Source: Thermodesulfobacteriota bacterium
GTDB taxonomy: Bacteria; Desulfobacterota; Desulfobacteria; Desulfobacterales; SURF-7
Reading direction: 5' to 3'
Length of the DNA: 64,000 bases
Assembly (NCBI GenBank): GCA_049320885.1
Contig: JBMORA010000042.1
Coordinates: 1 to 64,000 of the forward strand
Shown here in pieces: positions 1-64,000 of the stretch. The position numbers and the translations under genes are program-made. Under the pieces are notes generated by a model. It was not told the DNA's origin. It did no database searches and saw nothing but the letters and a program-made list of their open reading frames with translations. Position 1 is the stretch's first letter, and every line of letters begins with the position of its first letter.

Positions 1-127
1 CTCCGATGAGGTGGTCACAATGCTCCGGAACGGGTGGTCACAATGGAGCGGAACAGGTGGTCACAATCCTCCGGAATCGGTGGTCACAATGGAGCGGAAT
101 CGGTGGTCAGTTTGAGCGGAATACGCA
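1..127. mobile_element. Terminal part of an IS21-family insertion sequence (remainder lies left of the window)
   Basis: Five copies of GGTGGTCA(C/G) at 23-bp period (10, 33, 56, 79, 102) ending in ...CGGAATACGCA. The reverse complement TGCGTATTCCG..., the CA terminus and multiple subterminal repeats are typical of IS21 ends. Composition turns AT-rich right after 127. Confidence 0.8.
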
Positions 128-1130
128 CCAACCGATGGATGTGTCATTTTTATCTCAGATAGGCGGTAGATACTGGACCCTTAAATACCTTCAAGGATCA
201 AAGGCATTTGATGATGAGGCGGCCAAGCAAATAGAAAAAGAGTTTCTTAGACAAAAAGCAGATAAGTCTGAGTTTTTGCCTGTTAATGCTGTTGGCGAAA
301 CATCAGACGATGAAGAAGCAGATGTCTCTTTAAGCGATAGTGAAGTAGAAGAATTGATTCTTGAAGTGCCTGATGTTGAGCTTCAAATCATGGGTACCTT
401 TCAAACTGTGAACTTTCTAAATGAATCTGATAAATTGCGTGGGCTTGAATCTTTAGTAAACCGTAATTTCTACCAATTGTTTACACAGTATGAAGAGCGT
501 CGAACGATTCTAATTCCAGAAAACCGTCTATTTCTCAGCTCAGGGCCAAAAATAGAAGGATTATTCGTGAAAGAAATCAGGACAATTCCTGACGCCTTAT
601 TAATAACTTTTAACAAGAAGGCGAAGGTCCCCATCCAAATTAGTCTCGTAGAATACGAATGCTATGGAGAAACCCGATTCCGGCCAAATGATAAGTCTCA
701 GTATATGAATGCGACAATTATTCCCCAGTTGATGAGGTTCGCATCGGCATTCAGTATTATAACTGATCAATATACAAGAACCGAAACTATAAAGAAATGG
801 ATCGATAAGATTGTTGAATACACTTTAAGGGAGCAGGATTTGGTGGCCAAGGTTGACGCTTGGGTCAAGGAAATTGATTCTGAAATTTCAACCCGCCAAA
901 TAATTAGTTTCTTCGAGAAGAAGCTGGATGAAGCTTTCAGGTCGAATATCCATGTTTATTTGATCATTGATGAGTTGAGTATTGATCAACGTGAGACCAT
1001 AAGGAATGTCATTCGATCTTTCAAGATGGACAACGGAGAGTCGATTGTTTTCGATGCATCTATTGTAAAGCTAGTCCAGAGAATCACCATGATGGATCAC
1101 AAACTTGAATTCGGTTTGACGGTACAATAA
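128..1130 (+). pseudogene. 5'-truncated AT-rich gene interrupted by the IS; putative PD-(D/E)xK-like nuclease, possibly with a remnant of an EVE/PUA-like domain
   Basis: Open frame from the IS junction to TAA 1130. Motif IPDALLI...ISLVEYE follows an acidic linker. The first ~40 aa of the ORF-track protein are just translated IS repeats. Confidence 0.5.
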
Positions 1131-1279
1131 TTTTCTGTCATTGCTTATCCCCAAAAAGCCTTCCGGTCACAGGTCAATCCCCAGCGCTCACTAATTTAGG
1201 AATGAAGCTTTTTCAAATTATCTGAATAATGACATTTTTTATCAACACTACATAAACATATCGAGCTAATAAACTAATC

Positions 1280-1370
1280 GCTTAAAGAAAACGAACGTAT
1301 AAGATTATCATAAGTATATAAATATATTCATTGACATTCGTTTTATTAAAGTGTAAAGTATTACATAGAT
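1280..1370 (+). promoter_or_regulatory. Putative res site and sigma70 promoter of the resolvase
   Basis: AT-rich segment with inverted AAAACGAA...TTCGTTTT; TTGACA(1331)-17 bp-TAAAGT(1354). Confidence 0.45.
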
Positions 1371-1401
1371 AGTGAGGTATTCATTTAAACTTTCACAGAG
1401 G

Positions 1402-2046
1402 ATGTCAATTGTGACCAAGAAGAAGCCAAGAACAATCGGATATCTGAGGGTTTCAACCGTTGAGCAAGACCTTGAAAAAAACAGGCACGAGATTCTCGCC
1501 CTTGCCAATGAGAAGGACTTTGGAAAGGTTGAATGGGTAGAGGAAAAGGTTAGCGGGAAAAAGAACTGGAAGGAACGCAAGATTAAGGACGTGATTGACA
1601 GCCTGGGTTCCGGTGACCGGATCATTGTTCCGGAATTATCAAGGCTGGGTCGATCCATGCTTGAGATTATGGAGATGCTTTCAATCGCCAAGGAAAAAGA
1701 TATCAGCATCTATGCAATCAAAGGCGGCTGGGAGTTGAACGGATCACTTCAGTCAAAAGTCATGGCGATGGCCTTTTCCATTGCGGCGGAGATCGAACGT
1801 GACCTTATCAGCAAACGCACCACAGAGGCCTTGAGAGCCCGTAAGGCGGCCGGTGTCCAGCTTGGCAGGCCAAAAGGGCCGGGCAAATCAAAGCTTGATG
1901 GAAACCGTGAAGAAATAGTTGCCCTTCTGAAAAACGGTTCAACAAAGTCTTATGTGGCGAAGAAATACGGGACCACCTTGCCTAATCTTTATAACTGGCT
2001 TTCAAAGAATGGCATTGATGCAAAACCGGTCATTTCTAAATTGTAA
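1402..2046 (+). CDS. Serine recombinase (resolvase/invertase family) with C-terminal HTH
   Basis: GYLRVST catalytic motif, ELSRLGRS, AEIERDLISKRT, G.QLGRP and C-terminal HTH (VAKKYGTTLPNLYNWL). Start 1402 (ATG) or 1411 (GTG). Confidence 0.93.
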   Translation: MSIVTKKKPRTIGYLRVSTVEQDLEKNRHEILALANEKDFGKVEWVEEKVSGKKNWKERKIKDVIDSLGSGDRIIVPELSRLGRSMLEIMEMLSIAKEKDISIYAIKGGWELNGSLQSKVMAMAFSIAAEIERDLISKRTTEALRARKAAGVQLGRPKGPGKSKLDGNREEIVALLKNGSTKSYVAKKYGTTLPNLYNWLSKNGIDAKPVISKL

Positions 2047-2080
2047 TGGTCATTGCATTCTCAACTGAAGAGGAGGTGTA

Positions 2081-2503
2081 ATGCTTTTGCGAATCAAGGG
2101 AGTGAAAACGAAACATGCGATCCACGAAGTTGACCCTGATGCTGGCGAAGACTCCTTTTTCATGAAGCCGAAGCACCTGGTCACGCTCGGAGAAGTGGCG
2201 TGGCCGGAATGGGTGAAGGAGGACATCGCCCAGCAGTTCAGGCGGATCGGCATCCAAGACCCATACAAGCAGAAGCTCGTTGAGCCCTTTGCCATGGCCT
2301 TCGGCGGCAGAAATAACGATGGAGCATATGACCTGTCACGGGTCAAGTGGGAAATGGTAGTTGATTATTTCCGTTGGGAGTCCGCTGCCTGGGATAGGGA
2401 CACTCCCGAGAAAGAAAAAGCCCTGAAGCTTATGATCGCCGAGATCAAAGCCAAGTATGGCGGAATGTTCAACCATCAAATGGTTTACGACGACAGGAAG
2501 TGA
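2081..2503 (+). CDS. Hypothetical protein (island cargo)
   Basis: 140-aa ORF with strong RBS GAGGAGG; no recognisable motif. Confidence 0.7.
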   Translation: MLLRIKGVKTKHAIHEVDPDAGEDSFFMKPKHLVTLGEVAWPEWVKEDIAQQFRRIGIQDPYKQKLVEPFAMAFGGRNNDGAYDLSRVKWEMVVDYFRWESAAWDRDTPEKEKALKLMIAEIKAKYGGMFNHQMVYDDRK

Positions 2504-2611
2504 AACATGCAATTCAGCCATACTGTCCAGATCAGACAGCATGCCATCGTTTCAATGTAAATATCTCGAATCTTCTCTGACTGGATGTAAAGATATTCAA
2601 GGGGGGGCCTT

Positions 2612-3709
2612 TTGACAATGTCTGAAGCTGCGAAAGTATGCTGGGATACGCACCGAAACCATTGGTGTGTCCGCTTGATTTGGCAAGGGAAGCGATACTA
2701 TTTCAGCAAATACCTTGGCCAGGTGAAGACCGGCTCTGACCCTTCCCGGCCCTGTCAAGTCGCCCAGCGTATTGCTTCTGATATCAACGCTGAAATTGAT
2801 AAGGGTATTTTCAACCCGGCACGACACCAGCAATCAAAGCCCCTGCATGTTGCCCAATACTACCAGCGATGGATAGCTACCTTGACGCTCGAAGCTGCAA
2901 CGCTCAAGGATTATCGGAACAGCTTCAAGAACCATATCATCCCCAGGATAGGCGACAAGTTCCTCCTGGACATCAACTATGAGGTTCTGAAAAACCTCCA
3001 GAACGGAATCCAACGCAGCAGCAAGGGCAAGAAAAACGTCATGGGAGCGCTTCACAAGCTGCTGGGCGATGCCTTCAGGTCCGGACATATCCCAGCAATG
3101 CCGGTTTTCCCTTCCTTCACTGGACGCGATACGGTCGTTGATAAAGTGCCTGAATGGATCAATGCCGACACCCAGGCCAAGGTTCTCGCCGAAATCCCGC
3201 CTGCTGACCGGCATATATTCAGATTCATGTTCCTGACCGGTTGCAGGGTTTCGGAAGCTCGCGCCTTCAGGTGGACCGACATCAAGCCTGATCACATTGT
3301 TTTCTCGGTCACATTCGACCCTCACGAGAACCTGAAACCGATCAAGAATAAACGTGAACGCAAGTTCCCGATAACAGCAGGTCTGCGTGAACTGTTCAGT
3401 GACATGCCCAGGAACCTATCTCCCTTCTGTTTCCTCAACTCCAGAACAGGCAGGCCACATACCAAGAACATCAACCGAGACACATGGAATCCGGCCTGTC
3501 AAAAAGCCATGGGTCGCGTGTTCCCGCTCAACAACGCCGGTCGTCACTCCTTCGCCAATCAGCTCCTTGAAGCAACGGACAATATCTCCCTTGTGTCGAA
3601 GGCGCTGGGACATTCCCATATTTCGGTTACCAAGAAACATTATGGCGATCATTCCGTCGAATCCATGCGCCAGGTGATTGACAACGTCAGGCCGATAAAA
3701 AGGTCTTGA
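2612..3709 (+). CDS. Tyrosine recombinase / phage-type integrase
   Basis: TGCRVSEA (R), GRHSFA, LGHS and KHY catalytic residues; N-terminal arm-binding-like region; adjacent to a tRNA-derived att site. Confidence 0.93.
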   Translation: MTMSEAAKVCWDTHRNHWCVRLIWQGKRYYFSKYLGQVKTGSDPSRPCQVAQRIASDINAEIDKGIFNPARHQQSKPLHVAQYYQRWIATLTLEAATLKDYRNSFKNHIIPRIGDKFLLDINYEVLKNLQNGIQRSSKGKKNVMGALHKLLGDAFRSGHIPAMPVFPSFTGRDTVVDKVPEWINADTQAKVLAEIPPADRHIFRFMFLTGCRVSEARAFRWTDIKPDHIVFSVTFDPHENLKPIKNKRERKFPITAGLRELFSDMPRNLSPFCFLNSRTGRPHTKNINRDTWNPACQKAMGRVFPLNNAGRHSFANQLLEATDNISLVSKALGHSHISVTKKHYGDHSVESMRQVIDNVRPIKRS

Positions 3710-3724
3710 CCTCCTTCTCGCAAG

Positions 3725-3793
3725 CTTGTAAGAAGTCCCTCGTGAACAGGCCATGTGAGCAACTTGTGAGCAAGGGAAAAATGGACTTACAAG
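3725..3793. repeat. Putative integrase arm-type binding sites
   Basis: TGTGAGCAA direct repeats at 3754 and 3765; imperfect inverted pair CTTGTAAG(AAG)TCC / GGACTTACAAG. Confidence 0.5.
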
Positions 3794-3828
3794 GCATTGA
3801 ATTTATTGCATAATTATGAGGTGAAGTG

Positions 3829-3854
3829 GGGTTCGAATCCCACCCTCTCCGCCA
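3829..3854 (+). mobile_element. att site: duplicated 3' end of a tRNA-Ser gene marking the island boundary
   Basis: GGGTTCGAATCCCACCCTCTCCGCCA is a T-loop, acceptor 3' strand and CCA, with no 5' half, D-arm or anticodon upstream; 120 bp after the integrase. Confidence 0.85.
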
Positions 3855-3979
3855 GTGATGGCGGGATTATTGCAGGCAAACAAGGTACCGTGGACGGCTC
3901 TTTTGATGGGTGAGTGACAATTCAGGTTCGGTCTGTTGGAAACGGAGAGCCGAACAGCAACGACCGCAGTGCGTATCGC

Positions 3980-4069
3980 GGAGAGATGGCCGAGTTGGCT
4001 GAAGGTGCACGACTGGAAATCGTGTGTGCTCAAAAGGCACCGAGGGTTCGAATCCCTCTCTCTCCGCCA
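3980..4069 (+). tRNA. tRNA-Ser (anticodon GGA)
   Basis: GGAGAGA acceptor stem, D-arm, anticodon loop CTGGAAA, long variable arm, GGTTCGAATCC and encoded CCA; 90 nt. Confidence 0.97.
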
Positions 4070-4227
4070 CATTCATTCTGGATTCTTCCCCTTTCTCCGG
4101 CGCTTGATTTCCGGATCATTCATTCCGATCCATCGCGTTGATCGTCCGCCGTTTTCTTGACATGGCCCCTCCAGGCGTTCCATGCCGGAAAATACAGTGT
4201 AATTTGTGAGCATCGAGGTATTGTTGC

Positions 4228-5906
4228 ATGTCCTATCTTGTGCTGGCACGCAAATATCGACCCCAGACATTCGAACAGGTCGTTAACCAGCCCCATGTCA
4301 TCCAGACCTTGGCCAACGCGGTTGCCACCAATCGAATGGCCCATGCGGTGCTCTTTTCAGGCCCCCGGGGCACCGGTAAAACCACAATCGCCCGAATCCT
4401 GGCCAAGGCCATGAATTGTCAGGAAGGCCCCACGGCCACCCCCTGCAATCAATGCCAATCCTGCCGGGAAATCACCGCCGGAAACTCGGCGGACGTCTTT
4501 GAGATCGACGGCGCCTCCAACAACGGTGTGGACCAGGTCCGGGAGCTGCGGGAAAATATCAAGTACCTGCCTCAGCACAGCCGCCACAAGATTTATATCA
4601 TCGATGAAGTTCACATGCTGAGCATTGCGGCCTTTAACGCCCTGCTCAAAACCCTGGAGGAACCGCCCGGGCACGCGCTGTTTTTCTTCGCCACCACCGA
4701 ACCCCATAAAATCCCCATCACCATCCTGTCCAGGTGCCAGCGCCACGACCTGAAGAGAATCGGTTTGGAGGACATGGTCCGCCACATGCAAGCCGTGTGT
4801 GCCAAGGAAGCCATTTCCATCCCCGTGGAAAGCTTGTCCGTCATCGCCAGGGAGGCTGACGGTTGCATGCGGGATGCCTTGAGTTTATTGGATCAGGTCA
4901 TCAGCTTCACCAGCGGCGCCGTCACCCATCAGCAGGTCCTGGAGGTGCTGGGCGTGGTGGACCGTCAGTTGATTTTCCAGACAGCCGATGCGGTCCTCGA
5001 CAGGGATATCCCGAAATTGATCGATATCGTGGACGACCTGTTTAGCCGCGGTCATGATTTGAAAAAATTCTTCGGGGAGCTGACCGGTCATTTCCGGAAT
5101 CTGCTGGTGGTTAAAATGGCTCACCGGGTGGATCGTCTGGTGGATGCGCCGGACCATGAGATCGACCAGATGCGACAGCAGGCCCGGCGGGTCTCGGAAA
5201 TCCATCTCAGCCAGATGCTGGACAACATGCTGAAGGAGGAAGCCTTCGTTAAACTGTCCTCGCAACCCAAGCTGGCCCTGGAGATGACGCTGATCAAGAC
5301 CCTGCAGAGCCGGCCGGCGCTGTCCATCGAAACGCTGATTGAAAAAATCGATACCCTGCGCCGGGAGTTCCATGAAGGCGCCCCGGCCGAAAACCCCGGC
5401 CCGGGCGCCAGGCCGGCCGCAACAGTCGAAACCGCCGGGAACCCTTCCGCTCCACGCCCCGGAACCCAACCCGCGCCCCCGGGGGGGGGGGCGGAGGGCC
5501 GCCTTCCGCCGCTGGTATTCAACGGAAGACGCCAAGGGTGGCGGAGACCCCCGCCGGAATCTGGGAAGACATCTGTCAATGCATCATCCAAAAGCATCCG
5601 TCCATGGCCGCCTCGCTGTCGGACTGCACCGTCACCGAGCTGACGGAAGACCGGATCATGCTCCGCATCCGGACAAACGCCTTCAACGCCGGTATGATCC
5701 AGCAGAAAAAAGCGCTCTTTGATGAGACGGCCACCGCACGGTTCGGCAGGCGCATGGACTGCCGCTTTGAAATCGAGACCCCGAAAACCGCCGAAAACGG
5801 CAACGCCCAGAACGGCCAGCTAAAGGAAGAGGCCCTGCGTCATCCGCTGGTGGCCCAAGCCGTGGAGCTATTCGAAGGAAAAGTGATTGACGTCAAAATA
5901 TTATAG
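4228..5906 (+). CDS. dnaX: DNA polymerase III subunit gamma/tau, reading frame broken at G11 run 5481-5491
   Basis: LARKYRP, GPRGTGKTT, Zn-binding cysteines, DEVHML, SRC. The tau C-terminal domain (WEDI...HPLVAQAVELFEG) lies in the -1 frame, which is open from the G run to 5906. Confidence 0.92.
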
Positions 5907-5918
5907 GAGGGAAAGCCG

Positions 5919-6230
5919 ATGAAAGGTATGGGAAACATGCTGAAACAGGCCCAGCAGCTTCAGGCCAGGATGATGAAGATGCAGGAAGAGCTGGCCGGCA
6001 GGACAGTCGAGGGGAGCGCCGGGGGCGGGATGGTCAAGGCCGTGGCCAACGGCAAGCAGCAGGTTGTCTCCATTCACATTGAAAAAGAGGTCGTCGATCC
6101 CCAGGATGTGGACATGCTCCAGGATCTGATCCTGGCGGCGGTCAACGACGCCCTGACCAAATCCCAGGAGATGGTGTCCTCGGAAATGGGCAAACTGACC
6201 GGAGGAATGAATATCCCCGGTCTGATGTAG
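5919..6230 (+). CDS. ybaB: YbaB/EbfC nucleoid-associated protein
   Basis: [29 protein letters not shown]; dnaX-ybaB-recR synteny. Confidence 0.96.
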
Positions 6231-6317
6231 CCGGCGCCGGATCGAGAAAGTCCCGCGGGGACGGAATCGAACCCCGGCCGGTAACCCGAGCATGATTTGA
6301 ACAGGTATCAGGACCCG

Positions 6318-6917
6318 ATGCAGTACTACCCCCCAACCATTATCAACGCCATCCGGAATCTGGGGAAACTTCCGGGTGTCGGAGAAAAAACCGCGGAACG
6401 CTTGGCGCTCCACATTCTCCGGGCCCCGGAAACGGAAGCCTATCAATTGGCCGAAAGCATACGAGAACTCAGGGGAAAAACCCGTCTGTGCGCCCTGTGC
6501 TTCGCCATGAGCGACCAGGAGAGATGCCGGATCTGCGGCAACCCCTCCCGTGACGCCGGCCTGCTGTGCGTGGTGGAGCAACCGGGCGACATGGTGGCCA
6601 TCGAAAAATCCGGCGGATATGATGGACTGTATCACATTCTTCAGGGCGCGCTTTCCCCCATGGACGGCATCCAGCCGGAACATCTCCGGATCAGGGAACT
6701 GCTGGAAAGGGTTGCCTCCGGACAAATACGTGAAGTCATCATCGCCACCGGCACCGGCGTCGAAGGGGAGTCCACGGCCGCCTATCTGTCCGAACAGCTT
6801 GCCCGCCATCCGCTCAAGGTGACCCGGATCGCCTCCGGGGTCCCCATCGGCGGCGACCTGAAATACGTGGATCAGGTCACCATCAAACGCGCCATGGAGA
6901 AACGCCATGCCCTCTAG
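6318..6917 (+). CDS. recR: Recombination protein RecR
   Basis: LPGVGEKTAERLA, C4 Zn finger, Toprim region, TRIASGVPIGGDLKYVD. Confidence 0.96.
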   Translation: MQYYPPTIINAIRNLGKLPGVGEKTAERLALHILRAPETEAYQLAESIRELRGKTRLCALCFAMSDQERCRICGNPSRDAGLLCVVEQPGDMVAIEKSGGYDGLYHILQGALSPMDGIQPEHLRIRELLERVASGQIREVIIATGTGVEGESTAAYLSEQLARHPLKVTRIASGVPIGGDLKYVDQVTIKRAMEKRHAL

Positions 6918-7326
6918 TCGCTTGACCGCCGCGGATGTGTTTCAATGTAAAAAATGCGGAGACTGCTGCAAGGGGTATGGCGGAACCTACCTCGCTCCCG
7001 GGGACGTCACGACCATCGCGCACCACCTGCATATCACCGAAGAAAAACTGCTCGCCGATTACTGCCGGTTGTCGGGAGGTAAACCCCTGCTGGCCCAGCA
7101 GCGGAACGGCTATTGCCTATTCTGGGACGAAGTTTGCACGATCCATCCCGTGAAACCCCGCATGTGCCGGGCCTGGCCTTTCATCAAGGCCGTGCTGATC
7201 GAACCGGGCAACTGGGAGATCATGGCGGGGATGTGCCCGGGAATCCGCTTGGACGTGCCGGATCGGCAAATCGTTGAAATCGTACGCAGGGAAATCAAAC
7301 GGATGGAAGAAAAGTCATCAAAATGA
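6907..7326 (+). CDS. YkgJ-family cysteine-cluster (Zn/Fe-chelating) protein
   Basis: FQCKKCGDCC, CLFW, CTIHPVKPRMCRAWPF. Confidence 0.88.
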   Translation: MPSSRLTAADVFQCKKCGDCCKGYGGTYLAPGDVTTIAHHLHITEEKLLADYCRLSGGKPLLAQQRNGYCLFWDEVCTIHPVKPRMCRAWPFIKAVLIEPGNWEIMAGMCPGIRLDVPDRQIVEIVRREIKRMEEKSSK

Positions 7327-8108
7327 TCGGCATTTTTGATTCAGGCATCGGCGGTCTGACGGTTGTTAAAGCGATAATGGAACAGCTGCCCGAATACGAC
7401 CTCGTATATTTCGGCGACACGGCCCGCACCCCTTACGGCAGCAAGAGCGGCGACACCGTGGCCGGATACGCGGTGGAAAATACGGATTTTCTTCTCGGCC
7501 AGGGCGCCCGGATCATCGTTGTGGCCTGCAATTCCGCCTCCAGCGTGGCCATGGATCGTCTGCACGGCAGCTATGACGGGCCCATTTTCGAGGTCATCAC
7601 GCCGGCGGTGGAAACGGCCGTGGCCGCCTCTTCGACCCGGCGCATCGGCGTCATCGGCACCCGGGCCACGGTCAACAGCGGAATTTATCCCCGGGAGATT
7701 CAAAAAGCCGCACCCGGCGCGGCCGTCTTTTCAGCCGCCTGTCCCCTGCTGGTGCCCCTGGTGGAAGAAGGCTGGCTCAAGAAGCCGGAAACCCGCATGA
7801 TCGTCAAAAAATATCTCCTGCCCCTCAAGGTGCGGCAGATCGACACCCTGATCCTCGGCTGCACCCATTACCCCCTGCTCAAACCCATCATCCAGACCAA
7901 GATCGGGAAACGGGTGAAGATCATCGACTCCTCCATCGCCGTGGCCGCCAAGGTCCGGCAGTTCATGGCGACGCATCCGGAAATCGCCGCCGGCATGAAA
8001 AAGAACGGCGCCTCGCGCTTCTTCGTTTCCGACGTCACCAGCCAGTTCGAAAAAATCGCCCGCCTGCTGCTCAAACGGGACATCAACCTGACCCATGTGG
8101 CCATCTGA
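7323..8108 (+). CDS. murI: Glutamate racemase
   Basis: IGIFDSGIGGLTV, PYGSKS, VACNSAS, LILGCTHYP. Confidence 0.97.
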   Translation: MIGIFDSGIGGLTVVKAIMEQLPEYDLVYFGDTARTPYGSKSGDTVAGYAVENTDFLLGQGARIIVVACNSASSVAMDRLHGSYDGPIFEVITPAVETAVAASSTRRIGVIGTRATVNSGIYPREIQKAAPGAAVFSAACPLLVPLVEEGWLKKPETRMIVKKYLLPLKVRQIDTLILGCTHYPLLKPIIQTKIGKRVKIIDSSIAVAAKVRQFMATHPEIAAGMKKNGASRFFVSDVTSQFEKIARLLLKRDINLTHVAI

Positions 8109-8141
8109 CGTCCCTCTGCTGAACATCCGACTTATTTGATA

Positions 8142-8509
8142 TCAAACGGCATGCGGAACGGGGCCGCCGATATGATCGACCACGTTCCGCGCCAGGGCTG
8201 CCTTACCTACTGCGGAACTGCCGACGCCGGCTATTACGATGGTATCCACCGGTTCCGTGCCGGGATCGCTTTGTGCATCGACAAAATCCTTGGGTGTCAG
8301 GTTTCGAATCAGCGCAAGAACCGAGCCGGAATAAACAATCAGATCGACCCTTCGGGATTGACGATGGCGGACAATATCTCCCGCTTTTGCCGGGACAGCG
8401 CCGTCACATCATAAAACACCGCATCGATGGTTGCATTCCATGCGCGCCACGAAGCAAGTGACTTGTTGCGCGGGATTTTCCAGAGGTGAGGCATGGAAAA
8501 CGGTTGCAT
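8142..8509 (-). pseudogene. Frameshifted, truncated remnant of a conserved hypothetical gene
   Basis: RBS GGAGAAGG + ATG 8509. One frame gives ...DAVFYDVTAL...PEGSI*; a shifted frame continues LIVY...IVIAGVGSSAVGKAALARNVVDHIGGPV and stops at 8142. Confidence 0.55.
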
Positions 8510-8786
8510 ATTCCTTCTCCATGGTTCAATAATAGGAACCATGTCCCAGGCGATAACGCCTGAAAAAGAAAAAATCCGGCGGGTGGATGCAGGCGAGGTT
8601 CCAGGCCGCATGATTTTACGATTGACAATAACAAAATTATTATATATGAACAATGTTTAATGGCTGGTTTTTATTATATATAAATTTAGCAATGCCACTC
8701 CGGGGGGCGACCTGCTGCCTGGCAACGGAGATGAAGCGCATGAAAAACCCGCAAACCGGCCTCAAATTCAAGACAGAGGTTTCCCA

Positions 8787-10160
8787 ATGAACACCACCCC
8801 CGAACGATCAGGAAAAGCAACGAACATCCGGCTAAGCGGATGGCTCCTGCTGTTGATACTGCTTCCGGCCTGTGCGCCCTGGTACCAGACCTATGATTTT
8901 TCGTCCAAGGAACAGCTCACCGAGCTCGATTCGGTTCCAAGACTCCTGAATGCTCTGGAAGATAAGGACTGGTATGTACGGAAGGAAGCGGCCCGGGCAC
9001 TTGGCGAAATCGGACCGGAAGCCGAGGAGGCCATTCCCGGACTGATCCACGCCCTGAGCGACGAAAAATTTGAAGTGCGAAAAGAAGCCGCAAACGCCAT
9101 GAGCAAAATCGGATCGGAAACCAACCCCTCCGTACCCGTGCTGATTCTCGTAAACGCACTGGAGGACAAGGGCTGGACAAAATCCAAGGATGCCATCATC
9201 GAGCTTTCGGAAATGGGTCCGAAAGCCAAAGAGGCGGCTCCGGCGCTCATCATGGTATTGAACAACTCCTACGACAACCGTTCCTGTCGATACGGACTGG
9301 TGCGCGCGGAAGCGGCGAAAACACTGGGTCAAATAGGACCCGAAGCCGAGGACGCCGTTTTTGCTTTCATCAACAACCTCAATGATATCGACCCGGATGT
9401 CCGCATGGCGATCATCATTGCCTTGCGCAACATGGGCAAGGACAAATCCTTCGCGGTTCCGGTTTTGATCGATATCGCTCAGAACGACAAGGTCAACATG
9501 ATCAAGAAGGAAGCGATCATCACCCTGGGCTTGATCGGCGCCGAATCGGAAAGCGCCATTCCCGTCTTGACCCAGATCATACAAAAAGAGCCGAATCCGT
9601 ATGTCTGCGAAGCCGCGGCCGCGGCCATGGTGAAAATTTCTCCGAATTCCAAGCTGGTTATCCACACCCTCGGCAACGCCCTGGCGGACGACGAACCCAT
9701 AATCCGCGCCGCAGCGGCAAAGGCATTAACCGCCGTCGGCAAACAGGCGGCGCCGGTGTTGCCGTCGCTGGCCAACGCCCTGCAAACGGAAACGGTAGAA
9801 CCGATGGTTCAGATCCATGCGGCCACCGCCATCGGCAATATCGGACCTGAAGCGCGTTGGGCCGCCCCCGCCCTCTCCCAGGTGCTCATCTCCGAAAATG
9901 TCGACATGCGGTTGGCCGCAGCCAAGGCCTTGGGGGAAATCGGACCCGGTGGTTCAGACACCATCGAATCCCTGATGGTGCTGCTGTACGACACCGATCC
10001 CCAGGTCCGTCTGACCGCCGTCAATACCCTTTCGAAATACGATGGCAAGAATGCCGACATCATCAAAACATTTGAAAAGGTCGCTTCCAGGGATTCGAAT
10101 GCGGAAGTCAAAAAGGCCGCTCAGTCCGCTTTGGTAAAATTGAAACAGGTTTCGCAATAG
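8787..10160 (+). CDS. HEAT-repeat (PBS lyase-like) lipoprotein
   Basis: Signal peptide with lipobox LLPAC; repeated VRxxAAxALGxIGPxA units. Confidence 0.88.
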   Translation: MNTTPERSGKATNIRLSGWLLLLILLPACAPWYQTYDFSSKEQLTELDSVPRLLNALEDKDWYVRKEAARALGEIGPEAEEAIPGLIHALSDEKFEVRKEAANAMSKIGSETNPSVPVLILVNALEDKGWTKSKDAIIELSEMGPKAKEAAPALIMVLNNSYDNRSCRYGLVRAEAAKTLGQIGPEAEDAVFAFINNLNDIDPDVRMAIIIALRNMGKDKSFAVPVLIDIAQNDKVNMIKKEAIITLGLIGAESESAIPVLTQIIQKEPNPYVCEAAAAAMVKISPNSKLVIHTLGNALADDEPIIRAAAAKALTAVGKQAAPVLPSLANALQTETVEPMVQIHAATAIGNIGPEARWAAPALSQVLISENVDMRLAAAKALGEIGPGGSDTIESLMVLLYDTDPQVRLTAVNTLSKYDGKNADIIKTFEKVASRDSNAEVKKAAQSALVKLKQVSQ

Positions 10161-10224
10161 CGACCTGAAGAAAGAGCGTCGCCAGCCGGCAAATCTACAT
10201 TCTGTTTCCCCATGGGCCATCATC

Positions 10225-11550
10225 CTAATAGGGGCTGATCAGGCCGTATCCATGCTCTCCATGCAGGGAATAATCCAGACCGGTTTCTTCCTTCTCGCGA
10301 TCCAGTCGGAATCCCACGGTTTTTCCAACCACCAGACAGATGATCAGCGTAGACAGGCCAGCAAAGGCAACCGTCACCCCCAGGCCTGTCAGTTGAATGA
10401 CAAACTGATCCATGGCGGACCAGCCAACGACGGCGGCCGACGCTTTGGCCATCCAGCTTTCACGGATGAAGAAACTGAGCAGCAATATCCCCAGTCCGCT
10501 GCCGACCCCATGGATTCCGAAGCAATCCAGGCTGTCGTCATATCCGAATTTCATCTTGGCCTTAAGCGCCAGAAAGCAGACCATGGAGGAGGAAGCGCCC
10601 AGGATAATGGCGCCGACGGGCTTTACGACTCCCGCAGCCGGAGTGATCACCACCAGCCCGGCCAGGATGCCGGAAGCAAAACCCAGGGAAGTTGCCTTGC
10701 GGAATACCAACGCCTCGATGAGCATCCAGGTCAACGCGCCGCTGGCAGCGGATACTTGGGTCATGGTCAGTGCCCGGGCCGTGTCCAGTCCGCTCTGAAT
10801 GGTCGAACCGGCATTAAAGCCGAACCAGCCCACCCATAGTAAACCAGCCCCCATCATGGTCATGACCAGATTGTTCGGTTGAATGGCGGTTTTCGGATAT
10901 CCTTCCCGTGGCCCCAAAAAAAGCGCCACCACCAGCGCACTGACCCCCGCGGAGACATGAATAACCAGACCGCCCGCCAGGTCTATTACGCCCGCGGCCC
11001 CGGCATTAAACAGCCATCCGTCCGGCGCCCAAACCCAATGGCATAGGGGGCAATAGACCACCAGAAACCAGAGGGCGATAAACAGACAATATCCCCGGAA
11101 ATACACCCGCTCCGCCAGGGCGCCGCTGATCAGCGCCGGTGTAATGATGGCGAATTTCCCCTGAAACATGGCAAGGACATACTCGGGGACCCCATCCTTG
11201 ATGGCATCGTCGATGCCGTTGAGAAAAGGGTAATCCGGATTCCAGCCGACAATCCCGCCCAATACGCTTTTTCCAAAGGTCAGCGCATAGCCGCAGGCCA
11301 CCCACAATACGCCGATCAGCGCCATGGCGACAAAACTATGCATCATGGTTCCCAGAACATTTTTCGTTCTGACCAGCCCGCCGTAAAACATGGCAAGTCC
11401 CGGAACCATCAACAATACCAGCGCGGTTGACGTCAGCATCCAGGCCGTCGTGCCGGTGTCGTTCACGGACCCGTCCGCGGCCAGAAGCCCTGCCGGCCCG
11501 CACAGGCAACAAAAAAGCCCCAGCCCACACCATTTCAGTTGTCTTTGCAT
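10225..11550 (-). CDS. amtB: Ammonium transporter
   Basis: PGLAMFYGGLVRTKN, FQGKFAIITPALISGA, DLAGGLVIH, WFGFNAGS, DDSLDCFGIHG; RBS AAGGAGG. Confidence 0.97.
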   Translation of the reverse strand: MQRQLKWCGLGLFCCLCGPAGLLAADGSVNDTGTTAWMLTSTALVLLMVPGLAMFYGGLVRTKNVLGTMMHSFVAMALIGVLWVACGYALTFGKSVLGGIVGWNPDYPFLNGIDDAIKDGVPEYVLAMFQGKFAIITPALISGALAERVYFRGYCLFIALWFLVVYCPLCHWVWAPDGWLFNAGAAGVIDLAGGLVIHVSAGVSALVVALFLGPREGYPKTAIQPNNLVMTMMGAGLLWVGWFGFNAGSTIQSGLDTARALTMTQVSAASGALTWMLIEALVFRKATSLGFASGILAGLVVITPAAGVVKPVGAIILGASSSMVCFLALKAKMKFGYDDSLDCFGIHGVGSGLGILLLSFFIRESWMAKASAAVVGWSAMDQFVIQLTGLGVTVAFAGLSTLIICLVVGKTVGFRLDREKEETGLDYSLHGEHGYGLISPY

Positions 11551-11606
11551 GTTCCCTCCTTCACAAATGGCTTCTCGATGGTTGTTTCCACAAGCCAGCC
11601 ATTTTC

Positions 11607-11623
11607 AGCAAAAAACGGGCCGA
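11607..11623 (-). promoter_or_regulatory. Sigma54 (-24/-12) promoter of amtB
   Basis: Minus strand TCGGCCCGTTTTTTGCT = GG-N10-GC, about 57 bp upstream of the start codon. Confidence 0.7.
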
Positions 11624-11700
11624 AGCCATAAAATTTTTCAACAATTTGATTTTCAAATATAATCTTTGAAAAGCACTTCTTCCGGACGCACGCAATAGTT

Positions 11701-11774
11701 CATTTTTGTATTTTTTATGGGAATAATGTCGACATTTTTGTATTTTTATTCTTGATTCTTATTCATTTTTGTCA
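11701..11774. promoter_or_regulatory. Three CATTTTTGT direct repeats, putative enhancer-binding-protein sites
   Basis: Copies at 11701, 11733 and 11764 (31-32 bp spacing), 80-150 bp upstream of the sigma54 site. Confidence 0.5.
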
Positions 11775-12183
11775 TTATTAAATCTGTAAATACCACGAAT
11801 TCAATCGATACCCCCATAAGATTCCATTTCCGGCAGGAAGTTCGGCACGGTCGGAGGCGCGAAACCCCATGTCCGGCATTGGGCCCAGAAACGGGAAAAC
11901 ATGTTTGGGCTTTTCAAAATGCGCCCTATTTTTCAGGAGCATCCTCCGGTGCGAGGGGGGCCTAATCTTTTGTGCTAACACGACATTTGATCAGTAACAG
12001 TGTTTATGTTCAGAAACCAGGTAATGATTTTTACCCCGGATGGCGACATTTTGCTTGAACTATTGAATACCAAAGGATAAAGAGAAAGATATTAAAATCA
12101 ATCCCGTTCAGGTTGCGGAATCCCTGCTGGATAGTGGTGACTAAATGATATCCGCCAGGGCTTCCGCGCCGGAGGCATGGCAT

Positions 12184-14520
12184 ATGCAACCTATGAAAAT
12201 CCATTCTCTTCTATTTTATATACTGATGACCGGAATGCTCCTGCTTCTGGGCTGCAGCGGCGGCAATCAGGAAGACAACCCTCCAGTGCCGGGTGGAGGG
12301 GGTGAAATCGAAATCGATCCTGTCTACAGCGACTCGGTTACCGTCAGGTGGCAAGCGGCCAGCGATGAGAATACCCCCTCAAATTTTCTGGATTATCTGG
12401 TGGTGTATTCCACTACAAACAACATAGGAGATCTGGCCTCGGCTGAAAAAAATGGTAAAAAAGCACCTCTTTATTCCGAAGAAGCAGATTCTGATGAATC
12501 GGAAGCGATATATTGGAATAAAAACATAACTTCGCTGAAAATAAAAGACCTTGATGATGGTATCCAGTATTATTTCAATGTAATCGTTCGGGACAGGGCC
12601 TGGAGAAGGTCCGTGTATCGAATGAAGGACGAAAAAACCACCGACGTTACGGCACCAAAGCCCGGCAACGGGGGGTTGGTGACCACGACCAACGAAACCG
12701 TTCATATAGACAACACGGTTTCGCTGACGTTGACCTGGACCAAAGCATCAGACAATAACAGCAGTGGTCCTTCAGTGCTCGAATACAGGGTTGTCCAGTC
12801 CCTCTATCCGGATATCAGCACCATTACCGGTATTGAAAACAAAGACAGTCAAACACCCGACCTAGAGCCCGTTTGGACAAAGGATATCAATTCATTTGAG
12901 ATTAAAGGGTTACCGATCGACACCTTGCATTATTTCAATGTTATGGTCAGGGATGAAGCCAAAAACACTGCAATTTATACCATGACATCCCAGGCGCCCA
13001 CAGCCGGAGATGCCGGAGTTCTGGCCATAAGCGCTGAAGTCGCAAACGGTTTGACCCTCAATTGGACGAAAGCCACCGATGGCGGCAATGACCAGAGTCA
13101 AATCCAATACCGAGTAATCCGGTCCACATCCAACAATATCAATCGCATTGAAACCGCTGAGGACAACGATCAGACCCCAGCCCTTGAACAGAAGTGGTAT
13201 AACAACATCGCCTCGCTCACAATAGTCGGTCTGATTCCGGAAACGGAATACTACTTCAATGTCATCGCAAAAGATGTCGCCGGATTTAAAGTCCTCTATG
13301 AGCAAATTTCCAATGCGCCGACACCCAAGGGAAGCCTTTCCATCACCAATGTACAACCAACAACTCTCACATTGGTCTGGACGAAAGCAATTGACAGCGG
13401 AAGCGAGTCCGAAACCCTATCGTATTCAGTCTATCGCTCTACTTCCAATAATTTAGATTCATTGGAAAATACCTTGACAAATGGAACCGTCATCCAGTCC
13501 TGGACCAATAATATTACCTTCCTGGATGTCACCGGGCTGCAAAGGGATACCGATTATTATTTTAATGTCGTTGTTCGGGATGCAACCGGCCATAAAAAAG
13601 CATACGAATCAGTCGCTTCACCAGCCGAAACCCGACTGCCGAAAGACACATCCACCCTGGAACGTTCATCCTCAGAACTCATCGGAGGACAAAGCACCGT
13701 CGGACAGGCATTGTTGAGCCGGGCGATTGCCGGTTCATCGGAAAAGGTTGCCGCCGATACGGCTGAAACGGCAACCCCTCTTTCCATCGACAAGGATAAA
13801 GGGCATCTGGTTATATGGCTGGATGCAACCCTTCCAGCCACAGGCAGCGTCGATCCATTTCCGATCGCGATCTGGAAGGATAAAAGCAGAGAGAAAAATC
13901 ATGCCCTGCAACCGATAGAAACATTCCGCCCCTTCATCGAACTCTCGACGACTGGCGATACGCATCCAAGGATATGCTTCGACGCAAGCAGGAATCAACA
14001 TCTGTTTGCTCCTTTGGGGGCGGATATTCAGTTACAAAAAGAATCCTCCGCCTGCAGCATCTATATGGTCGCCGGCGACCTTCAAAATGAGAGTGGACAT
14101 CCCGTTGCTTTCCTGCTGGACAGCGCCGATGAAGCCGGAAACCGCAACGGACTGTATTATTATCAAACCTCCCGGGGGGAAACCGCATTGGGGCTCCGGA
14201 CCGATCGCGCCTATCCCCTCCTGACGGATATCCCGGAAACGATATGGATCATGACAGCGGTTTTCGGCAAGGACGAGACCGGCAAGCCCTTTGGTTCCGT
14301 CAGCGTCAACGGACAGACATGCCCGTTGCCGGTATCCGCGTCCATTCCTCCGACCGTGACCCGACTTCTGCTCGGCGCGGGGTGGTCGACCCCGGATCTG
14401 GCGACTGCAGCCGATTTCATGACCGGCGGGATCAATGAGCTGATTATTTATGACCGAAAGCTCACAGCGGAAGAACACCAAACCATCCTTGCCTATCTGC
14501 GCAACAAATGGGGACGGTAA
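12184..14520 (+). CDS. Surface lipoprotein with four fibronectin type III-like repeats and a C-terminal LamG/ConA-like domain
   Basis: Lipobox LLLGC; four units of W.KA.D...Y.V..S...L.....YYFNV.V.D; C-terminal LVIWLDA...WKDKS...GGINELIIYDRKL...YLRNKW. Confidence 0.8.
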   Translation: MQPMKIHSLLFYILMTGMLLLLGCSGGNQEDNPPVPGGGGEIEIDPVYSDSVTVRWQAASDENTPSNFLDYLVVYSTTNNIGDLASAEKNGKKAPLYSEEADSDESEAIYWNKNITSLKIKDLDDGIQYYFNVIVRDRAWRRSVYRMKDEKTTDVTAPKPGNGGLVTTTNETVHIDNTVSLTLTWTKASDNNSSGPSVLEYRVVQSLYPDISTITGIENKDSQTPDLEPVWTKDINSFEIKGLPIDTLHYFNVMVRDEAKNTAIYTMTSQAPTAGDAGVLAISAEVANGLTLNWTKATDGGNDQSQIQYRVIRSTSNNINRIETAEDNDQTPALEQKWYNNIASLTIVGLIPETEYYFNVIAKDVAGFKVLYEQISNAPTPKGSLSITNVQPTTLTLVWTKAIDSGSESETLSYSVYRSTSNNLDSLENTLTNGTVIQSWTNNITFLDVTGLQRDTDYYFNVVVRDATGHKKAYESVASPAETRLPKDTSTLERSSSELIGGQSTVGQALLSRAIAGSSEKVAADTAETATPLSIDKDKGHLVIWLDATLPATGSVDPFPIAIWKDKSREKNHALQPIETFRPFIELSTTGDTHPRICFDASRNQHLFAPLGADIQLQKESSACSIYMVAGDLQNESGHPVAFLLDSADEAGNRNGLYYYQTSRGETALGLRTDRAYPLLTDIPETIWIMTAVFGKDETGKPFGSVSVNGQTCPLPVSASIPPTVTRLLLGAGWSTPDLATAADFMTGGINELIIYDRKLTAEEHQTILAYLRNKWGR

Positions 14521-14678
14521 GGAACCTCCCGCCGCAAACCTTACCCTGGAAAAGCAGGTGAATCGGATGCGTGGGATCCGAAACCGGCACGACAACCAAA
14601 ATAATTGTTGCTTTTTTTATTTTTTGGTTATATTTATGAACATCGGTGTTTGAATTTCTCCTAAAGCAAGGAACCGCC

Positions 14679-15332
14679 ATGCCCTTTTCGAAATTCGATA
14701 TGTTCCTGCGCAGGGTATACGAAGCCACCGGCATCAACTCGCAGAACGAGCTGGCGCTGGCCATGAAGATCAACCGCTCGGCCATCACCCAGGCCCGCAA
14801 AAAAAACGCCGTGCCGGAAAAATGGCTGGTTCAGCTCTACCGGCTTTTCAGCCTAAATCCGGATTGGCTGGAAACCGGCCGGGGGCCGACCTTCATTGCC
14901 CCGGACGCCCGCACGGAAGAAACCTTCACCAACATACCCAAGGTGAAAGCCCGCCTGTGTGCGGGAGGCGGCTCATTCGAAGTCGGCACGGAAATAGAGG
15001 GTTACTACGCGTTCCGGAATCAATGGCTGAGCCACAAGGGCAATTGGAGTAAAATGGTATTGCTGGATATTTTCGGCAACAGCATGGCGCCGGAACTCAA
15101 GGACGGCGATACGGTTCTGATCGACGAATCGCAGAAAGATATCCTCGCCGGGGCTCTTTATGCCGTGGGAATTGATGACACCATCATGGTCAAGCGGGTC
15201 GAAAAACACCCGAACAGACTGGTGTTGCTGAGCGACAATCGTGATTATTCACCCATTTTTCTGGAAAACGAGGATATGACAAAGGCCCGCATCATCGGCA
15301 AAGTCATCTGGAGCTGCCGGGAATTCAGATAA
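14679..15332 (+). CDS. CI/LexA-like repressor (HTH + S24 peptidase)
   Basis: N-terminal HTH (SQNELALAMKINRSAITQ), Ala-Gly cleavage site (LCAGGG), catalytic GNSM and VKR. Confidence 0.9.
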   Translation: MPFSKFDMFLRRVYEATGINSQNELALAMKINRSAITQARKKNAVPEKWLVQLYRLFSLNPDWLETGRGPTFIAPDARTEETFTNIPKVKARLCAGGGSFEVGTEIEGYYAFRNQWLSHKGNWSKMVLLDIFGNSMAPELKDGDTVLIDESQKDILAGALYAVGIDDTIMVKRVEKHPNRLVLLSDNRDYSPIFLENEDMTKARIIGKVIWSCREFR

Positions 15333-15432
15333 CCTACCCCCCGGCCCATTTTTTTGGCCCGCTTGTTTATTTATATATATTTTTGATTATTTTTTACAAC
15401 TTCAGCAACCGAGACGGAAAGGAGGCCGGACC

Positions 15433-15600
15433 ATGACCAAGCACATTTATGATCGTCATTTTCATGAATTTTTCGAATACCACGGAAACACCACCATCGA
15501 ACACATCACCCAAAAAAACGGCGTCACCATCGACCGGGATTGGCTGCTCTTCGACTCCGTGGAGGAGGCGCAGGATTTTTTTAACGACAAAACCGAATAA
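15433..15600 (+). CDS. Small acidic hypothetical protein, 55 aa (not in ORF track)
   Basis: RBS AAAGGAGG; MTKHIYDRHFHEFFEY...DWLLFDSVEEAQDFFNDKTE. Confidence 0.7.
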   Translation: MTKHIYDRHFHEFFEYHGNTTIEHITQKNGVTIDRDWLLFDSVEEAQDFFNDKTE

Positions 15601-15613
15601 TGGGAGAAATCAG

Positions 15614-15709
15614 ATGCTGCAACGACTGATTGACGGAGTCCTCGAATGCCTGTTCATGGCTGTGGTGCTGGCCGTTTCCATCGTCGGGACCCTTGCAATA
15701 GGGTTATAA
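15614..15709 (+). CDS. Putative 31-aa single-pass membrane peptide
   Basis: RBS GGGAG; MLQRLIDGVLECLFMAVVLAVSIVGTLAIGL. Confidence 0.45.
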   Translation: MLQRLIDGVLECLFMAVVLAVSIVGTLAIGL

Positions 15710-15776
15710 TTCCGGGGTCTCCCCCTTGCTGGGCCCATGATACGCAAGTTATCATCGGATCCCGCCGCTCCGGGAT

Positions 15777-18635
15777 TCACAGCTCCGTCACACCGGGTGC
15801 CGCGGCAGCCGGGACGGGCTCATTCTCCCCGGCGGCCGGAGGCGCCGGTTCCGGCTCAGCCGGAATCACCTGCTCCGGCGCCTTCTCCGTCTTGCCGGCC
15901 GCATTTTCCGAAGGCAGTGCCGGCTGTTGCTCCCCACCGCCGCCGGCATCCGGCGCCGCCGCGGGGGGCTTTTCCGGCTCGGGAGCGGCATTTCCTTCCG
16001 GGAGGGCTGGTGAAACGGGGATGGATTCCGGCTCTTCCGTTTTCGGTGTCTTCTGGAAACGCCGCTTCTGGCGATCGGCCCTTTCCGTCAGCTTGCTCTC
16101 CAGCCGTTCAAAGGCCTCTTCCAGGGATGGCGCCATGGCCACGATCTCACCCTCGCTGACAATCAGGCGTTTGAGTTCCGGAATTTTTAAACGGGTGGAT
16201 GAACTGAGATATACCGGCTGAACATAGAGAATCATATTACCCACCGGCAAGATCGTCATCCTTCCCCGGATAACCTCGGACCCGGCCTGATCCCAAAGGG
16301 TCAGTTGCTGGGCGATCTCCGTATCCTGGTCGATCAGGCTGTCGATCTGTGAAGGCCCATACACCTGTTTCCCTTTCGGGAAATCATACACCAGGAGCTT
16401 GCCATAGCTGTCACCGTCGCAGCCCGCCAGGGCCAGGGCTCGCAGATTGTTGCGCCCCAGGGGACTCATGGGACAAAGCAGAAGAAATTCATTCCGGTCG
16501 CGATGGATCATGTTGATGGTCAGATAATACGGTTGCAACGTAGTCGTCTGGTCCTTGCGGATCAACTTCGATATTTCCCAGCTATCTTCCTGACGGTAAA
16601 AAATCTGGGGATCTGTCTGATGGTATTTCGCATAAATGTTCATCTGCACTTCGAAAAGATCTTTCGGATAACGCAAATGGGACCGCAATTCCTCCGGCAT
16701 GGCCTCCATGGGTTTGATGAGCCCCGGATAGATGCGCCGATAGGCCTGAATAATGGGATCACTTTCATCGGCCATGAAAAAATCGGTGGTCCCATGGTAG
16801 GCGTCCACGACGATTTTAACCGAATTCCGGATATAATTGAACCGGGAGTTGTACGGCTGAGAGTTGGGATAGCGGTCGGAAACGGTATACCCATCCTGAA
16901 TCCAGCACAATCCCTTTGCAGTGGAAACCAGGTAGGGATCGCTGTCGAGTTGGAAAAACGGTGCCAGCCTTCGAATTCTTTCCGACACATTGCGATGGAG
17001 CAACATACGGCTGTTGTCGTTGGTTTTCGGGGTTAAGAAAATGTTCCGATCCTTGAAATAGAGGGCGAACGTCAATTTGCGATAGAGGGAAGACATGGCG
17101 ATGCCACCCTCCCCGCTGTAATTGCTCAACACGTTGGCTTCATCGCGGGGGTAATCTATTTCTCCGAGTTCGTTGGGCACGATGGCGTAGGAGTATTTTC
17201 CTATCCCGTAATAGATTTCAGGCTGCCGGATTTGGACATCGTAATCCGACCGGGTGGGCATATCGCGGACGAACCAGGTCATGTTTTCGTCACCACCCTG
17301 GGCCGCAGGAGTCATGACAAGCCCGTATCCGTGGGTGTATTGCAGATGCATATTGGTCCAGTTCCTGGCATATTCCGGCAAATTGGACAAGTCCAGTTCG
17401 CGCGCCGCCAGATATACCTGCTGGTACAGGCCGGAAATCATGTACCGATCCACGTCCACGCTGGGAAATGCATAATACGGCCGGATTCCCTGAAGCTGTT
17501 TGTACACATCGTCCAGCTGGACCTGGTCCCATACCGGGATGTTGTGCAGGCTTTCCACCACCTCCGCGTTTTGTCCGATTTCCGGAGTCGATTTGATCTT
17601 GTATTTGCGCGTTTCCACATCCAGCAGGTTATAGGCGGCCAGAGTCCCGTGGATATTATTGTCGATATAGGGTTGTTCGCGGACGGGTTCATTGGGCTTC
17701 ACATAATATTTCCCAACCGCGTCCTGGATGAATCCGGTTCCTTCCGTCCACAGCAGGGCACCGAACAGAATGCCGGAAAGGACCAGGGGCACCAACCCCT
17801 TGCGCCGATGCAGATACACCAGCAGAAGCAGGGACGTCAGAATGAAAAAAACCAGCGAAAGCCAGAAAATCGGGACATCCACCATCATTTCGACGTAACC
17901 CGGCCCGAAGAAAAACGGTTGATGGGCATCCGTGTAAATGAGCGCATAGCGGTTCAGAAAGAACCCCCAAGACTGGATGGCAACAACCAGGATGAACAGA
18001 AGCGTCAGGTGGATCCGGGCACCCCTGGGCAAATGCTCGTCGTTCTTACGCAGAATCCACCGCTCGATATAGTACAGGATAAAAATACCGGCCAGCAGGA
18101 AAAGAAAGGCACTCAGCAGTTTGTTCTGCACCAAGGTATACATGGGCAATGAAAACAGATAATGGCTGATATCCTTTCCGAATGTGGGATCAAGGGTGCC
18201 CGCGTTGGGGCCGAAAAAAAACAGCAACCCCGTTTCCCATTGCCTATAAAACGGCAGAGCGATGGGCAAGGCCAGAATCAGGGACAGGGGGGTGTAGACT
18301 TTCAATGACCCGGACTGAAACATCCGGAGAAGTTCGCGGTAACGCTTCCGCTTTGCACCGCTTTCCTGCTCCGGTCTTCTGCCCCCAACGGCGATGAACC
18401 GCGAAGCCAACCAGAAATTGAGGAAGAAAATCAGGAAAAAAAACAGGAATACGGAGAAGAACGTGACGTAGCGGTAAAACAGCCGCAATAGAAAATAGCC
18501 TTTATAATTCAATGAACTGAACCACCAGTAATCCACGATCAGGTCCAGCAGTCGGTAGCTCAGCAACGCATAGGCAACACCGATGAAACAGATCGATATC
18601 CCACCCAACCAAAACAAGCTCTTTAGCTTTTGCAT
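15777..18635 (-). CDS. UPF0182 family membrane protein
   Basis: DYWWFSSL, DPTFGKDIS, VDVDRY, YTHGYG, NYIRNSVKIVVDAYHG, LYVQPVYL...IPELKRLIV; Pro/Ala/Glu-rich tail. Confidence 0.93.
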   Translation of the reverse strand: MQKLKSLFWLGGISICFIGVAYALLSYRLLDLIVDYWWFSSLNYKGYFLLRLFYRYVTFFSVFLFFFLIFFLNFWLASRFIAVGGRRPEQESGAKRKRYRELLRMFQSGSLKVYTPLSLILALPIALPFYRQWETGLLFFFGPNAGTLDPTFGKDISHYLFSLPMYTLVQNKLLSAFLFLLAGIFILYYIERWILRKNDEHLPRGARIHLTLLFILVVAIQSWGFFLNRYALIYTDAHQPFFFGPGYVEMMVDVPIFWLSLVFFILTSLLLLVYLHRRKGLVPLVLSGILFGALLWTEGTGFIQDAVGKYYVKPNEPVREQPYIDNNIHGTLAAYNLLDVETRKYKIKSTPEIGQNAEVVESLHNIPVWDQVQLDDVYKQLQGIRPYYAFPSVDVDRYMISGLYQQVYLAARELDLSNLPEYARNWTNMHLQYTHGYGLVMTPAAQGGDENMTWFVRDMPTRSDYDVQIRQPEIYYGIGKYSYAIVPNELGEIDYPRDEANVLSNYSGEGGIAMSSLYRKLTFALYFKDRNIFLTPKTNDNSRMLLHRNVSERIRRLAPFFQLDSDPYLVSTAKGLCWIQDGYTVSDRYPNSQPYNSRFNYIRNSVKIVVDAYHGTTDFFMADESDPIIQAYRRIYPGLIKPMEAMPEELRSHLRYPKDLFEVQMNIYAKYHQTDPQIFYRQEDSWEISKLIRKDQTTTLQPYYLTINMIHRDRNEFLLLCPMSPLGRNNLRALALAGCDGDSYGKLLVYDFPKGKQVYGPSQIDSLIDQDTEIAQQLTLWDQAGSEVIRGRMTILPVGNMILYVQPVYLSSSTRLKIPELKRLIVSEGEIVAMAPSLEEAFERLESKLTERADRQKRRFQKTPKTEEPESIPVSPALPEGNAAPEPEKPPAAAPDAGGGGEQQPALPSENAAGKTEKAPEQVIPAEPEPAPPAAGENEPVPAAAAPGVTEL

Positions 18636-18792
18636 ACGGTTTCCTTTTGGCTTATGGAGCATCCATGCCAACTCCGGTCGGCGACTCAGAAGCAAATGAA
18701 TGCTGAATCGTTATATAAAACCGGACAAAGGGTCAATGAAAAAATAAGGATTGGCAACAAGGACTCGGGCATGCTATCCATCCCCCGGAACC

Positions 18793-19686
18793 ATGCGAAA
18801 ATTAAACCCGGAACCCCATATCGTTGGAAACCGGCTGCCCTTCAGGAATATTGCCTTTCTGCTGGCAGCGGCATTCCTGCTTGCCGCCTGCTCCGCCGGC
18901 AGTTATCTGACCACCCGCGACAAGGCTTGTTCCGTCTATGATCCCCAACCCGTCGCCAATCAAACGGTGGACTGGAAGGGGGCCTGCGAAGACGGACGTG
19001 CATACGGATACGGGACATTACTGGTCTACGAGCAGGAAAAGATCGTCTACCGATGCACGGGAACCATGTACGACGGTCATTTCGAAGGAGATGTGACTTT
19101 TGAAGTTTTCAAGGACGAACAACTCCATACGGAATATCTGGAGGACTGGAAGGGAGGCCATCCCGTGTCCCGGATTCAGAACCTGGCCCTGAAGCGCTTC
19201 CTTGCCGGAGCCGGGGACGCCAGGGAATACCTGCATCGCCTGAAGCTGTTTCGCCAGCAATATCCGGATGTCTGGATCGACGATTTTCATGATGTTCTGC
19301 AGGCGAAAACGCTTTTCGCCTGCCGGGAACTGGCTGCGGATGATCCGTCTCCGGTCTCCCCTGAATCCGTCGAGGGCGTCGGTGAAACCCCAAATCTGAT
19401 CCCGCGGAATGAATTGTTGCTTCGGATCGCCGCCGACGGCAAGCCGGGAAGCGGTTGCTATACCCTATACAACCATCGTATCGCCAGCCTGAAACAACTG
19501 GTCAGCGATCGATACAGGCCCGGAGGCCCGCAATTGCATATCGCCTGTCCGGACACCGCTTGTGAACGGCAGACGGTTCCGAAAGACCTGCCGCCGATCC
19601 CGGCCGGGTCGCCGGCTTCCAATCAGAAAACCGGCGCCTCGGAACCCCTTCCGGCGGCCTTCTTTTATCCGGCTAAACGCTATTGA
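18793..19686 (+). CDS. Hypothetical lipoprotein with MORN-like N-terminal region
   Basis: Lipobox LLAAC; WKGACEDGRAYGYGTL, YRCTGTMYDGHFEG. Start codon uncertain. Confidence 0.65.
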   Translation: MRKLNPEPHIVGNRLPFRNIAFLLAAAFLLAACSAGSYLTTRDKACSVYDPQPVANQTVDWKGACEDGRAYGYGTLLVYEQEKIVYRCTGTMYDGHFEGDVTFEVFKDEQLHTEYLEDWKGGHPVSRIQNLALKRFLAGAGDAREYLHRLKLFRQQYPDVWIDDFHDVLQAKTLFACRELAADDPSPVSPESVEGVGETPNLIPRNELLLRIAADGKPGSGCYTLYNHRIASLKQLVSDRYRPGGPQLHIACPDTACERQTVPKDLPPIPAGSPASNQKTGASEPLPAAFFYPAKRY

Positions 19687-20441
19687 CCGCCTTTTTCCGG
19701 TTTTTTCTCTTTTTCCTCGGGGAATAACTGCTGGATGGCCCGGGTGATGATGGCCGCCAGGGATTCCCCCGTCCTCCGGCTTTCGGCCTCCAGCAAATCG
19801 ACGATCTGCTGATCCAGGGAAACCGTGATTTCTCGGGTCTCCTCCCTGATATTCTTGCCGCCTTCCCACTTCCCCTTGATATAGGTTCCGTCCGGCCAGC
19901 GATACAGCCCCCGGCCATGCTGCAACCCGTCACGCCATTCGCCTTTATAATAGGAATTGTCGGATCCGAAATAGATCCCGTTTCCATGCCGCACGTCATT
20001 CCGCCATTCCCCTTCATAATAAGCACCGTTCTGCCAGCGATAAGCCCCATTCCCTTCACGGTTGCCGTTTTTCCACTCCCCTTCATAATAGGCCCCGTTG
20101 GGTCGCTTCAATGTCCCCCAGCCCGACCGCATTCCCTCGACCCAGTCGCCCTTATAGACATCGCCGTTGTGCCAGCTGTATGTCCCTTTCCCGTGGGGTT
20201 TGCCGTTCAGGAACTCGCCTTCGTACGTATCCTTTCCCTTGGCCAATCCCTTCCCGTTCGCCAGACCGTCCTTGCATTCCCCCTTATATTCCTGGGCAAT
20301 ATCCGGGTCCAATACGCGGCATTTCTGTTCCTCCGCCCCTTCGCAGACGGCAGCGACGGCAAACCAGAGCAGCAAAACGGTACAACCGTAACGGTATTCA
20401 GGCTTCTTCTTCAAAACGCTACTCCCATCCTGTTTTTTCAT
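19680..20441 (-). CDS. MORN-repeat protein with signal peptide and C-terminal ribbon-helix-helix-like tail
   Basis: YxGE(W/F)xxGxxxGxG repeats; tail EITVSLDQQIVDLLEAESRRTGESLAAIITRAIQQLF. Confidence 0.85.
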   Translation of the reverse strand: MKKQDGSSVLKKKPEYRYGCTVLLLWFAVAAVCEGAEEQKCRVLDPDIAQEYKGECKDGLANGKGLAKGKDTYEGEFLNGKPHGKGTYSWHNGDVYKGDWVEGMRSGWGTLKRPNGAYYEGEWKNGNREGNGAYRWQNGAYYEGEWRNDVRHGNGIYFGSDNSYYKGEWRDGLQHGRGLYRWPDGTYIKGKWEGGKNIREETREITVSLDQQIVDLLEAESRRTGESLAAIITRAIQQLFPEEKEKKPEKGGQ

Positions 20442-20708
20442 CCCGCGGACGGCTCCGGGCCGTCATTCCCGCTCCCGAGCCCCTTCCGGGAACCTGTTCG
20501 TCAGCTGCTGTGACCATACACAGCTTGTCGAAATAATGCAACATTCGTTGTGAATCGACACGACGGCCCGGGAGCGCCCGTTGCGCTATCTCCGCCAGGA
20601 ATATCATCCGACAATGGTGGTTGACGAACCCTTTCAATTGCGGGTATGAATCGAAATCGCCGTATCGGCTTGCCCATACCGGACCTCATTGATCGGACCA
20701 AAACGGCC

Positions 20709-22007
20709 ATGATCCTGTTGTACAATATCCTGATGCTCACTTTCCTGGTTCTCGGTCTGCCGGTGATCCTGCCGGTGATATTGGTGTCGCAGAAACGGCG
20801 AATGACCGCGCCGCGCCGCATGGGCCTGGGCCCGAACATCCGGTGGACACTCCGGCCCGCCGCACCGAAACCGATATGGGTTCATGCGCTTTCCGTGGGG
20901 GAGACCCTTTCCGCCCTGCCGCTGATGAAAGAGCTTGCCCTTCGATACGGCAGGGAACGCCTGGTGTTTTCCGTTTCCACCCAAACCGGATTCGAAATCG
21001 CCCGGCAGCACCTTTCGGAACACTCCGCCGGGATTTTTTTCTTTCCCTACGATCTGATTTTCTCCGTCCGCCTGCGGCTCCGACAAATCCAGCCAGCCAT
21101 TATCGTTATTGTCGAAACCGATATCTGGCCCAATTTTCTTCACTCAGCCGGGAGAAGAAGAATTCCCGTGGTTCTGATGAACGCCCGCTTGTCGGATCGC
21201 TCTTTCCGGGGGTACGGCCGTCTGAAAGGCCTGTTCCAGCCGGCGCTGGCCGTATTCAAGTGCATTGGCGTACAAACCGCCACGGACGCCGGACGATTCC
21301 AAACCCTGGGAGTTCCGGCGGATCGGATCCTGATCACCGGAAACATCAAGTATCACCAGACGATTCCGGAATCCGAGGCCGAAAACGTCCGCGATTTAAA
21401 GCGCGAGCTGCGGATTGATCCCGAACGAAAGATTTTGATCGCCGGAAGCACGCATCCGGAAGAGGAAGAACAGCTGATCATAGGATTCATGCTGGCCAGG
21501 GATCTCTTCCCGGACACCTTGTTCATCATTGCGCCACGGAATCCCTCCCGGGCCGGACAGGTTCAGCGCGCCTGCCGCAGACGGGGATTGACGACCCGCA
21601 CCCTGACGGATATCATGGCCGGCGATGGGGGAAAATCCCCGGAAGTGCTGATCGTCGACGTCATGGGAGCCCTCAGGCAATTGTATTCTATCTGTGATAT
21701 CGCTTTCGTGGGGGGCAGCCTGTCCGAAGGTCACGGCGGCCATAACCCCTTGGAGCCGGCGGCCTGGGCCAAACCGGTCCTGTTCGGTCCGGATATGCGG
21801 GATTTTCAAGAAATCGCGGAACAGCTTCGGGAATCCGGAGGCGCGGAAATCGTCAAAGACGCCCGACACTTTTCGGAAACGGTGGTTCGACTGTTCCACT
21901 CAACGGACAGGGCCGTAGAAATGGGCCGCAAGGCGCGCCTGATTTTTCAAGGCAGTCAGGGCGCCTTGGAAAAATCCCTGCAAATCATTGCCGAGCATAT
22001 ACGGTGA
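20709..22007 (+). CDS. waaA: 3-deoxy-D-manno-octulosonic acid (Kdo) transferase
   Basis: IWVHALSVGE, ETDIWPN, NARLSDRS, AGSTHPEEE, FVGGSL..GGHNPLEPA. Confidence 0.95.
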   Translation: MILLYNILMLTFLVLGLPVILPVILVSQKRRMTAPRRMGLGPNIRWTLRPAAPKPIWVHALSVGETLSALPLMKELALRYGRERLVFSVSTQTGFEIARQHLSEHSAGIFFFPYDLIFSVRLRLRQIQPAIIVIVETDIWPNFLHSAGRRRIPVVLMNARLSDRSFRGYGRLKGLFQPALAVFKCIGVQTATDAGRFQTLGVPADRILITGNIKYHQTIPESEAENVRDLKRELRIDPERKILIAGSTHPEEEEQLIIGFMLARDLFPDTLFIIAPRNPSRAGQVQRACRRRGLTTRTLTDIMAGDGGKSPEVLIVDVMGALRQLYSICDIAFVGGSLSEGHGGHNPLEPAAWAKPVLFGPDMRDFQEIAEQLRESGGAEIVKDARHFSETVVRLFHSTDRAVEMGRKARLIFQGSQGALEKSLQIIAEHIR

Positions 22008-22012
22008 GGTGA

Positions 22013-23164
22013 ATGGGAAAACGGATGCAGACCATCGAACGCATCGTCGACGGACGGGAATCCCCGGGGCCTGTCCTTTCAGCAAGCCTGCATCTGCTGT
22101 CTCTCGCTTATGAATCCGCCGTTCGATTGCGACTGCTTTGCTACCGCCACTCCACGCTCCGCCGCCGCCTGCCCTGCCGGATCGTTTCCATCGGCAACCT
22201 CACCGTCGGCGGCACCGGCAAGACCCCCATGACCCAGTACGCAGCCATTCTATGCCGTTCGCTGGGATACAAAGTAGTAGTGGTCAGCCGCGGATACAAA
22301 GGCGCGGCGGAAAAACGGGGCGGCGTTGTGAGCGACGGCGGAACCCTGCGGATGACCGCGGCGGAAGCCGGGGACGAACCTTTTTTAATCGCCTCCAGCC
22401 TGCCCGGCATTCCCGTACTCGTTGGCCGGGACCGGTTTGCCGCAGGGATGCGGGCCGTAACAGAATTCCAACCGGATGTAATCCTACTGGATGACGCCTT
22501 TCAACATCTTCGACTGGAACGGGATATCGATCTCGTCCTGCTTGACCGAAGCCGCCCATTGGGGAACGGATATCTACTGCCGCGCGGCCCCTTGCGGGAA
22601 CCATTGGCCGCCCTCTCCCGGGGGGATGCGTTTATCTTCACCCGCGCAGACGGGGCCGCCGGGGCGTTACCCGTCCGCCTGAGGAACCGTATCGCCGGAA
22701 AACCATCCTTTGAAACCGTTCACCGGCCGTACATCGCCGCCGTCATTTGCCCGACGTCCGTTCCACCGGCGGCGCCATCGGCCGGACTGGAGCCACCCTC
22801 CATGGCCGCCCTCGAAAACCGGCGGGTTTTTCTTTTCTCCGGGATCGCCAGGGGAAAGGACTTCCGGGAAACCATCCGGGAACACGGTGCGGTCATCGCC
22901 GCCTCCCTGGAATTCGGGGACCACCATGCCTATTCCGCAGCGGATCTCGACAAAATACGAAAAGCGGCCAGTGACTCCCGGGCGGAAATCATGATAACCA
23001 CGGAAAAGGACTTTGCGCGCATCGGCGGCGATAAGGTTTGGCCGATGGAACTCTATGTCATCGGCGTCCGTATTGATTTCAGGGAAAGGGCCGATGAATT
23101 CGAGGCGTTTTTCCGGCGAAAACTCGCCGGCGCCGATCATCCGCAACAAACGGAACCGACATGA
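22013..23164 (+). CDS. lpxK: Tetraacyldisaccharide 4'-kinase
   Basis: SIGNLTVGGTGKTP, SRGY, GDEP, LDDAFQH, LLPRGPLREP, TTEKD. Confidence 0.96.
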   Translation: MGKRMQTIERIVDGRESPGPVLSASLHLLSLAYESAVRLRLLCYRHSTLRRRLPCRIVSIGNLTVGGTGKTPMTQYAAILCRSLGYKVVVVSRGYKGAAEKRGGVVSDGGTLRMTAAEAGDEPFLIASSLPGIPVLVGRDRFAAGMRAVTEFQPDVILLDDAFQHLRLERDIDLVLLDRSRPLGNGYLLPRGPLREPLAALSRGDAFIFTRADGAAGALPVRLRNRIAGKPSFETVHRPYIAAVICPTSVPPAAPSAGLEPPSMAALENRRVFLFSGIARGKDFRETIREHGAVIAASLEFGDHHAYSAADLDKIRKAASDSRAEIMITTEKDFARIGGDKVWPMELYVIGVRIDFRERADEFEAFFRRKLAGADHPQQTEPT

Positions 23165-24117
23165 CACCGCTTTTCATAACCGCCTTCTTCGACGGCCGAC
23201 TGGGCCATGAAAAACAAACCAAAGGTATCTTACAGGCCCTTTCCGGGTTGACCCCCGTCCGAATTCAGACGCTCCGGCATCCGGCTTCCGGCTTCCGCAA
23301 CGGTTTTCAGGACTGGCGCCTTTTTTTGCAGTCCCGGATAGTTTCCGTCCGGAAGGAGGAAGGACAGCCCCAATCCGATCTGATCATCGGCACCGGTTCC
23401 CGCATCCATATCCCCATGGTGTTATACAAAGAACAGTATGGCGGAAGGCTGGTCACCTGCATGACTCCGGACCCGATTTTCCGGAGGCGGATGGATCTTT
23501 GCTTCATTCCCCGTCATGACAACCCAAGACCGGCCGGCAATATTTTCGTCACCATTGGCCCCCCCAACACCGCCATGCGGCAGGACCGTCATGACAGCCG
23601 GAAAGGATTGATCCTGGTCGGCGGAATCGATCATAAAAGCCATCGCTGGGACTCCGCCCGGCTCATGATCCAGATCCGGCACCTGACGGCCGCGGAAAAT
23701 TTCGGGTCATGGACGATTTCTTCCTCGCCGCGGACCCCCCCGGAAATGCTGCGGCTCCTGACCGCCTTTGCTGCGGAAACCCCCCGCATTGTGTTTGTGG
23801 AATCCAAGGACACACCGGACGGCTGGATCGAGGACGCCTATGCCGCCCACGAATCCGTCTGGGTCACGGCGGACAGCATATCGATGATTTATGAGGCGCT
23901 TACGGCGGGATGCCATGTGGGTATTCTGCCGGTTTTGTGGAAACGCATGGAAAACAAGTTTCAGCAAAGCCTGGCGTATCTGGTTGAACAGGGTCTGGCG
24001 ACTACCTTCGAGGACTGGAGCGCCGGCCGGCCCCTGTCCGCGCCACGGCCGCCGTTGGATGAGGCGTCCCGTTGCGCCAGGGAAATCCTGGCGAGATGGT
24101 GGCCGGAACGATTATGA
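23161..24117 (+). CDS. ELM1/GtrOC1-family putative glycosyltransferase
   Basis: DGRLGHEKQ, IPRHD, LILVGG, SSPRTP, VWVTADSISMIYEAL. Confidence 0.85.
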   Translation: MTPLFITAFFDGRLGHEKQTKGILQALSGLTPVRIQTLRHPASGFRNGFQDWRLFLQSRIVSVRKEEGQPQSDLIIGTGSRIHIPMVLYKEQYGGRLVTCMTPDPIFRRRMDLCFIPRHDNPRPAGNIFVTIGPPNTAMRQDRHDSRKGLILVGGIDHKSHRWDSARLMIQIRHLTAAENFGSWTISSSPRTPPEMLRLLTAFAAETPRIVFVESKDTPDGWIEDAYAAHESVWVTADSISMIYEALTAGCHVGILPVLWKRMENKFQQSLAYLVEQGLATTFEDWSAGRPLSAPRPPLDEASRCAREILARWWPERL

Positions 24118-24139
24118 AGAAGATGGGGGCAGCCGCCTG

Positions 24140-24652
24140 TCAGCCCCTGCGACGATCCCACCCTCTCCTCCGGTCATCCAGCTCGATGGATTCCAGACCA
24201 TCGGGGTCGGGATGCTGCATTTTCCGGCGATCCCTTCCGCTTCTTCGGTCTTGAACCGTACCCCTGGCATACGTATTGATGAAGGCTTCCAATTGAAATA
24301 TCTGATAAGAGGTCAGATCGACAAAACGCACGCTCCGATTACGGATGACTTTATCATCCGGTAATACCGCCACTTCGAAATCCGCGATGGTCTCGAAACG
24401 GATTTTTTCCACCTGAATGCCGTCGGGGGTTACGGAAATGGAAAGCTCCCGGCATTTCCTCCGTCTTTCCTTGCTGTCGATATACTGGACCATCAGTCCC
24501 CGTTGACTGATATTGAGCAAGGGCCCCAGCTCGATGGTTTTTGTCCACCCGAAACCCCGTAAAACCGGCTGATGCAGGACAACCATCGAACCGCTCCTGA
24601 CGATGAACCGTTTCCATTTCCTGCGGCGTGTCCCGCCTTGCTGATGATTCAT
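24140..24652 (-). CDS. PilZ-like domain protein
   Basis: RKWKR and NISQRG resemble RxxxR and D/NxSxxG; C-terminal DRRSGRDRR-type motifs. Confidence 0.6.
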   Translation of the reverse strand: MNHQQGGTRRRKWKRFIVRSGSMVVLHQPVLRGFGWTKTIELGPLLNISQRGLMVQYIDSKERRRKCRELSISVTPDGIQVEKIRFETIADFEVAVLPDDKVIRNRSVRFVDLTSYQIFQLEAFINTYARGTVQDRRSGRDRRKMQHPDPDGLESIELDDRRRGWDRRRG

Positions 24653-24750
24653 TCCCCGATCCTGTCTGAAAATCCCGTCTCATTCATTCCGGTGGTCGCC
24701 ACCGGACATCATCTCCGTTCGAAATTCCATCAGACCGTGACGTGCTGATG

Positions 24751-24987
24751 CTACCGGGCGGAAATTTCGCCGCGCAACAGTTTTTTGAATCCTTCCAGCG
24801 TCCCTTTCCATACCGCGGCCTCACCCGCCATTACCGCCACGATCACATCTTTTTCGACGCTGACTTCCAGCACCAGCTCTTCCTCACCGATTCGAAACAC
24901 CGCTTCGCCCCATCTCTCCGCCGGCAATCCGGCTGCCTCACAGTCAAAATCAGTCCGCATTTCACCAGTCATCCTGATTGTCGCCAT
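24751..24987 (-). CDS. Small hypothetical protein
   Basis: 78-aa ORF with RBS GGGAGG and protein-like composition. Confidence 0.7.
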   Translation of the reverse strand: MATIRMTGEMRTDFDCEAAGLPAERWGEAVFRIGEEELVLEVSVEKDVIVAVMAGEAAVWKGTLEGFKKLLRGEISAR

Positions 24988-25356
24988 TTCACCCTCCCCA
25001 ACGTCAAAAATTCCGTTTTCACGTTATCCGACGGGTTGCGCCCGAAACGGGTTTTTGTCCCGGCCCCGGAGACCTGCGATACCGTTTCAATATCCATTGC
25101 GAATATGCCTTTTTGAAGAGGGAAAATCAATTGGATTCCGTCTTTCTTCCACCGCCTTGGGATTGTCGGCGCAACTGAGCGAGCGTTCGTTATTTTTCAT
25201 TGACTCTCCTTCCTGAAACCGTTACATACAGTCGATATGGACGTTTCGATATCCACCGCCTGACGGGAACGAGGCCGGTCAACCGGTTCCAGCCGGCAGC
25301 GCACCAAGATGACATCAACCATATTGGGAAGCCATTCATAAGGGGAGAGCCGCCGT

Positions 25357-26919
25357 ATGCCCTTCGAAGCACAGATGAACATCCTGAATGAAAAAAAGCA
25401 AAGAGCCCTGGCCATGGGCGGGCAGCCGAAAATCGACCGCCAGCACCAAAAGGGCCGACTGACCGCCAGGGAACGGATCCACAGGGTTCTCGACCCGGAC
25501 TCGTTTTTCGAGGTGGGCATGTTCAACCACTCCGATGTTCCGGGCATGGAGGATAAAACCCCGGCCGACAGCAAGGTGGGCGGATATGGGAAAATCGACG
25601 GACGCCAGGTGGTCATCACCGCCAATGATTTTACCGTGCTGGCGGCCACCTCAAGCCGCATCGCCGGACGCAAGGAAGGAGAGTTGAAAGTCATGGCTTC
25701 CCGGAAAGGGTATCCGGTTATTTATCTGGGAGAAGCCGGCGGGGCCAGAATGCCCGATATTATGGGAGCGCGCGGGCTGACTTCCTTCGGCGGCGGGTAT
25801 TTTGAAGCTTATCTGCAGATCATGAGCCGGGTGCGCCAGACACCGATGATTACGGCGATCATGGGGGAATGTTACGGCATGCCCACCTGGATGGCCTGCC
25901 TGTCCGATTTTGTGGTCCAGGTGAAAGGCAGCGCCATGGGGGTTTCCGGCCCGCGGGTTTTGGAGCTGGCCCTGGGTGAAAAAGTTACCGATGAAGAACT
26001 CGGGGGCTGGCAGGTGCATGCGGAAATCACCGGGAACATCGATATGGTGGTGGAAAACGAGACCGATTGTTTTGCCGCCATCCGACGCTATCTGTCCTAT
26101 ATGCCGTCCCACAACGGCGAACTTCCGCCGGAAGCCCCGATTCCAGAGGATTCTGGAACCGACATGGAAAGGATCCTGGATCTGCTTCCCGAAAAACGCA
26201 ACCGTACCTACGACATGCATCTGATCTTGAACCGCATCGTGGACACGGGCAGTCTCTTCCCCATCAAACCCCTGTTCGGCAAATCCGTCATCACGGCGCT
26301 GGCCCGCATGGCCGGCAGCGTGGTGGGCGTCATCGCCAGCCAGCCCATGTTCAATGCCGGGGCCATGGATACCGACGGTATCGACAAGGTGGTCAGTTTC
26401 CTTTGTCTCTGCGATTCATTCAACATCCCGTTGCTGTTTTTTCATGATATTCCCGGCTTCCTGGTGGGAAAGGAGGCCGAGCAGAAACGCGTGGCCGCCA
26501 AGGTGATGAATTATATGAACGCCCTGGCCCTCTTGACGGTTCCGAAAATATCCGTCATCATCCGCAAAACATATGGAATGGCTTTCTGGAACATGTGCGG
26601 TTCCGGGTGCGGCGCCGATTTCCTGGTGGCCTGGCCCACGGCCGAAATGAGCTTTGTGGATCCGGCCATTGCGGCCAACGTGGTATATGGCGGAAAACTA
26701 TCCATGGCCGACCGCCGGTCGGATGAATGGGCAGCCCTGTTCCAGCAGATGGTGGACGACGCTTCCCCCTTCGGGGCCGCGGGACACCATCATATCCATG
26801 ATGTAATCGACCCCTCGACGACACGGGACTATCTCATCCGGGCGCTTGAAATCGCCCGCGGCAGCCGCACCGGGGGAATCGGTGAGCACCGGCTGGCCAA
26901 TTGGCCGACAAAATTCTGA
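25357..26919 (+). CDS. Acyl-CoA carboxylase/decarboxylase, carboxyltransferase (beta) subunit
   Basis: QHQKGRLTARERI, DFTVLA, GGARM, FNIPLLFFHDIPGFLVG, IIRKTYG, AWPTAE. Confidence 0.92.
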   Translation: MPFEAQMNILNEKKQRALAMGGQPKIDRQHQKGRLTARERIHRVLDPDSFFEVGMFNHSDVPGMEDKTPADSKVGGYGKIDGRQVVITANDFTVLAATSSRIAGRKEGELKVMASRKGYPVIYLGEAGGARMPDIMGARGLTSFGGGYFEAYLQIMSRVRQTPMITAIMGECYGMPTWMACLSDFVVQVKGSAMGVSGPRVLELALGEKVTDEELGGWQVHAEITGNIDMVVENETDCFAAIRRYLSYMPSHNGELPPEAPIPEDSGTDMERILDLLPEKRNRTYDMHLILNRIVDTGSLFPIKPLFGKSVITALARMAGSVVGVIASQPMFNAGAMDTDGIDKVVSFLCLCDSFNIPLLFFHDIPGFLVGKEAEQKRVAAKVMNYMNALALLTVPKISVIIRKTYGMAFWNMCGSGCGADFLVAWPTAEMSFVDPAIAANVVYGGKLSMADRRSDEWAALFQQMVDDASPFGAAGHHHIHDVIDPSTTRDYLIRALEIARGSRTGGIGEHRLANWPTKF

Positions 26920-26931
26920 AGGGAGGATGGT

Positions 26932-27705
26932 TTGGAAACACCGGGCGGCGAACGGCGGATACGACTGGACGGGGCGGTCAATTTCAGGGATCTCGGGGGA
27001 TATGAGACCACCGACGGCCGGCAAACCAGGTGGGGGATGATGTTCCGGTCCGACAGCCTGGCGAAGTTGACTGAAAACGATCTTTCGACCATCTCCCGGA
27101 TCGGCATCCGCCAGGTATGCGATTTCCGGTCCCCGGCCGAAGTGGAGAAGGCGCCGGATCGACTGCCGGAAAACGGTGTGGCCTATCTGCACCTTCCAGT
27201 GGTCAGCAGCGATTTCGACACCGTAACCGCCCTGGAAAGGTTGAAAAAAGGGGACACCGGTTGGCTTACCCCGACTTTCATGATCGACGGCTACCGGAAA
27301 AACATCGACACATACGCCGGGATATGGGGCACCGTCGTGAACAAGCTGGCCCGGCCCGAAAGTCGTCCGCTCCTGTTTCACTGCACGGCGGGGAAAGACC
27401 GCACCGGCGTCTGCGCAGCCCTGATCCTGTCCTTGCTCCGCGTACCGGAAGAAACCATCATCGAAGACCATGCTCTTTCCAACCGGTATTTTGCGGAAAC
27501 CGTCGTTTCCATCAATCAATACCTTCAGACCCTCGGGATTGATCCCGACATCGTCGCCCCCTACCTCACCGCCCCAAAAGAAGCAATTGTATTTATTCTG
27601 GATTATATCCGGAAACAATTCGGCGACGCAGCCGGTTACTTACGGCAAAAAGGAGGGGTCTCACGGGAAGCGATCACCACATTGACGACCGCACTGCTGG
27701 TATGA
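26932..27705 (+). CDS. Tyrosine-protein phosphatase (Y_phosphatase3 / IphP-like)
   Basis: NFRDLGGY, DFRSPAE, P-loop HCTAGKDRTG. Confidence 0.93.
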   Translation: METPGGERRIRLDGAVNFRDLGGYETTDGRQTRWGMMFRSDSLAKLTENDLSTISRIGIRQVCDFRSPAEVEKAPDRLPENGVAYLHLPVVSSDFDTVTALERLKKGDTGWLTPTFMIDGYRKNIDTYAGIWGTVVNKLARPESRPLLFHCTAGKDRTGVCAALILSLLRVPEETIIEDHALSNRYFAETVVSINQYLQTLGIDPDIVAPYLTAPKEAIVFILDYIRKQFGDAAGYLRQKGGVSREAITTLTTALLV

Positions 27706-27825
27706 GCCGTTACGGCGCTTGTCCATGGCAAGAGGGGATTGCCACCGGCCGGCCGTCACTTGTCGGAGCACCCATGGAGGAATCGAAACAAGGCTTCCGG
27801 AAATGTTTCAGCGGAATCGCCTGGT

Positions 27826-27851
27826 AAAAACAGGCGGCGGGTACCGCCACC
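27826..27851 (-). terminator. Rho-independent terminator after the cold-shock gene
   Basis: Minus strand GGTGGCGG-TAC-CCGCCGCC followed by TGTTTTT. Confidence 0.65.
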
Positions 27852-27856
27852 GGTTA

Positions 27857-28057
27857 TCACACAACGGTCACATTAACCGCCGTGGGACCTTTTTTCCCCT
27901 GCTCGATTTCAAATTTCACCCGATCGCCTTCCGCCAGGGATTTAAAACCGGTGCCGTTGATGTTGGAATGATGTACAAAGACATCCGGTCCGCCTTCCTG
28001 CTCGATGAAACCGTACCCTTTCTTGTCGCTGAACCATTTTACAATGCCTTCCGCCAT
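27857..28057 (-). CDS. Cold-shock protein (CspA family)
   Basis: [25 protein letters not shown]; 66 aa. Confidence 0.96.
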
Positions 28058-28282
28058 TGGAAAAATCTCCTCTTCTTCAATTATGGGCTTCCATGCCATC
28101 CGGAAGGGCAAATGCCGGCAGCCCGGGCCCGTCTTTCCCCCCGGATGGATGGGAATATCCTTTTCTTACGGAATTACATTTGTCAAGTCATTTATACCAA
28201 TGCTATAGGTATTTTTTTTCATTGGAACGCGTCAACCCGGGACGGCGCCGTCGAACCCGTTGCCGTATTGCATGGATAGCTT

Positions 28283-30040
28283 ATGAATTCAATCAGATCT
28301 TACAAACTCATTCAGCCCTTTCTATCGGAAGGCCGTCATGCCATTATCATCGGCATCGCCTGCCTGCTGATCGTGGACGGGCTGCAGCTTTTCATTCCCC
28401 GGGTGGTCAAATGGGCTGTGGATGATGTCACATCCCTCACGGCCGACTTTTCGAAGCTAGGACGATATGCCGCCTGGATCGTGGGGACAGCCGTCGTGAT
28501 AGCCCTGCTTCGCTATGTATGGCGGAGGTGTCTGATCGGCATGTCGCGGCGCGTGGAGGAAGGTCTGCGCAACCTTCTGTTCCAGCATGTCCAAACCCTT
28601 TCGGCATCCTATTTCGATCATACCAGAACCGGCGACCTGATGGCCCATGCCACAAACGATATCAATCACGTGCGGATGGCGGTGGGCATGGGAATGGTGG
28701 CGCTCACCGACGCTGTTTTTCTGGGTGTCGCAGCCACCGGTTTCATGATGTACATTCATGTGAAGTTGACCTTTTTCGCCCTGCTCCCCATGCCGCTGAT
28801 CGTTTTCAGCGCGCGCTTTTTCAGCCGCAGGATGCACCGCAATTACCAGCGGGTTCAGTCCGCTTTTGCGGAAATGACGGAAACCGTCCGGGAAAAATTC
28901 GCCGGGATCCGCATCGTCAAAGCCTATACCCTGGAAACCGCCTCCGCGGAAAAACTGGCGTCCATATCCGAAAAATACGTCCGCCGGAACCTGTCCCTGG
29001 TCCGCATCACCGGTTCCTTCTATCCCCTGATGATCCTGTTCACCAACCTGGCCCTGGTCATGGTCATATTTCTGGGGGGACGACAGACCATCCGGGGCGA
29101 CATCACCACCGGTGATTTCGTCGCCTTCATCAACTATCTCCAGCTGATGACCTGGCCCATGATGGCCCTGGGCTGGGTGACCAATCTGGTTCAGCGCGGC
29201 GCAGCCTCCCTCGACCGCATAAACCATATCCTGCAAACCCGTCCGGAAATAGACGATCCTCCGGCGGCTTCGCCCCTGAAGCCGGTTGCGGGGCATCTTT
29301 GCTTTGAAAATGTATCCTTCTCTTATGAGGCGGGAAAACCGCCGGCCCTGACCGGAGTCAATTTCGCCATGGCTGCCGGGGAAACCCTGGGCATCGTGGG
29401 ACCTCCGGGAAGCGGAAAGACCTCCCTGCTGCGATTGATCCCGCGTCTCTACGATGTTTCCAGCGGACGCATCCTCATCGATGGCATCCCCCTCACGGAA
29501 GTGTCCCTTCCGGATTTGCGCCGTGGAATCGCTTTTATTCCCCAGGAACCGTTTCTCTTTTCGGGCACCATCCGGGAAAATATCTGCCTCGCCTGCGCGG
29601 ATGCCCATCCGGACCGTCTCGACCGGGCTTTGGAAATCGCTCTTATGAAAGAGATGATCGCATCGTTTCCCGCCGGCCTCGATACCCTCGTGGGGGAAAG
29701 GGGCGTCGTGCTTTCCGGTGGACAGAAACAGCGCATCGCCCTGGCCCGGGCGGTTTTTTATGATGCGCCGGTGCTGGTTCTGGATGACCCCATCAGCCAG
29801 GTGGACGCCGCGACAGGCGCGGCCATTATCGACAACCTGCGCGGACTCGGCCGGGAGAAAACCATCCTCATCGTCTCCCACCGATTATCGGCCGTTCGTC
29901 ACGCGGACCGCATCATCGTCATGGAGAACGGCGCCATTATCGACAGCGGGGATCAGGAACTGTTGATGAGCCGGGAGGGAGGGTATTACGCCGCGACCTA
30001 TCGTCTGCAACAACTGGAGGAGGCCTTCCATGCCGCATGA
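28283..30040 (+). CDS. ABC exporter TMD-NBD subunit (degenerate Walker B)
   Basis: Multiple TM segments, GPPGSGKT, LSGGQKQR, LVLDD. Confidence 0.93.
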   Translation: MNSIRSYKLIQPFLSEGRHAIIIGIACLLIVDGLQLFIPRVVKWAVDDVTSLTADFSKLGRYAAWIVGTAVVIALLRYVWRRCLIGMSRRVEEGLRNLLFQHVQTLSASYFDHTRTGDLMAHATNDINHVRMAVGMGMVALTDAVFLGVAATGFMMYIHVKLTFFALLPMPLIVFSARFFSRRMHRNYQRVQSAFAEMTETVREKFAGIRIVKAYTLETASAEKLASISEKYVRRNLSLVRITGSFYPLMILFTNLALVMVIFLGGRQTIRGDITTGDFVAFINYLQLMTWPMMALGWVTNLVQRGAASLDRINHILQTRPEIDDPPAASPLKPVAGHLCFENVSFSYEAGKPPALTGVNFAMAAGETLGIVGPPGSGKTSLLRLIPRLYDVSSGRILIDGIPLTEVSLPDLRRGIAFIPQEPFLFSGTIRENICLACADAHPDRLDRALEIALMKEMIASFPAGLDTLVGERGVVLSGGQKQRIALARAVFYDAPVLVLDDPISQVDAATGAAIIDNLRGLGREKTILIVSHRLSAVRHADRIIVMENGAIIDSGDQELLMSREGGYYAATYRLQQLEEAFHAA

Positions 30041-32006
30041 GCCCGGCGGATTCGGCGAGGAGCAGCTCGGCGACCGGCAGGACATCCGCCTGCTGGGCAG
30101 ACTGTTGCCCTATGCGGCAGGGTATAAATTCCATTTCCTGGTTTCCGTCCTGCTGGTGGTGCTGATCACCCTGCTGGAACTGTCCGTTCCGTATATCACC
30201 AAGCTTGCCATTGACCGCCATATCGTGCCCCGGATGGCCGGTCCGGGGCATCCGGAGCGGAACGCTTCCGGTGAAACCATTCGCTCTTATTATGGAAATC
30301 TTTCCAACGAGGATGTCGCTGACGTCGCCGACCGCTACCCTGCCCTGTTCCACAGGGAAGGCGGATTCGCCGTCATCGCCCATGCGGACTTGCCGCGTCT
30401 CGCGGCGGATGATGTCGGAAAGCTGCGGCAGGACGACCTGAAGGGTGTCACCCGCATGGCGGGTTTGCTGTTGCTCATCGTCTGCGGGAATTTCGGTCTT
30501 GTCTTCTGTCAGGCCATGGTCATGGAATACACCGGCCAGATGATGATGCACCGGTTGCGGGTGGATTTGTTCACCCATATCCAGAAACGCTCCGTGGCCT
30601 TTTTCACCCGCAACCCGGTGGGTCGGCTGGTGACCCGGGTCACCAGCGACATCCAGAACATGCATGAAATGTTCACTTCCGTCGTTTCCTTCATCTTTCA
30701 GGATCTTTTTCTGCTGGCGGGCATTACCGTCATCCTGCTGCTCATTCATTTCAAGCTCGCCTGTATCTGCCTGCTGCTCCTGCCCCTGATGCTCCGAACC
30801 GCCTACCGGTTCGCGGACGTGGCCAGGGGGGCGTTCCGCACCCTGCGGGTCAAAATCGCTGAAATCAACACCCGCTTTTCGGAAACCGTCCAGGGCATGC
30901 ATATTGTTCAGCTTTTCCGTCATGAAACCGAAAATTACCGCACTTTCGAAAGCCTGAACCATGAACACTATCTGGCGGGAATGAAACAGGTGCATGTATT
31001 CGCCGTTTTCATGCCCCTGATCGAATTGCTGGGATCCGTGGCCCTGGCATTGGTCATTTATTTCGGCGGCATCGGCACCATGGAACGCACCATCAGTTTA
31101 GGAGATCTGGTGGCCTTCATTTCCTATATGCGCATGTTTTTCCGGCCCATCCGGGATATGGCGGAAAAATTCAATATTCTCCAGAACGCCATGTCCTCGG
31201 CCGAACGGATCTTCCTGATTCTGGACAACCGCGACCAGGAGGAACACCCGGTTATCGGCCATGGCGGCGCGGCCCTCGCCCACCTCAGCGAGCTGTCGTT
31301 CGAGGAGGTTCATTTCGCTTACAACCCACGGGAAACCGTTCTGACGGGTGTGTCCTTCACCATCCGCGCCGGAGAAACCCTGGCCATTGTAGGCCCCACC
31401 GGTGCCGGCAAAACCTCGCTGATCAATCTGATCGTCGGCTTTTACAAACCCGAGTCCGGAAGGATCCTGCTGAACGGCCGTGACATCCGCTCCTATCCCC
31501 TGTCCTCCGTCCGGAAACGGATCGCCCTGGTTCCCCAGGACCCCTTCCTGTTTTCCGGCACGGTAAGGGAAAACCTCTTCGCCGGACAAACCGGATTGAC
31601 AAGACCGGAAATGGACCGAGTACTTGACGCAGCCAATTGCCGGGACCTGGTGGAGCGGTTGCCGGATGGAATCGACACGGAACTGTCCGAAAGCGGGGAA
31701 TCCCTCTCCAGCGGCGAACGCCAGCTCCTGTCCATCGCCCGGGCGTTTGCCGCCAACCCCGACCTGATCATCCTGGACGAAGCCACGTCGTATATCGATT
31801 CGGCCTCCGAACGGAGAATTCAGCTGGCCCTGGACAATCTGTTGACCAACCGGACCGCCATCATCATCGCCCATCGCCTTTCCACGGCCCGGACCGCGAA
31901 CCGCATCCTGACCCTTCACCATGGGCGGATCATCGAATCCGGCACCCATGAGGAACTGATGAAAAGCGGTGGTTTTTATTACAATCTGAACCGAATGGAG
32001 CGCTGA
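30030..32006 (+). CDS. ABC exporter TMD-NBD partner subunit (MdlAB/YheIH-type heterodimer)
   Basis: GPTGAGKT, LSSGERQ, ILDEATS, IAHRLST; overlaps the upstream gene. Confidence 0.93.
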   Translation: MPHEPGGFGEEQLGDRQDIRLLGRLLPYAAGYKFHFLVSVLLVVLITLLELSVPYITKLAIDRHIVPRMAGPGHPERNASGETIRSYYGNLSNEDVADVADRYPALFHREGGFAVIAHADLPRLAADDVGKLRQDDLKGVTRMAGLLLLIVCGNFGLVFCQAMVMEYTGQMMMHRLRVDLFTHIQKRSVAFFTRNPVGRLVTRVTSDIQNMHEMFTSVVSFIFQDLFLLAGITVILLLIHFKLACICLLLLPLMLRTAYRFADVARGAFRTLRVKIAEINTRFSETVQGMHIVQLFRHETENYRTFESLNHEHYLAGMKQVHVFAVFMPLIELLGSVALALVIYFGGIGTMERTISLGDLVAFISYMRMFFRPIRDMAEKFNILQNAMSSAERIFLILDNRDQEEHPVIGHGGAALAHLSELSFEEVHFAYNPRETVLTGVSFTIRAGETLAIVGPTGAGKTSLINLIVGFYKPESGRILLNGRDIRSYPLSSVRKRIALVPQDPFLFSGTVRENLFAGQTGLTRPEMDRVLDAANCRDLVERLPDGIDTELSESGESLSSGERQLLSIARAFAANPDLIILDEATSYIDSASERRIQLALDNLLTNRTAIIIAHRLSTARTANRILTLHHGRIIESGTHEELMKSGGFYYNLNRMER

Positions 32007-32151
32007 AACGGGTTATATAATGCTTGCCAAAATAATTTCCCCATGATAGGAAGCTAATTTTAATTTAGATTTGGATTTTAACTTATCAGATTTTAAGACA
32101 AAATAAACTCGATAGCCCTAACACCAAACCCTATGAAGGAGGAGCAAGACT

Positions 32152-33915
32152 ATGCCGTATGATGCGACTAAAATGGCCGACTGGCAGATTTCCGAAGAGG
32201 CCGAAAAAAACATGCCGACGCCGGAGCAATGGCGTGACAAACTGGGTCTGAAATCCGACGAAATGCTGCCCATGGGCCGGCTTTCCAAAATCGACTTCCT
32301 CAAGGTCATCAACCGTCTCAAGGGAAAACCGGATGGCAAATATATCGAAGTGACCGCCATTACCCCCACCCCCCTGGGAGAAGGTAAGAGCACCACCTCC
32401 GTGGGCATCATGGAAGGCCTGGGCAAACGGGGAAAAAACGTCGGCGGCGCCCTGCGTCAGCCTTCCGGCGGCCCCACCATGAACGTCAAAGGCACGGCGG
32501 CAGGCGGCGGCAACGCCCTGCTGATCCCCATGACCGAGTTCTCCCTGGGACTTACCGGCGACATCAACGACATCATGAACGCCCACAACCTGGGCATGGT
32601 GGCCATGACGTCCCGCATGCAGCATGAGCGCAACTACAACGACGAACAGCTGGCCCGCCTCACCGGCATGCGCCGTCTGGACATCGATCCCACCCGGGTG
32701 GAATTCGGCTGGATCATCGACTTCTGCGCCCAGGCTCTGCGCAATATCATCATCGGCCTCGGCGGCCGCACCGACGGCTATACCATGCAGTCCAAATTCG
32801 GCATCGCCGTGGGTTCGGAACTGATGGCCATCCTGGCTGTCGCCACCGACCTCGCCGACCTGAAGGAAAGAATCAACAACATCACCGTGGCCTTTGACAA
32901 GAGCGGCAAGCCGGTCACCTGCCGCGACCTGGAAGTGGGCAACGCCATGGCGGCCTTCATGCGCAACACCATCAACCCCACCCTGATGAGCACCGCCGAA
33001 TATCAACCCTGCTTCGTGCATGCCGGCCCCTTCGCCAACATCGCCGTGGGTCAGAGCTCCATCATCGCCGACCGCGTGGGTTTGAAATTGTTTGATTATC
33101 ATGTCACCGAGTCCGGGTTCGCCGCCGATATCGGTTTCGAAAAATTCTGGAACGTGAAATGCCGCTTCAGCGGCCTGAAACCCCATGTTTCCATCCTGAC
33201 CTCCACCATCCGCGCCTTGAAAATGCATGGCGGCGGACCCAAGGTCGTGGCCGGCAAAGCCCTGCCCGAAGAGTACACCAAGGAAAATATCGGCCTAGTG
33301 GAAAAAGGCTGCGCCAACATGGTTCACATGATCAACATCATCCGCAAGGCCGGCATCAACCCAGTGGTCTGCGTCAACCGTTTCCACACCGATACGGATG
33401 CCGAAGTGGCCGCGGTCAAAAAAGCCGCCGAGGCCGCCGGCGCCCGTTGCGCCGAGTCCAACCACTGGCTCAAGGGCGGCGAAGGCGCCCTGGAACTGGC
33501 TGACGCCGTCATCGATGCCTGCAATGAAAAGAACGACTTCAAATACCTCTATCCGCTGGAAATGAAACTGCGCGACCGCGTGGAACTCATCGCCAAGGAA
33601 GTTTACGGCGCCGACGGTGTGGATTGGTTGCCGGAAGCCACGGCCAAGGCCGAGATGCTGGAAAAAGATTCCAAATACGCCGATTTCGCCACCATGATGG
33701 TCAAGACCCACTTGAGCCTGACCCATGATCCGGTCCGAAAAGGCGTTCCCAAGGGATGGCGGCTGCCCATCCGTGACATCCTGATTTACTCCGGCGCCAA
33801 GTTCCTCTGCCCCTGCGCCGGCACCATCAGCCTGATGCCCGGCACCAGCTCCAACCCGGCTTTCCGCCGCATCGACGTGGATCCGGTCACCGGCAAGGTA
33901 AGCGGCCTGTTCTAA
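32152..33915 (+). CDS. fhs: Formate--tetrahydrofolate ligase
   Basis: [47 protein letters not shown]; strongly biased codon usage. Confidence 0.97.
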
Positions 33916-33967
33916 CGAATAAGGTTCGCCGATCGAATACCGGCGAGCGATATCGTCAGTACCATCA

Positions 33968-33999
33968 CAGCCCGGGAGGTTTCTCCCGGGCTGTTTTTT
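33968..33999 (+). terminator. Rho-independent terminator after fhs
   Basis: CAGCCCGGGAG-GTTT-CTCCCGGGCTG followed by T6. Confidence 0.85.
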
Positions 34000-34019
34000 G
34001 GGTCGATAAGGAGGAAACC

Positions 34020-34250
34020 ATGTTTCATCATGTTCACCATGTACATCTTTTTGCATCCGACATCCAAAAAAGCCTGCAATTTTATCAGGATTTTTTCGGC
34101 GGTGAGATCGTTCTGGATCTGGAAGTCGCCGACGCCCGCAGCGTGTTCATGTGAGTGGGCGACGGCCGGGTTCATTTTTACGATCAATCGCCGAAAACGC
34201 CGGGGCCGGGAAGCATCCACCATTTCGGCATTCAGGCGGATGATATAGGG
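34020..34250 (+). pseudogene. VOC/glyoxalase-family pseudogene
   Basis: RBS AAGGAGG; MFHHVHHVHLFASDIQKSLQFYQDFFG; in-frame TGA at 34152, then a frameshift near 34178 restoring YDQSP...IHHFGIQADD; C-terminus missing. Confidence 0.75.
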
Positions 34251-34347
34251 CGGGATACCACGACTATTTCCCCTGATGCCGCCCCTGACCTTCGTTCCCC
34301 CCATCCCCAACGAGAGGTTTGAAGGACACACGCTTATAAAGGAATCC

Positions 34348-36675
34348 CTATTCGACCAGCCATGGGCTATCCACTCGTATCACGATGGGTTCAGAGGCGA
34401 CTTCGCGTCCGGCTCCGTCCGTGACATACAAGGTGACAGAGTAACTACCCGGCGTACTGAAAAGAACATCCCGCGGGTTTACTGATCCCTTTGCTGTTGT
34501 TGCACCTCCGCCGAAGTCCCACATATAGCTGAACGGAGCCAAACCGCCATCAACTTGTCCCTTGAAAGTCAATTTTCCGCCTGCCGTAATGGTGGTATCG
34601 TTGATCGGCGATGTAATAGAAACCTTCGGCGGATCAGGAAGCTTTGACAACACCGTGACCACAATGAAACGGCTAGTGTCCATACCTTTATCATCCGTCA
34701 CCGTGAAAGTTGCCCTATATGTTCCCCCATCTTTAAACAGGACATTGCCGGCTTCCTCACTGGTTATGCTGGCTGCTGCGCCTTGGAAATCCCATAAATA
34801 TCGAAAAGGCGGATAAAAGCCAGACCCCGCGCCTTTGAAATCGACGGGTTGTCCAGCCTCAACGATGACATTACCTTTGGGATAAATAATGGAAGCGGAA
34901 AGATTATAAACGACGGTCGGATCATGGGTGTCTTCATCCGAACCGATTCCAAGCTGCCCGTAAGCATTGGATCCCCAAGTCCAGAGAGTGCCGTCCTTCT
35001 TCCGCGCCATTGAATGACGGCCACCACCAGCCACAGCATCCCATTGATTATCATTTCCCACTTGCACCGGTGTGTAAAAATTCCGACTCGCCAGTTGCAC
35101 ACCGAGTTGTCCATATTGATTATCTCCCCAGGTCCAAAGGCTGCCGTCCGTCTTTATTGCGAGAGTATGAAGCCCTCCGGCTGCGATCATGCCCCAGTCG
35201 TTTTCCAATCCCACCTGAATGGGAACATTTGAACCAGGGACGATCAGACTGCCGAGCTGTCCGGAACCATTGTAACCCCAAGTCCAGATTGTGCCGTTCT
35301 TTTTATGCCCTATGGAGTGATAGTAACCTGCATCGACAAAATCCCAATCTTCGTCGAATCCGATCTGTATCGGGATCATGCTTTCATTTTCAGAACCGTT
35401 TCCAAGTTGTCCATACCGGTTTTCCCCCCAGGCCCAAAGCGTGCCGTCATTCTTGACCGCAACAACATGGCTCTTGCCAGCTGCGATATAACTCCAGTCT
35501 GCATCCGATCCCACCTGCACTGGATGATCGGCCTTCTTCATGTTGCCGATCCCTAACTGCCCGGAATCGTTGTACCCCCAAGCCCATAGTGTGCCATTTG
35601 TTTTCAGTGCGACGGAAAAATGTTCTCCGGTAGTAATGAAACGCCAATCCGTATCATTTCCAAACCTTACGGGATGATTACAAACCTCGATCGAGGTATC
35701 GCCGACTTGGTTATAAAAATTGCGCCCCCAGGCCCAAAGCGAACCATCAAACTTCATTGCAATACAATGATATTCGCTTACCGCAACAATTTTCCAATTG
35801 CTGTCATACCCAACCTGAAATGGAATAATGGAATTTTCAAACGTATCATTGCCTATCTGCCCCGACCAGTTATCACCCCACACCCAAAGCGTGCCATCGA
35901 TTTTTCGGGCCAAGGTGTTCTTGATCCCCGCTGAAATCGTACCATAGGCTTTAAAAAGGAAATCGGGCTCAGTTATAACTTCAGGGGCTTCATTAACTGT
36001 AATCTGTAATTCTTCCGAGTCGGCAGTGGCGCCTCCCGAATCATAAGCGGTAAAGAGGACAGAATAGGCACCCGGAATGTCAAAACGGATATTACGGGGG
36101 TTCAGTTCTGTGACATTATTCGCCCCATCACCAAAATTCCAGGAATACCGATAAGGAGGAACACCTCCAGAAACCAGTGCCTGGAAACTGATCGATTCCC
36201 CGGCGACAATGATCGTGCTCCCTGACGGAGAAATGATTGATGCCTCAAGAGGATCCGGCACTTCCGGTAAAGCGACTACCACCACTACGATACTTGATTG
36301 GTCTCGAACTCCATCCGCATCGGTTACGGCAAACGAAACCGTGTATGTCCCTGCCTCAAAAAAGAAAATATCTCCCGGGTCTTTAACAGCGAGATCTTCC
36401 GCATCGTTGTTGAAATCCCAGTCGTATTCAAAAGGAGCCACTCCACCTGAAATGGAACCTTCAAAATGGACCGACTGACCTTCTACGATGTATACTTGGC
36501 TTTTTGCGGGAGAAATAATTTCCGCGGAAAGGGATTCGACTCCCGCCGGTCGTTCCTGGGGGGCGCTGCCCGCGCTTCCGGAATCATCCGAATCGTCCGA
36601 ACAGCCGAAAAACAATGCCGACAATACCAGCAAAAGGATTACCGTCCTTGATAAAATGGCAGTCTGCGTCGACAT
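34348..36675 (-). CDS. Lipoprotein with PKD domains flanking an RCC1/BLIP-II beta-propeller
   Basis: Lipobox LFFGC; YxWDF..GxYxVxxxVTD units; repeated H.A.K.DGTLW.WG.N..GQLG. Confidence 0.9.
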   Translation of the reverse strand: MSTQTAILSRTVILLLVLSALFFGCSDDSDDSGSAGSAPQERPAGVESLSAEIISPAKSQVYIVEGQSVHFEGSISGGVAPFEYDWDFNNDAEDLAVKDPGDIFFFEAGTYTVSFAVTDADGVRDQSSIVVVVVALPEVPDPLEASIISPSGSTIIVAGESISFQALVSGGVPPYRYSWNFGDGANNVTELNPRNIRFDIPGAYSVLFTAYDSGGATADSEELQITVNEAPEVITEPDFLFKAYGTISAGIKNTLARKIDGTLWVWGDNWSGQIGNDTFENSIIPFQVGYDSNWKIVAVSEYHCIAMKFDGSLWAWGRNFYNQVGDTSIEVCNHPVRFGNDTDWRFITTGEHFSVALKTNGTLWAWGYNDSGQLGIGNMKKADHPVQVGSDADWSYIAAGKSHVVAVKNDGTLWAWGENRYGQLGNGSENESMIPIQIGFDEDWDFVDAGYYHSIGHKKNGTIWTWGYNGSGQLGSLIVPGSNVPIQVGLENDWGMIAAGGLHTLAIKTDGSLWTWGDNQYGQLGVQLASRNFYTPVQVGNDNQWDAVAGGGRHSMARKKDGTLWTWGSNAYGQLGIGSDEDTHDPTVVYNLSASIIYPKGNVIVEAGQPVDFKGAGSGFYPPFRYLWDFQGAAASITSEEAGNVLFKDGGTYRATFTVTDDKGMDTSRFIVVTVLSKLPDPPKVSITSPINDTTITAGGKLTFKGQVDGGLAPFSYMWDFGGGATTAKGSVNPRDVLFSTPGSYSVTLYVTDGAGREVASEPIVIRVDSPWLVE

Positions 36676-37103
36676 ACAATCCCTCCCTTCGACCGTTTGG
36701 GTTGCATTTCAGAACACTGTATTTACATGATTTTATAGAATAATTTTTCTTTATACCAGATACCATCATAAGTCAAAAATAATATCCTATAATGCTGTAA
36801 TAATTGTAAATAAGCTGACCAGCAAAGAAGCGAACCGTGATTTAAGTAAGCATGGACGCAACATGAACCGCAAGCCATTGTTTTCCATCGGGTCCGTCTG
36901 AATTGTGATCGGTATTATCGGGCTCCGCGAGAAAATAAGCCCTTGCAATTCTGCCGAAGTACTTGTTTCCGTGCAGGAATTATTCTTTTGAATTTTTCTC
37001 TGATATTCGCTACTATTTTTTCTATCGCTGTCAGTGGCATCAAAACTCTCTCCTGGTTTTTTTGTTTGACCGCGAAACACCATATGATTGAAAAGGTGGA
37101 ATC

Positions 37104-37673
37104 ATGCGCTGGAAAAAATGGCTGGTAGCGATAGTATCCTCCGTCTTATTTTTTCCCGTGAGTTGCGCCACCGGGCTTGTGGTGGGGACCAAGGTCATTG
37201 CCAAACTGGATGAACGGGATGCGCGCAAGGGCGATCCAGTACACACACGCTTTTCCGTGGTGCTGGAATCATCCGGCGAGAGCGGCCCGCTGCAACTCCT
37301 GCGCCTGGAAGACGCGACCCGGCAGGAAAGCGACATGAAAGGCAAGTCCTTCCGGATGTCCAGACCGGACGGCAGTCTGGATACCGGCCATTCCCATGTC
37401 ACCTACCGGGTGCTCGATGATTTCGATACCGGGCAGTTGGTCGAAGTAGTCGAATCCTACCGGGACGGCGACCTCACCATCTGGAGCCGCTACCGGGCGA
37501 CCCCGTCGACCGTCACCCCCGAATTTTCGAAAATGTTCTATTTCGGCTATATGTTTCAGGCCGGCCCCTATGCTGTTGTCGCGGCCCTGCTGCTGTATCT
37601 CATCGGACGATACGCCAAGAGACGTCTCAATCAGCCCAATGCCAAAACTGTAATAGGAGAAAAGCGCCCATGA
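37104..37673 (+). CDS. Hypothetical membrane protein
   Basis: N- and C-terminal hydrophobic segments; overlaps the next start (ATGA). Confidence 0.7.
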   Translation: MRWKKWLVAIVSSVLFFPVSCATGLVVGTKVIAKLDERDARKGDPVHTRFSVVLESSGESGPLQLLRLEDATRQESDMKGKSFRMSRPDGSLDTGHSHVTYRVLDDFDTGQLVEVVESYRDGDLTIWSRYRATPSTVTPEFSKMFYFGYMFQAGPYAVVAALLLYLIGRYAKRRLNQPNAKTVIGEKRP

Positions 37674-38452
37674 CGGAAGGAAACAGCACGCATGAAGCGA
37701 TGGACAACCGACGGTTGATCGGTGACGGCACATTCCGCTTCGCCTGCCACAGCGGGGTGGCCTGTTACAGGAGATGCTGCCACAACGTGGACATGTATCT
37801 CTATCCCATCGACATCGTCCGCTTGAAAAATCGGCTTTCCATGACCTCAACGGCTTTTTTGTCCGGCCATACGATCACGGCTTTTCGGGAAAATCCCTAT
37901 TTCCCCAATGTGATGATGAAAATGAGCGACCAACCTGGAAAACCCTGCGCTTTCTTGTCGGAGGACGGCTGCACGGTATACGCAGACCGTCCCTATTCCT
38001 GCCGCGCCTACCCAGTTGAGCCGGCCTTTTTCGGCGATACGGATGACCGCTTCCAGATTGTCTGCTACCTGTCTCGCCACGACTACTGCCTTGGTCACCA
38101 TCAGGAACAGGAATGGACCGCCCAGAAATGGATGGACAACCAGCAGATGACCGACTACAACGAATTCAACGCCATGTGGGCGCAAATGGATTCCTTGTTT
38201 CGCACCAACCCCTTCGGTCCGGAAGGCATCAACAGCCCGGCGCTGAAAATGGCCTTTATGGCCTGTTACGACATCGACGCACTCCGCCGTTTTGTTTTCG
38301 AAAGCAGCTTCCTGGCACGCTTCCATGTTGCGGAAAACCGCCTGGAAACGATCCGCCAAAGCGATATCGAACTGTTGCGCCTGGGCTTCGACTGGACCCG
38401 GTGTTTCCTCTTCGGCCAGGGACCGCTTCGCAAACGGCGCAGGCCGGAATAA
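37670..38452 (+). CDS. YkgJ-family cysteine-cluster protein (long form)
   Basis: FRFACHSGVACYRRCC, CAFL...GCTVYADRPYSCRAYP, CLG. Confidence 0.88.
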   Translation: MTEGNSTHEAMDNRRLIGDGTFRFACHSGVACYRRCCHNVDMYLYPIDIVRLKNRLSMTSTAFLSGHTITAFRENPYFPNVMMKMSDQPGKPCAFLSEDGCTVYADRPYSCRAYPVEPAFFGDTDDRFQIVCYLSRHDYCLGHHQEQEWTAQKWMDNQQMTDYNEFNAMWAQMDSLFRTNPFGPEGINSPALKMAFMACYDIDALRRFVFESSFLARFHVAENRLETIRQSDIELLRLGFDWTRCFLFGQGPLRKRRRPE

Positions 38453-38578
38453 TCAATGCATTGAAAATTACGTCATCCCTGAACACAAAAATTCCAACCG
38501 GTTTGCTTGGCGGTTGACCTGCAGGTGTTTTTCCATTATACAAAACCAAAACGAAATACCAGCCATTCGATTGAGGTC

Positions 38579-38842
38579 ATGAAAAAACACACCCATCATT
38601 TCGTAGATACTTACCAGGGGCTGGGCGCTTTTGGAATGGACCGGGGAACCGACGAGGAAACCATCATTTTCTACCTCCAGAAATTTTCCGACGACACCCT
38701 GATCAGCGCCCTTATCAAACGCATGTCGGATACGGAACTGAATGAGATCTACATGCTGATCAACCGCATGCTGAAAGCCCACCTCTCCGAGACGGAATAC
38801 CACCGGCTGTTTTTGAAAGACGGAACCCACGACCATCCATAA
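38579..38842 (+). CDS. Conserved small cytoplasmic protein
   Basis: RBS GAGG; MKKHTHHFVDTY...YLQKFSDD...HLSETEYHRLFLKD. Confidence 0.75.
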   Translation: MKKHTHHFVDTYQGLGAFGMDRGTDEETIIFYLQKFSDDTLISALIKRMSDTELNEIYMLINRMLKAHLSETEYHRLFLKDGTHDHP

Positions 38843-38855
38843 AAAAGGAAAATTC

Positions 38856-40055
38856 ATGCTCACGGAAAAACAACTCGACCGCTATGCCGATGTATTGCTG
38901 TGGGGCCTCGAAACCGCGCGCACCGGCGGCACCAAACCAAACGACCTGGTGCTGATCCGTTATGACCTGCCCGCCGTCCGCCTGGCGGAAATCCTTCAGG
39001 CGAAACTGTACCGGATGAAACGGAATGTGGTCTTGCGGGCGACCTATACGCCGGAAATGGAAAAAAACCTTTACACCCTCTGCGACGACACCCAGCTGAC
39101 GTTCCGGATGCCGGGAGACGACGCCCTCTACAAGGCCCTGAACGGCAGTATTTTTTTGCATGCCCCCGCATCCATTACCCATTTAAGCGACGTGGACCCG
39201 AAAAGAATCGGCCGGGCAGCTATTGCCCGGAAATATCTGAAGGACATCCTCGACCGACGCGATGAGGCCGGCGATTTCAGCTGGACCCTGTGCATCGTAC
39301 CCACGGAAGCCCTGGCCGAGCATGCCGGTCTCGATTCCGCTGCTTACACCCATCAGGTCGTCAAGGCCTGTTTCCTCGGCGCCAGTGACCCGCTGGAACG
39401 CTGGCGGGGAATCTACGACAAGGCCCAGACCATCAAAAAATGGCTGAACAGCCTTGCCGTCAAGCATTTCCATATCGAATCCGCGGGCACGGACCTGGAA
39501 ATCACACCCGGCGAAAATCGCCGCTGGATCGGGATTTCGGGCCATAATATCCCGAGTTTCGAGCTGTTTCTTTCACCGGACTGGCGGGGGACACGGGGAT
39601 ACTATTATGCGGATCAGCCTTCATTTCGCAGCGGCAATTACGTGAAAGGGTTGCGGCTGGAATTCAAAAACGGCAGGGCCCTGCAAATCCGGGCCGAAGC
39701 CGGCGAAATATTCGCGCGCCGGCAACTGGAAATGGACCCGGGCGCCAATCGCATAGGAGAGTTCTCCCTGACGGACAAGCGGTTTTCCCGAATCGACCGT
39801 TTCATGGCCAATACCCTCTACGACGAAAATTACGGCGGCAAGTTCGGCAACTGCCATATCGCCCTGGGTTCTTCCTATTCCGATACCTTTGCCGGCAATC
39901 CCGCGACATTGACCAAAGGAATGAAAAAGAAGCTGGGATTCAATGATTCGGCCCTTCATTGGGACGTGGTCAACACAGAGAAGAAGCGGGTCAGCGCTCA
40001 TCTGAAAACCGGTGAGACGCTGACGATATACGAAAACGGCCTCTTCTCCATTTGA
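38856..40055 (+). CDS. Aminopeptidase (M29 / AmpS-like)
   Basis: HNIPSFELF, GANRIGEF, NTLYDEN, HIALGSSY, NDSALHWD. Confidence 0.92.
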   Translation: MLTEKQLDRYADVLLWGLETARTGGTKPNDLVLIRYDLPAVRLAEILQAKLYRMKRNVVLRATYTPEMEKNLYTLCDDTQLTFRMPGDDALYKALNGSIFLHAPASITHLSDVDPKRIGRAAIARKYLKDILDRRDEAGDFSWTLCIVPTEALAEHAGLDSAAYTHQVVKACFLGASDPLERWRGIYDKAQTIKKWLNSLAVKHFHIESAGTDLEITPGENRRWIGISGHNIPSFELFLSPDWRGTRGYYYADQPSFRSGNYVKGLRLEFKNGRALQIRAEAGEIFARRQLEMDPGANRIGEFSLTDKRFSRIDRFMANTLYDENYGGKFGNCHIALGSSYSDTFAGNPATLTKGMKKKLGFNDSALHWDVVNTEKKRVSAHLKTGETLTIYENGLFSI

Positions 40056-40070
40056 TCGGCCGGGGGGCCG

Positions 40071-41282
40071 CTATGGCGGGGGAACGGACGCCCTGTAAAG
40101 AACCGCGCGGCCCCGGATGGAATAGGTGCTGACAACGGCCGGGACAAACACCGCGGCGCCTTTTGACATGCCAAGCGGCGGTTTCCGGTCGTCTTCCCGT
40201 ATCTCCGCCGCTCCCTCGATGCACAGCAGGATTTCAGCACTGCCCCCTGCTCCGCTCAAATACGGAAGTCCTTCGCGGACGGTAATCACCGAAAGGGAGA
40301 ATTCCACTGACGGAGTGGGATAGATCTTCTCCGTTTCCGATACCCTTTCCGGCAGCAGCAATTCCAGGGGGTGTTCTCCGAAATGAAGCGTTTTCATCAG
40401 TTCCGGCACGTCGATATGCTTGGGAGTCAGTCCGCCGCGCAGGACATTATCGGAATTGGCCATGATTTCCATGGCCGTCCCCCGAAGATAGGCGTGCAAT
40501 CGTCCCGCGGGGAGGAACAGGGCCTGCCCGGGCTGCAAACAAGTCAGGTTCAGCAGGAACGGCGCAAATACGCCCATATCATCCGGATACTTCTCGTGAA
40601 GCTTCAGCATCCATTCGTACGCCGGATTTCCGGATGCCAGCTTTCCCGCCTTTTCCACGGCCCCGGCGATGGCCGGTCGTCGTTCCCCGGGGGTCATGGA
40701 CAGCAGGCCCCGGCAGAATTCCCGCAGACCGGATTCGCCCGGTTGTTGCTCCAGGCGACCGAGGCTTGCGTTGATTTCCGCCGCGGCAACCGGAACAAAT
40801 AAGTCCAGGATTTCCGGTATGGGCCTGAATCCGCACAGAACCCAAAACGGCGTCAGGGCGCAGATACATTCCGGCTTGTGATGATCGTCCTTATAGTTAC
40901 GATGGGGCGAATCCAGGGGGATTTCTTCCCGGTTCTCACGTTCAAAACCCAGCCGGGCCTGGACACGGTTGGGATGGGCCTGAATGGACAATGGTTGTTC
41001 CACGGCCAGGACCTTGAAGAGATAGGGCAATTGCTGTGAAAAGCGGGCGGCCGTCTCCGGTCCAAGGAAAGTGACCGGATCCCCGGCGATCAGTTCGTTC
41101 AATTTCCGGCGGCTGCCGTCCGGGAGAATCACCTCGGAAGGCGCTTTGGGATGGGCGCCCATCCAAAGTTCCGCCTGGGGTCCGGGCGAAGGGACCGGCC
41201 CGCCCAACAGCTCCGCCAGGGCGGTCCGCGAACCCCAGGCATAGGGTTGGATCGGATTTTCCAGGAAAAGGATGCGCCGCAT
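40071..41282 (-). CDS. manA: Mannose-6-phosphate isomerase, class I
   Basis: YAWGS, AELWMGAHP, LSIQAHP, NYKDDHHKPE, HAYL.G..MEIMANSDNVLRGGLTPKHID. Confidence 0.96.
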   Translation of the reverse strand: MRRILFLENPIQPYAWGSRTALAELLGGPVPSPGPQAELWMGAHPKAPSEVILPDGSRRKLNELIAGDPVTFLGPETAARFSQQLPYLFKVLAVEQPLSIQAHPNRVQARLGFERENREEIPLDSPHRNYKDDHHKPECICALTPFWVLCGFRPIPEILDLFVPVAAAEINASLGRLEQQPGESGLREFCRGLLSMTPGERRPAIAGAVEKAGKLASGNPAYEWMLKLHEKYPDDMGVFAPFLLNLTCLQPGQALFLPAGRLHAYLRGTAMEIMANSDNVLRGGLTPKHIDVPELMKTLHFGEHPLELLLPERVSETEKIYPTPSVEFSLSVITVREGLPYLSGAGGSAEILLCIEGAAEIREDDRKPPLGMSKGAAVFVPAVVSTYSIRGRAVLYRASVPPP

Positions 41283-41564
41283 GAAATATCTTTTAGCCGG
41301 TTTTCTCGCCGTTGACAACCGGGAAACGACGGCCTTCCTTATCCGGCGGCTGGTGCTGGCCGGGTCTCATGGCGCCGGAAGTGCCGGTCGGCCTGACAAT
41401 CAAATCTTCCTGAACCATTTCAGTTTGTTCAGCTGTAAAATGAGACTTGCTTTTTCCCTGAAAAAGAATATGGTACATCTTTACATTACCCATACGAGAT
41501 GTTCCCGTATTACATATTTCTAAAATTTTTTTAAACTATATCAAACCATTAAAGGAGGCTACAC

Positions 41565-42899
41565 ATGAACGAAATGAGATCTCGCTGGATTGTCGCCCTG
41601 ACCGGTGCCATCCTGCTGGCCGCCGGTTGCGCCGCCCAGCAAAAAACCAGTTTGCCGGATTTCACCGCCCAGCCCATCAATACGGCCAAATATGAACCCA
41701 AGGTGGACAATTTGCTGGTGGTGCTGGACGCCTCGTCCTCCATGGAAGACGGCTACCAGGGAAACATCAAGTATGAATGGGCCAAGGGCATTCTGAACCG
41801 TTTCAACGCCACCCTGCCCAAGGACATGAACCTTCAGACCGCCTTGACCACCTTCGGACATCGTACCCAGGTGAGTCATAAAACGGTTTTGAGCCAACAG
41901 GAGCTGGGTAAATACGATCAAAAGAAATTCCAGGAAGCTCTGGATAAGCTGCCGGCGGCGGGCGGCTCCAGCCCCATGAGCCAGTCCTTTTCCGGGATGA
42001 AACCCGTCAGCGGGAAGTCCGCCCTGCTGATCATCAGCGACGGCGAAGTTCTGGCGCCCCAAGCCTTGGCGGCCTTGAAAAAAGTGACGGATGAATACAA
42101 AGACCGCTTGTGCGTATACACGGTTCAGGTCGGCGACTCCCCGGCCGGAAAGGCAACCCTGGAGCAGATGGTCAAAGACGGCGCCTGCGGCAAATCCGTC
42201 CAGGCCAAGGATATCGCCTCCGGAACCGCCATGAACAGCTTTGCCACCACCGTCCTGTTCGATGAGCTGAAGGACAGCGACGGCGACGGCGTGGTGGACG
42301 AGGAAGACCGCTGCCCGAACACCCCCAAGGGAGTGAAAGTCGATTCCGTGGGCTGCCCCCTGGACAGCGACGGTGACGGTGTTTACGACTACCTGGATCA
42401 ATGCCCGGATACCCCCCGCGGCATGAAAGTCGATTCCGTGGGCTGCCCCCTGGACAGCGACGGTGACGGCGTGATCGATGAAAAGGACAAATGCCCCGGC
42501 ACGCCCAAGGGTGTCGTGGTCGACAAGAATGGTTGTCCCATTGCCACGCTCACGGCAAAGGGGACCTATATCGTCAAGGGCATTCAGTTCGATTCGGCCA
42601 AATGGTCTTTCAAACCCTCATCCTATGAAGTGATGGATCAGATCGTTACGGTTTTTGAAACCCATCCCGATGTGAAGTTTGAAATTCAGGGTCACACGGA
42701 CAATCGCGGCAGCGCCGCTTACAATCTGAATCTTTCGGAAAAACGCGCCAATGCGGTAAAGGAATACCTGATCGGCAAAGGCGTGCCAGCCGACAGAATC
42801 ACGGCGAAAGGATACGGGCTCACCATGCCGGTTGCATCCAACGATACGGAAGACGGCCGGGCCGCCAATCGCAGGGTGGAATTCAAACCCATCAAATAA
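41565..42899 (+). CDS. OmpA-family lipoprotein with VWA domain and thrombospondin type-3-like repeats
   Basis: Lipobox LAAGC; VLDASSSM MIDAS; DSDGDGV...D.CP.TP.G..VD..GCP repeats; IQGHTD, LSEKRA, NRRVE. Confidence 0.92.
   Translation: MNEMRSRWIVALTGAILLAAGCAAQQKTSLPDFTAQPINTAKYEPKVDNLLVVLDASSSMEDGYQGNIKYEWAKGILNRFNATLPKDMNLQTALTTFGHRTQVSHKTVLSQQELGKYDQKKFQEALDKLPAAGGSSPMSQSFSGMKPVSGKSALLIISDGEVLAPQALAALKKVTDEYKDRLCVYTVQVGDSPAGKATLEQMVKDGACGKSVQAKDIASGTAMNSFATTVLFDELKDSDGDGVVDEEDRCPNTPKGVKVDSVGCPLDSDGDGVYDYLDQCPDTPRGMKVDSVGCPLDSDGDGVIDEKDKCPGTPKGVVVDKNGCPIATLTAKGTYIVKGIQFDSAKWSFKPSSYEVMDQIVTVFETHPDVKFEIQGHTDNRGSAAYNLNLSEKRANAVKEYLIGKGVPADRITAKGYGLTMPVASNDTEDGRAANRRVEFKPIK
42334..42469 (+). 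repeat. Exact 46-bp direct repeat at 90-bp period within the TSP3-like region
   Basis: 42334-42379 is identical to 42424-42469. Confidence 0.85.
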
Positions 42900-42920
42900 T
42901 TCCCGCTCGGTAAAACACAG

Positions 42921-42964
42921 GGGCCGCATTCAGGGTGTAACCGCATCCTGAATGCGGCCCTTTT
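42921..42964 (+). terminator. Rho-independent terminator after the ompA-like gene
   Basis: GGGCCGCATTCAGG...CCTGAATGCGGCCC followed by TTTT. Confidence 0.85.
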
Positions 42965-43179
42965 CATCGTCGCCGCATAAACCCATCCAATCCGATAGCG
43001 ATCAACGCATCGTCGCTGCCCGACTTTTCTGTAACTTTACATCAGACGCCGGATATGATAGCGTAAAAATCGACGCTACCGGCTGTAGAATCCAACAGCA
43101 CCAGACCGTTTCATTCCCGTGAAAAATCGACCCAATCGGTTTTATTGGCCGCATGATTCAAACACATGGCGGAGTCGAC

Positions 43180-44685
43180 ATGCAATTCGATTATCTCACC
43201 AGCAAATGCAACTGGTTCTGCCTGACAGCCCTCCTGCTCTGCCTGTCGCCGACCGCCGTTCCGCATGCCGGGGAAATGGGGGCGGCCTACTATGATTTCG
43301 GCGTCTTCGCTTTCGAGGAGAACGATTTTTCGGATGCAGAGCGGAATTTTCAAAAAGCCCTGGCTGCCGATCCCCGGAATGTCAGCTACCGGTATTATCT
43401 GGGCAAAACCTATCTGAAAATGAAACGGTATGAAAAAGCCGAAGCCATACTGAATGAAGTCTTTCGGGAAAATGCTGACCTGAAAGGGCTGAAATACGAT
43501 TTGGCCATGGCCAATTTTCATCTCGGCGATCTGGCCGAGGCCAGTTTTCTGCTTTCCATCGTCGTTGCGGAAAATCCCGCCGACGTTCTCGCGACGTATC
43601 ATCTCGCCGTTTGTCAGTACAAACGGAAACGCTATCGGGACGCCCTGGAATACTTCAACCGCGCGGCTGAAAAAAACCCCGGCATCGGACCGAACTGCTC
43701 CCTGTATGCCGGAATCTGTCATTACCGGCTGGGAGAACTGGAACAGGCTGTCCGGGAATTCGATGCCGCCGCGGTCCATGAAAAACCGGAAGAAATCCGG
43801 CAACAGGCGCGTCAATGGCGCAACGCCGTTCAGGCGGATATCAACGCCCAAAGGCCCTACCGGCTGTTCTGCAAGCTCGGGGGGCTGTATGACGATAATG
43901 TGTCGCTGCAACCCGTCGATGGGGATCTGGCTACCAATGAAGAGGACTGGGGACTCATCGGTTTTCTGTCCGGCAGCTATCGTCTGCTGGGTGACAACCG
44001 CAACGGTCTTGGAATGGGATATCGGCATTATCAGATCGCCTACCGGGAATTGTCCGACTATAACCTCATTTCCTCGGCCCCGCATCTGTTCGCTTCCGTT
44101 TCCTGGGAACGCCTGGCTTTCATCCTTTCCTATCAACCGACATTCTTCTGGGTGGGTTCGGACGAATACCTGCTCCGCCATCACGGCCGACAGGAAATCG
44201 CCTGGACAATGACGCCCCGTATCACCAGTCGTTTCGCCTTCAACTATTACGGAAACAATTACCTGATCAATTCCGGCAGAAGCGGGCGGACTCTGGGAGT
44301 GGAGGCCGAACTCCGCTATCGTTTCGGCAATGACGCTCCGGCGGTTTTCGGCGGGTTTTCCTGCGAGGAAAATGACACCACCCATCCGGATTACGCCTAC
44401 AAGCTGGGGGAAGCGCGGCTGGGCGCTTCCATGCCGATGCCCCTGGGCTTGCTGGTCACGGCAGGCGGACGATTTGCCCGTAAGCGATATGAGCATGTGG
44501 ACTCGGTATATGGTGACAGAAGGGAGGACGACAAATACGCCATCGAACTGACGGTTGGACGGAATCTATACCGCGATTGGCTGGGAGCGGAGTGCTCCTA
44601 TTACTTCACCCATAACGACTCCGACATCGAACCGTATGATTACCGGTCCAATGTAATCCATCTGACGGTTGTTGCGAATTTCTAG
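43180..44685 (+). CDS. TPR-repeat protein with C-terminal outer-membrane beta-barrel
   Basis: Signal peptide, several TPRs, GGLYDDNV barrel start, alternating aromatic strands and terminal Phe. Confidence 0.8.
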   Translation: MQFDYLTSKCNWFCLTALLLCLSPTAVPHAGEMGAAYYDFGVFAFEENDFSDAERNFQKALAADPRNVSYRYYLGKTYLKMKRYEKAEAILNEVFRENADLKGLKYDLAMANFHLGDLAEASFLLSIVVAENPADVLATYHLAVCQYKRKRYRDALEYFNRAAEKNPGIGPNCSLYAGICHYRLGELEQAVREFDAAAVHEKPEEIRQQARQWRNAVQADINAQRPYRLFCKLGGLYDDNVSLQPVDGDLATNEEDWGLIGFLSGSYRLLGDNRNGLGMGYRHYQIAYRELSDYNLISSAPHLFASVSWERLAFILSYQPTFFWVGSDEYLLRHHGRQEIAWTMTPRITSRFAFNYYGNNYLINSGRSGRTLGVEAELRYRFGNDAPAVFGGFSCEENDTTHPDYAYKLGEARLGASMPMPLGLLVTAGGRFARKRYEHVDSVYGDRREDDKYAIELTVGRNLYRDWLGAECSYYFTHNDSDIEPYDYRSNVIHLTVVANF

Positions 44686-44703
44686 ACAAGGCAGGGCCTC
44701 ACC

Positions 44704-45756
44704 ATGCGCGTGGTAAAAATTTCAGCAGTCGTTGCCATCTGTGCAGTGCTTCTGACAGGACTGGATCGGGTCGCGGCTTCCGCTCCACCCCCGGATTTGC
44801 CGGTGGAAGATATTTTCGCTCCGGGATTCGGCGAACCTGTCGGAAACGTGCTCCTGGTGCAGGGGAAGGTCTATATCGTTCATGGGGGGATGAAGGCGGC
44901 CTATTCCATTTCAAAGCCGGTGCCGGTTTTCAAGGGCGATACCATCTATACGGACACTGGGGGGCGCATCCGCTTCCGCCTGAATGACGGCAGCATCATC
45001 GCCCTCTCCGCCGACACGGAATTGACCTTGACCAGAAGCATATACAACCCGGAACGGCGGGAACGCTCTTCCTTCCTGAAAATGATGGTTGGTCGGGCGA
45101 GATTTTACGTCATGAAACTGATGACCTATCGCGAGAACGCCTTCAAGGTGAAAACCAACACCTTTGTGGCCGGTGTGCGCGGGTCGGATTTCATCATCAC
45201 CGCCACATCCGCTTCCGCCTCCGTCACGGCGCTGGAGGACACCACCCTTGAAATCGTCAGTCTGTCGGCCCCCGAAGCCGCCCCTGTGGTGTTGACCGAT
45301 TTCCTCCGGACATCCGTTGACCTGGGAGCACTTCCCGGCCTCCCGGAAAAACTGGAAATAGAGGAAATCGAGGCTTTGAAGGAAGGGTTGTCACTGGATG
45401 GACATGTTTCCCGGGAGCCGGCCTCCGGAGTGAATAAACCGGAAAAGGGCGTTTCCCCGTCCGGCGAACAAGCCGGCAACAAAACTGAAAAAACTGGAAC
45501 CGCCGGCGGGGATGAAACCATTCCGGCGGCCCGGGAGGCCGCCGTAGTGATCCCGCCGGAAGACCTGCTCGTTCCCGAAGGTGTGCAGAACGGCCTGCCT
45601 CCGGAGGAACTTCCGGCTACCGAACCGGACAGAAGGGCTCTGACCGGCGACATGGATGAGGTCGAGGGTGAAATCAAGACGATCATGGCCGATAAGCGCG
45701 AGGACGATTCCGGCCGGCTTGCCGAACTCCCCCCCATGCCGGAGCCACCCCGGTGA
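44704..45756 (+). CDS. FecR-domain secreted protein with acidic/Pro-rich tail
   Basis: GDTIYT..GGRIRFRLNDGS.IAL...T.L, FKVKTNTFVAGVRGSDF. Confidence 0.85.
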   Translation: MRVVKISAVVAICAVLLTGLDRVAASAPPPDLPVEDIFAPGFGEPVGNVLLVQGKVYIVHGGMKAAYSISKPVPVFKGDTIYTDTGGRIRFRLNDGSIIALSADTELTLTRSIYNPERRERSSFLKMMVGRARFYVMKLMTYRENAFKVKTNTFVAGVRGSDFIITATSASASVTALEDTTLEIVSLSAPEAAPVVLTDFLRTSVDLGALPGLPEKLEIEEIEALKEGLSLDGHVSREPASGVNKPEKGVSPSGEQAGNKTEKTGTAGGDETIPAAREAAVVIPPEDLLVPEGVQNGLPPEELPATEPDRRALTGDMDEVEGEIKTIMADKREDDSGRLAELPPMPEPPR

Positions 45757-45809
45757 CAACCGGTGTAGAACAAAAGAGCAGGAAACCGACAAATCATCAT
45801 GAGGACCCA

Positions 45810-48800
45810 ATGATCTCGATATCATTTCGTCAGATAGGGGCCGTCATCATCCCGGCGATCTTCTGCCTGGCCGCGGTGACGGGGATCCCCGCGGCCCGGG
45901 CAGCCGATTATTATGTGAACATCACCAGCGGAACAGATTCCTCCGGCGGCGGCTCCGCCGCCGCTCCCTGGAAAACCCTGCATTATGCCGTTCCCAGACT
46001 GACATCTTCGGACATCCTGCACGTGGCCTCCGGGTTCTACACCATCGCCAACGGCGAGACCGACGGGCCCATCGAAATCACCGCCGGCAATGTCACCATC
46101 CAGGCCGATGGCCCGGGAGTGGTGATCGAGGGCGACGGCGCCGCCTACTGGGTGGAAGGGTTGACTGTCAGCGGGGCCGCCAATGTCCGCATAACCGGAT
46201 TGAATTTTCTGAATTTCGCCAATGCCGCCGCTTCTTTCCAGCACCTGACAGGGATGTGCATCCTATCCGACTGTACCTTGAAAGGCAATGCCACCGGCAT
46301 CCAGGTGACCAATTCAAGTCCCGTCATCACCCGCAACCGACTTTTCGACAACGGCTACAGCATTTACATCATCGCGGATTCACCCACGGGACCGGCCTCA
46401 CCCGAGATTTCGAACAACCTCATCGCTTCCCGGGCAGGCGGCATGCAGTACGGCATTAAAATCGAAGCGACCGTCACCGATGCCGTGGCCTCCCCCCTCA
46501 TCTATCACAACACCATCGACGGCGCCTCCGCCGACGGTATGTATATTTACAATGGGTTGGGAGCGACGGCGGAGGCGGTGACCCCCGACATCCGCTTCAA
46601 CATCGTCACCAATTGTTCCCAATTCGGCATCAACAACATTGAAGGGACCCCCTCCCAATTCGATTACAACGATGTCTGGAACAACAGCGGCGGCAATTAC
46701 ACGGGCATCACCGCCGGGACCAGCGATATCTCGGACAATCCTCTCTATCTGCCGCATGGCGACCAATACTACCTTCAATCCACCTCGCCCTGCATCAACA
46801 GGATCCCCATTGCCGGTCACCCGGTAAGCGCCGATCTCCGCGGGAAAGCAAGGCCCCAGGGCTCCCTGATTGACCTGGGATGCTTCGAAATCGTCGAACC
46901 GTTCATTCTGCCGGGCGTCTATTATGTGGATGTCGTCAACGGCCGCAACGAACCGTCCGCAGGGACCGCACCCGGAACCGGCGCGTTCCGTAACCTGCAT
47001 TTTGCCCTGGACCGCATCAATTACGGGGATCCGGGCGCTTTCACCCTGGAAGTGGCCCCCGGAATATACGGCATCGCCGGCGGGGAGGAAGACGCCGGTC
47101 TGGAGGTGATCACCGGCAGCCTGATCATCAAGGGGACGCCCTCCCTGGGAGCCGTGGTCGACGGCAGCGGCGCCCTTCAGTGGACAAGCGGTATGACGCT
47201 GAAGACTTCGGGCATCGGAATCTCCGGACTGCGGTTCCAACATTTCAGCAGGGCCGGAATAACGGTGGATAACTGCGGCCCCTCCATCCACCACAATGAT
47301 TTCCTCAACAACCATACCGGCATCCTGGTGGACAGTTATTCGGCCGAATCCGCCCCATCCGTCATCAACAACCTGCTCCGGGGAGATACCGCAAGCGGAA
47401 TGAACAACGGCATTGTCCTGTATGCGGCCGGTTCGTCGGCATCGGCCGGCGGCTCCATCTATTTCAATACCATCAACGGCGGGGCCGGAAGCGGCATCTT
47501 CATCGGCAACAACGGCGGGAGCGCCGCCCCTGAAATTAAATACAATATAATCTCTAATTTCGGAAAATACGGGATTCAAAATACCAACGGCGGCCCGATC
47601 CTTTCTTATAACAATCTGTTCAACAACCTGGCTGCCGATTATCTGGATGTGCCCCCGGGAGAAATGGATATTTCTGCATCCCCGGCCTTCATAAGCGCAA
47701 CCGACTTTCACCTGCAGGTCGGCTCGGCCTGCATCGATCGCATACCGGCTGACAGCGTTTTCCCGTCGGATCTGCTCTCCGTCATCGGCTATGACCTGGA
47801 CGGGAACCCCCGTCCGATGCCCTCTGGCGGCAGTTACGACCTGGGCGCCTATGAGCAGGCGGGTTCCGCCCTGACCATCGGTCTGGCCGTTTACCCCGAA
47901 GGCGCCGGTAGTGTCGTCGACAATCTGTCACAAATCGACTGCCCCGGAGACTGCACCGGTTCCTACTCTTCATCGGACACCATCATCCTTCAGGCGACGG
48001 CCAATGCCGGCTTCCGTTTCGACCATTGGGAAATCGGCGCCGAGTTCCATACCGAGAATCCGGTGTCCTTCACGCCCCATGCAAGTCAGACCGGCAAAGC
48101 GGTTTTCGCGGCCCTTACCAATCAGCCGCCGATCGCACCCGCCGGAATCAGTCCCCGGGACGGCGCATCTTTTGACGGTGCAACGACACAGGTAGCTCTC
48201 CTTTCCAGTGTTTACGCCGATCCGGAAAACGACGGCCACGCAAACACCCACTGGCTGGTACGCCGTCAGGACCGTGGTGTTTATTATTGCGACGATTACG
48301 ATGTTTCCTTCACCCGGACAGCCTCCGCGGAGCCGGAGCTTACTTCCCACGAAGTCAGCGGGCTAGAGTCCGGCATGCAGTATGTCTGGAAGGTGGGGTA
48401 TCAGGACACCGGCAGCGGACAGATCGCCTGGTCACCGGAATATGTCTTCACCATCGGCGATCCGAGCGTGGACCGGGAAGTCAATTCCCCCGGGGGGGCC
48501 CTGCCGCAGGATTATCGGATGGTTTCCTTTCCGGTCTGGCCTTCTCATGCGGACTGTTCCACCGCTTTCCGCGACAGCTTCCCGGACGGGCTGTACGACC
48601 CCCGGACCATCCGCCTGGGGATCTACGATCCGCTTCAGAGTCGGTATCTGGAATGCCCCGACAACCTGGTGGTGACACCCGGAAAAGCCTACTGGCTCAT
48701 ATCCCGGGAAGGGCTGGACATGACCCTGCACGGCATCCCCGCGACCCTCACCCTTGACATGGAAATACCGCTCTCCTACGCCGAGGAGACCCGGGACGGC

Positions 48801-49280
48801 TGGAACATGGTGGCCTGTCCGAATTTCGCGGCCTACGAATGGTCCCGGTTGGAAATCCTGGAGTCCGACGGCGCCGGCGGTGTGTTGTATGGTCCCGCCG
48901 CCATCGAAACCCTTGGGAGCGACAATGCCTACATCGATATCCGTTTATGGAGTTGGGAAAATGGGGCTTACGCCAGCACCACAACCCAGTTGCGTCCTCA
49001 CCAAGGATATTGGGTCAAGGCCAGAAAAGCCAACCTTTATCTGAAATTCCCCGCATCCGCCCGGTTGAGCCCCACGGACGTATCCGCAGCTTCCATGGCG
49101 CCGGTCGGCAATACAAACCAGCCCTCCCGAAAGGCTGTTCAGGAAAACAATGACAATGAGGAGGACGATGATGATGACTCGCCTCCGCCCCCCATGGAAT
49201 CGGGTTTTTACTTCAAAAGCGACGGCCTGGCGGCCGCCGGCTCCTGTTTCATAGGCGCCTTGAACGGAAATCGCGACTGA
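45810..49280 (+). CDS. Large secreted/surface protein with two parallel beta-helix modules and a C-terminal GSCFI sorting-like tail
   Basis: Signal peptide; YYVN...G.D...G....PWKTL and YYVD...F.NLHFA openers; Asn-rich helical turns; LQ..S.CI..., D..G..RP.G...DLG..E modules; tail DSPPPPM...GSCFIGAL. Confidence 0.85.
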   Translation: MISISFRQIGAVIIPAIFCLAAVTGIPAARAADYYVNITSGTDSSGGGSAAAPWKTLHYAVPRLTSSDILHVASGFYTIANGETDGPIEITAGNVTIQADGPGVVIEGDGAAYWVEGLTVSGAANVRITGLNFLNFANAAASFQHLTGMCILSDCTLKGNATGIQVTNSSPVITRNRLFDNGYSIYIIADSPTGPASPEISNNLIASRAGGMQYGIKIEATVTDAVASPLIYHNTIDGASADGMYIYNGLGATAEAVTPDIRFNIVTNCSQFGINNIEGTPSQFDYNDVWNNSGGNYTGITAGTSDISDNPLYLPHGDQYYLQSTSPCINRIPIAGHPVSADLRGKARPQGSLIDLGCFEIVEPFILPGVYYVDVVNGRNEPSAGTAPGTGAFRNLHFALDRINYGDPGAFTLEVAPGIYGIAGGEEDAGLEVITGSLIIKGTPSLGAVVDGSGALQWTSGMTLKTSGIGISGLRFQHFSRAGITVDNCGPSIHHNDFLNNHTGILVDSYSAESAPSVINNLLRGDTASGMNNGIVLYAAGSSASAGGSIYFNTINGGAGSGIFIGNNGGSAAPEIKYNIISNFGKYGIQNTNGGPILSYNNLFNNLAADYLDVPPGEMDISASPAFISATDFHLQVGSACIDRIPADSVFPSDLLSVIGYDLDGNPRPMPSGGSYDLGAYEQAGSALTIGLAVYPEGAGSVVDNLSQIDCPGDCTGSYSSSDTIILQATANAGFRFDHWEIGAEFHTENPVSFTPHASQTGKAVFAALTNQPPIAPAGISPRDGASFDGATTQVALLSSVYADPENDGHANTHWLVRRQDRGVYYCDDYDVSFTRTASAEPELTSHEVSGLESGMQYVWKVGYQDTGSGQIAWSPEYVFTIGDPSVDREVNSPGGALPQDYRMVSFPVWPSHADCSTAFRDSFPDGLYDPRTIRLGIYDPLQSRYLECPDNLVVTPGKAYWLISREGLDMTLHGIPATLTLDMEIPLSYAEETRDGWNMVACPNFAAYEWSRLEILESDGAGGVLYGPAAIETLGSDNAYIDIRLWSWENGAYASTTTQLRPHQGYWVKARKANLYLKFPASARLSPTDVSAASMAPVGNTNQPSRKAVQENNDNEEDDDDDSPPPPMESGFYFKSDGLAAAGSCFIGALNGNRD

Positions 49281-49298
49281 CCGAAGAAGGGCTGTCCC

Positions 49299-49691
49299 TC
49301 ATGCATTGGGGAGGTTTTTCTTGAGGCTTTCCGTATATTGTTTCAGGATAAACCGCACGGGGAATGACGGCTTGGAAATATAGCTGCACGTATTGGTCAG
49401 ATAATCATCGATAAAATCTTCGATCAACTGGTTTTTTTTGGCTTCAAGAATGAAGTTGCGCTCCCGGACCACTTCGAACAATACGGATTCACCAAGGGCG
49501 GCGACCAGCTCTTCAAAACGGATATCGGTTCCATCAACGGCCTTCATCCTTTCCACGGTGACCGCGATGCGAATCCGGAAAATGATCCTGACGAGCCATG
49601 CGTCGCCCGCGACTTTCCGGGAAGCATCATAGATCTTCAGGGTCTCACCGTTTCCAAGCAGGATGGTCTTGATCTTTTTTTCCAACGCCAT
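49299..49691 (-). CDS. Conserved hypothetical protein
   Basis: 130-aa ORF with RBS GAGGA; YDASRKVAGDAWLV, RERNFI. Confidence 0.75.
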   Translation of the reverse strand: MALEKKIKTILLGNGETLKIYDASRKVAGDAWLVRIIFRIRIAVTVERMKAVDGTDIRFEELVAALGESVLFEVVRERNFILEAKKNQLIEDFIDDYLTNTCSYISKPSFPVRFILKQYTESLKKNLPNA

Positions 49692-49788
49692 GGGGTTTCC
49701 TCAATGGTTTTTGCGGCCGAACTTTGGCTCCTTGTATCATAATCCGGCTTGGGATGCGACCCTCTTGTGACAGAAAGCCCGTCGGCGG

Positions 49789-50283
49789 TCAGGTCACTGC
49801 CGTTCCGAACTCATATCGGCGTTTTTCGTAGGCCAGTATGATCCGGGTCTCGATATTCAGAACCCCGTCGATCCTGCTGATCCGGTTGAAAATCAGATCG
49901 TTCAGCTCATCCCGGGTTGTTACCACGAATTCGGCGTTGATACTGGTTTCGCCGGTGGTCAGCACAATATACCAGAGGGCCTGAATTTTTTTCAGTTCCT
50001 GGATCACGGTCTGGATTTTTCTCAGTTCAGCCCGGATATACAGATCCCCGGTGATTTCAAAGCCGAGTTTCAAGGGATTGCTTACCGCCACGATTTGAAT
50101 GAACTCTTCTTCCATGAGCCGTTTCAGGCGGGACCTGACGGTGGCCTCGGACAGGCCCAGCTGCTTGGCGATGTCGGTGTTGGACAGCCGGCCATCCTTC
50201 TGCAGGAGGGTAATGATCCGGGCATCGATCCGATCTATGGCCCTGCGTTTCGGGTTTTTCACTGGATCATCAGCAGGCGGCAT
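49789..50283 (-). CDS. Lrp/AsnC-family transcriptional regulator
   Basis: IDARIITLLQKDGRLSNTDIAKQLGLSEATVRSRLKRL. Confidence 0.93.
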   Translation of the reverse strand: MPPADDPVKNPKRRAIDRIDARIITLLQKDGRLSNTDIAKQLGLSEATVRSRLKRLMEEEFIQIVAVSNPLKLGFEITGDLYIRAELRKIQTVIQELKKIQALWYIVLTTGETSINAEFVVTTRDELNDLIFNRISRIDGVLNIETRIILAYEKRRYEFGTAVT

Positions 50284-50597
50284 CGGCGCTCCTTTCAAGC
50301 CGTGTATGCCACAAAGCACTCCGGAAGTCAAAAAATTTTCTGTCGCAAAATTGAATGTTATCGATATTTTTATAGATATATTTCACGATTTACGAAATTT
50401 TTACGATATTTTTTATCAAATATCGCACATTCCGTCTTGACTTTTTTGTTCATTCCCATTTATAGGATCATCAGCCAAACCCGAAAAACGGCACCCACGG
50501 CGGGCCTGGCGGATGCCGTCGACATCACCGCCGCCCCGTGGGCAACATCTTGATTTCGCGGCCTGCAACAAACAGTTTGGCCCGAAAGGAGGAGTAC

Positions 50598-51383
50598 ATG
50601 GGACAGATCACCGTAACCGACTTGCTGCGCATGAAACAGAAGGGAGAAAAAATCATTTCATTGACGGCCTATGACTACCCTTTTGCAAAGCTGCTGGATG
50701 AATCCGGTGTCCATGTCATGCTGGTGGGCGACTCCCTGGGCATGGTCGTCCAGGGGGAGACCAGCACCCTGCCGGTGACCATGGACGAAATGATTTATCA
50801 CACCAAAATGGTGGCCAGGGCCGCCCGGAACGCCATGGTCATCGGCGACATGCCGTTTTTATCCTATCAATGCAGCATGGAGCAGGCAGTTCTGAACGCC
50901 GGCCGTTTCCTCAAGGAAGCCGGAGCGGCCGCGGTGAAACTAGAAGGCGGCGCCGCTGTCAGCCCCATCATCCGGGCCATTACCAGGGCGTCCATCCCGG
51001 TCCAGGCCCATATCGGCCTGACTCCCCAATCCATCCACCAGATGGGCGGCTACAAAGTCCAGCGGGATGAGGAAAGACTGCTGGCCGACGCCAGGGAGGT
51101 GGAGTCCGCGGGCGCCTTTTCCGTGGTCCTGGAAGGCATCCCCGCCGACATCGCGGCCAACATCACCTCCGCCCTCTCCATCCCTACCATCGGCATCGGC
51201 GCCGGTCCCCGATGCGACGGCCAGATTCTGGTGCTGCACGATATGCTGGGTTTGAATGACCGGAAAATTCCAAAATTCGTCAAACGCTATGCCCAGCTGG
51301 GACAGGAGATTAAAAAAGCGGTTGCCGAATACGCCGGCGAGGTCCGCGGCCTGACATTTCCGGATCAGGAGCATTGCTATTGA
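50598..51383 (+). CDS. panB: 3-methyl-2-oxobutanoate hydroxymethyltransferase
   Basis: [58 protein letters not shown]. Confidence 0.97.
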
Positions 51384-51411
51384 ACTGGAGCCGTCTCTTT
51401 TCAATTTCACC

Positions 51412-51440
51412 TTGACATGAATTCTCCATTCGCTTATGTA
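51412..51440 (+). promoter_or_regulatory. Sigma70-type promoter upstream of the riboswitch
   Basis: TTGACA-17 bp-TATGTA. Confidence 0.55.
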
Positions 51441-51457
51441 AACGAAAAATTTGCTGT

Positions 51458-51630
51458 CGGCCTCAGGTGGCCCTGAAAACGGGCTGAAAAGGGAAACCGG
51501 TGAGAACCCGGTACGGTCCCGCCGCTGTGATCGGGGACGAAGATCGCGACATGCCACTGCTTCGCTTGAGCGGAACGGGAAGGCGCGATCCGCAGGATGA
51601 TCCGAGAGTCAGAAGACCTGCCTGAAGCCG
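51458..51630 (+). ncRNA. Cobalamin riboswitch
   Basis: AGGT...AAAAGGGAA.CCGGTGAGAACCCGG.ACGG.CCCGCCGCTGT, GCCACTG...GGGAAGG and B12 box GTCAGAAGACCTGCC; P1 CGGCCTCAGG/CCTGAAGCCG. Confidence 0.95.
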
Positions 51631-51653
51631 GAAAAAAGACAAAGGGAAATGGT

Positions 51654-51690
51654 AAATCCCCAAGCGGTATTCGCTTGGGGATTTTTTTTT
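51654..51690 (+). terminator. Attenuator terminator (riboswitch expression platform)
   Basis: AAATCCCCAAGCG-GTATT-CGCTTGGGGATTT followed by a T run, just before the RBS. Confidence 0.88.
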
Positions 51691-51706
51691 GGGGGAGACG
51701 ACCATT

Positions 51707-52747
51707 GTGAAAGCCGCGGTACTGATCAAGCCGGGAGAATTGACGGTTACGGACATGCCGGAACCGGATTGCCCCCGGGAAGGCGTGCTGGTTTGCGTGA
51801 AGGCCTGCGGAATCTGTTCCGCCGACGCCAGGATGATCCGGAAGGGACACCGGGCCTTGACCTATCCCCGGATTCCGGGCCATGAAATCACCGGCACCGT
51901 CGCGGAATCCCGTCACCGTGATTTCATGGCCGGCGATGCGGTCCAGATCGCCCCCGGCCTCTCCTGCGGCGGCTGTCGTTCCTGCCGGGCAGGCGCCGAT
52001 CATCGCTGTGACAACATTCAGATTCTCGGTTTCACCCGCGACGGCGGTTTTGCCGAATATGTGGCCGTACCCCTGGCCGGCGCCCTTGCCGGAACAGTCA
52101 CCCCCGTCCCCCGGGGACTGGGTACCGCCGTTGCCTGCCTTGCGGAACCCCTGGCCTGCTGCATCAACGCCCAGGATAAAATCCGGATCGGAGCCGGAGA
52201 CACGGTCTGTATCCTCGGCGCCGGTCCCCTGGGGCTGATGCACGGCCTGCTGGCCCTCAGCCGGAGGGCGGAAACCGTCATACTCTGCGATCCCAGACCC
52301 GAACGGCTGCAACGAGCCCTTGCCGCCGGCATCCCGAACGTTCATGCCCCATCATCCACAGAAGACCTGCAGGAATTCCTTCCGGATACGAACCGGGGTC
52401 GCGGATTGGACGTCCTGATCGTGGCCGGCCCCGACATTCCGCTGGAAGATCGTCTGCTGGAACTCATGGCCCCCGGCGGGCGGATCTCCGTTTTCAGCGG
52501 CTGCACTCCGCCGCTCGCCCTCCGCCCATGGGATGCGAACCGCATTCATTATCGGGAACTCCTGATCTCCGGGGCCTATGGCTGCTCCGCGGAGCACAAT
52601 CGCAAGGCCCTGAGATTCCTGGCGCACAGCCGCTTCGACTGGTCGACCCTGATCACCCATCGAAGCACCCTGACGAATATTCACGGCGCTCTCGATCATC
52701 TGATGATGGCGGACGCCTGCAAAGCCATTGTGGAGGTGAACCCATGA
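51707..52747 (+). CDS. Zn-dependent medium-chain dehydrogenase (iditol/threonine dehydrogenase-like)
   Basis: CGICSAD, GHE, CGGCRSC..C, EPLACC, GAGPLG. Confidence 0.9.
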   Translation: MKAAVLIKPGELTVTDMPEPDCPREGVLVCVKACGICSADARMIRKGHRALTYPRIPGHEITGTVAESRHRDFMAGDAVQIAPGLSCGGCRSCRAGADHRCDNIQILGFTRDGGFAEYVAVPLAGALAGTVTPVPRGLGTAVACLAEPLACCINAQDKIRIGAGDTVCILGAGPLGLMHGLLALSRRAETVILCDPRPERLQRALAAGIPNVHAPSSTEDLQEFLPDTNRGRGLDVLIVAGPDIPLEDRLLELMAPGGRISVFSGCTPPLALRPWDANRIHYRELLISGAYGCSAEHNRKALRFLAHSRFDWSTLITHRSTLTNIHGALDHLMMADACKAIVEVNP

Positions 52748-53865
52748 ATGACCGATTGAAACAGTTCGGTGATCTCATCAACCGCCTGATCGCCGGAAAA
52801 TCCCTTTCCCGGGAGGAAGTCCGCCAGGCGGTTATGCAAATCCTGAAGGACGCGACCACGGAAATCCACCAGGGCGCTTTTTTGGCCGCCGTCACGGCCA
52901 AGGGGCCGACGCCGGATGAAATCGCCGGTGCCTGGCAGGCCATCTACGAAGAGGATACCACCCGGGCCGATCCCCAAACCGAAACGCCCGTCCTGGACAA
53001 CTGCGGCACGGGCATGGATGGGTTTAAGACCTTCAATATCAGCACCGCCGCGGCTGTCGTGGCCGCCGCCGGCGGGGTTCCCCTGGCCCGTCACGGCGCC
53101 AGGGCCATCACTTCCCGCTGCGGCACCGTCGATCTGTGCGAGGCTGTGGGGGTGGACGTGGAATGTCCCGTTCCCGCCGTGACAGCCAGTATCGAAAGGG
53201 TGGGGATCGGCCTGTACAACGGCATGAGCCCCTTCGTCCACCCCCGGGCCTTGTTCCGCATTCTTTCCCGAATGTCCTTCGGCAGCATCCTGAACATCGC
53301 CGCCTCCTTGGCCAATCCCGCCCGGCCCCGTCTGGGCGTCAGGGGGGTTTATGCCGGCGACATGGCCATGCCGGTGGCCCAGGTCATGCGGGAAATCGGC
53401 TACCGAAAAGCCATCGTTCTGCACGGCTCGGCCGCCGAGGGTGTCGGCGGCATGGACGAACTGACGCCGGTGGGCGACAATCTGGCGGCCGAACTCATGC
53501 CCGACGGCCAAATCCGTTCCTATACCATCGCGCCCGCCGCCGTCGGCGTCCGGTTCAACGGTTCCATCCGGGATATCGCCGCCGGACCGGATCCGCAAAC
53601 CGAAGCCCTACGATTGATCCGAGTGTTTGCCGGAAAGGATCACGGCGCACTCTTTGAAACCATCTGCTTGAATACGGCTCCGATTTTTTATCTGGCCGAC
53701 AACACCGAAGACCTGAAATCCGGTTTTGAAAAGGCAAGGGAACTGATCCAGGGCGGCCAGGCCCTGAAACGCCTCCGGCAATGGGTCAAGGCCCAGAATA
53801 CCGCTCCCGAAGCCGGTGCAAAGAGGTTCGACGATCTGGCAAACCTGGTTGAAAATGAAACATGA
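52744..53865 (+). CDS. Anthranilate phosphoribosyltransferase (TrpD)-like paralogue
   Basis: DNCGTGMDG.KTFNIST, RHGARAITSRCG, NPA, GMDEL; ATGA overlap with the upstream gene. Confidence 0.88.
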   Translation: MNDRLKQFGDLINRLIAGKSLSREEVRQAVMQILKDATTEIHQGAFLAAVTAKGPTPDEIAGAWQAIYEEDTTRADPQTETPVLDNCGTGMDGFKTFNISTAAAVVAAAGGVPLARHGARAITSRCGTVDLCEAVGVDVECPVPAVTASIERVGIGLYNGMSPFVHPRALFRILSRMSFGSILNIAASLANPARPRLGVRGVYAGDMAMPVAQVMREIGYRKAIVLHGSAAEGVGGMDELTPVGDNLAAELMPDGQIRSYTIAPAAVGVRFNGSIRDIAAGPDPQTEALRLIRVFAGKDHGALFETICLNTAPIFYLADNTEDLKSGFEKARELIQGGQALKRLRQWVKAQNTAPEAGAKRFDDLANLVENET

Positions 53866-53919
53866 TTTAAGGGGGATTTACGGCTGCTGGAAACCGCCCG
53901 TTTCCCTGATGGAGGTTAA

Positions 53920-55005
53920 ATGGCAATGGAACAGATTACCCTGGACCGGATTATCTCCGGCATTCATCCCGTCGACAACGAATGGCTCCGGAAAGCCCGG
54001 CAGCGGACCGCCGAATTGCTCATGCCCCCCAGGGCGCTGGGCAGGCTTCACGACCTGTCCGAAAAACTCTGCGCCATTCAACGGACTCTCAAACCGTCCG
54101 TCGACCGGAAGGCCTTTTTGGTCATGGCCGGCGATCATGGCGTGGCGGCTGAGGGTGTCAGCGCCTTTCCCCAGGAGGTGACCGGTGAAATGATCCGGTC
54201 CTTTCTACGGGGAGGAGCCGGCATCAATGTATTGGCCGCCCAGGTGAACGCCGATGTATTTGTGGTGGACATGGGCATTATCCCCCGGCTGATTCCCGCT
54301 GAAATAACGGGGGGGGACAGGCTGAGCGTCGTAAAAATCGCCCCGGGAACCCGCAATTTCACCCGGGGACCGGCCATGTCCCGGCCCGAAGCGGAAAAAG
54401 CGGTTCTGGCCGGCTTTCAACAGGCGGCCCGCCTTTTTGAAAGCGGTCTGGACATCATCGGCACCGGCGACATGGGCATCGCCAATACGACCCCCTCGGC
54501 GGCCATCGGCACGCTGCTCACGGGCACGGACCTCGATGACATGGTCGGTCGCGGCACCGGAGTGGATGACGCCGGACTGCAAAAGAAAAAGGACGCCATC
54601 CGCCGCGGCCTGGACATCAACCGGCCGGATCGGACGGACGGCCTGGACGTGCTGGCGAAAATCGGTGGCTTTGAAATCGGCGGCATTGCCGGCGCCATTC
54701 TGGCCGCGGCGTATTGCAGGAAACCGGTGATGGTGGACGGGTTTATCTCCACCGCCGGCGCCTTGGTCGCCCAGGCCCTTTGTCCGCTAAGCGTTGAGTA
54801 CATGTTTGCCGCCCATTGCTCCGAGGAGCGGGGGCATCGCGCCATGCTGCGCAGCCTGGGACTGACGCCGATTCTGGATCTCGGTCTGAGATTGGGCGAA
54901 GGAACCGGCGGCGCGCTCGCCATGGGCATCCTGGAGGGCGCCGTTCGGATTTTCCGGGATATGGCTACCTTTACGGAAGCGGGGGTATCCGGGACACCAT
55001 CATGA
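53920..55005 (+). CDS. cobT: Nicotinate-nucleotide--dimethylbenzimidazole phosphoribosyltransferase
   Basis: MAGDHGV, SAFPQEVT, GDMGIANTT, GRGTG, GGFEI, DGFI, RLGEGTG. Confidence 0.96.
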   Translation: MAMEQITLDRIISGIHPVDNEWLRKARQRTAELLMPPRALGRLHDLSEKLCAIQRTLKPSVDRKAFLVMAGDHGVAAEGVSAFPQEVTGEMIRSFLRGGAGINVLAAQVNADVFVVDMGIIPRLIPAEITGGDRLSVVKIAPGTRNFTRGPAMSRPEAEKAVLAGFQQAARLFESGLDIIGTGDMGIANTTPSAAIGTLLTGTDLDDMVGRGTGVDDAGLQKKKDAIRRGLDINRPDRTDGLDVLAKIGGFEIGGIAGAILAAAYCRKPVMVDGFISTAGALVAQALCPLSVEYMFAAHCSEERGHRAMLRSLGLTPILDLGLRLGEGTGGALAMGILEGAVRIFRDMATFTEAGVSGTPS

Positions 55006-55050
55006 CCCCCCTGTCGCTGATCATCACCCGCAAAACCCATTGCGATTGGT

Positions 55051-55749
55051 TCAGCGAAACCGATACCGGACACCAAAAACGCCGTTGATCGACTCCGGAC
55101 CGATGCAGGCCGAATTGGTCAGATAGATCTGGCCGCCGTTGGAAAAATGTTCCCAGCTGCAATCCAGAAAGGCGGACCATTGTTTGGTGATGTCCGCTTC
55201 CAGGCCACCGCCGCCGGAAAAGTTGAAATTATGCAACGTGCCGTCCTCCAGGATGGTCTCGTTCAGCAGGGAAATGCCGAATCCCAGATGGAGCGTCGGG
55301 CGGATCCAATACTCCGGCAGAAAAATCCAGCGGCGGACGGCCATCAGGGAGACCAGATATTGGTCAAGCGTCGTATAATACGGCCCGCCGGTCCTTTTTT
55401 CCGGGGGCACCTGATCCTCGGTGATCTCGATGGTTCCCGATAACCGGGAATAACGCAGATCGACCCGCAGCGTTCTTTCGGTATCCACCGGCAACGGAAG
55501 CCACTGGCCGGTCTCCCATTCCATGAACACTCCAAAGGCCTTGTTTTCATATCCCTTGTAATCCGAGGCGCTCCAGATATGGTGATGCTTTCCGAAAGAA
55601 CCGAAAGCCCCGGCCCATTTTTTTTTCAGATCCGTTTCCGCAGCCGCCGTATCCGAAGATACCGCCTGGTCCGCGAAAACCGCCTCCCCTGCCATGAGGC
55701 ACAGGAGAAAGATGCCGAATGCCACCGGCAACCAGCGAAAACCTCTCAT
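55051..55749 (-). CDS. Acyloxyacyl hydrolase / PagL-like outer-membrane protein
   Basis: Signal peptide; NFNFSGGGG, HFSNG catalytic motif, C-terminal GVRYRF. Confidence 0.75.
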   Translation of the reverse strand: MRGFRWLPVAFGIFLLCLMAGEAVFADQAVSSDTAAAETDLKKKWAGAFGSFGKHHHIWSASDYKGYENKAFGVFMEWETGQWLPLPVDTERTLRVDLRYSRLSGTIEITEDQVPPEKRTGGPYYTTLDQYLVSLMAVRRWIFLPEYWIRPTLHLGFGISLLNETILEDGTLHNFNFSGGGGLEADITKQWSAFLDCSWEHFSNGGQIYLTNSACIGPESINGVFGVRYRFR

Positions 55750-55962
55750 GGGTTCCGTCCTTCGATACGGCTTGCGGCCACCTTCGGGTATCCCGCCCAT
55801 GGCCATCCGAAGCCGATCCGTCAAATCCATTCCACCATCGGGTTGCCTGGATGCCGTCATCCGCAACCGAATCGAGTGGTGACCATATGGCATTCCGAAA
55901 TCAAAAGTCAATACTCAATACGGGATATACCGGGATACGGTCGCGGTCGGCCCGAAACTTGA

Positions 55963-57540
55963 TCAGACAGTGATGGATTCCCCCAGGCGGGGGACGGTGA
56001 CGGGAAAACCCGCGCGCCCAAGATGGTCGCCAAAAGCGACGGCCTGCTCCTCCTCTCCGTGCACCACGGCGATTTTCCGGATGTTCAGATTCGACTCCTT
56101 CAGCAACCGCATCAATTCATTGCGGTCACCGTGAGCACTGAATCCTCCTAGTTGGACGACATGCGCCCGCAGGGGATATTCCTTGTCCAGAAATCTCAGG
56201 ACCGGCGGCGCGCCGCTGCGTTTGGACTCTTCATAAGCCGTGCCCGCTTCCAGCAACCGCCGGCCGAGGGTATTCCGGGCCATGAAACCGACGATCAGGA
56301 TTGTATGCTTCTCATTATGAATCCGATAGCGTAGATGATGCAGGATCCGTCCGCCTTCGCACATTCCGGATGAAGCGATGATAATGGAAGGGCGCTCATC
56401 CCTCATCAGGGCCATGGATTCGTCGACGCTGCCGATGTAGGTCAGCTGTCGGAAGGCAAAGGGATTCTTCCCGTTTTCCAGGAAGGTCTTGTGGGTATCG
56501 ATGTCATAGACTTCCGGGTGTTCGCCGAACACCTTGGTCAGATTGGCGGCCAAAGGGCTATCGATGTAGATCGGGATTTTTGGAAGCAAGCCTTCCTCAT
56601 AAAGCTCGTGCAGTACGTAGATCAGTTCCTGGGCCCGGCCGAAAGCAAACGCCGGGATCAAAACCGTCCCGCCCCTGCCCACGGTTTCCTGAACAACCTG
56701 CAGCAATCTTTCCTTCAGGCTCGTGATGGGTTCATGCTCCCGGTTTCCATAGGTACTTTCCATGATCAGCAGATCGACATCCCGATCCTCTTCTTCGAAC
56801 ATCAGCGTCGGATCCCGCAGGATGGGTTTACAAAACCGGCCGAAATCACCTGTAAAGCAGATATTGTAGCGCCGCTCGTTTTCCACGGCCTTGATCAGGA
56901 TGATGGCCGATCCGATGATGTGCCCGGCGTCATAAAATCGACAGGTCATCTTGTCACCGATGGTCACGGCATGGTGATAGGGGTATCCGTCAAAATATTC
57001 CAGGGATTTTTCCGCTTCCTCGCTCGTATATAGAGGGGTGACTTTTTCAAGACGATAGCGATCGAGCAGATCTTGAATCAGCTCGCGGTTCAATTCATTG
57101 CCGGCGCGCTTGATTGTTTTTTTCATTTCCTTGATTTCCCGGGGGGTTATCCGATCCTCCTGGCTGGACGATTTCAATCGGTTGAGCTGCCATCGAACGG
57201 TTTTGTAATTCAGATAATCCGCATCGGCCTCCTGAATCCTGGCGCTGTCCAGAAGCAAATACCGGCAGGCGTCCGCCGTGGCGTCCGTGCAGACAATGCG
57301 TCCGAAAAAATTTTCCTTTGTCAGGAACGGTATCCTCCCGGAATGATCCATATGGGCATGCGACAGCACCACATTGGTGACGATTCCCGGGTCGACCGGC
57401 AGAACCCGGTTTTTCCCTTCCGCCTCCTTCCGCTTCCCTTGAAAAAGGCCGCAATCCAGCATAATTCGATTCGAACCGACGGTTAGCAAATGAAGGGAAC
57501 CGGTGACTTCCCGGGCAGCGCCGCAAAAGGTGACATGCAT
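55963..57540 (-). CDS. MBL-fold beta-CASP ribonuclease (TTHA0252-like)
   Basis: GAAREVTGS, DCGLFQG, SHAHMDHSG, AGHIIGS, ESTYG, ASSGMCEGGRILHHL, FSAHGD, VHGE. Confidence 0.93.
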   Translation of the reverse strand: MHVTFCGAAREVTGSLHLLTVGSNRIMLDCGLFQGKRKEAEGKNRVLPVDPGIVTNVVLSHAHMDHSGRIPFLTKENFFGRIVCTDATADACRYLLLDSARIQEADADYLNYKTVRWQLNRLKSSSQEDRITPREIKEMKKTIKRAGNELNRELIQDLLDRYRLEKVTPLYTSEEAEKSLEYFDGYPYHHAVTIGDKMTCRFYDAGHIIGSAIILIKAVENERRYNICFTGDFGRFCKPILRDPTLMFEEEDRDVDLLIMESTYGNREHEPITSLKERLLQVVQETVGRGGTVLIPAFAFGRAQELIYVLHELYEEGLLPKIPIYIDSPLAANLTKVFGEHPEVYDIDTHKTFLENGKNPFAFRQLTYIGSVDESMALMRDERPSIIIASSGMCEGGRILHHLRYRIHNEKHTILIVGFMARNTLGRRLLEAGTAYEESKRSGAPPVLRFLDKEYPLRAHVVQLGGFSAHGDRNELMRLLKESNLNIRKIAVVHGEEEQAVAFGDHLGRAGFPVTVPRLGESITV

Positions 57541-57672
57541 GATTTCCTCCTGTAATAATTAATAATCTTCTTTATGATACCACACCGGGAAACAAAACGG
57601 AAGCAGGCGTTGCTTGTCTTTTCCTCCGGCAAAGCGTATGATCCGGCGACTATTTTGACTGGAATTGAAACC

Positions 57673-58515
57673 ATGCCCGAACTTCCGGAAGTCCAGACCA
57701 TCGTCGACGACCTGTCAACAGCCGGCATCGTCAACGCCCCCATTCAACAGGTAGAAGTCCGCTGGCCGAAGTCCATCGCCGGGGTCAGCCCGGATGTTTT
57801 CTGCGAAAGGCTCACCGACATTCATATCAGAGGTGTTTCCCGCCGGGGAAAGTATATCCTGTTTTTCCTGTCTTCGGGGGATACCTTGTTGATCCATCTG
57901 CGGATGTCCGGCAGGCTTTGCCTGTCCACTGTCGATGCGCCCTGTTCGAAACACGAACATGTGATCCTGACCCTTGACCATGGCCGTCAGCTTCGTTTTC
58001 ATGACACCCGTAAATTCGGACGCTGGCTTTTGACGGATACGCCCGGCAAGGTTCTGTCCCGCCTGGGGCCGGAACCCCTGGCGCCGGATTTCGATGTCGC
58101 GGTGCTCATGAACGCCTTGGGGGGTAGACGCCGGATCTTGAAACCACTGTTGCTGGATCAGACCGTTATCGCAGGGCTGGGGAATATCTACACGGATGAA
58201 GCCCTCTGGGAGGCGGGCCTCCATCCATGCAGGCCCGCCTCCACGCTGACCAGGAAGGAGATTCGTCATCTTCATCGCGGAATCATCAAGGTGCTGGCCC
58301 AAGGCCTTCAAAACAGAGGTACGACCCTGGGTGAGGGTAAAGCCAATTTCGAATCCGTCTGCAGAAGCCGGGGCCGCAACCAGAACGCCTTGAAGGTGTT
58401 CGGCCGTCAAGGCCTGCCCTGCCCCCGTTGCCGGACGATCATCCAGCGACTGCTGGTTTGCCAAAGGGGAACCCATGTCTGCCGAAAATGCCAACCGCTG
58501 CCCACCGAAGGATGA
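57673..58515 (+). CDS. mutM: Formamidopyrimidine-DNA glycosylase
   Basis: MPELPEV, RRGKY, HLRMSG, DTRKFG, GLGNIY.DE, C-terminal Zn finger. Confidence 0.97.
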   Translation: MPELPEVQTIVDDLSTAGIVNAPIQQVEVRWPKSIAGVSPDVFCERLTDIHIRGVSRRGKYILFFLSSGDTLLIHLRMSGRLCLSTVDAPCSKHEHVILTLDHGRQLRFHDTRKFGRWLLTDTPGKVLSRLGPEPLAPDFDVAVLMNALGGRRRILKPLLLDQTVIAGLGNIYTDEALWEAGLHPCRPASTLTRKEIRHLHRGIIKVLAQGLQNRGTTLGEGKANFESVCRSRGRNQNALKVFGRQGLPCPRCRTIIQRLLVCQRGTHVCRKCQPLPTEG

Positions 58516-58676
58516 TTTTTTCTCCAAAAATGCCGGCAACCATCCGAAAACCGTTTGACAACGTCACGTTAATTTACGATAACAGGAAAATGATTTCCCA
58601 TAATCCATTTTGATTCTTCAAGAAACAGCCAGCATCCAGTTCTTCATGCAACCCGCGCGAGACGCGCGAAAGCGGG

Positions 58677-60659
58677 GTGAACGAAACGATGAACCCGGGC
58701 CTGGGAACAGAATCCATATCCATAGAACCATTCCTTGACAAGGATTTTATCCTCGCGATCCTTCACAACCCCCATGAAGGAATTGCCGTCATAAGGCCGG
58801 ACGGCGGAGTGAAATACCTGAATCCCGGCATGGAAAAGCTCTGCGGGTATTCCGCCGCTGAAGTCCCGCGGGTGGAACAATTGGCGACTCTCGTTTTTCC
58901 GGACCCTGTTGACAGAGAAGCCGTCCTTGACGATCTGCTCCGAAGCATTGAGACGGCCCTGCCGGTGGAACGGGAATGCCGCTTCACCCACCGGGACCGG
59001 TCCGTCAGGTGGTCCCGCCTGCGGCTGGCCGTGACACCGAACGGCGATTTTATCCTTTCGGCCCATGACATCACCCAGCGGGTACAGGCGGAAACCACAC
59101 TTCATGAAAGCGAGGAAAAATATCAGCGACTTTCCGCGATGGCGCCGGTGGGTATTTATGAAATCGATTTCATCCGAAAAAAATTCATCAGTGTCAACGA
59201 TGTCATGTGCACCCATTCCGGATATACGCGGGAGGAATTCCTTTCCTTGAACCCGGCCGAACTTTTGAGTGAAGACAGCCGGCGACTCTTCTGCGAACGC
59301 TTGAAAAAACTGCTGGCGGGACAAAAAGTCTCTGAAAATGTCGAATTCGAATTCATTAAAAAAGACGGCTCCCTGCTCACCGTGCTGCTGAACAACAACT
59401 TCATTTACAAGCAGGGCGTCCTCACCGGCTCCCGGGTAATCCTCCACGATATAACCGAAAAGAAGAGGGTTCTGAAGGAAAGGCGTGAGCTCCAGAAAAG
59501 ATTGGCGCTTTCCAAGAAGATGGAAACGCTTGGGCTGCTGGCGGGAGGCGTCGCCCACGATTTGAACAATATTTTGTCCGGAATCATCAGTTACCCCGAA
59601 CTCCTGCTGATGGATCTGCCGGAGGACAGTCCGCTCCGCAAACCGCTGGAAACCATCCAGGCCAGTGGCTGGCGGGCAGCGGCGGTGGTGGAGGATCTGC
59701 TTACCATCGCTCGGGGTGCCGCCAGCAGAAAATCGGCGCTGTGCCTGAACCAGATCATCCGGAGTTATTTGGGTTCGCCTGAATACAAAAAACTCAGCGA
59801 GAACCACCCGGATGTCGCGGTGAGCGCGGAATTATCCGAGGACTTGATGCCCATTGCCGGTTCACCGATTCACATTAAAAAAGTGTTGATGAATATCGTT
59901 TCAAACGGCATGGAGGCGATCCCGGATGTCGGCCGAATCGTCATTTCCACGCGAAATCACTGTCTGGAAAATCGTGTGAAAGGCTACCAGGAAATCCCCC
60001 CGGGTTCATATGCGGTGGTATCCATCACCGACAGTGGCTCCGGTATCGCCGCCGAGGACATGGAAAAAATTTTCGAACCTTTCTACACCAAGAAAGTGAT
60101 GGGGAAAAGCGGCACCGGATTGGGGCTGGCAGTGGTCTGGAATACCATGCAGGACCATGAGGGCTATATCGACGTCGGCAGCATGGCAACCGGCACCCGT
60201 TTCGATCTGTATTTCCCTACGACCCAAACCGACGCTCCGGAAACCGCCGGGAAAACACCCATCGAAAAATTGATGGGGCACGGGGAACAACTCCTGATCG
60301 TCGATGATGAAGCGACACAGCTGGAAATCACCTCCAGAATTCTCAGCCGTCTCGGTTACCGGGTGGCGACAGCCGAAAGCGGCGAATCGGCCATTCACTA
60401 TATGGAAAGACAAACCGTGGATTTGGTGCTTCTGGACATGATCATGCAACCGGAAATGGGCGGCCTGGAAATATATCAGCGCATCATCCGCCAGTTTCCC
60501 GGCCAGAAGACCATCATCGTCAGCGGATTCACCGAAACGGAAGAAGTGGCCCGGGCAAAACAATTGGGCGCCAGGGCGTTTCTTAAAAAACCATATGATA
60601 TCGAAACAATCGGGACGGCCGTACAAACGGTCCTGCAATCCGGCAACCAACCGGACTAG
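58677..60659 (+). CDS. Hybrid sensor histidine kinase (2x PAS-HisKA-HATPase-REC)
   Basis: LAGGVAHDLNNIL, DSGSGI, FEPFYTKK, GTGLGL, VDDE, LLDMIM, KPY. Confidence 0.95.
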   Translation: MNETMNPGLGTESISIEPFLDKDFILAILHNPHEGIAVIRPDGGVKYLNPGMEKLCGYSAAEVPRVEQLATLVFPDPVDREAVLDDLLRSIETALPVERECRFTHRDRSVRWSRLRLAVTPNGDFILSAHDITQRVQAETTLHESEEKYQRLSAMAPVGIYEIDFIRKKFISVNDVMCTHSGYTREEFLSLNPAELLSEDSRRLFCERLKKLLAGQKVSENVEFEFIKKDGSLLTVLLNNNFIYKQGVLTGSRVILHDITEKKRVLKERRELQKRLALSKKMETLGLLAGGVAHDLNNILSGIISYPELLLMDLPEDSPLRKPLETIQASGWRAAAVVEDLLTIARGAASRKSALCLNQIIRSYLGSPEYKKLSENHPDVAVSAELSEDLMPIAGSPIHIKKVLMNIVSNGMEAIPDVGRIVISTRNHCLENRVKGYQEIPPGSYAVVSITDSGSGIAAEDMEKIFEPFYTKKVMGKSGTGLGLAVVWNTMQDHEGYIDVGSMATGTRFDLYFPTTQTDAPETAGKTPIEKLMGHGEQLLIVDDEATQLEITSRILSRLGYRVATAESGESAIHYMERQTVDLVLLDMIMQPEMGGLEIYQRIIRQFPGQKTIIVSGFTETEEVARAKQLGARAFLKKPYDIETIGTAVQTVLQSGNQPD

Positions 60660-60707
60660 ACGCGAAAACGCATTTTCTTACCAACCAAATCGCCGGGGCT
60701 GATGAGG

Positions 60708-61718
60708 TCATTCGGAAAAATTCCACGCTAAGTACTTTTGCTTCAACCGGAGAATTCGACGGACGGCGGCCGCGCTCTTTTCCGCTGCCGCAGCGGATTG
60801 TTCCGCCTGCCGGATCATCTCCCCGTGAGCCGCCGCGATATCCGGGCCCCGATGGCAAATCAGCGCGATATCGACATCCGCCTGGAAAATGCGGCCAATG
60901 GAGGTCTCGATGCCATAATGCTTTCGGATGGCACCCATATCGAGGTCATCAGTTATAATAACGCCGCCATACCCCATTCTGTTTCGTAACAACTCACTAG
61001 CGACAGCCGCGGAAAGACTCGCCGGCCATTCCGCATCGATGGCCGGATAACGGATATGGGAGAGCATGATCCCAGCCACGTCCCTCTGGATCGCTTCCCG
61101 AAATGGTATTAAATCCGTCGTTTCCAGGACTCCCAGGGAAGCGTCCACAAAAGGGGTTTCGATATGGGAATCCAGTGTCGTCCTGCCGATGCCGGGGAAA
61201 TGTTTCGCCACCGCCATGATGCCACCCCGCTGCAGTTCCTCGATGACGACGCCACCCAGGGACGCCACCCAATGCGGATCCTTCCCGAAAATCCGCCCGT
61301 CCATAACGCCCTGAAACCCATCGGGCGAGACATCCAATACCGGCGCCATGTTCATGTTCACACCGATACCGGACAATTCCCCGGCGGTGATTCGACCGAA
61401 ATACTCGGCGTCCGTCACTCCCTGCATGGCGGGATTGCCGGCGAATTGGGTAAACGGCTCTTTCAGACGCGCCACCTGCCCTCCCTCCTGGTCAATGGCG
61501 ATCAAAAGAGGCGGCTGACCGGCGGACCTGGCGCAATCCTGAACGGCAGAGCATAAATTCCGTATCTGGGAAGGAGATTCCAGATTGCGGGAAAACAATA
61601 TCAAGCCGCCGAGGCCCCATTCCCTTATCATGATATCGAGTTCCCGGTTGAACGCCGTGCCGTCAAAACCGATCATCAACCGCTGACCGGCGATTTGTTC
61701 CTTTGAAAACGGATTCAT
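60708..61718 (-). CDS. nagZ: Beta-N-acetylhexosaminidase (GH3)
   Basis: IDQEGGQVAR, APVLD, KHFPGIG...DSH, ITDDLDMGA. Confidence 0.93.
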   Translation of the reverse strand: MNPFSKEQIAGQRLMIGFDGTAFNRELDIMIREWGLGGLILFSRNLESPSQIRNLCSAVQDCARSAGQPPLLIAIDQEGGQVARLKEPFTQFAGNPAMQGVTDAEYFGRITAGELSGIGVNMNMAPVLDVSPDGFQGVMDGRIFGKDPHWVASLGGVVIEELQRGGIMAVAKHFPGIGRTTLDSHIETPFVDASLGVLETTDLIPFREAIQRDVAGIMLSHIRYPAIDAEWPASLSAAVASELLRNRMGYGGVIITDDLDMGAIRKHYGIETSIGRIFQADVDIALICHRGPDIAAAHGEMIRQAEQSAAAAEKSAAAVRRILRLKQKYLAWNFSE

Positions 61719-62764
61719 TTCGTCTTGGCTTTCTTGTTGTCATGCGTGGCCTTCCGATCGTTCCCCTCGATTTGATACTTGTAGACCGCACGCTGGTGAT
61801 CGCTGTAGGTGGTGGAAAATTCGTGGGTTCTGTCACGCTTTGAAACAAAGTAAAAAAACGGTGTATCGGCCGGGAAAAGCGCCGCTTTCAGGGCTTCCTT
61901 TCCAGGATTGGTGATGGGTCCCTCGGGAAGACCGTCGATGGTGTAGGTATTATAGGCGGTAACCGTTTTCAGATGCTCCTTGGTCAGATTGCCGTCGAAT
62001 TCCGGAACACCATAAATCACCGTCGGATCGCTTTCCAGGCGCATGTTTCTCCGCAACCGGTTGTGAAAAACCGAGGAAACAATCGGCCGCTCGCTTTCAG
62101 TGCCGGTCTCTTTTTCAATGATGGACGCCAACGTCACGATTTGATGCAGGGAAAGATTCAGGGTCCGGGCGCGTTCCTGCCATTCCGGAATGAAAACATC
62201 CCAAAAGCGATGGACCATGGTTTCCACGATCTTCCGCGGATTCAAGCCCCTGGGGAAGAAATAGGTGTCCGGGAAAAGGTACCCCTCGCATCCGGAGGCC
62301 TGTATCCGGAGAGATGCGGCCGTAGCCGCGTCGGTCGCGATCCGGATGAACTCTTCCCCGTCACCGATTCCCGCTTCGGCGATCAGCCTGGCCACTTGCC
62401 GTATATCCGATCCCTCCGGCACGGTCAGACGGTGCAGATACACTTTTCCATGGACCAGCCTGTCGATGATCTGAATCGGCGACATGGTGGCGGCGAAATC
62501 ATATTCCCCGGACTGGATTTTTTTATCCAACCCCTTGACCCGCACCATGATCATAAACCATGAGGGATGCCGAATCACCTTGGCTTCGGCAAGCAGGCGG
62601 GTTGTTGCGGCAAGCGTCTGCCCGGGCGGAATCAATAGCATCCGCCGCGTTTCATCTTTCCCGGCCGGCTGTTTTCCATACTGCGAGATCCTGACCACCG
62701 TCAGGGCTCCCGCAGCCACAAGTACAGCTGCCACAACCATCACACCGGTCGCAATCCTGTTCAC
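61715..62764 (-). CDS. mltG: Endolytic transglycosylase MltG (YceG)
   Basis: EGYLFPDTY, LASIIEKET, SVFHNRL, LESDPTVIYG, YNTY..GLPEGPITNPG. Confidence 0.96.
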   Translation of the reverse strand: MNRIATGVMVVAAVLVAAGALTVVRISQYGKQPAGKDETRRMLLIPPGQTLAATTRLLAEAKVIRHPSWFMIMVRVKGLDKKIQSGEYDFAATMSPIQIIDRLVHGKVYLHRLTVPEGSDIRQVARLIAEAGIGDGEEFIRIATDAATAASLRIQASGCEGYLFPDTYFFPRGLNPRKIVETMVHRFWDVFIPEWQERARTLNLSLHQIVTLASIIEKETGTESERPIVSSVFHNRLRRNMRLESDPTVIYGVPEFDGNLTKEHLKTVTAYNTYTIDGLPEGPITNPGKEALKAALFPADTPFFYFVSKRDRTHEFSTTYSDHQRAVYKYQIEGNDRKATHDNKKAKTK

Positions 62765-62931
62765 CCGAATAGTCTCTCTCCTTTTGGTCGATCATCGCCG
62801 AATAAATGCGGTGCCTTACATTCAAGACCATAAACCATATCGCCGATAGCGGCAAGCTCAAAAATCATCGCCGCCTACCCGGCCTTCTGATGGCTATCCA
62901 GCATGCGTTGCCCCATTGCTTCGATTTTTGT

Positions 62932-62960
62932 TTGACACCTTCTTTCCCTTTCCTTATGAT
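62932..62960 (+). promoter_or_regulatory. Sigma70 promoter
   Basis: TTGACA-17 bp-TATGAT, about 95 bp upstream of the next ATG. Confidence 0.7.
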
Positions 62961-63054
62961 CGATTGGTTTACCAGCACACATCCACCCGGTGGATCTGAA
63001 GTCGAACGGCATGCCGGCAATTACCGGCCCTCTATTCATTAAATTGCAGACAAG

Positions 63055-64000
63055 ATGAGCAAGCCGCCTATGGAGAATGAAGCTTTATCCCTGCGAATTC
63101 CAAACAGTCCGGAAGGAACCGCTGATCAGGTGTACAGCCTTCCGGACGTTCAGAAACCGGGCACCTGGAAAGTTCTGATTGTCGACGATGAGGAAGAGGT
63201 TCATCGGCTTACCCGTATGGCCCTGGACGATTTTTCATTCGAGGGAAGAAACCTGACGATACTCAGTGCCTTGTCGGCACAGGATGCGGAGACGATCCTG
63301 CGGAACAATCCGGATATTTCACTGATTCTGCTGGACGTCATCATGGAAACGGATGACGCCGGCTTGAAACTGGTGCGCGATATCCGCGAAAAAATGAAAA
63401 ACAATATTGTCCAGATCGTATTGCGCACCGGGCAACCGGGGTTGACGCCCCAAAAGGAAGCCGTTTCGGAATACGAAATCAACGGCTATACCTCCAAAAT
63501 CGAACTGACCGCGGAAAAAATGTTTTCCACGGTCACCGCATCTCTGCGGGCCTATTGGCTTTCCTATTCCCTCCAACGGCTGAATCTGAAGCTAAGGGAG
63601 GAACTGCTGGAAAGGAAGCGGGCGGAGGAGGCGGTCCGCCGGCTCACCCAATTCCAGGAGGCGGTGATCGATAACGCCAGCATCTGGCTGGACGTTAAAG
63701 ATACAATGGATCGCGTTATCATCTGGAACAAGGCGGCGGAGCAGATCAGCGGTTATTCACGTCAGGAGGTCCTCGGTCAAGACCAGGTTTTTCAGTGGCT
63801 GTACCCGGAACCGGAAAAGCGCGAGTCCGTCCGCAGCCATATCGAAACCTTGCTGCAAAGTGAAAATCCGACAGACGACTATGAAACCACGATTCAACGA
63901 AAAGATGGACAGCCCAGAACCGTTTCCTGGGCCTTCCGGGAAATTAAACATACCAGCGACAGAAGTGTTGTGCGGATATCGTTGGGACGTGATGTCACCG
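63055..64000 (+). CDS. Response regulator REC domain followed by PAS (partial; runs off the window, absent from ORF track)
   Basis: WKVLIVDDEEEVH, LLDVIME, LRTGQPG, then WNKAAEQISGYSRQEVLG. Confidence 0.9.
   Translation, partial: MSKPPMENEALSLRIPNSPEGTADQVYSLPDVQKPGTWKVLIVDDEEEVHRLTRMALDDFSFEGRNLTILSALSAQDAETILRNNPDISLILLDVIMETDDAGLKLVRDIREKMKNNIVQIVLRTGQPGLTPQKEAVSEYEINGYTSKIELTAEKMFSTVTASLRAYWLSYSLQRLNLKLREELLERKRAEEAVRRLTQFQEAVIDNASIWLDVKDTMDRVIIWNKAAEQISGYSRQEVLGQDQVFQWLYPEPEKRESVRSHIETLLQSENPTDDYETTIQRKDGQPRTVSWAFREIKHTSDRSVVRISLGRDVT

Follow-up and report, generated by a model that had tools for sequence, protein, structure and literature searches.

A zinc-dependent dehydrogenase (MDR) and a TrpD paralogue (TRPX), encoded side by side under cobalamin control ahead of cobT, very probably perform some step concerning the cobamide lower ligand; we put the probability of this at roughly 0.85. 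The cassette lies in a stretch of 64,000 nucleotides from a Thermodesulfobacteriota bacterium (the window), in the 5' to 3' order cobalamin riboswitch, terminator, MDR, TRPX and cobT, and the MDR-TRPX set is shared by a wide range of anaerobic bacteria and archaea. A search of an open-access library found no published description of the pair.

Structure and integrity of the cassette

All features lie on the forward strand. A probable sigma-70 promoter (51412..51440) consists of TTGACA (51412-51417), a 17 nt spacing and a weak -10 box, TATGTA. The initial annotation had proposed this promoter, which is partly supported: the -35 box is conserved in all three aligned genomes of the genus, but the -10 box is poor and a consensus promoter scan made no call on it. 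The aptamer (RF00174, 51448..51639) matches the full model with a covariance score of 120.9 bits (E 8.6e-30; gathering threshold 31.5 bits) and is, by this score, a genuine cobalamin riboswitch with a predicted ligand response. The expression platform is an intrinsic terminator (51654..51690; 14-pair stem and T run) that precedes the first ribosome-binding site of the operon; two congeners share exactly this stem and differ in the loop alone.

The MDR gene (51707..52747; 346 aa; Pfam ADH_N and ADH_zinc_N) encodes a Zn-dependent, polyol/threonine-dehydrogenase-like protein, and the TRPX gene (52744..53865; 373 aa; PF02885 and PF00591) a TrpD-fold phosphoribosyltransferase paralogue with an apparently remodelled acceptor site. 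They share the ATGA at 52744-52747, where the MDR stop TGA overlaps the TRPX start ATG. The third gene, cobT (53920..55005; 361 aa; TIGR03160), encodes the NaMN:base phosphoribosyltransferase. Rfam, the hairpin with its T run, Pfam and TIGR03160 confirmed the riboswitch, attenuator, coupled dehydrogenase/TrpD-like genes and cobT as first described. Read depth in the likely source sequencing run was even over all three genes and near-identical pieces were present in two runs from another study, so that the cassette is not an assembly artefact.

In one congener, the same leader stands immediately before cobT, MDR and TRPX both being absent there, and another locus holds a riboswitch-bzaF-like-cobT operon ('bzaF-like' denotes an identity of 62% or more to a ThiC paralogue led by a riboswitch, rather than a match to a BzaF model). 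This swap is a single case.

The CobT protein belongs to its equivalog family (429 bits on TIGR03160, cut-off 319), and its gene is the only cobT found in the genome. F83 and M91 occupy the S80 and Q88 specificity positions; this combination has been linked to a preference for DMB rather than adenine (PMC4657239) and predicts a benzimidazole-preferring enzyme. Phenolic activation of the ArsAB type, defined in PMC6461909 by two tandem cobT homologues, was rejected, cobT being single in this genome.

TRPX, a TrpD paralogue with an altered acceptor site

TRPX scores 247.7 bits on TIGR01245 (cut-off 199), which is why annotation pipelines name it trpD. The canonical trpD of this genome scores 419.8 bits and is located elsewhere, in a trpE-G-D-C operon on contig C31; no trp genes were found at the TRPX locus. 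The separate trpD whose presence was to be checked thus exists here, and a second, higher-scoring trpD was also present in five of five other genomes tested.

The predicted model of TRPX shows the two-domain AnPRT fold (TM 0.78-0.85 to solved AnPRTs), and this fold as well as the PRPP/Mg residues are shared with TrpD (EC 2.4.2.18; TIGR01245; PDB 9UCW, 1ZYK, 4OWO). The residues kept are N98, S100, T101, R116, S124, D238 and E239, matching the PRPP/Mg residues N117, S119, T120, K135, S143, D251 and E252 of M. tuberculosis TrpD. The roles of S119, K135, S143, D251 and E252 in that enzyme have been reported (PMC9835598). Position 116 is R in this TRPX and K in most relatives.

The acceptor side has diverged. 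The GTGGD motif reads GTGMD in all 80 aligned sequences, the Asn of the KHGNR motif is replaced by Ala119 and, in a profile alignment, the invariant TrpD Arg falls on L174. The lost residues correspond to N138 and R193, which contact the anthranilate carboxylate in M. tuberculosis TrpD (PMC9835598). Judged from these substitutions, the predicted acceptor pocket is no longer suited to anthranilate. However, R172, two positions ahead of the lost Arg, is invariant in TRPX and might still hold an anion or partly replace the lost contacts, which leaves room for a carboxylated acceptor. TRPX further differs from TrpD in its B12 control, its position outside a trp context and its phylogeny, where it forms its own clade (support 0.996). 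The DNA-binding TrpD2/YbiB proteins belong to the same fold family; an identity with these was rejected because TRPX retains the PRPP motif that TrpD2 lacks (PMC9835598) and reached only 23.7 on the YbiB model (cut-off 185).

The 74 loci of the sister clade have TrpF-like (40/74), RibD_C (47/74) and TrpC-like (27/74) neighbours, a context that a forward arylamine phosphoribosyltransferase reaction of TRPX followed by sugar redox would fit. In other lineages, a conserved 67-residue ORF lies downstream of TRPX; it was not found in this genome, and four of four tested copies had no Pfam match above cut-off. Atlas look-ups for TRPX and MDR returned generic TrpD and MDR clusters alone.

The MDR dehydrogenase

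MDR carries ligands for a catalytic zinc (C37, H59, E60, E147) and a structural zinc (C87, C90, C93, C101), a GxGxxG motif at 171-176 and D195, the acidic residue of NAD-type enzymes; all are invariant or nearly so among 50 aligned relatives. Ala39 of the window's protein is Thr in most of them. The closest folds to its predicted structure (pLDDT 93) are threonine, sorbitol and xylitol dehydrogenases. Fold, both zinc sites and the NAD-type residue are thus common to MDR and the polyol/threonine dehydrogenases of its superfamily, but identity to any solved member is at most about 30% and all NCBIfam equivalog scores stay below cut-off, including the L-threonine 3-dehydrogenase models (147 versus 380 and 139.5 versus 458 bits). 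A TRPX-MDR complex prediction scored 0.00 and counts neither for nor against interaction.

Distribution and gene neighbourhood

A first scan of the genome collection with a single-protein query gave no matches. In 73 of 80 related loci, MDR either adjoined TRPX or formed a fusion with the next CobT (39 of 45 in bacteria, 34 of 35 in archaea). TRPX had no neighbouring MDR in two loci whose flanks were long, and MDR-CobT fusions were seen in five inspected loci. A B12 riboswitch stood directly upstream in 31 of the 33 bacterial TRPX loci with enough upstream DNA, and an Rfam check of chosen loci recovered it in 16/16 bacterial and 0/4 archaeal cases. Within about one gene of TRPX, cobT was found in 16/45 bacterial and 15/35 archaeal loci; 13 of the 15 archaeal neighbours were of the archaeal TIGR00303 type, and two distinct CobT families therefore neighbour the pair. 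The genes cbiR and cbiZ were often nearby, and an outer-membrane channel of family PF13557 followed TRPX in 7/80 loci. The linkage to cobamide genes and B12 riboswitches that the initial annotation had marked for checking was therefore found across bacteria and archaea. In Methanomassiliicoccales loci, the pair has no cob gene in its vicinity.

The initial annotation had mentioned a similar pair in Dehalococcoides. D. mccartyi does have a TRPX homologue (55-56% identity), but the operon layout was found in Dehalococcoidia MAG loci and not in D. mccartyi itself. Desulfosporosinus lacus carries the pair, and in Desulfobacula phenolica and D. toluolica TRPX occurs together with bzaF. In a search for the pair among named 5-methylbenzimidazole producers, no match bore the name of Desulfobulbus propionicus or D. 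autotrophicum.

Cobamide genes in this genome and in the order

The genome encodes cbiR, cbiZ, cbiP, cbiB, cobU, cobS and btu genes, and no match to CbiD was found in it. The absence of bluB and bza genes, noted earlier for the window, was also observed genome-wide: the best BluB score was 48 bits (TIGR02476 cut-off 150), a bzaF-like query gave no match at E 1e-150, and the one ThiC-family gene lies inside a thi operon and is not a ThiC-like BzaAB/BzaF candidate.

The order sample comprised 201 genomes, 34 TRPX-positive and 167 TRPX-negative. The predicted anticorrelation with bza failed, bzaF-like genes occurring in 7/34 and 39/167 of these, respectively (p = 0.83), and was rejected. Four of the seven genomes with both modules had two cobT genes; a bzaF-like gene was absent from all 12 of the closest TRPX genomes in the order. 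Presence of cobT was noted in 32/34 TRPX-positive versus 119/167 other genomes, and of cbiR in 31/34 versus 110/167, although related genomes are not independent. CbiD was absent from 8/34 TRPX genomes versus 4/46 bzaF-like genomes; since it was present in 26/34 TRPX genomes of the order and in 35/36 archaeal ones, a restriction of the pair to salvagers was rejected. Among CbiD-positive genomes of the sample, 49/110 had neither a bzaF-like gene nor TRPX. In Methanosarcinia, a single ThiC-family gene was found in 12/36 TRPX-positive versus 3/65 other genomes, but the contrast vanished within the half of the sample holding all TRPX hits (12/36 versus 3/15, p = 0.50) and is confounded by lineage.

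A candidate precursor-salvage route and its alternatives

The reading that we favour, at somewhat less than even odds, is that of a B12-repressed module feeding CobT a benzimidazole made in the forward direction from a precursor that central metabolism does not provide. TRPX would move phosphoribose from PRPP onto an aromatic amine that lacks a carboxylate, in the simplest case an imported o-phenylenediamine (unsubstituted, 4-methyl or 4,5-dimethyl). The neighbouring amino group would then close onto C1', the NAD+-dependent MDR would carry out a two-electron oxidation of the chain derived from ribose, and cleavage between C1' and C2' would give a benzimidazole, with C2 from ribose C1', and erythrose 4-phosphate. 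CobT turns the base into the alpha-ribotide for CobS. In net bookkeeping, this would be an oxygen-free counterpart of what BluB does in the second half of its reaction. The proposed products match those of BluB (PMC8123684), while the route would involve no homologous enzyme, flavin or oxygen, and its start from free amine and PRPP is hypothetical. The exact diamine chemistry is rather unlikely to be correct. A supply of free o-phenylenediamines is not known from anoxic habitats, and 2-(polyhydroxyalkyl)benzimidazoles are chemically stable, so that the C1'-C2' cleavage may need a further catalyst. It is a tentative and rather doubtful proposition that the pair represents a third base route, neither BluB nor Bza, in which two enzymes, working without oxygen or radicals, combine an aromatic diamine with C1' of PRPP to form the imidazole ring.

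Salvage of a precursor is probably likelier than synthesis from scratch, as suggested by the lack of CbiD here, the cbiR, cbiZ and btu genes, the PF13557 channels and the DMB dependence of D. mccartyi, which remodels cobamides only with DMB present (PMC11321594). This genome without CbiD and the DMB-requiring Dehalococcoides with TRPX make self-sufficient de novo synthesis doubtful. Of the earlier suggestion that the pair makes, salvages or remodels a lower ligand, salvage is thus favoured, with an acceptor pocket that misfits anthranilate, and de novo making is weakened.

The pair may alternatively work in reverse. MDR would oxidise or epimerise the ribose of wrong-form ribosides or ribotides (beta-ribotides, wrong regioisomers, or alpha-ribazole from CbiR/CbiZ remodelling), TRPX would pyrophosphorolyse the N-glycosidic bond, and CobT would re-activate the freed benzimidazole. 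The cbiR enrichment in TRPX genomes with frequent cbiR/cbiZ neighbours, the coexistence with a full bzaF-C-D-E-like operon, the need of D. mccartyi for preformed base and a fold common to class II nucleoside phosphorylases (PMC9835598) agree with such recycling. It nevertheless appears unlikely on the whole, as the sister clade's TrpF/TrpC/RibD neighbours indicate a forward reaction and pyrophosphorolysis is unfavourable in cells whose pyrophosphatase holds PPi at a low level. Desulfosporosinus lacus, moreover, has the alpha-ribazole kinase CblS besides the pair, according to the Shelton table, and hence a shorter route.

Less probable again is a bza-independent route from aminobenzoate or another chorismate-derived amine to benzimidazole or 5-methylbenzimidazole, perhaps with unlinked genes. 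A gap in the known base routes does exist, since Desulfobulbus propionicus produces 5-methylbenzimidazolyl cobamide although no bza gene is recorded for it in the Shelton supplements; R172 could hold a repositioned carboxylate, the 12 closest TRPX genomes have no bzaF-like gene, and the Methanosarcinia with their single-ThiC contrast nearly all have CbiD. Against this stand the failed anticorrelation between TRPX and bzaF-like genes across the order, the loss of the archaeal contrast in the TRPX-holding half, the joint presence of TRPX and bzaF in the two Desulfobacula species and the DMB requirement of the TRPX-bearing D. mccartyi.

CobT consumes NaMN, and TRPX, with its PRPP site kept and R172 possibly holding a meta-carboxylate, might remake this donor or an analogue from released nicotinate. 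That is very improbable, as a canonical nicotinate phosphoribosyltransferase (PncB) scores above cut-off in this genome and no job would be left for the dehydrogenase, the very gene that is fused to CobT. Slimmer still is the chance that MDR, as a threonine dehydrogenase or an aminoacetone reductase, makes the aminopropanol linker while TRPX has an unrelated function in the nucleotide loop: its best solved relatives include L-threonine 3-dehydrogenases (about 30% identity) and PduX is unannotated in several relevant genomes in the Shelton table, but threonine dehydrogenase models reach only about 140-165 bits (cut-offs 380-458), the fusions join MDR to CobT and not to CbiB/CobD, and D. lacus has PduX and CobD besides the pair in that same table. 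A B12-independent bypass or other merely co-regulated pathway is hardly credible, for although B12 riboswitches often govern B12-independent alternatives and the Methanomassiliicoccales pair has no nearby cob gene, the pair adjoins two CobT families, also in riboswitch-less archaea, and is fused to CobT.

Relation to known lower-ligand systems and significance

The proposed precursor-salvage module resembles bza operons (cobalamin riboswitch, bzaAB or bzaF, cobT, bzaC-E), which also occur in the same order, in its layout logic of riboswitch, base genes and dedicated cobT. It differs in having no radical-SAM/ThiC-like enzyme, in coexisting with bza instead of excluding it, and in its weaker association with de novo ring synthesis (CbiD in 26/34 versus 42/46 genomes). 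With CblT/CblS salvage and CbiZ/CbiR remodelling it shares the lower-ligand branch, an occurrence in ring-less salvagers and a frequent place beside cbiR/cbiZ, but the enzyme families are different and CobT stays in the route, whereas CblS bypasses it.

The cassette also shows that several hundred genes called trpD are not tryptophan genes. Lower-ligand supply sets the cobamide type of an anaerobe and also limits dechlorination by Dehalococcoides, and 42% of predicted cobamide producers are without known base genes (PMC6461909). A mis-annotated two-enzyme cassette linked to CobT in two domains is an assayable candidate for a missing step. For the production of 5-methylbenzimidazolyl cobamide by Methanothrix soehngenii, no support was found in an open-access library. 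Should the third route be real, it would be common to sulfate reducers, Methanothrix- and Methanomassiliicoccus-type methanogens and Dehalococcoidia; it might explain the 5-methylbenzimidazolyl cobamides of bza-less producers, and it would point to a so far overlooked precursor that members of anoxic communities pass to one another.

Organization of the operon

The layout read in the initial annotation, a cobalamin riboswitch and attenuator followed by a dehydrogenase gene coupled through ATGA to a trpD-like gene and then by cobT, was borne out on the forward strand. A full Rfam riboswitch match (51448-51639, 120.9 bits) precedes a terminator-type hairpin with a 14-pair stem and T run (51654-51690). 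The gene of the Zn-dependent dehydrogenase (MDR) starts with GTG at 51707 behind a GGGGGAG site and overlaps the gene of the TrpD-like paralogue (TRPX) in the ATGA at 52744-52747; TRPX ends at 53865 and cobT occupies 53920-55005. The promoter proved weaker than claimed: TTGACA at 51412 was kept in 3/3 aligned genomes of the genus, but a consensus promoter scan made no call there. Read depth was flat over the genes in the likely source run, and near-identical pieces of them were present in two runs from another study. Directly upstream, with the riboswitch leader between, lies panB (50598-51383, forward strand), in the same order as in the congener G098. A convergent gene (55051-55911, reverse strand), PagL-like outer-membrane barrel by a weak Pfam hit, is outside the operon; an ORF of similar size holds its position in G098. 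Three consecutive forward-strand genes (43153-49280) encode a TPR protein, a protein judged FecR-like by eye, and a secreted repeat protein of 1175 residues.

Distribution and conservation of the cassette

Scanning a genome collection for TRPX yielded at least 559 confirmed relatives, of which the best 80 were analyzed; judged by their record titles, 45 loci were bacterial and 35 archaeal. They originated from Desulfobacterales, Methanotrichaceae, Methanomassiliicoccales, Dehalococcoidia, Peptococcaceae-type Firmicutes and others. Within these 80, MDR adjoined TRPX or was fused to the next CobT at 39 bacterial and 34 archaeal loci; of the seven exceptions, four were contig ends, one was a miscount (split TRPX frame) and two (L013, L024) were genuine. 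Where enough DNA was available, 1.7 kb upstream was searched with a riboswitch profile built from the four copies of the host genome, which matched at 31 of 33 bacterial and none of 29 archaeal loci; Rfam was concordant on 20 of the 80 loci picked for small size (16/16 bacterial, 0/4 archaeal). A cobT gene stood within about one gene at 16/45 bacterial and 15/35 archaeal loci, 13 of these 15 being of the divergent TIGR00303 type, and MDR-CobT fusions were found at five loci. TRPX was followed by a PF13557 outer-membrane channel gene at seven of the 80 loci, with cobT next in three. This survey ties the pair, as had been proposed, to the B12 riboswitch in bacteria and to cobT in bacteria and archaea. 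The similar pair named for Dehalococcoides in the initial annotation was confirmed at the protein level, by D. mccartyi TRPX homologues of 55-56% identity.

An ORF of about 67 residues directly 3' of TRPX is conserved in other Desulfobacterales and Firmicutes (L087:1528-1725, L137:7382-7588, L055:11157-11345); it had no Pfam match and was not found in the host genome.

Features of the encoded enzymes

The predicted TRPX structure (pLDDT 92) matches anthranilate phosphoribosyltransferases. With residue roles taken from the accessible part of PMC9835598, PRPP and Mg contacts are retained and both anthranilate-carboxylate contacts are missing: Ala119 stands in place of the Asn in the KHGNR motif, and a profile alignment (61 TRPX, 35 canonical sequences) puts L174 opposite the invariant Arg. 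The GTGGD motif reads GTGMD in all 80 TRPX sequences. Since an invariant R172 lies two positions ahead of L174, the acceptor may, judging from sequence, still be anionic. A tree was built from 69 sequences, 14 of them hand-picked and the other 55 being the first among 103 full-length representatives in the library; the B12-type TRPX proteins formed one clade in it (support 0.996). A separate canonical trpD, whose presence had been a point to check, was found on another contig of the host genome (98% complete) in a trpE-trpG-trpD-trpC operon, its product scoring 419.8 bits with TIGR01245 versus 247.7 for TRPX. In the MDR (model pLDDT 93) the two Zn sites are intact and position 195 is acidic. 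Among solved structures it comes closest to threonine and polyol dehydrogenases, at no more than about 30% identity, and none of the equivalog models scored above cut-off.

One genome of the order carries, besides canonical trpD, a second TrpD paralogue (L123, 43% identical), 3' of TrpC-like, TrpF-like and RibD_C genes and 5' of a molybdopterin oxidoreductase. In the same tree its clade and the B12 clade are sisters (support 0.86), and the lost Asn and an R-x-L-S-Q-I-R-F-G helix are common to both. Among 74 sister-clade loci, many on short contigs, RibD_C occurred at 47, TrpF-like genes at 40, the oxidoreductase at 29 and TrpC-like genes at 27, and the profile detected no B12 riboswitch. These neighbours suggest forward ribosylation of an arylamine, the product going to sugar-rearranging or -reducing enzymes; by analogy, such chemistry may bear on the B12 clade too. 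The conserved cassette of this clade (L123:4107-10099, L152-L224) also includes a small Lrp/AsnC-domain protein, and trpE, trpA and trpB were not seen near it; it appears to be an arylamine-ribosylation pathway not described before. A different setting was found at metagenome loci L184, L185, L192 and L193, where the sister paralogue is flanked by an adenylate-cyclase/AAA/TPR gene on one side and a HAD phosphatase on the other.

Relation to known lower-ligand routes

The host reads as a cobamide salvager and remodeller that has a single CobT and lacks any known route of base synthesis. Homologues of cbiP, cbiB, cobU, cobS, cbiR, btuCD, a btuF-cbiZ fusion and a TonB receptor were present; the single ThiC-family gene lies among thiamine genes, nothing scored above cut-off for BluB, and CbiD had no match. 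Three further B12 riboswitches precede transport or Wood-Ljungdahl genes; one B12 riboswitch (L004, C28:128404-128587) lies close to a contig end. The CobT of the window has F83 and M91 at the S80 and Q88 positions, where hydrophobic residues were tied to DMB over adenine (PMC4657239, accessible part).

Among 201 genomes of the order, TRPX was present in 34 and absent from 167; cobT accompanied it in 32/34 versus 119/167 others, and cbiR in 31/34 versus 110/167. The predicted anticorrelation with bza failed: bzaF-like genes (at least 62% identity to a riboswitch-led ThiC paralogue) occurred in 7/34 versus 39/167 genomes (p = 0.83; p-values in this sample overstate significance because kin are not independent), and in none of the 12 closest TRPX genomes. 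Four of the seven genomes with both had two cobT genes, and one genome combined a bzaF-C-D-E-like operon, its BzaD-like gene under cut-off, with a separate riboswitch-MDR-TRPX locus. CbiD was found in 26/34 TRPX and 42/46 bzaF-like genomes. In G098, promoter, riboswitch and terminator as in the window lead directly to a 78% identical cobT (L129:6480-8088), MDR and TRPX being cleanly absent, and a separate riboswitch-bzaF-like-cobT operon lies elsewhere (L128:5433-8137); the congener G174 kept MDR, TRPX and cobT and had no bzaF-like match. Another genome (G034) holds TRPX with the small ORF (L119) 3.3 Mb from an MDR-CobT fusion (L120), neither with a detectable riboswitch, and an intact riboswitch-bzaF-like-cobT operon, possibly a case of cassette decay where bza is present. 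Among 101 Methanosarcinia, TRPX occurred in 36 and CbiD in 99; a single ThiC-family gene was found in 12/36 TRPX-positive versus 3/65 other genomes, all TRPX hits falling in one sample half, taken to be one lineage, where the figures are 12/36 versus 3/15.

According to the accessible part of PMC6461909, D. autotrophicum and Desulfobulbus propionicus both make 5-methylbenzimidazolyl cobamide, the former having bzaFC and the latter no bza gene; bzaF is also present in Desulfobacula phenolica and D. toluolica. In our data both Desulfobacula species carry TRPX. The Shelton table in that part enters bza as not found for Desulfosporosinus lacus, in which we observed a tandem pair of ThiC paralogues arranged like bzaAB (L142, L143; G203:C19:95470-98127). 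D. mccartyi remodels cobamides only with DMB present (PMC11321594, accessible part).

Proposed function of the pair

The pair very probably acts on the lower-ligand branch, upstream of CobT. That a compound obtained externally is converted or recovered is favoured by the coexistence of the pair with bza, by its occurrence in ring-less salvagers and in a DMB auxotroph, and by the uptake channel. Forward transfer by TRPX to a carboxylate-free arylamine is favoured by the altered acceptor pocket and by the sister cassette. We therefore adopt the reading (probability about 0.4) that TRPX and MDR turn an o-diaminobenzene-type precursor into a benzimidazole for CobT, all chemistry before CobT being inferred. 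TRPX would ribosylate the precursor, the ring would close on C1', oxidation by MDR with C1'-C2' cleavage would yield benzimidazole and erythrose 4-phosphate, and CobT would activate the freed base; among the known routes, erythrose 4-phosphate is a product of BluB (PMC8123684, accessible part).

Freeing of the base from wrong-form ribosides would likewise be a recovery, and is rather doubtful given the arguments for forward transfer. A de novo route starting from an aminobenzoate-type metabolite, with which an anionic acceptor at R172 may be consistent, is somewhat less probable again, as an external compound is favoured. Supply of NaMN by a phosphoribosyltransferase is improbable since canonical PncB is already in the genome; linker synthesis is slightly more so, and unrelated genes sharing regulation alone, at odds with the recurrent cobT linkage, least likely of all.

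In serving the lower ligand the cassette is like the bza and cblTS modules, but it is a member of neither. The accessible parts of PMC8620254, PMC12452182 and PMC11348799 contain nothing on the pair, and no description was found in searches of the open-access literature. The cassette is a real, widespread cobamide module, apparently undescribed so far, whose genes are mis-annotated as trpD plus alcohol dehydrogenase.
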